DNA of 40,943 nucleotides from a virus (Duplodnaviria; Caudoviricetes), in IMG/VR virus record IMGVR_UViG_3300049924_000109, positions 1 to 40,943 of that record; one strand, written 5' to 3'. A program made the position numbers and the translations under genes. The notes below the pieces were generated by a model, which worked only from the letters and a program-made list of their open reading frames with translations, had not been told where the DNA came from and did no database searches. Positions 1 through 40,943 of this stretch are shown here, in pieces. Position 1 is the stretch's first letter. The number at the start of each line of letters is the position of its first letter.

Positions 1-53
1 AACACGCAGTCTGCACCATACCCGGTGCATAACAAAGCAACTGGAGAGAAAGA

Positions 54-299
54 ATGAGTATCAAAAACATGCCAAGACTGCCGCGCCCCGCTGCGACTGG
101 AGTCCTGCATCAGCGCCGCTATATAGGCAGCGTGTACACCTCCGACCAAATCCGCGCCCGAGACATCAAGGTGTGGAATATGGCAATTGAAGCTGCGTCT
201 AAGGCGTGCATCGAAACGGGTGCGATTAAGGGGTCTAGCGATTCCACGTTTGATATGGCCGACGATTGTGCCAATGCCATCCTAAAATTGAAGGAGTAA
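54..299 (+). CDS. hypothetical phage protein
   Basis: 81-aa ORF, GGAGA RBS upstream, tightly packed with downstream genes. Confidence 0.6.
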   Translation: MSIKNMPRLPRPAATGVLHQRRYIGSVYTSDQIRARDIKVWNMAIEAASKACIETGAIKGSSDSTFDMADDCANAILKLKE

Positions 300-301
300 G
301 A

Positions 302-517
302 ATGAACGGTATTAGTAAAACCCAATATGACGCTCTTGTTTGTCATATATCTGCATGGGGGACATTGATTTGTTCCCTAAGTGTGGATATTGAATCTTTC
401 GCTTTACGTTTGGGTATTGAATCTTTCGCTTTGGTCGCATTTTTAAAAACATGCGTGGTTTTGCTGATATTACGCGCATGGTGGCTTGAAAGAAAAATGG
501 AAGGCGATAGAAAATGA
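302..517 (+). CDS. small hydrophobic hypothetical protein
   Basis: ATG at 302 after AAGGAG; contains IESFAL duplication; stop overlaps the next start (ATGA). Confidence 0.5.
   Translation: MNGISKTQYDALVCHISAWGTLICSLSVDIESFALRLGIESFALVAFLKTCVVLLILRAWWLERKMEGDRK
388..432 (+). repeat. 18-bp direct repeat x2 (TATTGAATCTTTCGCTTT), 27-bp period
   Basis: identical copies at 388-405 and 415-432; in-frame duplication. Confidence 0.9.
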
Positions 518-1566
518 ACATCGACCGCAAAGTTGTTGAGCAGGCACTGCGAACGCTGGAGCAGGCTAAAACCGCCATCGCTGATTGGGGAGAATACGCG
601 GATGAATACTATCAGAGAAAGTATGATTTGCAAGGCGACATTGATGAAATACAAGCACAAATTACCGCCCTCCGAGCCGCACTGGAAGCAGAGCAGCCTG
701 ACCGAGCCACCCGCATTGGCGCGTACGTCTTAGAAACTGCCAAGAACGCTGGCTGGAAAGATGACGGCGAAGGGGCCTACGAATACATCCAGAGGATGAG
801 CTATGCCCAAGGGGTAGAAGACGCAGGAACCGCCATAGCAGAGCAGCCAGCCGGGGAGCCGGTATGCGACAGGTGTGGCGACGTGCTTGTGAACGGGAAG
901 TTGGACGGCGCACTATGCTGTGACTGCGCTTTATCGCATGACGACCTGACAGCCGCATACATGAGCTGGATACATGATGGAAAGAAAGCCGCGATGGCAG
1001 CACAGCAGTCCGAAAAGCCGGTAGCGTGGCAAAACCCGCTGCACCTAGATCAGCTTTCAGATAAGAAAGTGCCTAACTGGCGGCCACTATACACAGCCCC
1101 ACAGACTGCCGGGGAGCCTGATCAGCGCTTCCTTGATCTTTTATGCCTCATTCATGGTGACGGCGGCCACTACATCGCTGAGCACGGACTAGACAAAGCT
1201 GCCGCTGATGCTGTAGATCGACTGGGTGAGATTTTCCTAAAAGCAAGGAGCGCGGGGCAAGCAGCCGACCATATTGTTGACGCCAACAAAATGGTACAGC
1301 CAGCCCATCAGGATGACGATATTCAGCCTGACGGCCATTTTCTAGACGACGTGTATGGAGGGAATACTGGGGAGGTGTATGTTTACGACACAAACTTTTC
1401 CAAGGGCGAAGGCTTTTACAAAAAAATACCGATTGTGCCTCTGACGGATGCGGAAATCGTAACGGTTGCCAAAACCATATTTGACTTTGATTTAGTCCCG
1501 GGTGGAAGTTTTATGCGATTCGCCCGCGCTATTGAGCTCGCCCACGGCATAGGAGGCGCGGAGTGA
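514..1566 (+). CDS. mosaic accessory protein (Ea22/nin-region-like modules)
   Basis: 350 aa; modules such as AGEP, PVAW...PLYTAP, CxxC...CCxC and C-terminal FARAIELAHGIG typical of patchwork phage accessory genes. Confidence 0.65.
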   Translation: MNIDRKVVEQALRTLEQAKTAIADWGEYADEYYQRKYDLQGDIDEIQAQITALRAALEAEQPDRATRIGAYVLETAKNAGWKDDGEGAYEYIQRMSYAQGVEDAGTAIAEQPAGEPVCDRCGDVLVNGKLDGALCCDCALSHDDLTAAYMSWIHDGKKAAMAAQQSEKPVAWQNPLHLDQLSDKKVPNWRPLYTAPQTAGEPDQRFLDLLCLIHGDGGHYIAEHGLDKAAADAVDRLGEIFLKARSAGQAADHIVDANKMVQPAHQDDDIQPDGHFLDDVYGGNTGEVYVYDTNFSKGEGFYKKIPIVPLTDAEIVTVAKTIFDFDLVPGGSFMRFARAIELAHGIGGAE

Positions 1567-1949
1567 AACCGACCCCAACCCTCGACGCAATATGCGCCCT
1601 ACTCGACCAATTCCCCGAGGGCTTGACCTTCGATGAAATAGGCGAAGAGCTAGGCATGATGACTGGCGCGGTGCAAACTTCAATCCGCCATCACATACGA
1701 AAAGGTGGCAAGCGAGTGAGAATAATGCGCTACGACCCGCCGCACACAACTGGCAATTGGTCAGCAGTTATCGGCACTTCGCCCGGGCCTAATGTCAGAC
1801 GGCCAAAAGCTAAGACACGCAAGGAACTCGGAGAAAAGCACAGGGCAAAACACAGAATGCGGATACGTGCTTACCTCCGCGTTTGGAGAGCCAAGAAAAA
1901 ACAAACTGGCACTAACACAATGAATATTTTTGCAGGGCTTATGAGATGA
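1563..1949 (+). CDS. putative HTH DNA-binding protein
   Basis: GLTFDEIGEELGM...VQTSIR HTH-like N-terminus, basic C-terminus; GTGA overlap. Confidence 0.55.
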   Translation: MKPTPTLDAICALLDQFPEGLTFDEIGEELGMMTGAVQTSIRHHIRKGGKRVRIMRYDPPHTTGNWSAVIGTSPGPNVRRPKAKTRKELGEKHRAKHRMRIRAYLRVWRAKKKQTGTNTMNIFAGLMR

Positions 1950-2290
1950 GTACCAATATCCACTTTTACGCAAAGCGCGACATTATTGTAAAACAAAACG
2001 GCAAGCCAGACGTTCAAGTAAAACTTATCGATGTTTGGCAAACCAGCACTGAAGACACGCACAAAATAATTGGCAGCGACAATCCAATTCAAGCCTATAT
2101 TGACTGGGTACTATTAAACTTTGACCGCGATTATAAAATGCCGACTTATGCTCCAAACGACCCTTTTGGCGACGGTGAACCAATAGGCGAAAAGATAATA
2201 AACGAGGGACGCGAGCACGTTGATAAATTTAAGAAGAACATAGCAGCACTTGAGTCTGACGGATGGGTAATAGTGGCGGAGGCTTGGTAA
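1946..2290 (+). CDS. hypothetical phage protein
   Basis: 114-aa ORF coupled by overlaps on both sides. Confidence 0.65.
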   Translation: MSTNIHFYAKRDIIVKQNGKPDVQVKLIDVWQTSTEDTHKIIGSDNPIQAYIDWVLLNFDRDYKMPTYAPNDPFGDGEPIGEKIINEGREHVDKFKKNIAALESDGWVIVAEAW

Positions 2291-2697
2291 TGAGTAACTT
2301 TACACGCCTAATATCTAAGCTAAATGAGATAGCTGAAACCTTAGACGATGAATCATCGAAGGTTATAAAGTGGGCCGCGCTAACTATTATCGAACAAAAT
2401 GATGCACTGGAAGATACTCGCGCCGAACTGGCCGATGAAGAATCAGAGCGGCTTAGGCTTGAAAATGCGCTATATGAAGCTCAGCAGGCAATTGAGACTG
2501 CCTTGAGTGCAGTGACTTACGTGCAAAATAAGCCTGTGGAGTTTTCCAAAGATATGTCAGGCCATATCAATCTAATGGCTGGGCATGGAGACCCTGACTA
2601 CCTTACAAAAGGCGGAAACAGTATCAGGCACGTTGACCTACGCGAAAAGAAGCCGCGAAAATCTAAATCAGCTCAACCTCTGCCGCCCGTCGCCTAG
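2290..2697 (+). CDS. hypothetical coiled-coil protein
   Basis: ATG at 2290 overlaps upstream TAA; acidic heptad region. Confidence 0.6.
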   Translation: MSNFTRLISKLNEIAETLDDESSKVIKWAALTIIEQNDALEDTRAELADEESERLRLENALYEAQQAIETALSAVTYVQNKPVEFSKDMSGHINLMAGHGDPDYLTKGGNSIRHVDLREKKPRKSKSAQPLPPVA

Positions 2698-3103
2698 TAA
2701 GGCCGCGCAAGACCAGCCCGCCTGCTTTATTCCAGCGCATAAACTGCGAAGGAACATCGGCCCACTGGCCAGCATTGACCCTACGGCGCAGCGTGCTGGA
2801 ATTGAGGTTGCCAAGCCCCAGATTGAAGGCAAAATCACACAATGCAGCGATGCGTCCCGGAGTATCGGCGCCGGGGCATAGCTTGATTGTCTGCGGCATA
2901 AAGTGGCGCGTAATGTGCCAGCGTAGCAGCGTCTCGGCGCGCTCTTTCGTAATCGGCGCATCGGCCAGTGTGACGCGGGCGCCGTCCTCGTAAAATGTAG
3001 CCCCGTAGCCTATTGTGGGCACCCCTGCGCTGCAAAGGTATGGCGTGAGATACAGCCCTTCAAACTTTCTGCAAAGCGCCATCACCAGTGACACGGCGTC
3101 CAT
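2663..3103 (-). CDS. endolysin, GH24 lysozyme
   Basis: FEGL-x-PYLCSAGVPTIGYG catalytic motif, FAFNLG, RWNKAGG..LRGLTRRRAAE. Confidence 0.93.
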   Translation of the reverse strand: MDAVSLVMALCRKFEGLYLTPYLCSAGVPTIGYGATFYEDGARVTLADAPITKERAETLLRWHITRHFMPQTIKLCPGADTPGRIAALCDFAFNLGLGNLNSSTLRRRVNAGQWADVPSQFMRWNKAGGLVLRGLTRRRAAEVELI

Positions 3104-3573
3104 TACTTGCCCTTTTTGCCCAGTGCTCTATCTGCCACAAATAGACCAAGGAAAGCGAAGCACACCGCCTGAGTGCCTTCGCTCAATGGCTGCGAGAGCA
3201 AGCCGAATTCGTTGGCACTCAGCATCATGATGGCCCACGTAGCACCGCCCGGGCGAATAACGGCATTCCAAGCATCAACCCACGCCACACCTACGCTTCG
3301 CCCGGTGGACTTGACGGCCTCTAGCCAGCCCTCGGCCTCAATAGCATCTACAGCCGCCTCCGCTTGCGCCTGAACTACCTTGACGCCAAGCTCGGCCTGT
3401 AGCCTGATGGCTTCCTGTTGCCGCGCATGTTGCGCCGCCTCTAGCTCCGCCTGTAGGCGCATTCGCTCAATTTCAAATTGGTGGTTTTGCTTTTCAGTCA
3501 GCCAAGTGGACACCTCGCCCCATATCATGCGAAAAGCAGAGCCACCTAAGAATGAGAAAATCGCAGAAAGCAT
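3103..3573 (-). CDS. membrane protein, putative holin
   Basis: hydrophobic segments, WNAVIRP motif, basic C-terminus; coupled to the lysozyme. Confidence 0.55.
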   Translation of the reverse strand: MLSAIFSFLGGSAFRMIWGEVSTWLTEKQNHQFEIERMRLQAELEAAQHARQQEAIRLQAELGVKVVQAQAEAAVDAIEAEGWLEAVKSTGRSVGVAWVDAWNAVIRPGGATWAIMMLSANEFGLLSQPLSEGTQAVCFAFLGLFVADRALGKKGK

Positions 3574-3691
3574 TACACCCCCATTATTTGAAACTGAACA
3601 TGTTCACGCACAGAATCCGCTGCCGCCCGGGTTAGCCAGCAAGCTACTCCCAAAGCCAAAGCGCAAACCAGCGCCACCACACATACCCACT

Positions 3692-4063
3692 TCATAAACG
3701 CAACTCCGTCCCGGTTCCTCTTACGTGGTCGTCAATATCTTTCGGAATAGCTATCCCGTGAGATATTAGCAGGCCGTGCATTTTTGAGAGCATCATATCC
3801 ATCACCACCAAGCGCCGTTGCATTTGTATTAACAAGTCGTTTGCCTCTTTTAATGCCTCGGCCATGCGCGAATGCTCTTCTTGCATCCGCTTCATTTGCT
3901 CTTGTACCTGCTCGAATATGTCACTTTGCGCTGATATTGCCTTAATATCAACACCGGCTGCAATATATTGAGCAAGCCACTTCCTCAAGGCAATAGCCAT
4001 GGCACCGCCGCCTAGTATCAGGCCGCCTGCGGCTTTAATCCAGTCCGGCACCTGATCTATCAT
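3692..4063 (-). CDS. membrane-anchored coiled-coil protein (lysis cassette)
   Basis: N-terminal TM helix followed by coiled coil. Confidence 0.55.
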   Translation of the reverse strand: MIDQVPDWIKAAGGLILGGGAMAIALRKWLAQYIAAGVDIKAISAQSDIFEQVQEQMKRMQEEHSRMAEALKEANDLLIQMQRRLVVMDMMLSKMHGLLISHGIAIPKDIDDHVRGTGTELRL

Positions 4064-4473
4064 TTATTGCTCCGTGTCGCTAGGGCTTGGCCAAGTGCCC
4101 ATATTTCAAAAGCTGCGGGCACCGCGTAAAGAATTGCCAAACCGCTGGGAGCCTCGCGCAGAATCGTCCCGGATGCAAACACGCTAGACCATAGCGCCAT
4201 GCCAACGATTGAAATAAAACACCGCCACCGGCCAAAATCGAAACTAAGGCTAGTTAAGAATCTTGCGAATGCGTACACAAAGAAAGCCGCGCCCCATGCC
4301 CACATAGGCATAACAAACTCAAGCGCAAGCAGGTACAAACTGACGTTGCCAAGGTGGTCAAGAACCACCCGCATAAAAGTCACGCCCGCAAAGAACGCAG
4401 CCCATGCGGCTACAAACTCAGTAGCGCGTAGGTCAGCCAGCAGCAAACTGATGACGCGCTGTTGTAGCTTCAT
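4060..4473 (-). CDS. multi-pass membrane protein
   Basis: about four hydrophobic segments; overlaps neighbouring genes. Confidence 0.65.
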   Translation of the reverse strand: MKLQQRVISLLLADLRATEFVAAWAAFFAGVTFMRVVLDHLGNVSLYLLALEFVMPMWAWGAAFFVYAFARFLTSLSFDFGRWRCFISIVGMALWSSVFASGTILREAPSGLAILYAVPAAFEIWALGQALATRSNK

Positions 4474-4934
4474 TGCAGCACCTCCAGCGTCTTACAGATA
4501 GCCGCAAATTGCGCGGGGCCGAATATCTCTGGGCTACTCAAGCCCACCGCCGCCCCTACCGCCTGATTGCAAAAAAAGCGCCCGTCGACGCTCCACTGAA
4601 TCGGGAAGGCGCTTGCAAAAGCCCCTCGCGTGTCATACCCAGACCCATCGTGTCGAGCAAACCAGTCCGCCGACCGAAGTGCGCAAAACTGTGGCACATT
4701 CATGATGATCCAGTTGCCGGCTGTCAGCCTCACGTTGCGCTTTACCCTTACGCCGCCGTCCCGTAATGACGAGCTGCCTATGTCCACCGTACCGTCAGGG
4801 TGCTCGACCAGAATCGCCTCGCAGTGCGTGACGTGTGCAAACTCTCCCTTTTGCACCAGCCGCGTAAGCGCCCAGCCAGCGCGCACCAGGGGCGTGTCTT
4901 TGTCGTGGTTGCCGATATAGTGGGCGATTTTCAT
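4470..4934 (-). CDS. permuted papain-like (NlpC/P60, YiiX-like) protein
   Basis: THCE...GYD...FFCNQAV: His-before-Cys order of permuted NlpC/P60 enzymes. Confidence 0.65.
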   Translation of the reverse strand: MKIAHYIGNHDKDTPLVRAGWALTRLVQKGEFAHVTHCEAILVEHPDGTVDIGSSSLRDGGVRVKRNVRLTAGNWIIMNVPQFCALRSADWFARHDGSGYDTRGAFASAFPIQWSVDGRFFCNQAVGAAVGLSSPEIFGPAQFAAICKTLEVLQ

Positions 4935-5281
4935 AGTGCAGCCGCTGCAATAAACAGGTCATCTAGCTGAGCATCAGTCAAGCCCAAAGCGCCGCCCAGT
5001 TGAATCACGAATGCGCGATTGCGATGCACTTCGCCGCTGTATTCCCACTCAATCAACGCCGCGCTGCGCTGTGGCTCAGGCAATGAGTCAATCGCCGCAT
5101 CAACTGAACTAAGTAGCCCAGCACCAAGCAAGGCAAGCCTAGCCTGTCGCATAGTCACGGACTGTGGAATTTGCGCGGCTCTTTGAGCGGCTTCGATTTC
5201 TTCAGGCGTTGCCTCGCGGTCGCCCTCAATCATGTCGCCGTAATATATGCCGCCGTGTGTTTCGCTTATATAGTAAATCAT
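4931..5281 (-). CDS. tail fiber assembly/chaperone-like protein
   Basis: SVTMRQARLALL...LGLTDAQLDDLFIAA motif; directly after the tail fiber, ATGA overlap. Confidence 0.7.
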   Translation of the reverse strand: MIYYISETHGGIYYGDMIEGDREATPEEIEAAQRAAQIPQSVTMRQARLALLGAGLLSSVDAAIDSLPEPQRSAALIEWEYSGEVHRNRAFVIQLGGALGLTDAQLDDLFIAAAAL

Positions 5282-6870
5282 AGCCATGCCCTCGCTACCC
5301 AACGCCAGTTTGCCGCCGTAATACTAACCAATGCAGTCGTTGATTTATTTGTCACCCTGATTGTTCCTTGAGTTGATACTGTAATGTTTGTTGCATCAAA
5401 AGACAATGAAAGTGCATATATTCCTGATGCGTCAATAGATGCAAACAAAATCTCATCTCCAACCGCATAGCCGCCCTCGGCAACTGCACACTTAAGAGCC
5501 AAATTGACAATCGAAGGCCGCACACCTAAGCCGTGAGCAAGATTTAACACGGCATTAAATGTCACTGTTTGGTCTGCGCTTACATAGCGCGGCGCGAATC
5601 TTGGCCCGCTCGTTGCGTTGCCGCCAGCGCCCTGAACTAAGGACGGTTGCACAGTCCAGCTTCCTGCGGCGGGCTGTGTGCTGCGAAGCACTCCCAAAAC
5701 CCTATAAGGCACAGCCGTACGGGCCGTGTTACTATAGATGACGTCGGCACTGTCAGCAGCTCCACCTCCGCCCTCTGCGACAGTATTAATAAGGTTTGTT
5801 TCAGATAGGTCAGGCCCACCTGCCATATTACGAACGGCCAGCTCAATCGTGCCAGCGTTATCAATAGCCAGCACTGCCAAATCAGCAGTCACGCCGTTGA
5901 CTGTGCCTAGCGTAGAACCAAGGCTTATAGTAAGTGGAGCAGGCGTCCCATATCTGCGGTTTACAGTGCCACTATTTAGAGCAGAGCTGCGAAAATCAAG
6001 CTGAAGCGGATTATTTGCGCTAATAGTCAGCGTGCTAAAGCCGCCATTAATTGCGGCGTTAATTGGCTGGATTTGCGACTGGTACAAAGGGTCGTAGAAT
6101 GTACTCACGCGCCAGTAAGAAAGCACCTCGACAGTGTTTGCAGCCGTGGCCCGGATGATGCAGCTATCGCCTGCCAGCCTGGAGATGTTTTGTCCGGTGT
6201 TAGTTACGATGTTCGCGTTGTTTGTGATCGTGCCAGAAGATGCAAAAGTTACAAAGTATGTTTGCCCAGCCGCGACGGTAAAGGCGTTGATCGTAGTTAG
6301 GCCCGTTATACGAATATGCCGGGTATTCGGCGCCAGCGTGGTAAGGTCAACTGTCGAGGCCGACGCTACGTCGATGCGAGTGGTGTTTAGGAGGTCTCTT
6401 GCCACCGCATCCCACGCAGTGCCGTTATAGCCTTCCCATGCGCTTAAACTGGAGTTGTAGCGAAGGTATCCAGCGGCGGGCGATGCGTCACGCTGTGCCG
6501 TAGTGCCTACAGGGACAATCGCGGAGCCGGTTGCCGATGTGCGTGACACCTGCGTCGTGGTTGATCCAACAATTGGATTGCTGAAGGTTTTATTGCCCCC
6601 GATAGTTTGATCGCCGGTAGTCAGCACCGAGCCATTTTGCGCGAGCGACTTTACCGCGGCACCGGTTGCGCTTTTATCTGTAGTGCCCTGCCGAACTAAA
6701 AGCAGGTCAGTATCGGTCAGTGATGCGGCCGGTGCGAGCTGCCCTAGATTTACCTTCGGTGCTGCCAGCTTTGATGTGATCGTGGCCTCGTTATTCGCCA
6801 GCGATAGCAGCGCCGCTTGTTTGTTTACAAGCTCAATAACCTGCGCTTCTTGTGTGGGGGTTAATGCCAT
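5278..6870 (-). CDS. tail fiber protein
   Basis: 530 aa, Ala/Thr/Gly-rich; GDQTIGGNKTFS and PVGTTAQR...GYLRYN..WEGYNG fiber motifs; follows the baseplate genes. Confidence 0.85.
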   Translation of the reverse strand: MALTPTQEAQVIELVNKQAALLSLANNEATITSKLAAPKVNLGQLAPAASLTDTDLLLVRQGTTDKSATGAAVKSLAQNGSVLTTGDQTIGGNKTFSNPIVGSTTTQVSRTSATGSAIVPVGTTAQRDASPAAGYLRYNSSLSAWEGYNGTAWDAVARDLLNTTRIDVASASTVDLTTLAPNTRHIRITGLTTINAFTVAAGQTYFVTFASSGTITNNANIVTNTGQNISRLAGDSCIIRATAANTVEVLSYWRVSTFYDPLYQSQIQPINAAINGGFSTLTISANNPLQLDFRSSALNSGTVNRRYGTPAPLTISLGSTLGTVNGVTADLAVLAIDNAGTIELAVRNMAGGPDLSETNLINTVAEGGGGAADSADVIYSNTARTAVPYRVLGVLRSTQPAAGSWTVQPSLVQGAGGNATSGPRFAPRYVSADQTVTFNAVLNLAHGLGVRPSIVNLALKCAVAEGGYAVGDEILFASIDASGIYALSLSFDATNITVSTQGTIRVTNKSTTALVSITAANWRWVARAWL

Positions 6871-7308
6871 TTATAGTTCTCCAAATTGCCTAGAGTATCC
6901 AACAATCTTTACGTTTGAGCCACCGATAACGGGTTGATTCCCGCCCGATGTTCCTGTTCCTAGTGTAAGCGTAGCACTTGAAACTACTTTCAAGCTAGGC
7001 GCGCTGCCTGCTGATTTATAGCCTATAGCAACCAAAAATTTATTAGGGTCAGCAATGTCAAAAGCCTCAAGTCTGATCATTGCGTCGTTAATCGGGAATA
7101 GTCCAACGCCCGCCGCATCGGTAACTATATCCCGGTTAATGTGCCGGAAAATCTTGTTGAATAGCCAGTTAAGCCACTGAGCCGGGAGCGGCTGCCCCCT
7201 ATTTGTGGAAGTGGCAGGGACAAAGCCGGTAGATATTACAGAATCAGGCGGCTGCCCGATGTTTAACTGGCCGTCAGAATATGATATTACACTATCAGAA
7301 AAATTCAT
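6871..7308 (-). CDS. baseplate/tail-fiber attachment protein
   Basis: GQPLPAQWLNWLFN motif seen at fiber N-termini; synteny. Confidence 0.6.
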   Translation of the reverse strand: MNFSDSVISYSDGQLNIGQPPDSVISTGFVPATSTNRGQPLPAQWLNWLFNKIFRHINRDIVTDAAGVGLFPINDAMIRLEAFDIADPNKFLVAIGYKSAGSAPSLKVVSSATLTLGTGTSGGNQPVIGGSNVKIVGYSRQFGEL

Positions 7309-8030
7309 TGAAATACGCCCGTTAAATGATGGCCAGAGTCTAGCAAAATATCATGATTCGGCGAGTTAACAACTAAGATTGACCCGTCCGACAACTCAAT
7401 CAATGAATCATTGGCACTAATATCGGCCGGGACTAGGCCACCAAGCGTAGCGCCGTTTACTGTGTTTTGACCAGTGCTTAATTGTAAGTCCGAACCATCA
7501 GCGGTCAAATACTGATCATTGACAAATAGCTCAGACGGCAAGCCTTCACGCCCGAATCTAAACGGCTTTTCAGTGTAAGACACCATCACTGGGATGGTGC
7601 TGATAGCAGCCGGGGCTATGTCTTGAATCTGCGCTTGTATGTCTTTAGGTGGATTAGGTCCATCAGAAAACACCAATACCGTCGCCGGATAAACCTCCAG
7701 ATACTGCCGATCATCACCGCCAATAAGGTAGCTAATGGCTTCTTGAATATCTGCGGGCGTGCCTGTGGAAACGTTGACAAATACCCTAAACTTTATCGCG
7801 GCGCGGTATTCATCATCGCCGCGGCCTTTGCGTGTCTCACCTACGATAGAGCCGCATCCGTCTAGCTGCGCGCCAATGGCAGTGTCAATCCATCGTTGAG
7901 TTTTCAGTGCATCAAGATCAGCAAGAACATCATCAAGCGGGCCAACAATGGCTTCCATCATAGCCTTTAATTTAGGCTTATCTTGAAATTGCCCGGCCAG
8001 TCTGCTGATGGCCTCTTGAGTCAAACTCAT
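7305..8030 (-). CDS. baseplate wedge subunit (DUF2612-like)
   Basis: IDTAIGAQLDGCGSIVG...DDEYR motif; follows baseplate J. Confidence 0.8.
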   Translation of the reverse strand: MSLTQEAISRLAGQFQDKPKLKAMMEAIVGPLDDVLADLDALKTQRWIDTAIGAQLDGCGSIVGETRKGRGDDEYRAAIKFRVFVNVSTGTPADIQEAISYLIGGDDRQYLEVYPATVLVFSDGPNPPKDIQAQIQDIAPAAISTIPVMVSYTEKPFRFGREGLPSELFVNDQYLTADGSDLQLSTGQNTVNGATLGGLVPADISANDSLIELSDGSILVVNSPNHDILLDSGHHLTGVFQ

Positions 8031-9442
8031 ACGACAGTAATCCGCGAAATATCAAACTCGGCAATTCCTGCACGTGGAATTGCTATGTTGTTTGTTGAGT
8101 ATGAAGGCGTGTCGCCCGGGCTTGCAGTTACTGCAATTTCAACAGTGATTCTGCCGATTCCAGTGGTTGCACTGTATATAGGCCCGTAAAATCTTTGAGC
8201 AATAATATCTTCGCCGACTGCAATTGTTTTCCCATAGGCCAGCACCGCATCTTTTATTGCCGCTTCAGTAGTTGCCGGGAAAGTCTCTTCAGGGTATAGC
8301 AGGTCAATGGAAACCCTCACCCACGCATATTGAGTCACCGGCCTAGAAAACTTTACAGTCTGCACGTCGCCGTTTTCATCAGTGACAGTGCCAACAACTA
8401 GTCCGTAAGTTTCAATCCCTGCCGGTTTCAGCTCGAATATCTTTTCGCGTACCGCTTGGTCAGCGCCGCCAACAATGACGCACTCTATCGAGTGTGGCGG
8501 CATATTGTCAACGATGTTTTGAGTCCGGTTTTCATAAACGAATGCCGATGTAATCTCCGGCACTTCAGATATGAGCCGCGCCTTGATAGCCTTGACCGTG
8601 GCACTGCCTGATGCGCGCACGCCAGTCGCATGACGTGCCCTTAAGTCTGCGTCACTTTCAACATCACGGCCAATCGTACCTGCTGCCAAATTTGAGATAG
8701 AGTCCCAGCCAGCAACTGGAGTATCAATAGTGGTCAAACTGCCAGCAGGGCAAGCAATAGCGCCAAGCTCCACGGACGTAAACGTGATCGGGCTTGATAG
8801 CTTAGTTATCGTCAGCGTCGCATCAACTGTCAGCGTAAAACTACTGGCAAGGTCTTTTGAATATAGCCGGATTTTTGAATCAGTTGGAATTGCTGAGAAT
8901 TTGTCAGCGTTAAACCCGGCGGCTAAACCGGCAGCAATTTCAGCAGCCGTTGCCGTTGCGTCGCTTATGTATGAAACCAGCACTCCGCCTGCAATAATTT
9001 GATAGGCGGTTGAATTTAGAACGGTAGCTACTTCAATTTCAACGTCAAGCGCGTTAGCCCTACTGATAACAACATCAGCGCCTGATGCAAATTGATTGGT
9101 GCCTGATCTAGCCAGTGCCCCGGCCTGTATAAACGTGCCCTCGGTGCCGTATGCGGCAGCTACGGCAGTCGTAGCCGTAGCCCCTAGACGCTCAAGCCCC
9201 ACAAAAGATACCGCGCCGTCAAGTGACACACCTTCGGCGCTGGCCGGGTACATTGAGTCATAAATATCTTGTAGGCTTTCCTGAATATCATCAAGTGCCG
9301 CTGAAAATATGCCAATAACCTGCCCTGTAACTGAATCAGGCAAAGTATTGACAGGGCCAAGTGCGTCAATAAACCGCTGATCGTAAAGCGCCTTTATTTC
9401 TGCCAGCCGAAGCCGCGAGAATCCTGTTGTATTAAGCGGCAT
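8027..9442 (-). CDS. baseplate J-like wedge protein
   Basis: AEGVSLD, GRDVESDADLRAR, PPHSIECVIVGG, KPAGIETYG motifs. Confidence 0.92.
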   Translation of the reverse strand: MPLNTTGFSRLRLAEIKALYDQRFIDALGPVNTLPDSVTGQVIGIFSAALDDIQESLQDIYDSMYPASAEGVSLDGAVSFVGLERLGATATTAVAAAYGTEGTFIQAGALARSGTNQFASGADVVISRANALDVEIEVATVLNSTAYQIIAGGVLVSYISDATATAAEIAAGLAAGFNADKFSAIPTDSKIRLYSKDLASSFTLTVDATLTITKLSSPITFTSVELGAIACPAGSLTTIDTPVAGWDSISNLAAGTIGRDVESDADLRARHATGVRASGSATVKAIKARLISEVPEITSAFVYENRTQNIVDNMPPHSIECVIVGGADQAVREKIFELKPAGIETYGLVVGTVTDENGDVQTVKFSRPVTQYAWVRVSIDLLYPEETFPATTEAAIKDAVLAYGKTIAVGEDIIAQRFYGPIYSATTGIGRITVEIAVTASPGDTPSYSTNNIAIPRAGIAEFDISRITVV

Positions 9443-9779
9443 ATGTCACCAGTCCGTAAGGCGTAGTCACGTCAAAATCAACAGATAATGAGCGTGATGC
9501 ACGGTTGAAATTGTACTCAAAGCGGGTTATTGTTTGAACACCGTCAACCTCAAGAATCGACTTTTTGAGCGCAGCCACCGCACCGCCTAGGCTCAATTGC
9601 TTGCCCAGAATGTCGCTCAAATATGGCGTTCCAAATTCGGTATCCAGAAACCACTCACCTGCCCACAATCTAAGCTTTATTTGTAGATGTTGACGGACGC
9701 GCTCGGCGCCGTCAATCATCACTAGATCATTGTTGACGATGGCTAAGTCTCCAGAATCATCGAGGGCAAAATCTATCAT
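9432..9779 (-). CDS. baseplate wedge / sheath initiator (gp25/W-like)
   Basis: LWAGEWFLDTEFGTPY...TTPYG motif, between spike and J. Confidence 0.8.
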   Translation of the reverse strand: MIDFALDDSGDLAIVNNDLVMIDGAERVRQHLQIKLRLWAGEWFLDTEFGTPYLSDILGKQLSLGGAVAALKKSILEVDGVQTITRFEYNFNRASRSLSVDFDVTTPYGLVTYAA

Positions 9780-10423
9780 GCCGGGCCACCAGTCTGCGAA
9801 GCCCCAGCTTGCACCCCGCCGTGTGTATGTGAAGCAAAAGCTATGCCTGCAATAGTTGCCCCTGATAGGGTACTTTGCCCGGCCTGTAGCGTACTTTGCA
9901 GTGTAGTAGCTCCAGAATTCGTAAGCGTTCCTGTATTGCTTAGGCTAGGCGATGTAATGGTAACTCCACCTGGCGCATTTATATCAAGCCCACCGGCCTG
10001 CGTGATTTTGATATAAGCGCCGCCGAAAAACATCATCATTGAAGCATTATCAGAACTCTCGCCGGTAGCGATTCCTAGGTCGCACGGTATCACGTACGCA
10101 TCAGACATATCAAAGCGGCGCGGATCATCAGTGCCATCAACCGCCTGTTGAGCAATGACGATCAGGCACTTATCACCGGGATTTATAGGCCCCTTCACCC
10201 CAGCCGTGCCACCGGCAAAGCTAGGCCAGCACACCCGCGCATTCTGGATTATCGGGAAGTCCAGCACGTCGCCATCGGGGAACTGTTTTTTAGGCGTTGG
10301 CTTGACGCTAGCCCGCCCGCCTGAATAGCTGATGATTGTGCCCGGCATGGATGTATTGATCTCGTACAACCGAGAATCAACCATTTTCCGTAGCGCGTCC
10401 ACAATATCAAGTTGGTCAGCCAT
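9776..10423 (-). CDS. baseplate central spike (gpV/Gp138-like)
   Basis: N-terminal OB-like region and C-terminal HTHGGV metal-binding apex. Confidence 0.88.
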   Translation of the reverse strand: MADQLDIVDALRKMVDSRLYEINTSMPGTIISYSGGRASVKPTPKKQFPDGDVLDFPIIQNARVCWPSFAGGTAGVKGPINPGDKCLIVIAQQAVDGTDDPRRFDMSDAYVIPCDLGIATGESSDNASMMMFFGGAYIKITQAGGLDINAPGGVTITSPSLSNTGTLTNSGATTLQSTLQAGQSTLSGATIAGIAFASHTHGGVQAGASQTGGPA

Positions 10424-10458
10424 TGTGCTATTTTATCAGGCGCGCAAAATAAGGCAAA
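10424..10458 (-). promoter_or_regulatory. putative sigma70-like promoter, leaderless start for the spike gene
   Basis: TAAAAT (10435-10430) exactly 6 nt before ATG, TTGCCT-like -35, no SD. Confidence 0.45.
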
Positions 10459-10461
10459 CCG

Positions 10462-11391
10462 CTAGACGTACCGTAGTATCAGCTCAGACTGCCACGCCTG
10501 CCCATGGGTGTCCCCGCTATGCGTCACGCTTTCAACCCTGAAAAACTCGCCATTAATAGATTTTGTGACTAGTTTTACATATCCGCCAGGTTGTATCGCA
10601 GGTTGCAATAGCGTCATCACTTTATACCCCTGCACCTCTAGGCGTTTGCCCTTTTCTCCAGATAGCTCATTATTTGTCGCGAACGTCTCACGCACTCCGC
10701 GTTGGGAAGTAGTAACCCCTTTTTTTGCCGCCGCTTTTTCGCTCATGGTCTTGCTTTCAGGCTCAGGCGACTCAATCATCCCGGTGTCCGAGCTGATGAC
10801 AAAAGCCTGCATCTCGACTGCCTTGCCCTTTTTGAGTATTTGAATCTCACGGTTTTGAATTGACCACTCCAGCCCTAAATACTCACACGCTTTTGTCATG
10901 GCTTCGCGTGATCTACCAACAAAAGCAAAGCCCTCGGGGTATTTTTTTGACGCCATATCGGACGGCAACGGGCGCACCGGCAGGCCAAAACTAGCAGCGA
11001 TGTTAGAAAGCACAGATTGAGCACTTACCCCCGGCGCATAGCTAAAGGATGTTTTGACGTCGCGGTACTCTAGCCCACCGTCAGACATTTCCAGCGCCGT
11101 GATCCAGTCCGGGCCGCTTCGCTTTGTGATCGAGCGGATTACTGTCCCGGTGAAAATAGTCACTTCGCCTACGTCTTGTTTATAGCCCGCCTTGAGTATC
11201 AAAACATTGTTGACGGTTTCCACCAGTGCCCTGCTATCTGGCGCAAGGTTGTATATCTCGCATGTGCATTTATTCGGGTTTTCCCCCGTGCCCTTCTCGA
11301 TACTGAAAGCAAAACGCAGATCGCGAATCTCTATGGCCTTGCCGTCAGGCTTGCCTATTACAAGTGATGCAACGCGGTCAAATAGTGCCAT
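10462..11391 (-). CDS. baseplate hub protein
   Basis: EIYNL...LKAGY...IFTG and HSGDTHGQAW motifs; synteny. Confidence 0.85.
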   Translation of the reverse strand: MALFDRVASLVIGKPDGKAIEIRDLRFAFSIEKGTGENPNKCTCEIYNLAPDSRALVETVNNVLILKAGYKQDVGEVTIFTGTVIRSITKRSGPDWITALEMSDGGLEYRDVKTSFSYAPGVSAQSVLSNIAASFGLPVRPLPSDMASKKYPEGFAFVGRSREAMTKACEYLGLEWSIQNREIQILKKGKAVEMQAFVISSDTGMIESPEPESKTMSEKAAAKKGVTTSQRGVRETFATNNELSGEKGKRLEVQGYKVMTLLQPAIQPGGYVKLVTKSINGEFFRVESVTHSGDTHGQAWQSELILRYV

Positions 11392-11817
11392 TTAAACATC
11401 CCAGACACTCAAGCCGTCGTCCCAGATAGTAAGCCCATCATCCCAGATTGACCCTGATGTAATGTCTATACTCTGCACTGACGATAGGCTAACCTGCGCA
11501 ACATCAGGCACAAAATAAACTAGAACGTAATCATTGAAAGCATCAAAGCCCGGGCGCGTTGCCCTTGCTTTTTTGTCAACAAAATAAATCTCGCCGCCCG
11601 GCAGTCTAGTATCTTTGTACCTGCCTATGAGCGGTGAGTCTTTTACCATCTTTATGTTTTCAAGAATCACCGGGCCGTCACGCTCAAAAATAGACAGTCC
11701 CCAGTATCCTGCCCGCTCATTCCACAAAATGCGAAGCGTGTACGGGTTATCAGATAGCACTACGTCTATCAGTTGATCGGCAGCATCAGGTATTGGCCGG
11801 ATGGCTTCAAATATCAC
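11392..11817 (-). CDS. baseplate-associated virion protein
   Basis: YTLRILWNERAGYW motif; between Dit-like and hub genes. Confidence 0.7.
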   Translation of the reverse strand: MIFEAIRPIPDAADQLIDVVLSDNPYTLRILWNERAGYWGLSIFERDGPVILENIKMVKDSPLIGRYKDTRLPGGEIYFVDKKARATRPGFDAFNDYVLVYFVPDVAQVSLSSVQSIDITSGSIWDDGLTIWDDGLSVWDV

Positions 11818-12440
11818 TATTTGCCCCTTAGTGATTGCAAAATAGACTGCTGCGAGTTTGATGCCGGGGCTGGATACTTTGCAAGTAGTTTGTCGTTCTC
11901 AGACTTGCCTGCGGCTTTTTGTGGTTCGGTTTTCTTGGCAACCGCGTCACTACTTTTTGCCGTTTTCTTTTGACTGATTCCAGGCGGCAGCGATACAAGC
12001 TGGGTGCTAACCAACCTAATATGCACCAGCTCCATGGTGAACTCGACAGCCTCACCAATTCCAGCGGTGCGCGGGATATTGACTGACGCGATCACCATAT
12101 CCGAATAAATGGCGTGCTTGGTGTAAGCCGTCACTGTCTCGCGCTTTTTAATCAGCTCGTATATGGCCTCAAAAGCGGTCTGGATGCGCGGGGCTTGTGT
12201 CTCACCGCCAAAGTATTGACCAGCCAGCGGCCCATGAAGAGGCGAGTTTGTAATAAGCCCAGTGATGCGAAGCCGGTCAGGCTTTTCGATTACGTGGTCA
12301 GATACTGGCGCACCAGTCTCAACAGGGTTTGACGTTACCTCAGCCGCCCATTCATGCTGCTCTTCAATAGTCGCGTCAAGGTCTATCGACTGAATGCCGG
12401 TCAGCTTCGTGGCTTCGCGTGAGTAGTACAGTCCGATCAT
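11817..12440 (-). CDS. Dit-like / tail tube initiator protein
   Basis: EEQHE...VTSNPVETGAPVSDH motif, directly after tape measure. Confidence 0.8.
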   Translation of the reverse strand: MIGLYYSREATKLTGIQSIDLDATIEEQHEWAAEVTSNPVETGAPVSDHVIEKPDRLRITGLITNSPLHGPLAGQYFGGETQAPRIQTAFEAIYELIKKRETVTAYTKHAIYSDMVIASVNIPRTAGIGEAVEFTMELVHIRLVSTQLVSLPPGISQKKTAKSSDAVAKKTEPQKAAGKSENDKLLAKYPAPASNSQQSILQSLRGK

Positions 12441-14029
12441 GGCGCAACGATAGCGAGGTTCCTGCTCAAGTCTGCCAGCGGGTCAGTTTTGAAAGCCGTA
12501 GCCGCCGCAGTTTGCAGGAATTTTTGCTGCGACTCTGGCGTCCCGGGCGGTACGGTCAGGTTTACAGTCTGGTTACTTGTAACCACGTTCCCAGCCTTGC
12601 CCGCCGTTGCCACTGATGCTGGGGCTACTGATGGCACATTAAACCCGAGCATGCCTCCAATAGCGCCGCCGATGCCCTTTATTTTCTCAGCCGCAAAATT
12701 GACCAGCTTCATAATCCAGCCAACGGGCACGTCCCAGAATATGAACTTAAACACCGTACCGACGCCCATGATGATGCCAGCAATAGCAAGCATTGCGCCA
12801 TCAATAACACCAACCACAAGCGCGTTCATGGTTTTGAATATGCCAACAACGCCGTCAACAATTCCAATTAACCCAGAAACCACCATCGCTGGGTTAACCG
12901 TAAACGCGCCCCAAATTAGTTTTGCAATTCCTGACACAAAATCCCAAAGCCCATTAAATGCTGTTTTAACAAAGTTAATGAAGCCTTGAATAATGGGCAA
13001 AATCGTTTTACTAGCTGTTTCCCAGCTACCGAAAAATTCACCAATAGTCGATTCTCCGCCGTCCATCCACGTGAGAATGTCGTCAATCACAAGCCCTATG
13101 CCTATCAGTGCTCCGATTACAAGCGCAGCAGGCGACAGGATGGCCCCCAATATCGTAATCAGCCCACCCAAAGCCACTGGGCCAAGCAGTGCGGCAGCAG
13201 CTATGCCCAATAGCTTTAGTGCGTTCTTAAGCCCGCCGACTGAATTTATGACGTAATCAAAGCCTACAGATATTTTGTCGAAGGCTTTGAGGATTAGGTT
13301 TGCAATATCAGTGACCGCTTGAGATTCACGGTTCATGCCAGCGATCATTGTCTTGAATTTATTACCGACAATCGTAGTAGCAGCGCCAATAGTCATTGGC
13401 ATCTGCCTGAACTTTTCCTCAAAAGCGCTGGACATTTTGAGGGTGGCCTCAATCACCTGCTTTGTGGTTATTTTCCCCTCGCTGGCCAGCTTCTTCATTT
13501 CCCCACGCGGCACATTTAAAGCCTCTGCCAGCGCGTCCAAATACTGCGGCGCGGCTTCAGCCATGGCCCGGAACTCTTCGCCCTGCAGCGTTCCAGAACC
13601 AAGCGCCTGTGAAAATTGAAGCATCACCGACTGAGCTTCTTGCGTCGTTGCGCCGCCCACCACCAGCGCTTGGCTGATCGTGTTGGAAACCTTCACCAAG
13701 TCTTTTTGATCCTTTATGAAGTCCTTGGCCGCGTGACCGATGCGCGTGTATAGCGTCCCATAAGCCTCGATGCTTTGCCGGTTTGCCGACGCATTACGTG
13801 CCACCTCGTTAAACGCGTCACCTACATTGCCGATAGTCTGCGGGAGCATCCCGATACGGGCCTCCAGTGACTGCATGGAGTCCGCGACATTAGCCAAGGC
13901 GCGAAGCGATGCAAAAGCGGCAATGCCTGAAAGCAAGCCGCTAATTCTGTTGATGCTACTCTCAACCCGCGATTGTGCGGAAGTGTCAACATTGAAACCG
14001 AATTTTGTAATCAGCTCGCGTACTATCAT
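12437..14029 (-). CDS. tape measure protein
   Basis: QFSQALGSGTLQGEEF tape-measure motif; long Gly/Ile/Ala-rich hydrophobic C-terminal half. Confidence 0.92.
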   Translation of the reverse strand: MIVRELITKFGFNVDTSAQSRVESSINRISGLLSGIAAFASLRALANVADSMQSLEARIGMLPQTIGNVGDAFNEVARNASANRQSIEAYGTLYTRIGHAAKDFIKDQKDLVKVSNTISQALVVGGATTQEAQSVMLQFSQALGSGTLQGEEFRAMAEAAPQYLDALAEALNVPRGEMKKLASEGKITTKQVIEATLKMSSAFEEKFRQMPMTIGAATTIVGNKFKTMIAGMNRESQAVTDIANLILKAFDKISVGFDYVINSVGGLKNALKLLGIAAAALLGPVALGGLITILGAILSPAALVIGALIGIGLVIDDILTWMDGGESTIGEFFGSWETASKTILPIIQGFINFVKTAFNGLWDFVSGIAKLIWGAFTVNPAMVVSGLIGIVDGVVGIFKTMNALVVGVIDGAMLAIAGIIMGVGTVFKFIFWDVPVGWIMKLVNFAAEKIKGIGGAIGGMLGFNVPSVAPASVATAGKAGNVVTSNQTVNLTVPPGTPESQQKFLQTAAATAFKTDPLADLSRNLAIVAP

Positions 14030-14281
14030 CGCTTCGCCTTCTCCATTGCCTCGGCCTCGTAGGCTTCTTGTATATCAAGCAGGGCGTTCAGCTTGAATAA
14101 ATCCTCAACCGAACAAACCCCGCTTTTTACTTCGCTTAGAGTTGTTTTACCGGCCATGATTGGCCGCCATATCCATAACTCAGATTTTAGGTCTTCGCGG
14201 ATTATCCCGGGAGGGCCGTCGTCTCTTCCACTGGCGCTTCTGTGCGGCTTCCAAAAAGGAGCGCCAGTTTGGGAAAAAAAA
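14026..14281 (-). CDS. tail assembly chaperone, -1 frame extension (gpGT-like)
   Basis: frame open from G-T8-CCC (14282-14271) to TGA at 14026 overlapping the TMP ATG; encodes ELWIWRPIMAGKTTLSEVKSGVCSVEDLFKLNALLD; absent from the ORF track. Confidence 0.65.
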
Positions 14282-14660
14282 CCGCGAAATTTTCCTTGAG
14301 TATCAAAAACACTACCGTGAAAAAGTCTAACATCTCATGGCCCTCAAAAGCCATAACCAACGTCAGCTTATCCTTAATGAATGTTTTCTTTTCTACGCTG
14401 TATAGCTTGCTGTCCAGCATGAGCGGGAAAATAACATCATCGAGAATTTTTTCATCGACAATGCCTGCAAATACTTGAGCCGCCTCTGTCAGGTCAGCAT
14501 CTAGGATGCTTTTGCCTGCCTCAATGCCAGATTTTTGCAGTGCTGCAGTGATCGGGATAATGTACTTTTGCAGCTTGGTAAGAGTAACAGTCCGCTTGAA
14601 AACATCCAGCGGGATAAATGTGTACTCTTTGTTGCCTACGATCAGCGTCTCAGCCTTCAT
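14202..14660 (-). CDS. tail assembly chaperone
   Basis: between tube and TMP genes; ENFAVFF end motif over the T-run. Confidence 0.8.
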   Translation of the reverse strand: MKAETLIVGNKEYTFIPLDVFKRTVTLTKLQKYIIPITAALQKSGIEAGKSILDADLTEAAQVFAGIVDEKILDDVIFPLMLDSKLYSVEKKTFIKDKLTLVMAFEGHEMLDFFTVVFLILKENFAVFFPKLALLFGSRTEAPVEETTALPG

Positions 14661-15094
14661 TAAACACCCCCGAGGGACATTTTAAGATCGGCGCAGTCAA
14701 ATATAAATTTTCTGTCTCCGACTTCTTTACTGAACACCATCTCGGGCGGTGTTTTAAGCCAGCTTTGCGTCGAGGCTACCAGCTCGGCATTAGTGCCGGG
14801 AGATAACACGCTGATAGGGATAAGAATATCGCCGTCAAACAGAAAGTTATCAAGCGCCACTAGTGCTGCAATTTCGTTTACCGCTGGAGAGCTTTGCAGC
14901 AAAGTAATTTCAATAGTGCCGGACTTGTTTGCATTACGCGAGCGAGCTACGTGCCCATCAGCGCCGACGCGCTTCATGTATAGATCTTCGTCACGTTTTG
15001 CCGTAATGAAGTCGCCATCAATAAATCCGGACACAATCACGCCGCCGACAATAACGGTCAGCTTCGTTGGGTCATATGTGGAAACTTGTGCCAT
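14660..15094 (-). CDS. tail tube protein (DUF3277-like)
   Basis: TYDP...VGADG...SGTIEITLLQSS motif; follows sheath. Confidence 0.88.
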   Translation of the reverse strand: MAQVSTYDPTKLTVIVGGVIVSGFIDGDFITAKRDEDLYMKRVGADGHVARSRNANKSGTIEITLLQSSPAVNEIAALVALDNFLFDGDILIPISVLSPGTNAELVASTQSWLKTPPEMVFSKEVGDRKFIFDCADLKMSLGGV

Positions 15095-15105
15095 TTTCGT
15101 ATTCC

Positions 15106-16440
15106 TTAATTAAGTTCGTAACCCACAGAGCCGCTCACGTTTACGACGTGAATTGCGCCTGCCAGCCTTGCCTGAAACTCCAGCGTCAATACCCTAGAGG
15201 CTTTCACCAGCGGGTCAATCTCAGCACTTATAGGCGCTGTAATAACAAACCCGGGGATTGTGTTGCCGTCAGCGTCAATTTCATCAGGCGCGATAACCCC
15301 GGCATTAACGGCCTGCTGGAGTGACTTTCTAAGATTCGCAACGCACAGTTGAATTCCTGCATCGGTATATGGAACCTTTGCCCTGTTGATGATCATCTGC
15401 ACAAGGTTGGTTTGGATGATGTCTTTAAGCCAGTCGCGGCCTCGTATAACGTCAATCCACTCACCTGCGGCAGTTTTGCCGGGGCTTGTTAGTGCGATTG
15501 TGTGCTGGAAGTATTCAAAGGTGTTGCCGCCCTTGCCATGAACCGTATTACGCTCCGTGGCGCTTAGATTATCAGGCGTAATCGCTGCCAGTCGCTTCAG
15601 TGCCCAAGTCTCCGAGCCTGGAGCTAGGGTAAAAACCTTGTTCATCCATGCACTGTCGCCGTATTGCGTTGCGGCATTCGCAGAGTAGCACGCAAAAGTG
15701 CGAAAGTATTGGGTATTTTTTAACGTGCTGATAACGTCAGTTGAGTCGCCCTGCGTAAGAATCGCGGCCTCACTAGAGGCCAGGCCGAAAATCTTTTCTT
15801 GAGTCTCAGTCCACGCTGCAAAATCAAGCTGCACCTGTTTTGTGCGGTCACTTGAAATGAGGCCATACCACGCATTGTCAGCCTGTTTAATCGCGGCCAT
15901 ATCGACTGCGACAGTATCTTGAGCAACAATCGCGCCCCAGCTCAAATTTGAGCCAAGCTTCACCGATTGCAGGTTCGACTGGCCAATCCAAGCCAAGCGC
16001 AGCTCGTTACCAACTACCGTAGCGGTCATGGTTTCGTTGGTGTCGCTAGTGATAGCCAAAGCCAAGCCGGTGGCAATCTCAGCAGCCGTTGCCGTTGCGT
16101 CGCTGGTGAAAGTATAAACTTCCGGGGAAGTGCCCGACACCGTGATCGTGTAAACCGTGTTATTGACGGCATTGATGATGATGTTGGCAGTGGCAACGGC
16201 ACGGCGTCCGACTTTTACGAATCGCGGGTGCGGTGTCTGCGAGAAACCGTCACGCACGGCGGCGAGAATATCAGAAGGCAGGCCATCAGCTACCGCGTCG
16301 TCATACTTGGTATATGCGCGCACGCGCTCGGTGAAACTCATATGCGGGCCGACGATCAGCGAGGTGCCGAAGTCAGCGCGGGAAACCGCCGCAGTATTTA
16401 GCCCGATCTGGACTGAAACAATATCGTCAAGCGTTGCCAT
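15106..16440 (-). CDS. tail sheath protein (DUF3383-like)
   Basis: PGSETWALK, GEWIDVIRGRDWL, KVPYTDAG, LAGAIH motifs. Confidence 0.92.
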   Translation of the reverse strand: MATLDDIVSVQIGLNTAAVSRADFGTSLIVGPHMSFTERVRAYTKYDDAVADGLPSDILAAVRDGFSQTPHPRFVKVGRRAVATANIIINAVNNTVYTITVSGTSPEVYTFTSDATATAAEIATGLALAITSDTNETMTATVVGNELRLAWIGQSNLQSVKLGSNLSWGAIVAQDTVAVDMAAIKQADNAWYGLISSDRTKQVQLDFAAWTETQEKIFGLASSEAAILTQGDSTDVISTLKNTQYFRTFACYSANAATQYGDSAWMNKVFTLAPGSETWALKRLAAITPDNLSATERNTVHGKGGNTFEYFQHTIALTSPGKTAAGEWIDVIRGRDWLKDIIQTNLVQMIINRAKVPYTDAGIQLCVANLRKSLQQAVNAGVIAPDEIDADGNTIPGFVITAPISAEIDPLVKASRVLTLEFQARLAGAIHVVNVSGSVGYELN

Positions 16441-16461
16441 TAGTGGCCTCCATAAAATGAT

Positions 16462-16496
16462 GGTTGGATTTTAGATTTTTTTGCCGAACGTGTAAA
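16462..16496 (-). promoter_or_regulatory. putative promoter for the tail operon
   Basis: TTTACA-17 nt-TAAAAT (16473-16468); GGAGG RBS before the sheath ATG. Confidence 0.5.
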
Positions 16497-16498
16497 CA

Positions 16499-17017
16499 TT
16501 ACACAATGACATCGTAAATTTGATTTAGTGCGGTGTTTTCAGGGCCAAGCTCGCCATTAATGGCAACTGTCTCAATCAAGCCCACGTCATCCACTTGGTC
16601 AGATACCCAGCGAATTGATAGCTCCACACTAGCACGCGGCTCGGTTGCCAAGTCGTTTAAAAGTAACGCAACGTCAGTCACTGTTGACACGTCAAAAACA
16701 GTTATTTCGTGCGTGCTCAGTTTGTCAAGGTTAGTCTGAAAATACAATTTGCCTGAAAATTCCTCAAGCGCGGCCACGCTATCAGGGCCGAACCGTTGCA
16801 CCTGTAATGTGCCTTCACGAACTGATAAAACGGTTTGCAGGCCGTTGTTATCAGGGTCTTGATAGTAAGGTGTGCCCACCCTTGGTGCAGTGCTCAGGCG
16901 TAGCGTAGCGTATGGCAGCGCAGGCCGCGGGGCATTCTGGTCAGCCCATATCACAGTGCCGCCTAGAATCGGCTGCAATACCGTCCAAAGCCTTGTTTTA
17001 AGCGTGGCGATGTTCAT
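16499..17017 (-). CDS. tail terminator / neck protein
   Basis: VIWADQNAPRPALPYATL motif; directly upstream of sheath. Confidence 0.75.
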   Translation of the reverse strand: MNIATLKTRLWTVLQPILGGTVIWADQNAPRPALPYATLRLSTAPRVGTPYYQDPDNNGLQTVLSVREGTLQVQRFGPDSVAALEEFSGKLYFQTNLDKLSTHEITVFDVSTVTDVALLLNDLATEPRASVELSIRWVSDQVDDVGLIETVAINGELGPENTALNQIYDVIV

Positions 17018-17631
17018 GCAACGCGAGCTAGTTGATACCGTGCGGATATTAGATTATTTGCCCCGCCGTTAGGGAATGGGACTCCCGCAGTAGTTTGAAA
17101 CGTCAGCGCGCCTACGTTATCAGTATGCAAATAAATTATGAGCTTTGTCCCGGCGGCCCAGTAGTTTGTTGTCTTTATTGAAGTAAGAATCGCATCGCCA
17201 TTAGTAAACCGAAACTGACGACCGGCAGTAGTAAACGGCGTGATCGTAATGTTATCAGCGCCTAGCAAAGCAGCTTTGTAGAATAGTTTTGCAACACCAG
17301 TTGCAACGCAATTAAACATGAACTGAAAGCTGTACACCCCGCTATTCGTCATAATAATAGCGCCGGTCACCGGGTCGTATTCAATGCCGCCGACTTTAGA
17401 TGATGCAACGATAGGGCTTGGCAAAATAAATTGAGTTGATGCCTGCACGTTGTTTTGCAAAGAGATTGACGGGATTGTTTCACTCGCACGCACGTCCGTG
17501 TATTCAATCGCACCTGTTTGGAATGATTGAAGCGCCTCAATCTCAGCCTTGATTGTTGCAAAGTTTTCCCGAACCGCCGCCGTAGTTGGCCTGCCAAGTG
17601 GCGGAACATTTATATCAACGTTTGAAGCCAT
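17014..17631 (-). CDS. putative neck/collar appendage protein
   Basis: N-terminal PTTAAVRENFATIKAEIEALQ helix followed by a beta-rich domain; sits in the neck module. Confidence 0.5.
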   Translation of the reverse strand: MASNVDINVPPLGRPTTAAVRENFATIKAEIEALQSFQTGAIEYTDVRASETIPSISLQNNVQASTQFILPSPIVASSKVGGIEYDPVTGAIIMTNSGVYSFQFMFNCVATGVAKLFYKAALLGADNITITPFTTAGRQFRFTNGDAILTSIKTTNYWAAGTKLIIYLHTDNVGALTFQTTAGVPFPNGGANNLISARYQLARVA

Positions 17632-17632
17632 A

Positions 17633-18013
17633 TTATCCCCTGTTAAGCGTGCCAGCTGCCCATGCGTTCACGTCAATCACTGCCATGCGTTTTGCTGCGA
17701 TTATTTTATAGTGTGGCAAAACATCCATCTGCCTAACGTCGATTGACACCACCTCATACGCATAGCCGCGCCATACGATTAAATCAGGCTGCTGGTTTGT
17801 GCCAGTATCCGCCTGCTTTAGCTCGACGTCTGTGTACGCCTTGATCATGTCATCAATGCGCCTTCCTTCAGGTGCCGTAACCATATCCTTGCCAGACATA
17901 GGCTGCACGCTTGCCTGTATCGTAATGACTGACCTAGTGCCCGGCGTGAAAATTCCCTGAACGTATGAGCCTGCCGATTCTGTCAGCACTTGGACTGATT
18001 TTCTGAAGCTCAT
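17633..18013 (-). CDS. head closure (stopper) protein
   Basis: IQASVQP...PEGRR...PDLIVWRGYAYEV motif. Confidence 0.75.
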   Translation of the reverse strand: MSFRKSVQVLTESAGSYVQGIFTPGTRSVITIQASVQPMSGKDMVTAPEGRRIDDMIKAYTDVELKQADTGTNQQPDLIVWRGYAYEVVSIDVRQMDVLPHYKIIAAKRMAVIDVNAWAAGTLNRG

Positions 18014-18462
18014 TTTTTCATTATATGTTTGATACTGTTCACGTATGCACCAGTATCAACCAAGGTTTTTGTGCTGCCTTTTTTGCGCTTAATCGTAGCC
18101 GGTGAAAGCCTCGGCAAAAAGTCACGCCCGGTTATGGTTGTTTTAATATCCTGTTCGGCACTTAGTCCTAATTGAGTTGCCATTCTAGCGAATGTCTCTT
18201 GCCCCATCCGTTTTGCAGCCCGCTCCATAAGTGAAACGTATTTTGTTTTGTTTTCATCAAAAGCCGTACCTATAGCCGGTCGCTGCGGTATATGCTCAGT
18301 CCCGTACTCATTAGCCGCCGCGTATTCTGCGATGCTATACCCTTCAGCGTTTTTTTCTCCACCTAATACGCCAACATCAACCTGCACTCTATGCGCGTTT
18401 TTGAACTCCCGCATAATGGCTTTCATGCCTAGGTCTTTGTCTTTGACGTATTTGGATGTCAT
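18010..18462 (-). CDS. neck / tail completion protein
   Basis: AAANEYGT..IPQRP and LSPATIKRKKGS.KTLVDTG motifs. Confidence 0.8.
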   Translation of the reverse strand: MTSKYVKDKDLGMKAIMREFKNAHRVQVDVGVLGGEKNAEGYSIAEYAAANEYGTEHIPQRPAIGTAFDENKTKYVSLMERAAKRMGQETFARMATQLGLSAEQDIKTTITGRDFLPRLSPATIKRKKGSTKTLVDTGAYVNSIKHIMKK

Positions 18463-18839
18463 AGCGCCGGTATAGAGTCCGCCATTCTTGTGATGCTTGC
18501 ACTGTACTGATTTACACCGGCCGCCAGCGTTAAATCACGCAACTGCTGGGCGTATATGTCAAGCCCGTCATTCTTGCTTGACGCGGCCCCGTAGCTGCGC
18601 TCTAAATCGCCCTCACGTTCACGTATCAGCTCACCGCCGCTAGATTGCCCTGATGCACTATTCTTGCGCGCCAGCATAAGGCTGGCGGCCTTGAGTGCAA
18701 TAGCAATATCAGCCGATTCGGCTGGGTAAAGTGCGACATTAACAAAGCTAGGCGAAAGCGCCAGAAACTCGTTTACCGTCGCATCAGACTCAGCCGCGAA
18801 CTCTGGCGCAAGCGTTCTAAATACGGTCAATGCCGTCAT
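18459..18839 (-). CDS. head-tail adaptor (DUF4054-like)
   Basis: FRTLAPEF N-terminus, EGDLERSY; synteny. Confidence 0.75.
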   Translation of the reverse strand: MTALTVFRTLAPEFAAESDATVNEFLALSPSFVNVALYPAESADIAIALKAASLMLARKNSASGQSSGGELIREREGDLERSYGAASSKNDGLDIYAQQLRDLTLAAGVNQYSASITRMADSIPAL

Positions 18840-19159
18840 TCAGCGTCCCGACGAAGCTGGTCAGCACGCAGGAAAGCCAGCAGACTTAGCATCACTTGCT
18901 GCGAAGTAACAGACTGGCCCGGGATGGCTTCACCCGTAGCGGGGTTTACAAGCGGCACTGGCTCAACGATTTTTGCTAGATCAAGGTTATACCGCGAGGC
19001 GAGCGTGTCTAAGTGCTGCACGTTATTATTGCCATCGACTACGGCCATTTGCTCATAATAATCCACTCTCGGAGTGCCGGTTTTGTCGTAATCAATCTCA
19101 ATCCGCACAATGCGCGGGTACGGCTTGTGGTTGCGCGTGTCGTAGTTTCTAGTCGTCAT
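18836..19159 (-). CDS. hypothetical protein
   Basis: 107-aa ORF with AAGGAA RBS; ATGA overlap with adaptor gene. Confidence 0.65.
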   Translation of the reverse strand: MTTRNYDTRNHKPYPRIVRIEIDYDKTGTPRVDYYEQMAVVDGNNNVQHLDTLASRYNLDLAKIVEPVPLVNPATGEAIPGQSVTSQQVMLSLLAFLRADQLRRDAE

Positions 19160-19174
19160 GGTTATATTTCCTTG

Positions 19175-21334
19175 TTACGGTGCTTGGAAGCCTTGCAGGT
19201 TTGCGTACACTTGCGCCCCAGTGGTTACGCAAGCGATATTCAAAGCGGTCGCCGCTGTTCCCTTTAATGGGGATGGGAAGGCGACGTGAAAGTTTGGTGT
19301 GTTTGCTGGAAGTTGGCAGCGCCACAAAACAGTAGATGCGCCATCCTTAATTACAAATTCAGTCGCAGTGGCGTTTGCGTTTGACAAACTTATTCCGGTC
19401 ACGTAGTTTCTAATCCCCGCCGCACCAGCGGCTCGCGCAACAACATCAGCGGTATTTGTAATGCCGCCAGCCGCCGCCGCATAAGCCCAGTCAAGCTCAG
19501 GGATTGAATACGGCTTTGCAATTTGCGCGCCAACAGTCGTGGTAATAAGGTCAGCAACGTCACCTGAAGCGACTGCTGCGTAATTTGAAGTTACCGCACG
19601 GCCAGCAACCCTAACTGGGCTGCCTGATATTGGTGAATCATGGGCCGTTTGACCGTTTTGTATCGCCGCCGTTGTAACGGTTGTAGAAACAGTAACCGGG
19701 ATTGGAGCATCATTATTAGATGCCCTGTTTATCAGCTCTACTCTTTCACGCTCGTATTGAAACACCCGCGCAAAACTAATTCTAATGTCGGTGCGTTTTA
19801 TAACTGCGCCGCCACAGTTGGTTGATGCAAAGTCGGAAGGCATGGCTACGCCGTCAATTCGCTCCAGCTCAAGCGTGGTTGAGTTGTTATTACGCACTCG
19901 GTATGCGCCATCTACACCAAGCGTAGCACCGTCTGTATTATTTCGCAGTCCAACAACGTTTACATAATCTCCGATCAGATAGGTAGCGCCCCAGCTTGTG
20001 TTGCCAACCAAAGTAAGCACGCCGCTGGACAATGTAGCCGTTGAGCACGCAACGTTTGCAGCGCCGTTAGATGTAATAACAACGCCGCCATTGCAGCGGG
20101 AAATAAAACCCCCGTAGCTTGTCGCAGTGACGGCTGGCCCCCATACCAAAGTAATTGACGTCGCATTTACAACCCCGCCAACTGCGGTTGCTGTCGTGAT
20201 ATTAGGGAAGTTGGTTTGGTCTCGCGTACCGAATATGGTTATTTGATCAGCAGTTGTAAGACCATGCGGGCGGTCAAATACGATTGTCGCTGTTGTTGTG
20301 CCTGTTTTCGTTGCGCTAATAATTTGTGCTGTTGGAGTAGTAAATGATTTATTGTTTACTGCCCTGATCCGCAGCTTATACAGCTTATCTGGCCCCGGAA
20401 CTACTTGTGACCTAATATACCTTAATGATGGGTTTGCAGCCTGATCAATCGGCGAGTCATAAACAGTGACTCGGTCTTGCACAATGTTCAGCCGGTATTC
20501 AGAGGTAGGGGTAAATGCGTATGTGTATGGCGCGTTGATTGCCTGCACAGAACTTGTCGAAGCGCTGCCGATCGAGTGGTTACCTGTTGCCGTTCCACTT
20601 ACTATAGCATCGCCTGATGACCGCCGAATGTAGCACGACATGTTTGTTATTTGCGTGTTGTTGAATATCATCGACACGCCATCTTGCGCATACCCGAGTA
20701 GGCTGCGAAAGAAAACAAAACCTTCAGTAAACGGCCCGGCGTTTACGGATTGAAGGTTGCCACCAGGCCCAGCCGTAACAGTAAACTGATTCGGAGAAGG
20801 AATAGTCGCTACAGTAATTGATGGATAGTTTAATTGGCTGTTGCTTACTCCATAAATTCCAATACTCATGCCCGGAGTGAGGCCGTGAGGCACTGCCGTG
20901 TTGACCGTAAGCGTACTACCAGATTGACTAATGCTGCTAATTGCAATGTCTGAAGGGGCCGCTATTTGATCATCACTTACAACCTCGACCGAAAACTCTT
21001 GCCCTAACGTTCTTTGCGAAATACTAAGTCCAATTGACGCATCAACCGGGATATTAAAGCGGCTGATTGTTTCTATTGCCGAACTGGTGCCAGTTGACAG
21101 CGGGTCTTTTGAAATTACAAGATAGCTAGCGCCGTTTGCGTTACCGTCAACTCGGATAATGTCGCCGCTTGCTTTTGTTTCAGCCCACACGCCACCGGTA
21201 TTAGGGGCATAATTTTCAAAGGCCTCGTGCAGCTTTGTCGCAATGTTTTCCGATGGCGAAATAGCATCGCCACTATCTGGGTCAACAATATAAACGCCGT
21301 CGACGTCGCCTTTAAGCGTTTTTATTTGCGACAT
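19175..21334 (-). CDS. large beta-rich virion protein (putative head fiber/decoration)
   Basis: 719 aa, Thr/Ser/Ala/Gly-rich, repeated T.T....PHGL..G..I.I.G modules; between capsid and adaptor genes. Confidence 0.6.
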   Translation of the reverse strand: MSQIKTLKGDVDGVYIVDPDSGDAISPSENIATKLHEAFENYAPNTGGVWAETKASGDIIRVDGNANGASYLVISKDPLSTGTSSAIETISRFNIPVDASIGLSISQRTLGQEFSVEVVSDDQIAAPSDIAISSISQSGSTLTVNTAVPHGLTPGMSIGIYGVSNSQLNYPSITVATIPSPNQFTVTAGPGGNLQSVNAGPFTEGFVFFRSLLGYAQDGVSMIFNNTQITNMSCYIRRSSGDAIVSGTATGNHSIGSASTSSVQAINAPYTYAFTPTSEYRLNIVQDRVTVYDSPIDQAANPSLRYIRSQVVPGPDKLYKLRIRAVNNKSFTTPTAQIISATKTGTTTATIVFDRPHGLTTADQITIFGTRDQTNFPNITTATAVGGVVNATSITLVWGPAVTATSYGGFISRCNGGVVITSNGAANVACSTATLSSGVLTLVGNTSWGATYLIGDYVNVVGLRNNTDGATLGVDGAYRVRNNNSTTLELERIDGVAMPSDFASTNCGGAVIKRTDIRISFARVFQYERERVELINRASNNDAPIPVTVSTTVTTAAIQNGQTAHDSPISGSPVRVAGRAVTSNYAAVASGDVADLITTTVGAQIAKPYSIPELDWAYAAAAGGITNTADVVARAAGAAGIRNYVTGISLSNANATATEFVIKDGASTVLWRCQLPANTPNFHVAFPSPLKGTAATALNIACVTTGAQVYANLQGFQAP

Positions 21335-21531
21335 TATTCTTCACCCTTATCTTTAGCGGGCCTGCCGGGCTTTTTCTTTTCCTCAGCTTCAACAACCTCA
21401 GCAAAATCGACTCCGATGTGCATTTTGATACTGGCGAGCGTCACTTCATCAGCAACCTCAAATTCTTGCAGCGGCGCAATAATTTTGCCGTTGACGCCAT
21501 AAGCGCGGGCAGATACGTTTTTGAGCTTCAT
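21334..21531 (-). CDS. small head-associated protein
   Basis: 65 aa right after the capsid gene; basic KKKPGRPAK tail. Confidence 0.65.
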   Translation of the reverse strand: MKLKNVSARAYGVNGKIIAPLQEFEVADEVTLASIKMHIGVDFAEVVEAEEKKKPGRPAKDKGEE

Positions 21532-21553
21532 TCTGTAACCTTTTGTTGATATT

Positions 21554-21576
21554 CAAGAAGGGGGCCGAAGCCCCCC
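21554..21576 (-). terminator. hairpin / probable terminator after major capsid gene
   Basis: GGGGGC-TTCG-GCCCCC followed by TTCTT just after the stop; U-tract is weak. Confidence 0.65.
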
Positions 21577-21581
21577 ATTTA

Positions 21582-22526
21582 TTAGATTGAGTCGCCAATT
21601 GCAAAGGCAAGCGGATACTCAACAATAACGCCACCGAACCGAGACTCACAGGGTATCTCAAACTCAAGTCCCTTTTGCTGTGGCGCGTATTGACGGAATA
21701 CCATCGGGATTTCCAATTGCATATTGTCAATGCTGAACTCGCCAGCAACCAGCTTATCAAGGCCACCCACGCCATCCAATTCCAAAGCGGCACGGAAAGT
21801 GACGCCCGGATTGTTAGCTTGCAAGAAGGCCAAAATAGTGGTGTCAGTGGTCGAGCTGCGCGGCTGCGAGCTAATTTGCGCAAATTGCTCAAGCGGCATA
21901 AGCACAGTATTCGGGCGGTGGACGCCTTTAGACTGTGTTAGCGCTTGATTAATGATGCCGTTCACATCACGGATGATTTGATCGGCAGTCTTGTTTACCC
22001 ACAGTTTACTTGATCCAATGCCGTCAGCGGTCACTGTATATACCGGGATGTTGGTATTGCTCAGGAAGCCAGGCAAGCCGGTCACCGTATCACCGAACCA
22101 CGCGAGGCGGTTCATCAGTTCTTCATGCGCACGCATAGCTGATCGCATTTTGCGCTCAGAAAGCGGCATGCCGGTCATCATTGCGCTGCGAATTTCCTGC
22201 ATGTTGTAGCCGTAGCTGATACCGATGCCGCGCACTGGCGAGGTGAATTCCTTACCAGTCACGTCAGCGCGGGGCAAGTCGTTCGCGTAATTTGCGATGA
22301 TCTTGGCAGCGCCGACGCTGTCATATTGACGGTACGTAATAGTCGCCGCACCTTCGGGCGTGGAAGTGGACACGGGGAACACTTCCATCGCGCTCAGGCG
22401 GGCGCGTTTTACGTCGTAGGCTTGTGCCTTGATAGCCTCAAGCTGCCGCGCAAAAAACACGGTTTCATTCGCGTCCAAGCGGCCAGTTGCTTCAATGGCC
22501 CGCAGGTCTTGTGCGTCGTAGTTCAT
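21582..22526 (-). CDS. major capsid protein (DUF2184 / encapsulin-like HK97 fold)
   Basis: FFARQLE, DLPRAD, NRLAWFGD, SRFGGVIVEYP motifs. Confidence 0.92.
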   Translation of the reverse strand: MNYDAQDLRAIEATGRLDANETVFFARQLEAIKAQAYDVKRARLSAMEVFPVSTSTPEGAATITYRQYDSVGAAKIIANYANDLPRADVTGKEFTSPVRGIGISYGYNMQEIRSAMMTGMPLSERKMRSAMRAHEELMNRLAWFGDTVTGLPGFLSNTNIPVYTVTADGIGSSKLWVNKTADQIIRDVNGIINQALTQSKGVHRPNTVLMPLEQFAQISSQPRSSTTDTTILAFLQANNPGVTFRAALELDGVGGLDKLVAGEFSIDNMQLEIPMVFRQYAPQQKGLEFEIPCESRFGGVIVEYPLAFAIGDSI

Positions 22527-22993
22527 TATTTCACCTCCACAATAGCCAAGCCAGCGGCGCTGGTGGCAGTTACAAAACGGACAGCCAGTTGAGTGATGGC
22601 CTCAATGCCAGCACCAACCGCCTCATCGGTGAATTTGCCGGATGCAAGGTGCAGGTTGGCAACCGAACCGGCAACTACCGCATCGTTTGTTTCCACCCAA
22701 AGTCGGCCAGCTTTAAGCACGTTGACGGTTTCTTTGTCAGCGTACTGAACCAGCCCGCCAGTACCTTGCTCACGGGCTTGGCCACTGATGGCAAAACCCA
22801 CGACAAGCGCGCCTTGACCGACAGCGGTGCTGGACTGCACAACTTGACGCTCGCGATTGGTGCCAAGGCGTACCGTGCGGCCAATATTAACCGCGCCTTC
22901 TGCACTATAACTGACAATATCATTGTCAGACAGATCGGCAAGCATGCCATTAAAGGCAATATCGCCATATTGAGAAACTGTAGTTTGAGACAT
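22526..22993 (-). CDS. capsid decoration/cement protein
   Basis: VNVLKAGRLWV motif, between scaffold/protease and capsid genes. Confidence 0.75.
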   Translation of the reverse strand: MSQTTVSQYGDIAFNGMLADLSDNDIVSYSAEGAVNIGRTVRLGTNRERQVVQSSTAVGQGALVVGFAISGQAREQGTGGLVQYADKETVNVLKAGRLWVETNDAVVAGSVANLHLASGKFTDEAVGAGIEAITQLAVRFVTATSAAGLAIVEVK

Positions 22994-22996
22994 TTT

Positions 22997-24079
22997 TTAG
23001 CCTTTCTTGCCTAGGGATTTTTTGTACTCTTCGTACTTTTGAGCGGCGGTCATAACTGGCGCGCCATTAGTATCTTGTACGGTCTTGCGTTGCGCTGCAA
23101 TAGCCGCGTCAGCTTTCATGCTTACCGACATATCAAAAGCGGCCTGAACGTATTCGTCAGACTTGCCGGTTAGGTCAGCATCAGCACGCACAGACTTAAT
23201 TACCGCTTCTTTTACTTCACGGTCAGTCTTGCCAGCGTGGTCAACCTTGAAGCCTTCGGCGGCTTTCTCAAGCTCGGCGCGGGCCTTTACTTGCGCATGG
23301 GCAAGCGTCAGCGCATCGGCCTTCACTTTATCCAGCTCAGCGGCAAAGCCATCAACTCGGGCTTTTAGAGTATCACGCTCGCCTGCCAGCTTTTCAGCTT
23401 CATTTTTAGCGGATTCAGCCTTGTTTTTAAAATCGGCAACGTCTGCGCGCAACTTATCGAGCGCGTGCGCTACCTCGGGAGCAGCATCATACTCGATGCC
23501 ATTATCTAGCCGCACGCGGCTCAGTTTCTCAGACATTACGTCCTCCATGAAAGCAACCGCATCGAAGCGGTCAAGATTGAGCCGGGCATTGCCTGCACGG
23601 CCCTTCGGCACCAGCGCCAAGTGATTGACGCGGATGTTTCTTTGCACGGCGTCGTATTTCTCGCCGTTGTATTCGCCGGGTGTTTCGTCTAGATCGACAG
23701 AATAGCCAAGCGACAATTCTCTAATTCCGCCTTTTTCTGCCTTAGATATAGCATCGGCATCCTGAATAATAATATCCGCCCGTACGTCATTTCCGTCAGG
23801 CTTTCCAGCCCCTAGGATGGTGCCGATAGTCAGCTTTTTATAATTTGCCGCCGTAACTTTGCCGTTTGGGTGTTGGTCAGTGATCGGCTTGCCTGCCATG
23901 CTTGCTAGCGCATCAGCGTGGAAAACCTCTTCAGGCGGCCTGTATTCTTTGCGGACTGTGCCGTCAGCGTTCATGTATGTTTGAATGCCTACGCGGCCCA
24001 CGATAGGCGTATCCACCAAATAACCTTCATCAGTTTTGGTAGCCTTGAACTTGGCAAAATCGAAACGATTAACGCTCAT
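22997..24079 (-). CDS. prohead protease/scaffold (DUF2213-like)
   Basis: GKPITDQHP, ELSLGY, NHLALVPKGRAG; coiled-coil C-terminal scaffold. Confidence 0.9.
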   Translation of the reverse strand: MSVNRFDFAKFKATKTDEGYLVDTPIVGRVGIQTYMNADGTVRKEYRPPEEVFHADALASMAGKPITDQHPNGKVTAANYKKLTIGTILGAGKPDGNDVRADIIIQDADAISKAEKGGIRELSLGYSVDLDETPGEYNGEKYDAVQRNIRVNHLALVPKGRAGNARLNLDRFDAVAFMEDVMSEKLSRVRLDNGIEYDAAPEVAHALDKLRADVADFKNKAESAKNEAEKLAGERDTLKARVDGFAAELDKVKADALTLAHAQVKARAELEKAAEGFKVDHAGKTDREVKEAVIKSVRADADLTGKSDEYVQAAFDMSVSMKADAAIAAQRKTVQDTNGAPVMTAAQKYEEYKKSLGKKG

Positions 24080-24114
24080 GCTTGGATTTTATGCCTTATT
24101 GTAATAAGGCGCAA
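24080..24114 (-). promoter_or_regulatory. putative promoter with operator-like palindrome, leaderless start
   Basis: TTGCGC-17 nt-TAAAAT (24091-24086), 6 nt before ATG; spacer holds palindrome GCCTTATT-NN-AATAAGGC. Confidence 0.55.
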
Positions 24115-24154
24115 CATTTAGCAAATTCTATCCATGCGGCATACCGTGTCAAAT

Positions 24155-25966
24155 TTATTCATCAGGCAGCAAAAGCTCAGCGCGGCACCTGCAATTGTGT
24201 ATAATCAGGCTGTCACTCGTATACCATGAGTGCAAAGTCTGGAGATTATATACATGGGCGTACGTGTTTTCACTGTCGAACTTCTCGCTAACGCGAAGCG
24301 CATTTTTAATGAAGCCAACGGCGGTAAAAGTATTTCCGAAGTTGCCAATTTTCTCGGGTGCAATCCTACAAACCTCCGAAAGGCGCTCGGCATTGCTGGA
24401 TACACAATCCCGCGATTCAGACAGCCGATACACAACCGAAAACAATTGCCTATTGATGAATTGGTTGCAAAATATGCTACTGGACAAAGCGAACTTGCTT
24501 TGTCCAAAGAATACCAATGCAGCCGGGATGTGATACGCCGCCGCCTTATCGAAGGCGGTGCAGATATTAGAAATGGCAGCCAGGCGAATCTCATCCGAAT
24601 GGCTAGACTCACGGTTGATGAGCGAAAGCAGCTTACAAAATCCGCGAACAACGCAATCCGAGGAGTACCAGAGCCTAAAAGCAGAAAGCGCAAGCGGTCG
24701 ATTAATACTGAACTCGGTATTGCTCAATATGTTATCGGCCACGGCGAAAAAGAGTTCTCCGAGAGGCTTAATGAACTCGGAATTCAACATGTCAGGCAAA
24801 AATCCGTCGATGTTTATAGTCTGGACTTCGCTATCAATGGCATCGCCGTTGAACTCAAAGCCGGGAAGTGTCTTCGAAGTGTCAAAGCCGACGTAGCTAG
24901 AAATAGAGTCAAAAATCTGGCCAATTTGAATTGGCGCTGCTTGTATATCGTTTTTGAAACCGTAGAAGCCCTCATTGCTAGTGCTGAACAAATAATCGCC
25001 CACATTGACGTTTTGAATGGGCTGCCATCCCCTGTTAGTCAATATCGGGTGATTAATTGTCGCTTCGATACTTTTGCCACTCTCCGTGATGAGCGTGGTT
25101 GCTTTTACTGTGTTAGTACGCCTCCACAGCTTAGAACAACCGTGCGCGACTTCGATGTTTGAGTGATAAGGTAGACAGCGTATCGGCGTCCCGGGGTGCC
25201 CTACTGCTGGCGGCTTATCCCAGCTAAACACTCGCCCCTCTAAATCTGCGTGCTCAGGCCGGACGCGGCTATCGTTTACTGTTCGCCAAATATACTCACG
25301 CACACCGATGGACTCGGCCCTGATTCTAGTTATTCTGGCATTCGCGCTCAATATCTGGTCTTGCGCAATAAGCGTAGCCCTGTTCTTTGTCACGTCGAAT
25401 TGAGCTTGTATCTGGTCGCTTATTTGCTTGACAGAATTCCCGCCAAATACGCCGTTTTGAATAATCGTGGTCAATCTCTCGTGGTATTGAGTCCCTATTG
25501 ACTTCACCAGCGACACATTCTGCTGCACCCACACGGCCTGCAAATCTTTAATCCACGGCTCGCCACGGTATAGGTCAACCGATAGCGGCGATGGTCTTGC
25601 ACCGGCTATAGCTGGAGGCAATTCTTTTCCAGTTGCGGCCTTTACTGCAAGAATTAGCGCCCGGTCGTTATTCTTTGCCAGTAGCGTGAAAATTCCCGGT
25701 AATTTTGCCTCTACGATGCCGGTAGATAGTGCTATCGAGTCAAGGAAAGCCGCAAGGATAACGGCTATATCGTCGACGTAGCTATCGGCCTTAATCTCGC
25801 CTGACTTCACCAGTCCATGCAGCTTTGGCAATACTATCTTCTTTGTGCTTGCTGCCAACTGCCGAACGTACCATTGCAGCAGGCGTATATATTCCCGCTC
25901 GGCTTGGTCTGGCGGCTTTAGCTCGGCTGTCTTAGGCTTCTTCACCATTATCTTCGCCGGTTTCAA
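24155..25966 (-). CDS. head morphogenesis protein (SPP1 gp7 / MuF family), intein-containing
   Basis: RATLIAQDQ, YIWRTVNDSRVRPEH, GHPG.PIR//CRC motifs; 275-aa extein after removal of the intein. Confidence 0.92.
   Translation of the reverse strand: MKPAKIMVKKPKTAELKPPDQAEREYIRLLQWYVRQLAASTKKIVLPKLHGLVKSGEIKADSYVDDIAVILAAFLDSIALSTGIVEAKLPGIFTLLAKNNDRALILAVKAATGKELPPAIAGARPSPLSVDLYRGEPWIKDLQAVWVQQNVSLVKSIGTQYHERLTTIIQNGVFGGNSVKQISDQIQAQFDVTKNRATLIAQDQILSANARITRIRAESIGVREYIWRTVNDSRVRPEHADLEGRVFSWDKPPAVGHPGTPIRCLPYHSNIEVAHGCSKLWRRTNTVKATTLITESGKSIEATINHPILTNRGWQPIQNVNVGDYLFSTSNEGFYGFKNDIQAAPIQIGQIFDSISSYVGFDTSKTLPGFEFNGDAIDSEVQTINIDGFLPDMLNSEFIKPLGELFFAVADNILSNTEFSINRPLALSAFRLWYSSDCVVRGFCKLLSLINRESSHSDEIRLAAISNICTAFDKAAAYHIPAALVFFGQSKFALSSSIFCNQFINRQLFSVVYRLSESRDCVSSNAERLSEVCRIAPEKIGNFGNTFTAVGFIKNALRVSEKFDSENTYAHVYNLQTLHSWYTSDSLIIHNCRCRAELLLPDE
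24194..25177 (-). mobile_element. intein, 328 aa
   Basis: starts CLPYHS (block A), ATINHPILTNRGW (block B TxxH), VYNLQT (block F), ends IIHN followed by Cys+1; splicing restores PIR-CRC. Confidence 0.92.
24254..25162 (+). CDS. putative homing endonuclease (2x HTH + Vsr/DUF559-like PD-(D/E)xK nuclease), antisense inside the intein
   Basis: GGAGA RBS at 24241-24245, 8 nt before ATG; two HTH-like repeats; E..F...L...GI...RQ..V..YSLDFAINGIAVELK...NW.CLYI nuclease pattern. Confidence 0.75.
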   Translation: MGVRVFTVELLANAKRIFNEANGGKSISEVANFLGCNPTNLRKALGIAGYTIPRFRQPIHNRKQLPIDELVAKYATGQSELALSKEYQCSRDVIRRRLIEGGADIRNGSQANLIRMARLTVDERKQLTKSANNAIRGVPEPKSRKRKRSINTELGIAQYVIGHGEKEFSERLNELGIQHVRQKSVDVYSLDFAINGIAVELKAGKCLRSVKADVARNRVKNLANLNWRCLYIVFETVEALIASAEQIIAHIDVLNGLPSPVSQYRVINCRFDTFATLRDERGCFYCVSTPPQLRTTVRDFDV

Positions 25967-27269
25967 TGGTCACGCTACCGTCCATCACATACTCGCCTTC
26001 CTGCATTAGAGTAGCCCTGCCCTCGCTAGGGTCTAGCACACCGGCTGCAATATATGCGGCCATTGTGTCTGCCTTGATTTTCTCGGCCTCAGCTTCCATC
26101 CGCTCAACTTCGGCCTCGTCTTTTTCGCTTGGCACGTATAACGGGTTGAATTTAATAAGGTAATCTTCAGGCAGGCCGTATGCTTTAACCAACAGCCCAA
26201 CCACTTTATCCACCGGCGCGAGTAGCTTCGTTTTCTGCAATTGCTTAATCTGCGAGTGCCAGTTTTGCAGGTCGCCCTCGTTATTGCCGCCAAGCCCTTT
26301 AGATTGTTCACCCAGTAGCAAAGTCCGAGGCATGCCAGTCACTGCGCATAATGCAGTCGCGAATCGGTCGATTACGTCAGGCACCCCGGCAAGCGATGCG
26401 CTATTGATCGTGTATTCATCCTCCGAGTCAATCGCTACCGTGTTCAAGATATTGCGCGACATATCGAGGATGTTCAAGCGATTCATAATCGCCCGCTGCC
26501 CATCCGCTGCCATCATCTGCTGCGCCATGCCGCGCATTTTATTGACCGCCTGCTGTGATCGCTCCAGTAGCTTTTCGGCCCACTGATGCGATACCCCGTA
26601 TCTTTGGAGCTGAACCCAGCATTTAGATAGTACCGATCCGCTCCAGCCGTCTTGCAGCTCACGTAGCCGCTCAGGGATATACTCACCGTGGATTACGATG
26701 CACCGTGATTCATGCACCGTGTAAGGTATGCCGCTCATAGGTGACACTAAATACCTCTCAGTCTGCCCGTATCTGCTATCCGCTGGGTCGCTGTATTTGA
26801 CCATCCGCGATACTCTATGCCTGTCATATACCCGCATAAAGTCAACCCCGCGCACCCCGTTTTCGTTTAGCGGGTCCTCAAGTGCGCCGCCATCCTGCAC
26901 GCCTAGCACGATCAAAGCGCCGCCGTACAGTGCCGATAGCTTCAGGGCCTCGCATAGGCGCTCCATGGCCTCAAGCTCTTCCATGCGCACCATCACGCGG
27001 TCGTATGCGTCGTCTTCTTCGCCCTCAATCTCAAACCCTGCGCGCACCATATCGCCAGCAGGCACGTCGATGATTCTGCGGGCAAAGCCATCACCCACAT
27101 ATAGATCAGCCAGCTCAGCCTCAGTGAAGATGCGCGCCGCCGCTGCCTGCGTGTACGCCCCGGGGTCACGCCTTGACCCTAATCCGCTTACAAGATTTAG
27201 GTACGCGCCGTCGTTATGAACTGCGTCTTTTCGGGGTCTGCCTACTGGCCTGCCGGTCGGTTTAGTCAT
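25932..27269 (-). CDS. portal protein (DUF1073-like)
   Basis: ARRIIDVPAGDMVRAG, VHESR, TGMPRTLLLGEQ..G, FNPL motifs; between terminase and MuF genes. Confidence 0.9.
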   Translation of the reverse strand: MTKPTGRPVGRPRKDAVHNDGAYLNLVSGLGSRRDPGAYTQAAAARIFTEAELADLYVGDGFARRIIDVPAGDMVRAGFEIEGEEDDAYDRVMVRMEELEAMERLCEALKLSALYGGALIVLGVQDGGALEDPLNENGVRGVDFMRVYDRHRVSRMVKYSDPADSRYGQTERYLVSPMSGIPYTVHESRCIVIHGEYIPERLRELQDGWSGSVLSKCWVQLQRYGVSHQWAEKLLERSQQAVNKMRGMAQQMMAADGQRAIMNRLNILDMSRNILNTVAIDSEDEYTINSASLAGVPDVIDRFATALCAVTGMPRTLLLGEQSKGLGGNNEGDLQNWHSQIKQLQKTKLLAPVDKVVGLLVKAYGLPEDYLIKFNPLYVPSEKDEAEVERMEAEAEKIKADTMAAYIAAGVLDPSEGRATLMQEGEYVMDGSVTIETGEDNGEEA

Positions 27270-27303
27270 GGCTTTATTGTAGAGTTTTCCCCTATTTTTT
27301 CAA
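27270..27303 (-). promoter_or_regulatory. putative promoter, leaderless start for portal
   Basis: TTGAAA-16 nt-TACAAT (27281-27276), 6 nt before ATG, no SD. Confidence 0.5.
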
Positions 27304-27327
27304 AATAAATTAGAAAATTGAGACAAT

Positions 27328-27374
27328 GCGCGAAAAGCGTGTTACAATTCAATCATCAACAACGCACTGGAGTG
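27328..27374 (+). promoter_or_regulatory. promoter-RBS cassette, copy 1
   Basis: extended -10 TGtTACAAT and GGAG RBS; 40/47 identical to 34387-34433 on the minus strand. Confidence 0.7.
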
Positions 27375-27377
27375 AAA

Positions 27378-27596
27378 ATGACACAAAGATTTGCATATGA
27401 GTGGGAAGTTCCGGCAGACAGCTCTGCGATGCTTATGCGGCATGAAGAGGACAAAGCGATGCTTTCTAAAATACTGAATGAGACTCTAAAACGGCCACTT
27501 TCAAGCTGGATAAACCCAAAAGATAGAGAGTATTGGGTCAAAAAAGCCCAAACACTTCAGTGCAGAATTGATTCTTACGAGCAGTCAACCAAATAA
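27378..27596 (+). CDS. hypothetical protein (moron-like insert)
   Basis: ATG at 27378 after GGAG; opposite strand to the flanking operon. Confidence 0.7.
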   Translation: MTQRFAYEWEVPADSSAMLMRHEEDKAMLSKILNETLKRPLSSWINPKDREYWVKKAQTLQCRIDSYEQSTK

Positions 27597-27639
27597 TCCA
27601 AGCCCTTCGGGGCTTTTCATCAACGCAACGGGGCAAAAA

Positions 27640-27873
27640 ATGGCAGATTTCACATATACCGATCAAGGGCTGTTTTACACTTTCTCACCAGAATCAGCAT
27701 CAGCCGTGAAAGTGTGGAATGAAATAGCGGCCCAGAATGGCGGGGATGTTAAGGTGCTACACAATCACGCGCCTCAGCTTATTGCTCAGCTCAAGTTTGC
27801 AGGGTACACGGTGCGCAAGGCAAAGCCGGTCAAAATAGATGATGACGCACTAGCTGAAGGGCTTGGCATTTAG
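27640..27873 (+). CDS. hypothetical protein (moron-like insert)
   Basis: ATG at 27640 after a GCCC-TTCG-GGGC hairpin; stop overlaps the terL stop. Confidence 0.7.
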   Translation: MADFTYTDQGLFYTFSPESASAVKVWNEIAAQNGGDVKVLHNHAPQLIAQLKFAGYTVRKAKPVKIDDDALAEGLGI

Positions 27874-29303
27874 CTCCAGATTGACCAGTCAACACTAGAC
27901 GCCAGAATGTTAATGGCGTCGATCAGTGGGTCAATTTGGTCATCATGGGCGTGAGAATCGTCAGCCGTGAAGCTCTCACACTCTGCGATAAAGTCTGCGA
28001 CCCATGGCGCATTATTAGGAAGCATCACCGCCCCGGCTTGTAGCTTTGGCTGCACTTCCATCAGGCGCGTGAGTTTGTCTTTCGTACGCTGCACCGGTAT
28101 TACTGGCACGAATTGGCCAGTCTGTTGCAGTTGCTGGATAAGCCCCGTTCCGCTTGCCTTGTCCTCAATGTACATTGCCGATGCTTTGCCTTCAGTGCTT
28201 GCCCATATGTCGCGGGCCATTGATAGTAATCCAACTGCGTCAACTTTTCGCCGCCATAAATTGAGCATGTAGATTTTTCCATCATCACAAAGCAAGGCGT
28301 CAACAAATACAGTGAAGTCGTTGCGCTCGCCTGTTTTCATGGCTGTATCTGCAAAAATAGCCCGAGTTTTGTGCCGCTTCCAATCTGGCTGTTCATCAAA
28401 GCGCCCAAACCATGCGCCCTTGATAAGTCCGCCGCCCAGCGGGTTCGGCCTTTGTTGAAACTGCCCAGCCACCGCGTGACTGCCCATTATCTTTTTATCA
28501 CGCTCTACCACTTCGCGGCTAAAGCGGGCAGGAAATAACAACTCACCCTCTTCGGTTCTAGGGTCAGTAAATCCTATGCTGGTCTTGCACTTCCTGCCGG
28601 GCTCATATTCCATCGGGAGCATTAGATGCACATAGCCAAAATCACCGCACAGTATTTCGCCGCTTACGTCATTTTCGGCCAGTCGCTGCATGATGATGAT
28701 GATCGCGCTTTTGTCGGGGTTATTTAGGCGCGTTGGCAAAGTCTCCCTAAATATGCGGGTTGCTGCCTCTAGTGCAGCGTCCGAGTAGGCATCTTCAACA
28801 CTATGGGGGTCGTCCCATATTACAGAGTCCCCGCGACGTCCAGTCATACTGGTCACGGCGCAACTCTGCCGCCATCCAGTGGCAGTATTCTGAAAAAATG
28901 TTTTTTCGTTTTGGTCGGTGGTCAGCACTATCGGCCAAAGCGCCTGATACCAGTCGCTTGATATTAGCCTGCGAGTATGTAGATTGTCTCTCGTGGCCAG
29001 CTTTGCCTCATGGCTTGCGCCGATTACGCGCTTTGATGATAGCCCCATCGGCCCCCACTCCCATGCAGGCCACAAAACCCCCACCATCATCGACTTCATT
29101 GTCCCCGGCGGGATGTTTATCAGCAATCGGTTAATCTGCCCCTTGGTGACTGCCTCTAAGTGCTCAGCAATGGCGTCTATGTGCCATCCGTGCATATATG
29201 GTTGCGAAGGCTCAAGGCTTTTCCAAGCCCGCTGCACAAAGTAAGACAGGCTTTTACATTCCTCACGCTCAATGTTGCGCCAGTCTTCCTCAGTCAGCAG
29301 CAT
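27870..29303 (-). CDS. terL: terminase large subunit
   Basis: LLINIPPGTMKS Walker A, IWDDP Walker B, QFQQRP, IEDKASG, HDDQID nuclease motif. Confidence 0.95.
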   Translation of the reverse strand: MLLTEEDWRNIEREECKSLSYFVQRAWKSLEPSQPYMHGWHIDAIAEHLEAVTKGQINRLLINIPPGTMKSMMVGVLWPAWEWGPMGLSSKRVIGASHEAKLATRDNLHTRRLISSDWYQALWPIVLTTDQNEKTFFQNTATGWRQSCAVTSMTGRRGDSVIWDDPHSVEDAYSDAALEAATRIFRETLPTRLNNPDKSAIIIIMQRLAENDVSGEILCGDFGYVHLMLPMEYEPGRKCKTSIGFTDPRTEEGELLFPARFSREVVERDKKIMGSHAVAGQFQQRPNPLGGGLIKGAWFGRFDEQPDWKRHKTRAIFADTAMKTGERNDFTVFVDALLCDDGKIYMLNLWRRKVDAVGLLSMARDIWASTEGKASAMYIEDKASGTGLIQQLQQTGQFVPVIPVQRTKDKLTRLMEVQPKLQAGAVMLPNNAPWVADFIAECESFTADDSHAHDDQIDPLIDAINILASSVDWSIWS

Positions 29304-29724
29304 CTTTTGCGGCTAGCAATTCGCGGCGTGCGGCGCTCGATAGCTTTGTGACATCCAAGGTCGTGGTAATGGCTGCCTCAATTTGATGCTTCGTCGGCTC
29401 GTTATACCCGTGCATGGCGTTCAGCTCTTTAACGGCCCCAGTCATGCCGCTAGCGTTGGTCTGTTCCTTGGCTACCTTGTAAGCCTCTACAAGCGCCCTG
29501 ACGCTCATTTCACGTGTCCAAAGGGCCTTTTTTTCCAGCTTGCTACGCAACTCTTGCACCCTACCCGATACCGCCCCGTCAGACATAAGCTCACTTGCGC
29601 GCTTATGGATTGTCTCTGCCTTCATGTTTTCAGCATTAAAGGCCGTCCGGTATGCGTCCGCCTGGCTCATGCCATCAGCGATGCAGGATGCGAATTTTTC
29701 TTGCTTAGGGGTTAGTGCCGTCAT
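29290..29724 (-). CDS. terS: terminase small subunit
   Basis: LTPKQEKFA...SQADAYR HTH N-terminus; overlaps terL start. Confidence 0.88.
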   Translation of the reverse strand: MTALTPKQEKFASCIADGMSQADAYRTAFNAENMKAETIHKRASELMSDGAVSGRVQELRSKLEKKALWTREMSVRALVEAYKVAKEQTNASGMTGAVKELNAMHGYNEPTKHQIEAAITTTLDVTKLSSAARRELLAAKDAAD

Positions 29725-30401
29725 GATGCAGCATCAGAATAATGGAGCGCGTCGGTCGGTACTGCCCCGCCCAGCTCCGAGGGGGTCTCGGAGTCCTGCT
29801 TTTTGACACGCTTAGGATATGGCTTTGCTAGTGCTGCAATTTTATCACGCATTGCCGAATCAAGAGGCATAAGGTATTTGTGCTTCCACATAACCGGGCT
29901 TTTTTCCATGCCCTTGATTGTTCCAAACAAGGCGTTTGCAGTTCGCTTGTGCATCACTTTGCCGTTATACATTACCTCACATTGAGCTTGTAATGCGCCA
30001 GTGTAAACCCAGCCAGCGGCCTGATAAACACCGCCATGATGGCCTTGCAGTGGATCGGCATAACTCACAATCAAACGCAAACCGGGCGAGTTTTTTTGCA
30101 GGAACCTCATCGCGATTGACATAACACGGCTTACCGCTGTTTTGTGCCGCGTCATTGCGATTCGTGTCAATTCACAAACCTGCGTTTGGTCAAGTTGATA
30201 CGGCGAACCAAGATTGTTGTTAGCGCCGCGTGAAAACAATACGACGCCTATAAATTTTCCATTCTCCCACACGCCAACCTTAACAATTTTCCCAGCCGGC
30301 AGGCATTGGCTGTAGTGCCACTTCTCACAAGCAAACTTTGCAGCCTCATGGGTTGCCCAATCGATTTTCAGAATCGGTTTATTTGTGGAATTCATGGCCA
30401 C
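29721..30401 (-). CDS. Mom-like DNA adenine modification enzyme (GNAT fold)
   Basis: HYS...GVWENGKFIGVVLF...ELTRIA...IVSYAD..QGHHGGVYQAAGWVYTG...KHKY...PYPK resembles phage Mu Mom family. Confidence 0.8.
   Translation of the reverse strand: MAMNSTNKPILKIDWATHEAAKFACEKWHYSQCLPAGKIVKVGVWENGKFIGVVLFSRGANNNLGSPYQLDQTQVCELTRIAMTRHKTAVSRVMSIAMRFLQKNSPGLRLIVSYADPLQGHHGGVYQAAGWVYTGALQAQCEVMYNGKVMHKRTANALFGTIKGMEKSPVMWKHKYLMPLDSAMRDKIAALAKPYPKRVKKQDSETPSELGGAVPTDALHYSDAAS
29743..29811 (-). ncRNA. tRNA-Gly-like element lacking a D-arm, inside the mom 3' end
   Basis: 7-bp acceptor GCGUGUC/GACGCGC + U + CCA; 6-bp stem with 7-nt loop centred on CCC; imperfect T-like arm. Confidence 0.55.
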
Positions 30402-30873
30402 AACTTGGGCATTTTATTGGGCTTTTTTCATCTAGCTTGCCCTGATCATCCAAAGTGCCAGGCAGAAAGTCAGCGCCAAGTCCCATGGCGAGATTTAGCT
30501 CATTAGCATCAAAGCCGGTCAGCTCCATATTAAAACCATCGTCATTTAATGACAAAAGCTCCAATTGCAACGCCTCAGCATCCCACCCGCTATTTAACGC
30601 GATTTTATTGTCTGAAATAATGTAAGCCCGTTTCTGGGTGTCGGTCAGGTGCCCCAGCCTGATGCACGGCACTTCCTCTAGCTTCAGTTTGCGTGCAGCC
30701 ATTACGCGGCCGTGGCCTGCAATTATCCCGCCGTCAGCGTCGATCAGCACCGGGTTGGTGAATCCAAATTCCCTGATGCTTGCCGCAATTTGCGCCACTT
30801 GCGCGTCACTGTGTGTGCGGCTGTTTCGAGCGTAAGGTATTAGATCAGCTATTGGCAACGATTCTATTTGCAC
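30379..30873 (-). CDS. ParB/Srx N-terminal domain protein
   Basis: LIPYARNSRTH...SIREFGFTNPVLID..GGIIAGHGR...DNK; C-terminal CPSCGHEF. Confidence 0.88.
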   Translation of the reverse strand: MQIESLPIADLIPYARNSRTHSDAQVAQIAASIREFGFTNPVLIDADGGIIAGHGRVMAARKLKLEEVPCIRLGHLTDTQKRAYIISDNKIALNSGWDAEALQLELLSLNDDGFNMELTGFDANELNLAMGLGADFLPGTLDDQGKLDEKSPIKCPSCGHEFHK

Positions 30874-31154
30874 GGATTATTCCCCATCCTAGCCTCACCA
30901 TATAGTGCGGCATAGCTCACCAAGCCCTCGCATGAGTCTTGGTGCGGCTCTATGCGCTGGTTGTCTTGTGCCATTTTCAGCAGTGCCATGAATAGGCAGC
31001 CGTGCGCCTCAGTTAATGACTTGCCAGTGATGGCGTTGAATGCCTGCACTGCGGCCTTTATAGATCGTTCGCCAGTTGGGCAGTCGTATTGTTCAGCACG
31101 CTGTTGTAATAGCGTCTTGGCCTTGTTTAGCAACTGATCGGCTGTTATTTTCAT
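30864..31154 (-). CDS. DUF6378-like protein (nucleotide-metabolism-associated helical domain)
   Basis: RAEQYD...ERS...FNAITG...FMALLK...DS.E..VSYAALYGE; start taken at ATG 31154. Confidence 0.65.
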   Translation of the reverse strand: MKITADQLLNKAKTLLQQRAEQYDCPTGERSIKAAVQAFNAITGKSLTEAHGCLFMALLKMAQDNQRIEPHQDSCEGLVSYAALYGEARMGNNPCK

Positions 31155-31265
31155 GTTGATTTTGTTGATAGGTGCCGGGGTCTCTGGATACCGCGCCCCC
31201 GGCAGCGCGTTCAACGCGGTAGGAGAAGGGTGCAGAAACCCGAAACCGCTACCAGAGTTGGCCGC

Positions 31266-31274
31266 ATTATATCA
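31266..31274 (-). promoter_or_regulatory. extended -10 promoter upstream of the DUF6378-ParB-mom-terminase genes
   Basis: TGaTATAAT overlapping the stop codon of the HTH gene. Confidence 0.55.
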
Positions 31275-31496
31275 CAATTTTTTGCTTTGAGTAAAAAATC
31301 GCGGCCTATCTTGCTCAATCTTTATCAGCCAATAGTCCCACAGTGATGGGTGCATGTTTCTTTTGCCGCTTTCCCAGTCTTGCCACGTCCTCAGCGCATG
31401 GCCTACCAGGGCGGCGGCTTGGCTTTGTGTCATCCCTGTTTTTTTGCGGGATTCTTTTATTTGGTGCGGTTCAGGCTTAATCATTATTTGCATCAT
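31272..31496 (-). CDS. XRE-family HTH regulator
   Basis: RKKTGMTQSQAAALVG..LRTWQDWESGKR. Confidence 0.88.
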   Translation of the reverse strand: MMQIMIKPEPHQIKESRKKTGMTQSQAAALVGHALRTWQDWESGKRNMHPSLWDYWLIKIEQDRPRFFTQSKKL

Positions 31497-31499
31497 CCG

Positions 31500-31697
31500 T
31501 TAGACATCGCCACGGATGGCTACAATGCGCGCTCGCGCAAGGCGACGCGACACCTCAAGCGCCGCGCCAATGCTTACCGTGCCAAAAGTCACCGTAGATA
31601 GAACTCCGTCAATAATTTGCGCTGGCCCCATCAATGCGCGCAAAAACCACGCTTTCGCGCTTGGCTCAGGCTTTAGGTTCACTTTTGCCCTGCTCAT
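31500..31697 (-). CDS. hypothetical protein
   Basis: 65-aa ORF, ATGA overlap with upstream gene. Confidence 0.55.
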   Translation of the reverse strand: MSRAKVNLKPEPSAKAWFLRALMGPAQIIDGVLSTVTFGTVSIGAALEVSRRLARARIVAIRGDV

Positions 31698-31975
31698 TCT
31701 TCGTCCTTCACTTTTGCTTGTAGAAACTTAATATGCGAATAAATTTCGCGCTCTATGGTCTCTCTGGCGTGCTTGTGAAGTGCAGCATCGCGGGCCGCAC
31801 CTTTGCAAATGGCCCCGGCTGTGCTGTTGAAAGACTCCCAAAACCCAATGTGGCCTGATGTTTCTGCCACGGTCAGGGCACCCCATGTGACCGTCATATG
31901 GTTGCCGCGCTCGTTGATTTCCAGGGTTGCTGGTTGCCCCGCGATGTCATCAAAGTGGAAAATGTCGTTGCTCAT
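31694..31975 (-). CDS. hypothetical protein
   Basis: 93 aa, preceded by the repeated leader. Confidence 0.7.
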   Translation of the reverse strand: MSNDIFHFDDIAGQPATLEINERGNHMTVTWGALTVAETSGHIGFWESFNSTAGAICKGAARDAALHKHARETIEREIYSHIKFLQAKVKDEE

Positions 31976-32003
31976 GATTTTGTCCTTTTACGTTGATAAT
32001 TTT

Positions 32004-32240
32004 TCATCTATATGCAGGCAATAACTCGGCGGTACTCCCATCAGCATCGACAAAGCGCCCACCGGAACTGTGGTATGGAATTTCTCTAAATCGATAAGTA
32101 GGGAATTTTTCGGCTATTTTCAATTTTGCGGTGCATGCAGTGTACTTTCCTAGTCTCGTCTTTTTTTCGTGGAATTTGTCATTTTGATCACGAACAATCT
32201 CAACGATGTCCCATTCTTGTGAAATTTGCTGGCGCGCCAT
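32004..32240 (-). CDS. hypothetical protein
   Basis: 78 aa, preceded by the repeated leader. Confidence 0.7.
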   Translation of the reverse strand: MARQQISQEWDIVEIVRDQNDKFHEKKTRLGKYTACTAKLKIAEKFPTYRFREIPYHSSGGRFVDADGSTAELLPAYR

Positions 32241-32282
32241 GATTTTGTCCTTTTGTGTTGATTGGCCCCGTAGGGCCTTGGT

Positions 32283-32516
32283 TCAGTTAGATAGCTTGAT
32301 GGCTCTTGTAATGGTGTCGCAAAATATGCCTGCGTGATAGTCTGTCATTGAATCACTAACATCATCTTCGCGCCGTGCATTGATGCAAATTACATAATCT
32401 TCTTGGTTAATAAAAGAAATAATTCTGTTTGCTTTTTTTGCCCAATAACTGAATCCGTCATTAGAAACCGTGAACCCTGCTTTTTCTAGCTTTTTGACTG
32501 CGTTTGCGACTTTCAT
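32283..32516 (-). CDS. hypothetical protein
   Basis: 77 aa, preceded by the repeated leader. Confidence 0.7.
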   Translation of the reverse strand: MKVANAVKKLEKAGFTVSNDGFSYWAKKANRIISFINQEDYVICINARREDDVSDSMTDYHAGIFCDTITRAIKLSN

Positions 32517-32586
32517 TTTTTACCCTTTTACGTTGATTCCGGTGCCCCCGGCTGGGTTGGTAGCTTATCTGCTGCCCATGCCCTGA

Positions 32587-32614
32587 ATCATACACGCAAA
32601 TTTCACAATGTCAA
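32587..32614 (-). promoter_or_regulatory. sigma70 promoter
   Basis: TTGACA-16 nt-TATGAT upstream of the small-gene array. Confidence 0.75.
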
Positions 32615-32651
32615 CGCTTTGTTGAAAATTATTTCAATCGGCCTTGCGCTT

Positions 32652-33116
32652 TCAATAGCTTTTTTCTATGTTTGAAGCTGCCCACTCAGCCACCACGCGC
32701 TTGTATATTCTTTGTATATAGCCGTAGTACTCAGCAAGCGTTATATTTGTGCGCTGTGCATCGTGGTATTCGTGCAGCTCGCGCACGGCCTGTAGGCCCT
32801 CACCAGTTAGGCCCATCCGGCCTGTGGCCCTGTACCGTGCATCCGCGTCAATCAGGTGCCGCTCGGCTTTCTGGCAAGCCTCTAGCACCTCTAATCCTAT
32901 GCCATCCTTGCTCATCTGCTCGGCGATTTTGAGCATCACGCATAGATGCTGCCAGTCGAATTCGGTAGCCTTGCCCATCCTGAATGCCTCAATTGCCGTC
33001 AGCTCCAGCAGTCTTAGATGGCTCAATTTTTCGCCCTCGATAGGCTTCACGCCTTCAATGACGTGGGCAAGCGGATTTATCAGGGGGCGGTACTTTCGCC
33101 TGGTCTTTTTACGCAT
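32652..33116 (-). CDS. hypothetical phage protein
   Basis: 154 aa, basic N-terminus, coupled to the upstream gene. Confidence 0.7.
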   Translation of the reverse strand: MRKKTRRKYRPLINPLAHVIEGVKPIEGEKLSHLRLLELTAIEAFRMGKATEFDWQHLCVMLKIAEQMSKDGIGLEVLEACQKAERHLIDADARYRATGRMGLTGEGLQAVRELHEYHDAQRTNITLAEYYGYIQRIYKRVVAEWAASNIEKSY

Positions 33117-33366
33117 TCATAAGCCTTTTGATTGTTACATTTAGCGCGTCCAGTTCATCCATTTTGCGGATTCTCCAAAACGCTTTTGTCCCGTGCCATC
33201 CGTTGTATCCCTGATGGCACTCTTTACACAATGCCACGGCGGTGTATTGGCGGCCCTGCCTTATGTGGTGTGCGTCACTTGGCCCCGGCGCGTCACATAC
33301 TGAGCACGGCAATTCCTTGACCTTTGCAAGATGGGCGCGATCTCTGTCAGTCAGTCGATTTAGCAT
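33109..33366 (-). CDS. Zn-binding HNH-like nuclease (Ref/DUF968-like)
   Basis: PCSVC...DAHHIR...LCKECH...GWHG; start taken at ATG 33366. Confidence 0.7.
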   Translation of the reverse strand: MLNRLTDRDRAHLAKVKELPCSVCDAPGPSDAHHIRQGRQYTAVALCKECHQGYNGWHGTKAFWRIRKMDELDALNVTIKRLMNA

Positions 33367-33757
33367 CGTCACTCCATTTAACGCCCTGCTGCGCACCAAA
33401 GGCCATCACCAGCTCCAGTAGGTCGCTAAATTCTTGTTTCGTCATTTTGCTTGTTGACATCCCTAGCACGACCAAATTTCCATCTATCCCTGGCACTACA
33501 CGGTGTTTTTTCAGGCTTGCCGTGAGTATGTGTTTCCAGTCTTCAGCGTCAAATTTCACCCCGTGCCACGTTACCTGCCTGCTAATGTCATTTAATGCTG
33601 CCCATAATTTGCGGTTTTGATCCGGGCTTCGCTTTTCTCGCTTCACCGTAATGGTCAGCACATGCCCGGCCATTAGGCTGGCCTTGATCTTTGGCCACAG
33701 CCCAGCAAGCACTGTATGCGCCTGCTGTGGGTTGTGCAGCGTCTCGGTGTAGCTCAT
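33347..33757 (-). CDS. ninB: NinB family recombination protein
   Basis: KRSPDQNRKLWAAL.DIS.QV.WHG...EDWK...STSKMTKQEFSDLLE..MAFGA. Confidence 0.92.
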   Translation of the reverse strand: MSYTETLHNPQQAHTVLAGLWPKIKASLMAGHVLTITVKREKRSPDQNRKLWAALNDISRQVTWHGVKFDAEDWKHILTASLKKHRVVPGIDGNLVVLGMSTSKMTKQEFSDLLELVMAFGAQQGVKWSDDAKSTD

Positions 33758-33927
33758 CTAGAGACCAGCTCACGGGCCTCTTGCATCACTTCCCAATCTT
33801 CAGGGCAGTCTCTCTCAAAGCTACAGCCATCAGCGCATACGTCCGATCTTTCGCAGCATGGGCATTTTGCATAATATCCAACGAATTCCTCCAGCTTTTC
33901 TAAGTAGATTTTTTCTTCGTCTGTCAT
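33754..33927 (-). CDS. small Cys-rich protein (57 aa, not in ORF track)
   Basis: MTDEEKIYLEKLEEFVGYYAKCPCCERSDVCADGCSFERDCPEDWEVMQEARELVSR; ATGA overlaps at both ends. Confidence 0.7.
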   Translation of the reverse strand: MTDEEKIYLEKLEEFVGYYAKCPCCERSDVCADGCSFERDCPEDWEVMQEARELVSR

Positions 33928-34382
33928 TTTGACCCCACAAAATATTTGTAAGCCGCCTTATGCGAGTGATTTTTTGCGGCCTCTTCAGCCTCGATACTCT
34001 TGCCCATGCGCTGATGATTACGGTCGATCAGCGCACGATGACGTGACTCGCTGTGGTGCCCCACCTTGATCGGCTCACCAAGCGAAAGAAAGTCGCGGCC
34101 TTCCATGGACTTGGCGGCCCATTCATCAGACTTTGCGCGTTGTGACTCAGCCCACGCTTGATACTTCGCGGCCTTCTTTTCTGCGTATGTCTGGCGGTTA
34201 GTACCGTCACACCGAGTCACCGAATAGTAGTAACCGGTGGAATTTTTGACGACCAGATTGTGTACTTCACAGTCACGCTGTTGGCCGTACTTATTTGCAA
34301 CTTGGATAATTTCGCCTTTTGTGTGCTCTTGCTCACACTTGGCTAACCAGACATTAGGACAATACTTTGCAAATGTGTTCAT
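33924..34382 (-). CDS. DUF3560-like protein, probably C-terminally truncated
   Basis: LGEPIKVGHHSESRHRALIDR motif. Confidence 0.75.
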   Translation of the reverse strand: MNTFAKYCPNVWLAKCEQEHTKGEIIQVANKYGQQRDCEVHNLVVKNSTGYYYSVTRCDGTNRQTYAEKKAAKYQAWAESQRAKSDEWAAKSMEGRDFLSLGEPIKVGHHSESRHRALIDRNHQRMGKSIEAEEAAKNHSHKAAYKYFVGSK

Positions 34383-34386
34383 TGGA

Positions 34387-34433
34387 CACTCCGTTTCGTT
34401 GTTGATGCGTGAATTGTAGCACGCTTTTTGCGC
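34387..34433 (-). promoter_or_regulatory. promoter-RBS cassette, copy 2
   Basis: TGcTACAAT and GGAG; 40/47 identical to 27328-27374. Confidence 0.7.
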
Positions 34434-34442
34434 TTTTGTGCA

Positions 34443-34844
34443 TCATGGGCGAAAATTTTTAACCGCCTCAATTGCCGCGTCTGCTATCTCATAAGCCGAA
34501 TTCTCAGTCCACCACGTTGGCATCATGCCGCCCATGTCCTGCCTAAATTTTTCGATGATCTCCAATTGCTTTTTGGTGTACGGCACGGGGCTGGATGGCC
34601 TCATCTTGGAAGCCTCCACAATGGCCTGCTCAATGGCTACCTTCGCTATCAGCATAGCCGCCGCCGTGGGAGCAGTCGCTGGGGTAACGTCGTATTCGTA
34701 CCGTTTGCCGCCGTCTTTGTAGGCGTAGGTCAGCCTAAATGTTCCCGCCTGCATACTATCATGGCAATCCTCGTACCATGCCGCGCCTACTGGCACATAT
34801 CTTTTCCCGACCTTTTTGTACCTTGGCTCAGTCTTTTTTTCCAT
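34443..34844 (-). CDS. hypothetical phage protein
   Basis: 133 aa, AAAGGAG RBS, YKKVGKRYVPV N-terminus. Confidence 0.7.
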   Translation of the reverse strand: MEKKTEPRYKKVGKRYVPVGAAWYEDCHDSMQAGTFRLTYAYKDGGKRYEYDVTPATAPTAAAMLIAKVAIEQAIVEASKMRPSSPVPYTKKQLEIIEKFRQDMGGMMPTWWTENSAYEIADAAIEAVKNFRP

Positions 34845-35188
34845 GCTTTCGCTCCTTTAAATTTTGACCATAGACGACCCCCGAGAATCCCGACCTGTAC
34901 CGGTCTTTTTGATTCTCTCAGCCAACAATTTAATCAGTATCAAGAAAAAAGGCCAGAAAATACAAATTGGCTGTTTCTTCTTTCACTGCAAAACGCCCGC
35001 TGCTCACTTGGTGCCTGATTTACATTGTCGAGCGCCCTATCGTGGGCCAAACGCTGATTGTCGGTTGTTCTGCTCGTTTTTGCAGTCGCTCAGGAACGCT
35101 GCGCCGCCGGGGGTCATGAGCGGCATCGGTTTATGAGTGCGGCCCCGACATTGGCCCATTAGCTAACGCGCTCTGACGGCAGGAATGG

Positions 35189-35287
35189 AAAAAGCCTTTA
35201 CAACTGCCCTCGGTAGGAACCCCTGAGCCAGTAGGGGCGAGAGCATGTGTAAAGGCTTTTTACTTACATCACTTCCTACGGTGATGT
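35189..35287 (-). ncRNA. structured RNA candidate
   Basis: perfect 14-bp outer stem, nested stems, 5' hairpin whose loop is complementary to an internal bulge; directly downstream of a consensus promoter. Confidence 0.6.
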
Positions 35288-35291
35288 GCAA

Positions 35292-35319
35292 ATTATAACT
35301 CAAATTTTGCCAGTGTCAA
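35292..35319 (-). promoter_or_regulatory. consensus sigma70 promoter
   Basis: TTGACA-16 nt-TATAAT. Confidence 0.8.
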
Positions 35320-35671
35320 CATGTTCAGGGATATTTGTAAGCCTCACACGCACAAAGCCGCCGATCTTATCTTGCACGTAGGGAAAAGTGCGGAACCGCT
35401 TATCGTCTATCCCCAGTGCCAGCGCCACACCGTCCCGGCCGTGCTTAAAAGCGGCGATGATGTTGTCATCATCCCTAGCCCTTCGATCAGGTGGGTAAAA
35501 GTCCAGCCACAAAGCAATGCGATCACCATCAGGCACCACTAGGCAAGCCTCTTTTGTAAGCGCCCAGCAGGCTTGTTTGTATTGCTTTGCGATGGCGGAC
35601 TTCTTCGCCCAGTGCATCCTCGCATTAGGGCTAAGATCTTTAGGCGGCCATGGTAAAACAACTGCGTGCAT
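35300..35671 (-). CDS. RusA-like Holliday junction resolvase
   Basis: LPWPP..LSPN, FYPPDRRARDDDN...K...DGVA..LGIDD. Confidence 0.8.
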   Translation of the reverse strand: MHAVVLPWPPKDLSPNARMHWAKKSAIAKQYKQACWALTKEACLVVPDGDRIALWLDFYPPDRRARDDDNIIAAFKHGRDGVALALGIDDKRFRTFPYVQDKIGGFVRVRLTNIPEHVDTGKI

Positions 35672-36730
35672 TTAGTCTAAAGTTACCGATTCATCTGCCG
35701 CATCGTCAATCAACGAGGCTTGCTGATATTTATTCTCAGCGTCAAACCGCTTGGATGCAAGGCTTAGATTTATCTTTGCTTGCTTGAAATAGCTATCCTT
35801 AAGCTCAATCCCAATAGCTTTGCGCCCAAGGCTTACAGGACTGTAAACCTCACTGCCAACACCCATAAACGGGGTTAATATTACTTCACCTGGATTGCTA
35901 TACATCTCAACCAGCCTGTCAATCACGTCTAATTGCAGTGGGTGAACGTGCTTTTCGTCATCATCTTCTTTTGCGTCCCTAAACGGCAAAACATTATCAA
36001 CTTGAATGTCGTCCCACACACTAGATGCGTAACGCTGCCAAATATAATGACTCAGTTTGTTAGTGCGCGCATCAGTATGATCTCGGTAATGAGTGTTTAA
36101 ATGCTCCCAAAGCTGATCATGCGTGAATTTTGTTTCGTTAGTGTTGTTCCAAATTCTAACCATTTCAGGAAGAATTGGTGTCGAACCAAAATAACGTTTA
36201 AACCCTTCAGGGTGAGTTACTGGCACTTCATTTTCCCCGTTTCGCGTGAATATCAAAACGTAATCAGGCATTGCAGTAAAGCACTTTGTTGAATCCTCAA
36301 TAATGAATTTGTGCATTAGACTTTGAACCATTGTCCGAGTTCTAACCCTTAAAGGCTCTTTCCATACTGTGATTCTGTTTCTATATGTAAACCCGTGCTT
36401 TTCATGCAGCCGAATAATCTCATGCGGGAAGTCCCAAAGTCGTGAGGCATGATCAAAAACATCCTGACAATGCACGGCAGTGATGCGCCCAGGCTTCATG
36501 ATGCGCTTCATTTGAACAATCAGGAATTCATACTGAACCAGAAACTGCTCACGGGCGTCACAGTTGCTGAAGTCTCGCGGGTCACTGCTATACGTATAAA
36601 GCCCGCAAAATGGCGGAGAATATATAGATAAATCAACGGACTTATCAGGTATTGTTGGTACAACCTCCATGCAGTCACTGTTATAAATTGCGTATTCTTG
36701 CGTGATTATTTGATCTTTAGCGGTTGACAT
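35672..36730 (-). CDS. amino (N4-C/N6-A) DNA methyltransferase, beta class
   Basis: IYSPPF catalytic motif before the TPFMGVGSE SAM-binding motif; KHVHPLQLDVI. Confidence 0.88.
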   Translation of the reverse strand: MSTAKDQIITQEYAIYNSDCMEVVPTIPDKSVDLSIYSPPFCGLYTYSSDPRDFSNCDAREQFLVQYEFLIVQMKRIMKPGRITAVHCQDVFDHASRLWDFPHEIIRLHEKHGFTYRNRITVWKEPLRVRTRTMVQSLMHKFIIEDSTKCFTAMPDYVLIFTRNGENEVPVTHPEGFKRYFGSTPILPEMVRIWNNTNETKFTHDQLWEHLNTHYRDHTDARTNKLSHYIWQRYASSVWDDIQVDNVLPFRDAKEDDDEKHVHPLQLDVIDRLVEMYSNPGEVILTPFMGVGSEVYSPVSLGRKAIGIELKDSYFKQAKINLSLASKRFDAENKYQQASLIDDAADESVTLD

Positions 36731-38097
36731 TAAATAAACTCCGGTAGTTGAACGGTTTGAGAAAATGCTTTACGTGTTAATGTAAAGTCTTGGTTTACTG
36801 AACTAACTAGATTTTGGTACAGCTGCTGCGCTTTTTCTGTTTTTTGCTGCAGGGCATCAATTACGCGCTGCTGACCTTCACTTATTACCATATCGCAGGT
36901 GACTTCTTGTTTTTGACCGAATCTCCAGAATCTGCGGATTGCTTGGTAATATTGCTCGTAACTCCATGTTGGAAAAAATACAGTGTGATTACAGTGCTGC
37001 CAATTTAGGCCCATGCTAGTCATTTTCGCCTTGGTAATTAGTCGTTTAATATCACCACGCGCAAAACTCACTAAAATTTCCTCTTTTTGATCAATACTCA
37101 TCCCGCCAGTTATTTCAACTGCATCAGGGTCGAGTTTAGACAAAAGATCACTTTCTTCATTAAAATTGCACCAATATACTGACGTTCTACTATTGGCAAG
37201 CCTAACCGCTAACTCACACCGCCTTGCAATTGTCGCCTTTTGCTCGGCCTTGACTTCAGACATTGTCCTGGCTGGCTTAATGTATAGTTCTCCCTGACCG
37301 CCAGTTGACCACGCTGAATCACTTTCAGTAGTGTGAGTATTGACGTGTAATGCTGGCAGGTCATAGCCTTTATCACTAAACCCCAAGTCGGACGGCCGTT
37401 TGACCATGACTGACCAGCTATTGACCCACGCAAAAAAATCTCGTTCAGCGTGTGCAAGTAGTCGAAATTTGTTGCCTATGTTTCGATTGTTACTGTCAGC
37501 GTCATTTTGTGTACTTTTGAAAAATCGGCCAAGCATGTCCATATACCCAAGGTATCCAAGCGCCTCAGAGCTATTGCCAAGCTCAATAAAGTCGTTAGGG
37601 CTTGGAGTAGCAGTTGACAAAAATCGGTAAGAGACCTTTTTAATGAAGGCCATAATGGCGGCCTTAGTTGCGCCGTTGAAGTTTTTCAAAATGCTGGACT
37701 CATCCAGCATCACACAAACAAAGTCATCAGGGCTTAGCAGGTGCATGCGCTCGTAATTGCAAATAGTAATTTTTGCAGACAGCTTGCCGTCTTTGCTATG
37801 GGCAATGTCATCTACTCCAATCCGGTGTGCCTCATCAATGAATTGAAAGGCCACGGCAAGCGGAGTGAGAATCAGCACACGCCCGTTTGTTTTCCTGATG
37901 ATGTTTTCGGCAATTGCCACCTGAATCAGGGTCTTGCCCAATCCCGTGTCAGCAAATACGCCGATGCGCCCCTTGCGCAATGCCTTTGCTATAACATGCT
38001 GCTGAAAATCAAAAGCACTATCAGGCATCCAAACCGGGTCAAACCCAAAGTTACCAATGCTATGGGTTTTTGACTTTATAAAGTCTGCGTAATCCAT
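36730..38097 (-). CDS. SF2 (SNF2-like) helicase
   Basis: DTGLGKT Walker A, LDESS, TATPSPN, QAIRRFWRFGQ. Confidence 0.9.
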   Translation of the reverse strand: MDYADFIKSKTHSIGNFGFDPVWMPDSAFDFQQHVIAKALRKGRIGVFADTGLGKTLIQVAIAENIIRKTNGRVLILTPLAVAFQFIDEAHRIGVDDIAHSKDGKLSAKITICNYERMHLLSPDDFVCVMLDESSILKNFNGATKAAIMAFIKKVSYRFLSTATPSPNDFIELGNSSEALGYLGYMDMLGRFFKSTQNDADSNNRNIGNKFRLLAHAERDFFAWVNSWSVMVKRPSDLGFSDKGYDLPALHVNTHTTESDSAWSTGGQGELYIKPARTMSEVKAEQKATIARRCELAVRLANSRTSVYWCNFNEESDLLSKLDPDAVEITGGMSIDQKEEILVSFARGDIKRLITKAKMTSMGLNWQHCNHTVFFPTWSYEQYYQAIRRFWRFGQKQEVTCDMVISEGQQRVIDALQQKTEKAQQLYQNLVSSVNQDFTLTRKAFSQTVQLPEFI

Positions 38098-38159
38098 ATT
38101 TATCCTTTAATTGTTGAAGCCTCTATTGTAGCGCAAATTATGCGCTTTTTACTAAGTAT

Positions 38160-39056
38160 TTACCCTTGGTTTTGTGTTAGCAGTCGCCAAGCTGCGGCGC
38201 GGCACTGTGGGACTTGCCCATTTCCAATGGCTTTAAGTCGGTGTGTCCTATGGGCCACCCCATCAGTTGTTCTACCCAACTCGGATTCAGTAGACCACCA
38301 GCTTGTGCCGCCAGTGTTGGTGTATTGCGTAGGGCCTCCGAAGGTGCATTTGTTTCTTTTGAGTTGTGCGCTGTCGGTGTCGGCCACATCTTTACCACAG
38401 TGGCAAGACCGTCCCCACTGGTTGCACTGGCACCCTTGCGGTTGTAATTCCCGCAGACTGTTGGCGTGGGCCAAAGTTGCTTTCTTGCCATCAATGCCAG
38501 CGTCGGGCGCGGCTTCCCGCCGATTGATGTATTGATTCTCCCCGAGCCTGCATCCATTGCTACGGGAGTGGGCAAGAATCCAGATTCTGTTCCTTTTGTG
38601 ATGCGCCCCAACATCGGCAGCTCCCAGCACTGTCCATTTAGCATCAAACCCGAGCGCGGCAAGGTCACTGAGCACCCTGTCCAATCCTCTACTAACGAGA
38701 GCTGGGCTGTTTTCAATGAATGCGAATCTCGGTCGTACTTCGCCAATGATGCGCGCCATCTCCCGCCAGAGTCCACTACGCTCTCCGTCCAGTCCGTCGC
38801 CTCTGCCTGCAACTGATATGTCTTGGCACGGGAAGCCTCCAGAAACAACGTCAACAATTCCGCACCACGGTTTCCCGTCAAAGGTTCGCACGTCATCCCA
38901 AACCGGGAAAGGCGGGAATACTCCGTTGGCTTGTCTGGCCAGTAATACTGATCTGGCGTATGCGTCAAATTCGACTGCACAGACGGTACGGTGTCCAAGG
39001 AGCTGCCCCCCAAGAATGCCGCCACCAGCTCCGGCGAAAAGCTCCAACTCATTCAT
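38160..39056 (-). CDS. C5 cytosine DNA methyltransferase, alpha polypeptide
   Basis: LFAGAGG (I), GGFPCQD (IV), ENS (VI), HKRNRIW (VIII), RLKAIGNGQV (X); motif IX absent. Confidence 0.9.
   Translation of the reverse strand: MNELELFAGAGGGILGGQLLGHRTVCAVEFDAYARSVLLARQANGVFPPFPVWDDVRTFDGKPWCGIVDVVSGGFPCQDISVAGRGDGLDGERSGLWREMARIIGEVRPRFAFIENSPALVSRGLDRVLSDLAALGFDAKWTVLGAADVGAHHKRNRIWILAHSRSNGCRLGENQYINRREAAPDAGIDGKKATLAHANSLRELQPQGCQCNQWGRSCHCGKDVADTDSAQLKRNKCTFGGPTQYTNTGGTSWWSTESELGRTTDGVAHRTHRLKAIGNGQVPQCRAAAWRLLTQNQG
38177..39052 (-). CDS. C5 methyltransferase beta polypeptide (TRD repeats + motif IX) in overlapping frame
   Basis: 291-aa open frame with three (L/W)PTP repeats and LNPSWVEQLMGWPIGHT (motif IX-like). 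Confidence 0.7.
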   Translation of the reverse strand: MSWSFSPELVAAFLGGSSLDTVPSVQSNLTHTPDQYYWPDKPTEYSRLSRFGMTCEPLTGNRGAELLTLFLEASRAKTYQLQAEATDWTESVVDSGGRWRASLAKYDRDSHSLKTAQLSLVEDWTGCSVTLPRSGLMLNGQCWELPMLGRITKGTESGFLPTPVAMDAGSGRINTSIGGKPRPTLALMARKQLWPTPTVCGNYNRKGASATSGDGLATVVKMWPTPTAHNSKETNAPSEALRNTPTLAAQAGGLLNPSWVEQLMGWPIGHTDLKPLEMGKSHSAAPQLGDC

Positions 39057-39216
39057 GATTCTCCTTTAATTTATCACGAACACCCTGCATCAATTCTGCC
39101 CACGGTAGTAGTGCATCGTAGTATTTAAGTGCCTTGCGTGCGTAGTCTGGCTGTGTTTGTTTCATGGCTAGGATATGGTCTATGTAGTCTTGACGGGTTT
39201 TACATTGATTCGACAT
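39049..39216 (-). CDS. small hypothetical protein
   Basis: probable ATG at 39216; fills the gap between helicase and MTase. Confidence 0.5.
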   Translation of the reverse strand: MSNQCKTRQDYIDHILAMKQTQPDYARKALKYYDALLPWAELMQGVRDKLKENHE

Positions 39217-40183
39217 GAGGGTAGTTTGCAAAAAATTGGGCACGTCCTCCGGGTTCTGCGACAAATTGCCCTGCATCTCTATGTCTCCAAAGTCCAATAA
39301 GCGGCTCACCGTCTGCGCTGCCTTCATAATTCCGCTGTTTGCGGCAAATCACAAAGCAATCAGGCTCTGTTTGTTTGTTTGATCTCTCTCCCTGCGACTT
39401 GTATGCATCCTCTTTGGGTTTGTTTCTCCACACCATAAACAAGTTATCCACTTGGTCAGTTATTGACCCGCTCCCCTTCGTATCGTGTTTGTCTGGCATA
39501 TCCGATTCTTTTGGAGGTTTTTTCAAGTGGTGAACCAAATGCACGTGAACATCACAATCTTTTGCAATGGCGCAAAGATTGTCTACAAATATTTTTTGCC
39601 CGTTGTAATCGTCCTCGGCCTTAACGCACTTCATTAGCGAATCAATAAAAATGTGGGTTATTCCAAGTTCCTGCGAGCAATATTTCACCATGCCTAAAAC
39701 AGTTTCAGGGTAAGCTGTTCCTGTCTGGTCATAAAGCCACATCTTTTGCGTTGTCCATCCTCCAAAATCATCGTAAAGCGTATCCAGCACATCAAGTCCA
39801 CTGTCACCCTGATACTCTGGTGAAAATGGATTTGTTCCAGCAAACATCCTTACCATGCGACCGATGGTTGTAACTGGCTTCATTTCAAAGCTGGCAATAC
39901 AAACCTTTTCTCCTTGACCCACCAGCGATAGGGCGACCTGCGTGGTTACGTCCGTTTTACCGTGCCCGTTTTGCCCAGCCCAAACGCTAACCTCTCCGCG
40001 CCGAAATTCAAAACTATCATTGCACTTAGGCCATGGTAGATACGTGCGCTTTGCTCTCGCATGGCTTCGCAAACGATCTTTTGCGTCTTGCACAAAATCA
40101 CTCGCTGGCTTTACTTTGGTTTTTGCGTCCGTGTCTTTTAGGTACGCAGCAAAATCAATATCGTCTGCCAAAAACTCAGGCAT
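39200..40183 (-). CDS. DnaB/T7 gp4-like replicative helicase
   Basis: AGQNGHGKT Walker A, IASFEM, IFIDSL, HLVHH, KGSGSITDQVDN, KQRN. Confidence 0.9.
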   Translation of the reverse strand: MPEFLADDIDFAAYLKDTDAKTKVKPASDFVQDAKDRLRSHARAKRTYLPWPKCNDSFEFRRGEVSVWAGQNGHGKTDVTTQVALSLVGQGEKVCIASFEMKPVTTIGRMVRMFAGTNPFSPEYQGDSGLDVLDTLYDDFGGWTTQKMWLYDQTGTAYPETVLGMVKYCSQELGITHIFIDSLMKCVKAEDDYNGQKIFVDNLCAIAKDCDVHVHLVHHLKKPPKESDMPDKHDTKGSGSITDQVDNLFMVWRNKPKEDAYKSQGERSNKQTEPDCFVICRKQRNYEGSADGEPLIGLWRHRDAGQFVAEPGGRAQFFANYPHVESM

Positions 40184-40520
40184 GTGCCACCTCGCTTGCG
40201 TGATAAATTTCAGTCCATCCTGCCTGCTCCCAAGGCTTTACGCCTTTTTGCATGTGGCAAGCTGCTACGGTCTTAGCGCCAAACCATTTAGCCTTCGCAA
40301 AAATGGCCTTCGCCCTGCTTTCAAAAGGGGATGATATGCTTACCCGTAGGCCAACTAAAAAACGTAAATCAAGGCTAGAAAGCGCATCGCCATCGGTTGA
40401 AATTGTCACATGATCGCCATGTTCAAACCAATCTGTCTTGCAGGGATAGTCATTCAAAAATACGATTTTTGGCACTTTTCCAGCTTTGCGAAGTTTGATT
40501 AATGTATCGTGGCCTTTCAT
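40176..40520 (-). CDS. hypothetical protein (replication module)
   Basis: ATG at 40520 overlaps the TAA of the upstream rep gene. Confidence 0.65.
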   Translation of the reverse strand: MKGHDTLIKLRKAGKVPKIVFLNDYPCKTDWFEHGDHVTISTDGDALSSLDLRFLVGLRVSISSPFESRAKAIFAKAKWFGAKTVAACHMQKGVKPWEQAGWTEIYHASEVAHA

Positions 40521-40942
40521 TAAATAGCTCCTGCCCATGAATTAGGTGTCGGTTTTGATTTATCTGCAACCCAATCAGCCTTAAACCCACGCCACCCACG
40601 GGCGCAGCATTCTTTCAATGCGTCATCAAGTGACCATCCTGCTTTTATGGCTTCTCGATTTATTGCGTCTAATGCTGTTTGTGTAATTTTTACTTTCCTG
40701 CTTTTTTTAAAGTCTTGCCAAACAGAATCAGAAACGCCTTCAGGCGTTGGTATCTCTGTATTTACTACTTCTTTTCTCTTCTCTTCTCTTCTCTTCTCTG
40801 GTTGCGATTTTGTTACGCTTGTATCGTTACAGTTTGCGTAACTTCTTGCCTTTTCAACCCTGTTTTTGCTCAGAGCACGCTGTTTTGCGGTTTCGCCATT
40901 GTGATAATCAAAGTTAGGTAGGCTTACATTGTGCCCATCTTG
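40520..40942 (-). CDS. phage replication initiator, C-terminal part (5' end outside window)
   Basis: manual translation LPNFDYHNGETAKQRA...EKRREEKR...VWQDF...RGWRGFKADW; directly upstream of the helicase module. Confidence 0.75.
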   Translation of the reverse strand, partial: QDGHNVSLPNFDYHNGETAKQRALSKNRVEKARSYANCNDTSVTKSQPEKRREEKRKEVVNTEIPTPEGVSDSVWQDFKKSRKVKITQTALDAINREAIKAGWSLDDALKECCARGWRGFKADWVADKSKPTPNSWAGAI

Positions 40943-40943
40943 C

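Follow-up and report, generated by a model that had tools for sequence, protein, structure and literature searches.

The opposite strand of a MuF intein encodes what is very probably a separate, conserved Vsr-like homing endonuclease, which would cut intein-free MuF alleles and so bring about copying of the whole element into them. The window, i.e., the whole stretch of DNA analysed, is a 40.9-kb virus record (40,943 nucleotides) with a myovirus gene set on its minus strand, where PHROGs profiles identify terminase, portal, MuF, protease, major head, tail sheath, and baseplate genes; its best-matching sequencing runs are labelled as freshwater sediment or riverine metagenomes. The intein-bearing MuF gene is flanked by the portal gene on one side and the head maturation protease gene on the other (PHROGs), and the features of this locus are collected in Table 1.

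Table 1. Features of the MuF gene, its intein, and the antisense gene, in window coordinates.
Feature	Position	Strand	Remarks
MuF / SPP1 gp7-like minor head (head morphogenesis) gene	24155..25948	-	597 aa including intein (P0158); PF04233 E 1.9e-17
Class 1 intein, 328 aa	24194..25177 (runs 25177 to 24194)	-	inserted at PIR|CRC in MuF; splicing predicted
N-terminal Hint region, residues 1-100, blocks A and B	24878..25177	-	opposite strand is C-terminal part of nuclease; pLDDT 90-97 over 1-60
Central insert, residues ~130-290	24308..24790	-	sense-strand shadow of antisense gene; block pLDDT 37-59
C-terminal Hint region, blocks F and G	24194..24307	-	pLDDT 89-94 (291-328); opposite strand holds nuclease start codon, SD, and -10-like hexamer
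Antisense ORF, 302 aa, predicted Vsr-like homing endonuclease	24254..25162	+	ATG 24254, TGA 25160-25162
Two helix-turn-helix (HTH) modules, residues ~8-47 and 67-100	24275..24553	+	predicted DNA binding; helices in model; HTH fold matches Z 5-6.7
Vsr/DUF559-like nuclease domain, residues ~160-256	24731..25021	+	E165, Q182, D191, E200, K202, R218; no His at 207
C-terminal tail, residues 257-302	25022..25159	+	long beta-hairpin in model; antisense to intein blocks A and B
Shine-Dalgarno (SD)-like GGAGA	24241-24245	+	8 nt before ATG; opposite block F Asn-Leu-Gln codons
TATAAT, candidate -10 without -35	24200-24205	+	reverse complement of Ile-Ile codons

Elsewhere in the window, the PF00145 match of a C5 cytosine methyltransferase ORF (38160-39056, minus strand) covers only profile positions 1-169, and a 291-aa ORF in another frame of that strand (38177-39052) overlaps it, with WPTP repeats and the ending LNPSWVEQLMGWP. 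It looks as though this second, out-of-frame polypeptide may supply the C-terminal motifs of the methyltransferase, presumably in the two-polypeptide manner of M.EcoHK31I. A Mom-family protein (29721-30401; PF25680, E 2e-43) adjoins the small terminase, and two ORFs of 350 aa (514-1566) and 719 aa (19175-21334) had no Pfam or PHROG match.

By its motifs and Hint fold, the insertion is a class 1 intein for which splicing is predicted. The splicing blocks listed in the initial annotation are all present, i.e., C1 (at 25177), T40-I-N-H43, block F (HVYNL), and H327-N328 followed by C+1, with the junction reading PIR|C...HN|CRC; C1, T40, H43, and N328 are unchanged in 59/59 aligned inteins. The 328 residues alone match the Intein_splicing profile PF14890 at E 2.6e-6, a match below the Pfam cut-off. 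Both ends of the intein model are confident and its centre is poor (pLDDT ~90-97, 37-59, and 89-94 in succession), in keeping with the earlier description of the middle as filler, and nearly all Foldseek matches listed for the model are Hint domains, inteins being at the top (best E 4.7e-3). The central insert carries neither LAGLIDADG nor HNH, and no in-frame homing endonuclease (HEN) was recognisable there by Pfam, model, or Foldseek. PF04233 occurs in 51 of the 64 intein homologues by table count, most of the inteins being inserted at the same x|CRC-type site, and MuF alleles without the intein exist in relatives; the insertion is in-frame, and the host gene also occurs without it. The sense-strand tetrad FHGD hardly varies among the aligned inteins, but it was not accepted as a splicing motif because its codons are those of the nuclease's (I/V)AVE200 in reverse complement. 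Related inteins also lie in proteins with helicase, Phage_min_cap2, and portal domains (P0200, P0205, and P0219).

The antisense ORF is codon-aligned with this intein and bounded by two in-frame stops, its own TGA and a second TGA upstream at 24227, both within the intein as had been annotated; its ATG lies opposite the His308 codon and its stop opposite the Ser6 codon. Among 20,000 synonymous recodings of the intein, none had a stop-free antisense stretch of at least 302 codons (median 67, maximum 265). In 13 other window genes the longest antisense open stretch does not exceed 149 codons, and the antisense of the MuF N-extein is interrupted by 10 stops over 257 codons.

By tblastn, the antisense protein is encoded in 97 phage records, in most cases where a head protein is annotated, and it has relatives in phages of Salmonella, Escherichia, Klebsiella, Edwardsiella, Vibrio, Aggregatibacter, and Helicobacter. 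Twenty-six loci from about 13 lineages were parsed, 5 of which came from the intein query only; 25 have complete inteins, and one (L015) ends at a contig edge. In 25/25 complete inteins the codon-aligned antisense frame is open over at least 253 codons and stops at intein residue 2-16, and none of these 25 combines antisense stops with a conserved sense insert. DNA searches for the window's closest relatives returned, from viral contigs, one distant locus (for the window protein), none (for alignment A2), and one partial locus (for P0010), and from metagenome contigs no loci; dN/dS was therefore measured on pairs of public phages (n = 16; equal length, gap-free comparison), which are non-independent and do not include the window's own element. 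In the centre, the antisense frame has a dN/dS of 0.06-0.27 in 15/16 pairs, compared with 0.51-1.58 for the intein frame; the exception (L025/L026, with 4 differences) gives 0.90 for the antisense frame and an undefined sense value. Relatives without the active-site His discussed below likewise show an antisense dN/dS of ~0.1. Over six pooled pairs, the changes at intein codon positions 1/2/3 come to 292/87/161 for the centre and 43/11/52 for the N-terminal splicing region. Selection in the centre acts on the antisense frame, and in the N-terminal splicing region it constrains both frames; the comparison of strands across homologous inteins that had been proposed as a check thus found the antisense frame conserved and the sense insert relaxed. 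One strand carries the splicing motifs and the other a conserved, folded nuclease, in support of the dual coding put forward in the initial annotation; the observation as first described is confirmed.

A profile built from 7 homologues and run against 1.84 billion representatives recovers a family of 941 clusters at E<=1e-30, weaker matches, with plain HTH proteins among them, being left uncounted. The family alignment (n = 135) comprises the window protein, 5/6 initial homologues, and 129 of the 150 matches listed; relatives of the same length are intact at 97, 85, 76, and 58% identity. HTH_23 is found in 71/135 members, HTH_7 in 62/135, MTES_1575 in 58/135, and DUF559 in 28/135. For the window protein alone, Pfam matches are weak (MTES_1575 E 0.057, DUF559 E 0.15), so that the nuclease assignment draws on the family profile and the fold; phmmer with this single protein against PDB sequences returned no matches, nor did PHROGs. 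The family profile matches 3HRL (E 1.8e-6) and 3R3P, i.e., I-Bth0305I (E 2.8e-5), in the PDB. AlphaFold models the antisense protein with confidence (pLDDT 96.1, pTM 0.74) as a pair of HTHs followed by a helical linker, an alpha/beta nuclease, and a tail in the form of a beta-hairpin, whose strands (263-278 and 284-301) have pLDDT >90. The top VIA folds are Vsr 1CW0 (Z 9.3, rmsd 3.7, 112 aligned), NGO0050 3HRL (Z 8.7), and 3R3P (Z 8.3), Z values that are modest and barely over the noise level of the tool, and they agree with the two HTHs and Vsr/DUF559-like nuclease initially assigned from the letters alone. Foldseek gave no match at E<=0.001 for either the antisense or the intein model, with 3R3P at rank 9 and 1CW0 at rank 17 for the former; SurE, which fills its top rows, was rejected for low TM and high rmsd. 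Structure prediction on both frames, as had been suggested, consequently set an antisense nuclease-fold match against a poorly modelled sense insert with no folded endonuclease.

As modelled, the nuclease has a restriction-endonuclease-like alpha/beta core with conserved E, D, and E, for which catalysis is predicted. D191 and E200 are conserved in 135/135 sequences, as is R/K218, E165 in 134/135, and Q182 in 132/135; E165 and D191 align to the first Glu and the metal-binding Asp of 3R3P. The column of the EDxHD His (H213 of I-Bth0305I) holds Leu207 in the window protein and His in 41/135, which keeps the window protein out of the EDxHD class even though it is modelled with a Vsr-like fold and would work as a homing nuclease. 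For the second EDxHD Asp (D222), D213 lies nearby where the alignment is gapped, and Asp occupies the column in 15/135. K202 gives the window protein an E-x-K (E200, K202), with Lys at that column in 30/135, which we take to resemble PD-(D/E)xK enzymes. With the His missing and the second Asp lacking a clear alignment, the active-site chemistry is uncertain.

The expression signals proposed for the antisense gene, an SD before the ATG and a TATAAT formed by the intein's Ile-Ile codons, are both present as described (Table 1). Compared with recodings, both are within chance for the window alone (-10 p 0.15, SD p 0.34), and a consensus scan of the window gave no plus-strand promoter or full sigma-70 site. 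Across lineages, the ATG is opposite the first His codon of block F in 13/13 (product of recoding probabilities 4e-6), and in one further locus the His codon CAC yields a GTG start. SD-like matches are enriched over the 13 lineages (Fisher p 0.002), being absent in L001 and weakest in the window among several relatives; -10-like matches are weakly enriched (p 0.016), with a score of 0 in three lineages, and several have TG-TATAAT-like motifs ~45 nt upstream. At the other end of the gene, nuclease residues 269 (C/G/S/R) and 266 (V/M) are limited in 132/135 members to what the block B Thr and His codons allow when read in antisense, from which nearly all of the sampled family would be intein-embedded now or recently. 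Two sigma-70-like sites point along the minus strand, i.e., a strong one (TTGACA-16-TAGAAT, 11/12; 24125-24152) just past the MuF stop and toward the protease gene, and a second (24245-24273) built from the block F Tyr-Asn codons. Public annotation of such loci is uneven: the Snoke record (L011, MK931441.1, 1202-1831) has its MuF intein annotated and no opposite-strand gene listed, and in vB_StyS-sam (L022) the antisense gene is annotated only as a 402-base piece.

Homing, as opposed to mere residence, is best followed in relatives. The sidste MuF gene is matched over at least 80% of its length by 69/501 phage records, and in 49 of the 60 sidste MuF rows listed across the ranking the match comes in two pieces without the intein. 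Extein and nuclease dS diverge strongly in sidste/Snoke (1.71/0.16) and P12620-1/RCIP0015 (0.62/0.06), as in three further pairs (1.13/0.14, 0.80/0.11, and 0.33/0.01), and are about equal in three Gordonia pairs (0.29/0.26, 0.31/0.34, and 0.50/0.55), which give no sign of recent transfer. Double coding by itself lowers dS; the equal-dS Gordonia pairs suggest that a tenfold drop goes beyond what double coding alone would produce. For the window itself, loose ends in sequencing runs X1, which is possibly its source, and X4 diverge from the reference at the junction or close to it and read by eye as intein-free alleles ending CRCRSE. Coexisting empty and occupied alleles, together with an extein dS far above the nuclease dS in several pairs, thus support homing-like spread in relatives, as the homing claim would have it. 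Among Gordonia phages, L007/L008/L017 and L013/L019 have different inteins (316 vs 275 aa) at the same MuF site, both types with an antisense nuclease of their own and in nearly identical exteins (extein dN ~0.005).

Three of 83 related Acinetobacter phage records have a free-standing copy of the gene. In phage IME285 (L006 455-1348, MH853786.1), this homologue is annotated, converges with an intein-free MuF, and has many stops in its antisense frame. A comparison with AbP2 shows no difference in the flank before the insertion; MuF identity is 85-98% except over roughly the final 200 bases, where it falls to 65-70% and the intein site changes from INCRC to PMCKC. The free-standing protein retains the beta-tail, and the 13 bases before its ATG match those of an intein-borne relative at 10 (by eye). 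It clusters with P0037 and P0093 (SH-aLRT 99), both of which, like it, are without part of the block B fingerprint, and that cluster nests inside intein-borne members in midpoint-rooted trees with no outgroup (deeper branches 81-89). Although hmmsearch matched the intein profile to the free-standing gene's antisense strand (E 6e-27), this was set aside as evidence of descent, since the antisense of any homologue would match the filler. Free-standing phage endonucleases home along with a resistant allele; likewise, the Acinetobacter copy has likely shed its intein and would home with the resistant MuF 3' end. Were it instead a surviving ancestral free gene, the likeness of tail and leader would have to be coincidental.

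The proposed cycle begins with what is observed, i.e., two open, codon-aligned frames on opposite strands, the antisense one selected in the centre and both selected in the N-terminal splicing region. The class 1 motifs and Hint model suggest that the 328-aa intein, filler included, would splice from the MuF precursor and restore PIR-CRC. The nuclease would be translated from its own antisense mRNA, as its start codon and SD indicate, using signals within the codons of blocks F and G. Such an mRNA might, as the initial annotation proposed, uncouple nuclease expression from that of the late head genes. Its HTH pair would read the target and, as predicted from the fold and acidic residues, the nuclease would cut the DNA of a co-infecting phage close to its empty R|CRC junction. 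Recombination repair, which is established as the means by which homing elements are copied, would then copy the whole element, a step that the divergence patterns in relatives support.

Other readings of the same locus can be set against this one. Codon-aligned antisense frames are the commonest class of long ORFs to arise by chance, and the ORF could accordingly be a chance shadow of the intein frame; there is next to no probability of this, given that in the centre it is the antisense frame that is conserved and folded, that no recoding out of 20,000 reproduces it, and that the dN/dS asymmetry contradicts it. The nuclease might also be made by another route, i.e., by read-through from a distant plus-strand promoter or after DNA inversion, for which the lack of a canonical promoter within the window would speak; this is unlikely, as the SD and ATG positions are kept over 13 lineages, TG-TATAAT-like motifs recur upstream in several of them, and no inverted form appeared among the joints examined in sequencing runs.

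The remaining alternatives accept the gene and doubt the homing. It is improbable that the antisense protein is made and selected yet no longer homes, acting as a DNA-binding regulator or anti-competitor nuclease for which the intein is a safe harbour: the missing EDxHD His and the two HTHs would suit such a role, as would the pairs that look vertically inherited and the persistence of a free-standing copy without the intein, but the catalytic-type E, D, and E are near-invariant over 135 sequences, near-identical elements sit in diverged exteins, and the free-standing copy arrives with a MuF rewritten at the insertion site, as expected of a site-specific cutter. We hold it to be very improbable that the family homes and the window's copy is decaying or silent. 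Such decay would be in line with the absent -35, the lack of a plus-strand promoter call, an SD that is the weakest among several relatives, and the absent His; against it stand the full-length frame, the intact same-length relatives down to 58% identity, the low dN/dS of His-less relatives, and the empty alleles in the same samples. We thus retain a separate homing endonuclease gene on the intein's opposite strand as the preferred explanation.

Beyond the window, we lean, with some reserve, toward one large and old MuF intein family whose splicing motifs double as nuclease signals, and from which the nuclease escaped intein-free in the three Acinetobacter phages. Under this broader reading, the block F His would serve as the start codon and the codons next to it as the ribosome-binding site, and block B would be overprinted by the folded beta tail. 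If true, the passage from intein-borne to free-standing would run counter to the direction published so far, where an intein is invaded by a free-standing nuclease, and would mark a likely route by which intein-borne homing genes become free-standing ones. New here is the quantitative evidence for the antisense frame as the selected gene, hidden as it is under 'head morphogenesis' annotations in 97 records. The locus would further be a natural instance in which the same codons, read on opposite strands, specify two folded beta-structures, and would add a His-less Vsr-like active site; E. coli phage Snoke and Gordonia terrae phage Vivi2 are tractable systems with empty and occupied alleles.

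The initial annotation knew of no described example of such an element; antisense VSR-like HENs in full phage inteins had, however, already been described in actinobacterial phages by Gosselin, Arsenault, and Gogarten (bioRxiv 10.1101/2025.01.02.630785), who report the same structural matches, 1CW0 and 3R3P. The architecture is known mostly from that one preprint and is found here to be far more widespread. Among openly accessible papers and preprint main texts, our literature search found the antisense VSR arrangement only there and found neither the block F start codon nor the escaped copy; the word 'promoter' is absent from the preprint's main text. Like the window's intein, those of Gosselin and colleagues are full inteins with an unfolded in-frame middle and a separate antisense ORF that matches 1CW0 and 3R3P and has a long helical N-terminal part (bioRxiv 10.1101/2025.01.02.630785), and minor capsid (IPR006528) inteins are given as all non-canonical in that source. 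Unlike their actinobacterial phages, the window's host is a myovirus of freshwater sediment-type samples, with relatives in phages from Salmonella to Helicobacter; the window protein also matches the MuF genes of Gordonia phages Vivi2, Fosterous, Affeca, and Angelicage at ~30% identity. A contiguous intein, no in-frame HEN, and a 1CW0/3R3P-like antisense model mean that the window element, as modelled, fits the category 'intein with anti-sense VSR-like HEN'.

Among characterised enzymes, the predicted nuclease is close in layout to I-Bth0305I, a phage element of the EDxHD HENs, in which the His is the presumed general base and a homodimer cuts a pseudopalindrome beside the insertion site (Taylor et al. 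2011, PMC3239194). Both proteins have N-terminal DNA-binding modules and a C-terminal Vsr-like nuclease with the aligned E and D, and I-Bth0305I cuts beside its own insertion site, as is predicted of the window element. I-Bth0305I differs in being group I intron-encoded, with NUMOD-like N-terminal signatures and the His and second Asp (PMC3239194), in place of which the window protein carries HTHs, Leu where the His would be, and E-x-K; a beta tail of 45 residues comes in addition. In the fractured genes of Dassa et al. 2009 (PMC2677866), a Vsr-like nuclease is likewise an ORF of its own with its own expression signals, lying between intein halves; those split inteins are two genes, whereas the window's intein is one contiguous frame through the whole of the opposite-strand nuclease gene. 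The lineage of the nuclease is defined by these two studies, Dassa et al. 2009 and Taylor et al. 2011. Finally, antisense LAGLIDADG inteins (Gorbalenya 1998 and Gogarten 2002, cited by bioRxiv 10.1101/2025.01.02.630785) and the ShiLan element (PMC11855218) share with the window a homing nuclease in another frame of an in-frame insertion; they differ in the nucleases themselves, LAGLIDADG and HNH, and the ShiLan element is described without a recognised splicing domain, in contrast to the class 1 intein that the window's nuclease gene would share its codons with.
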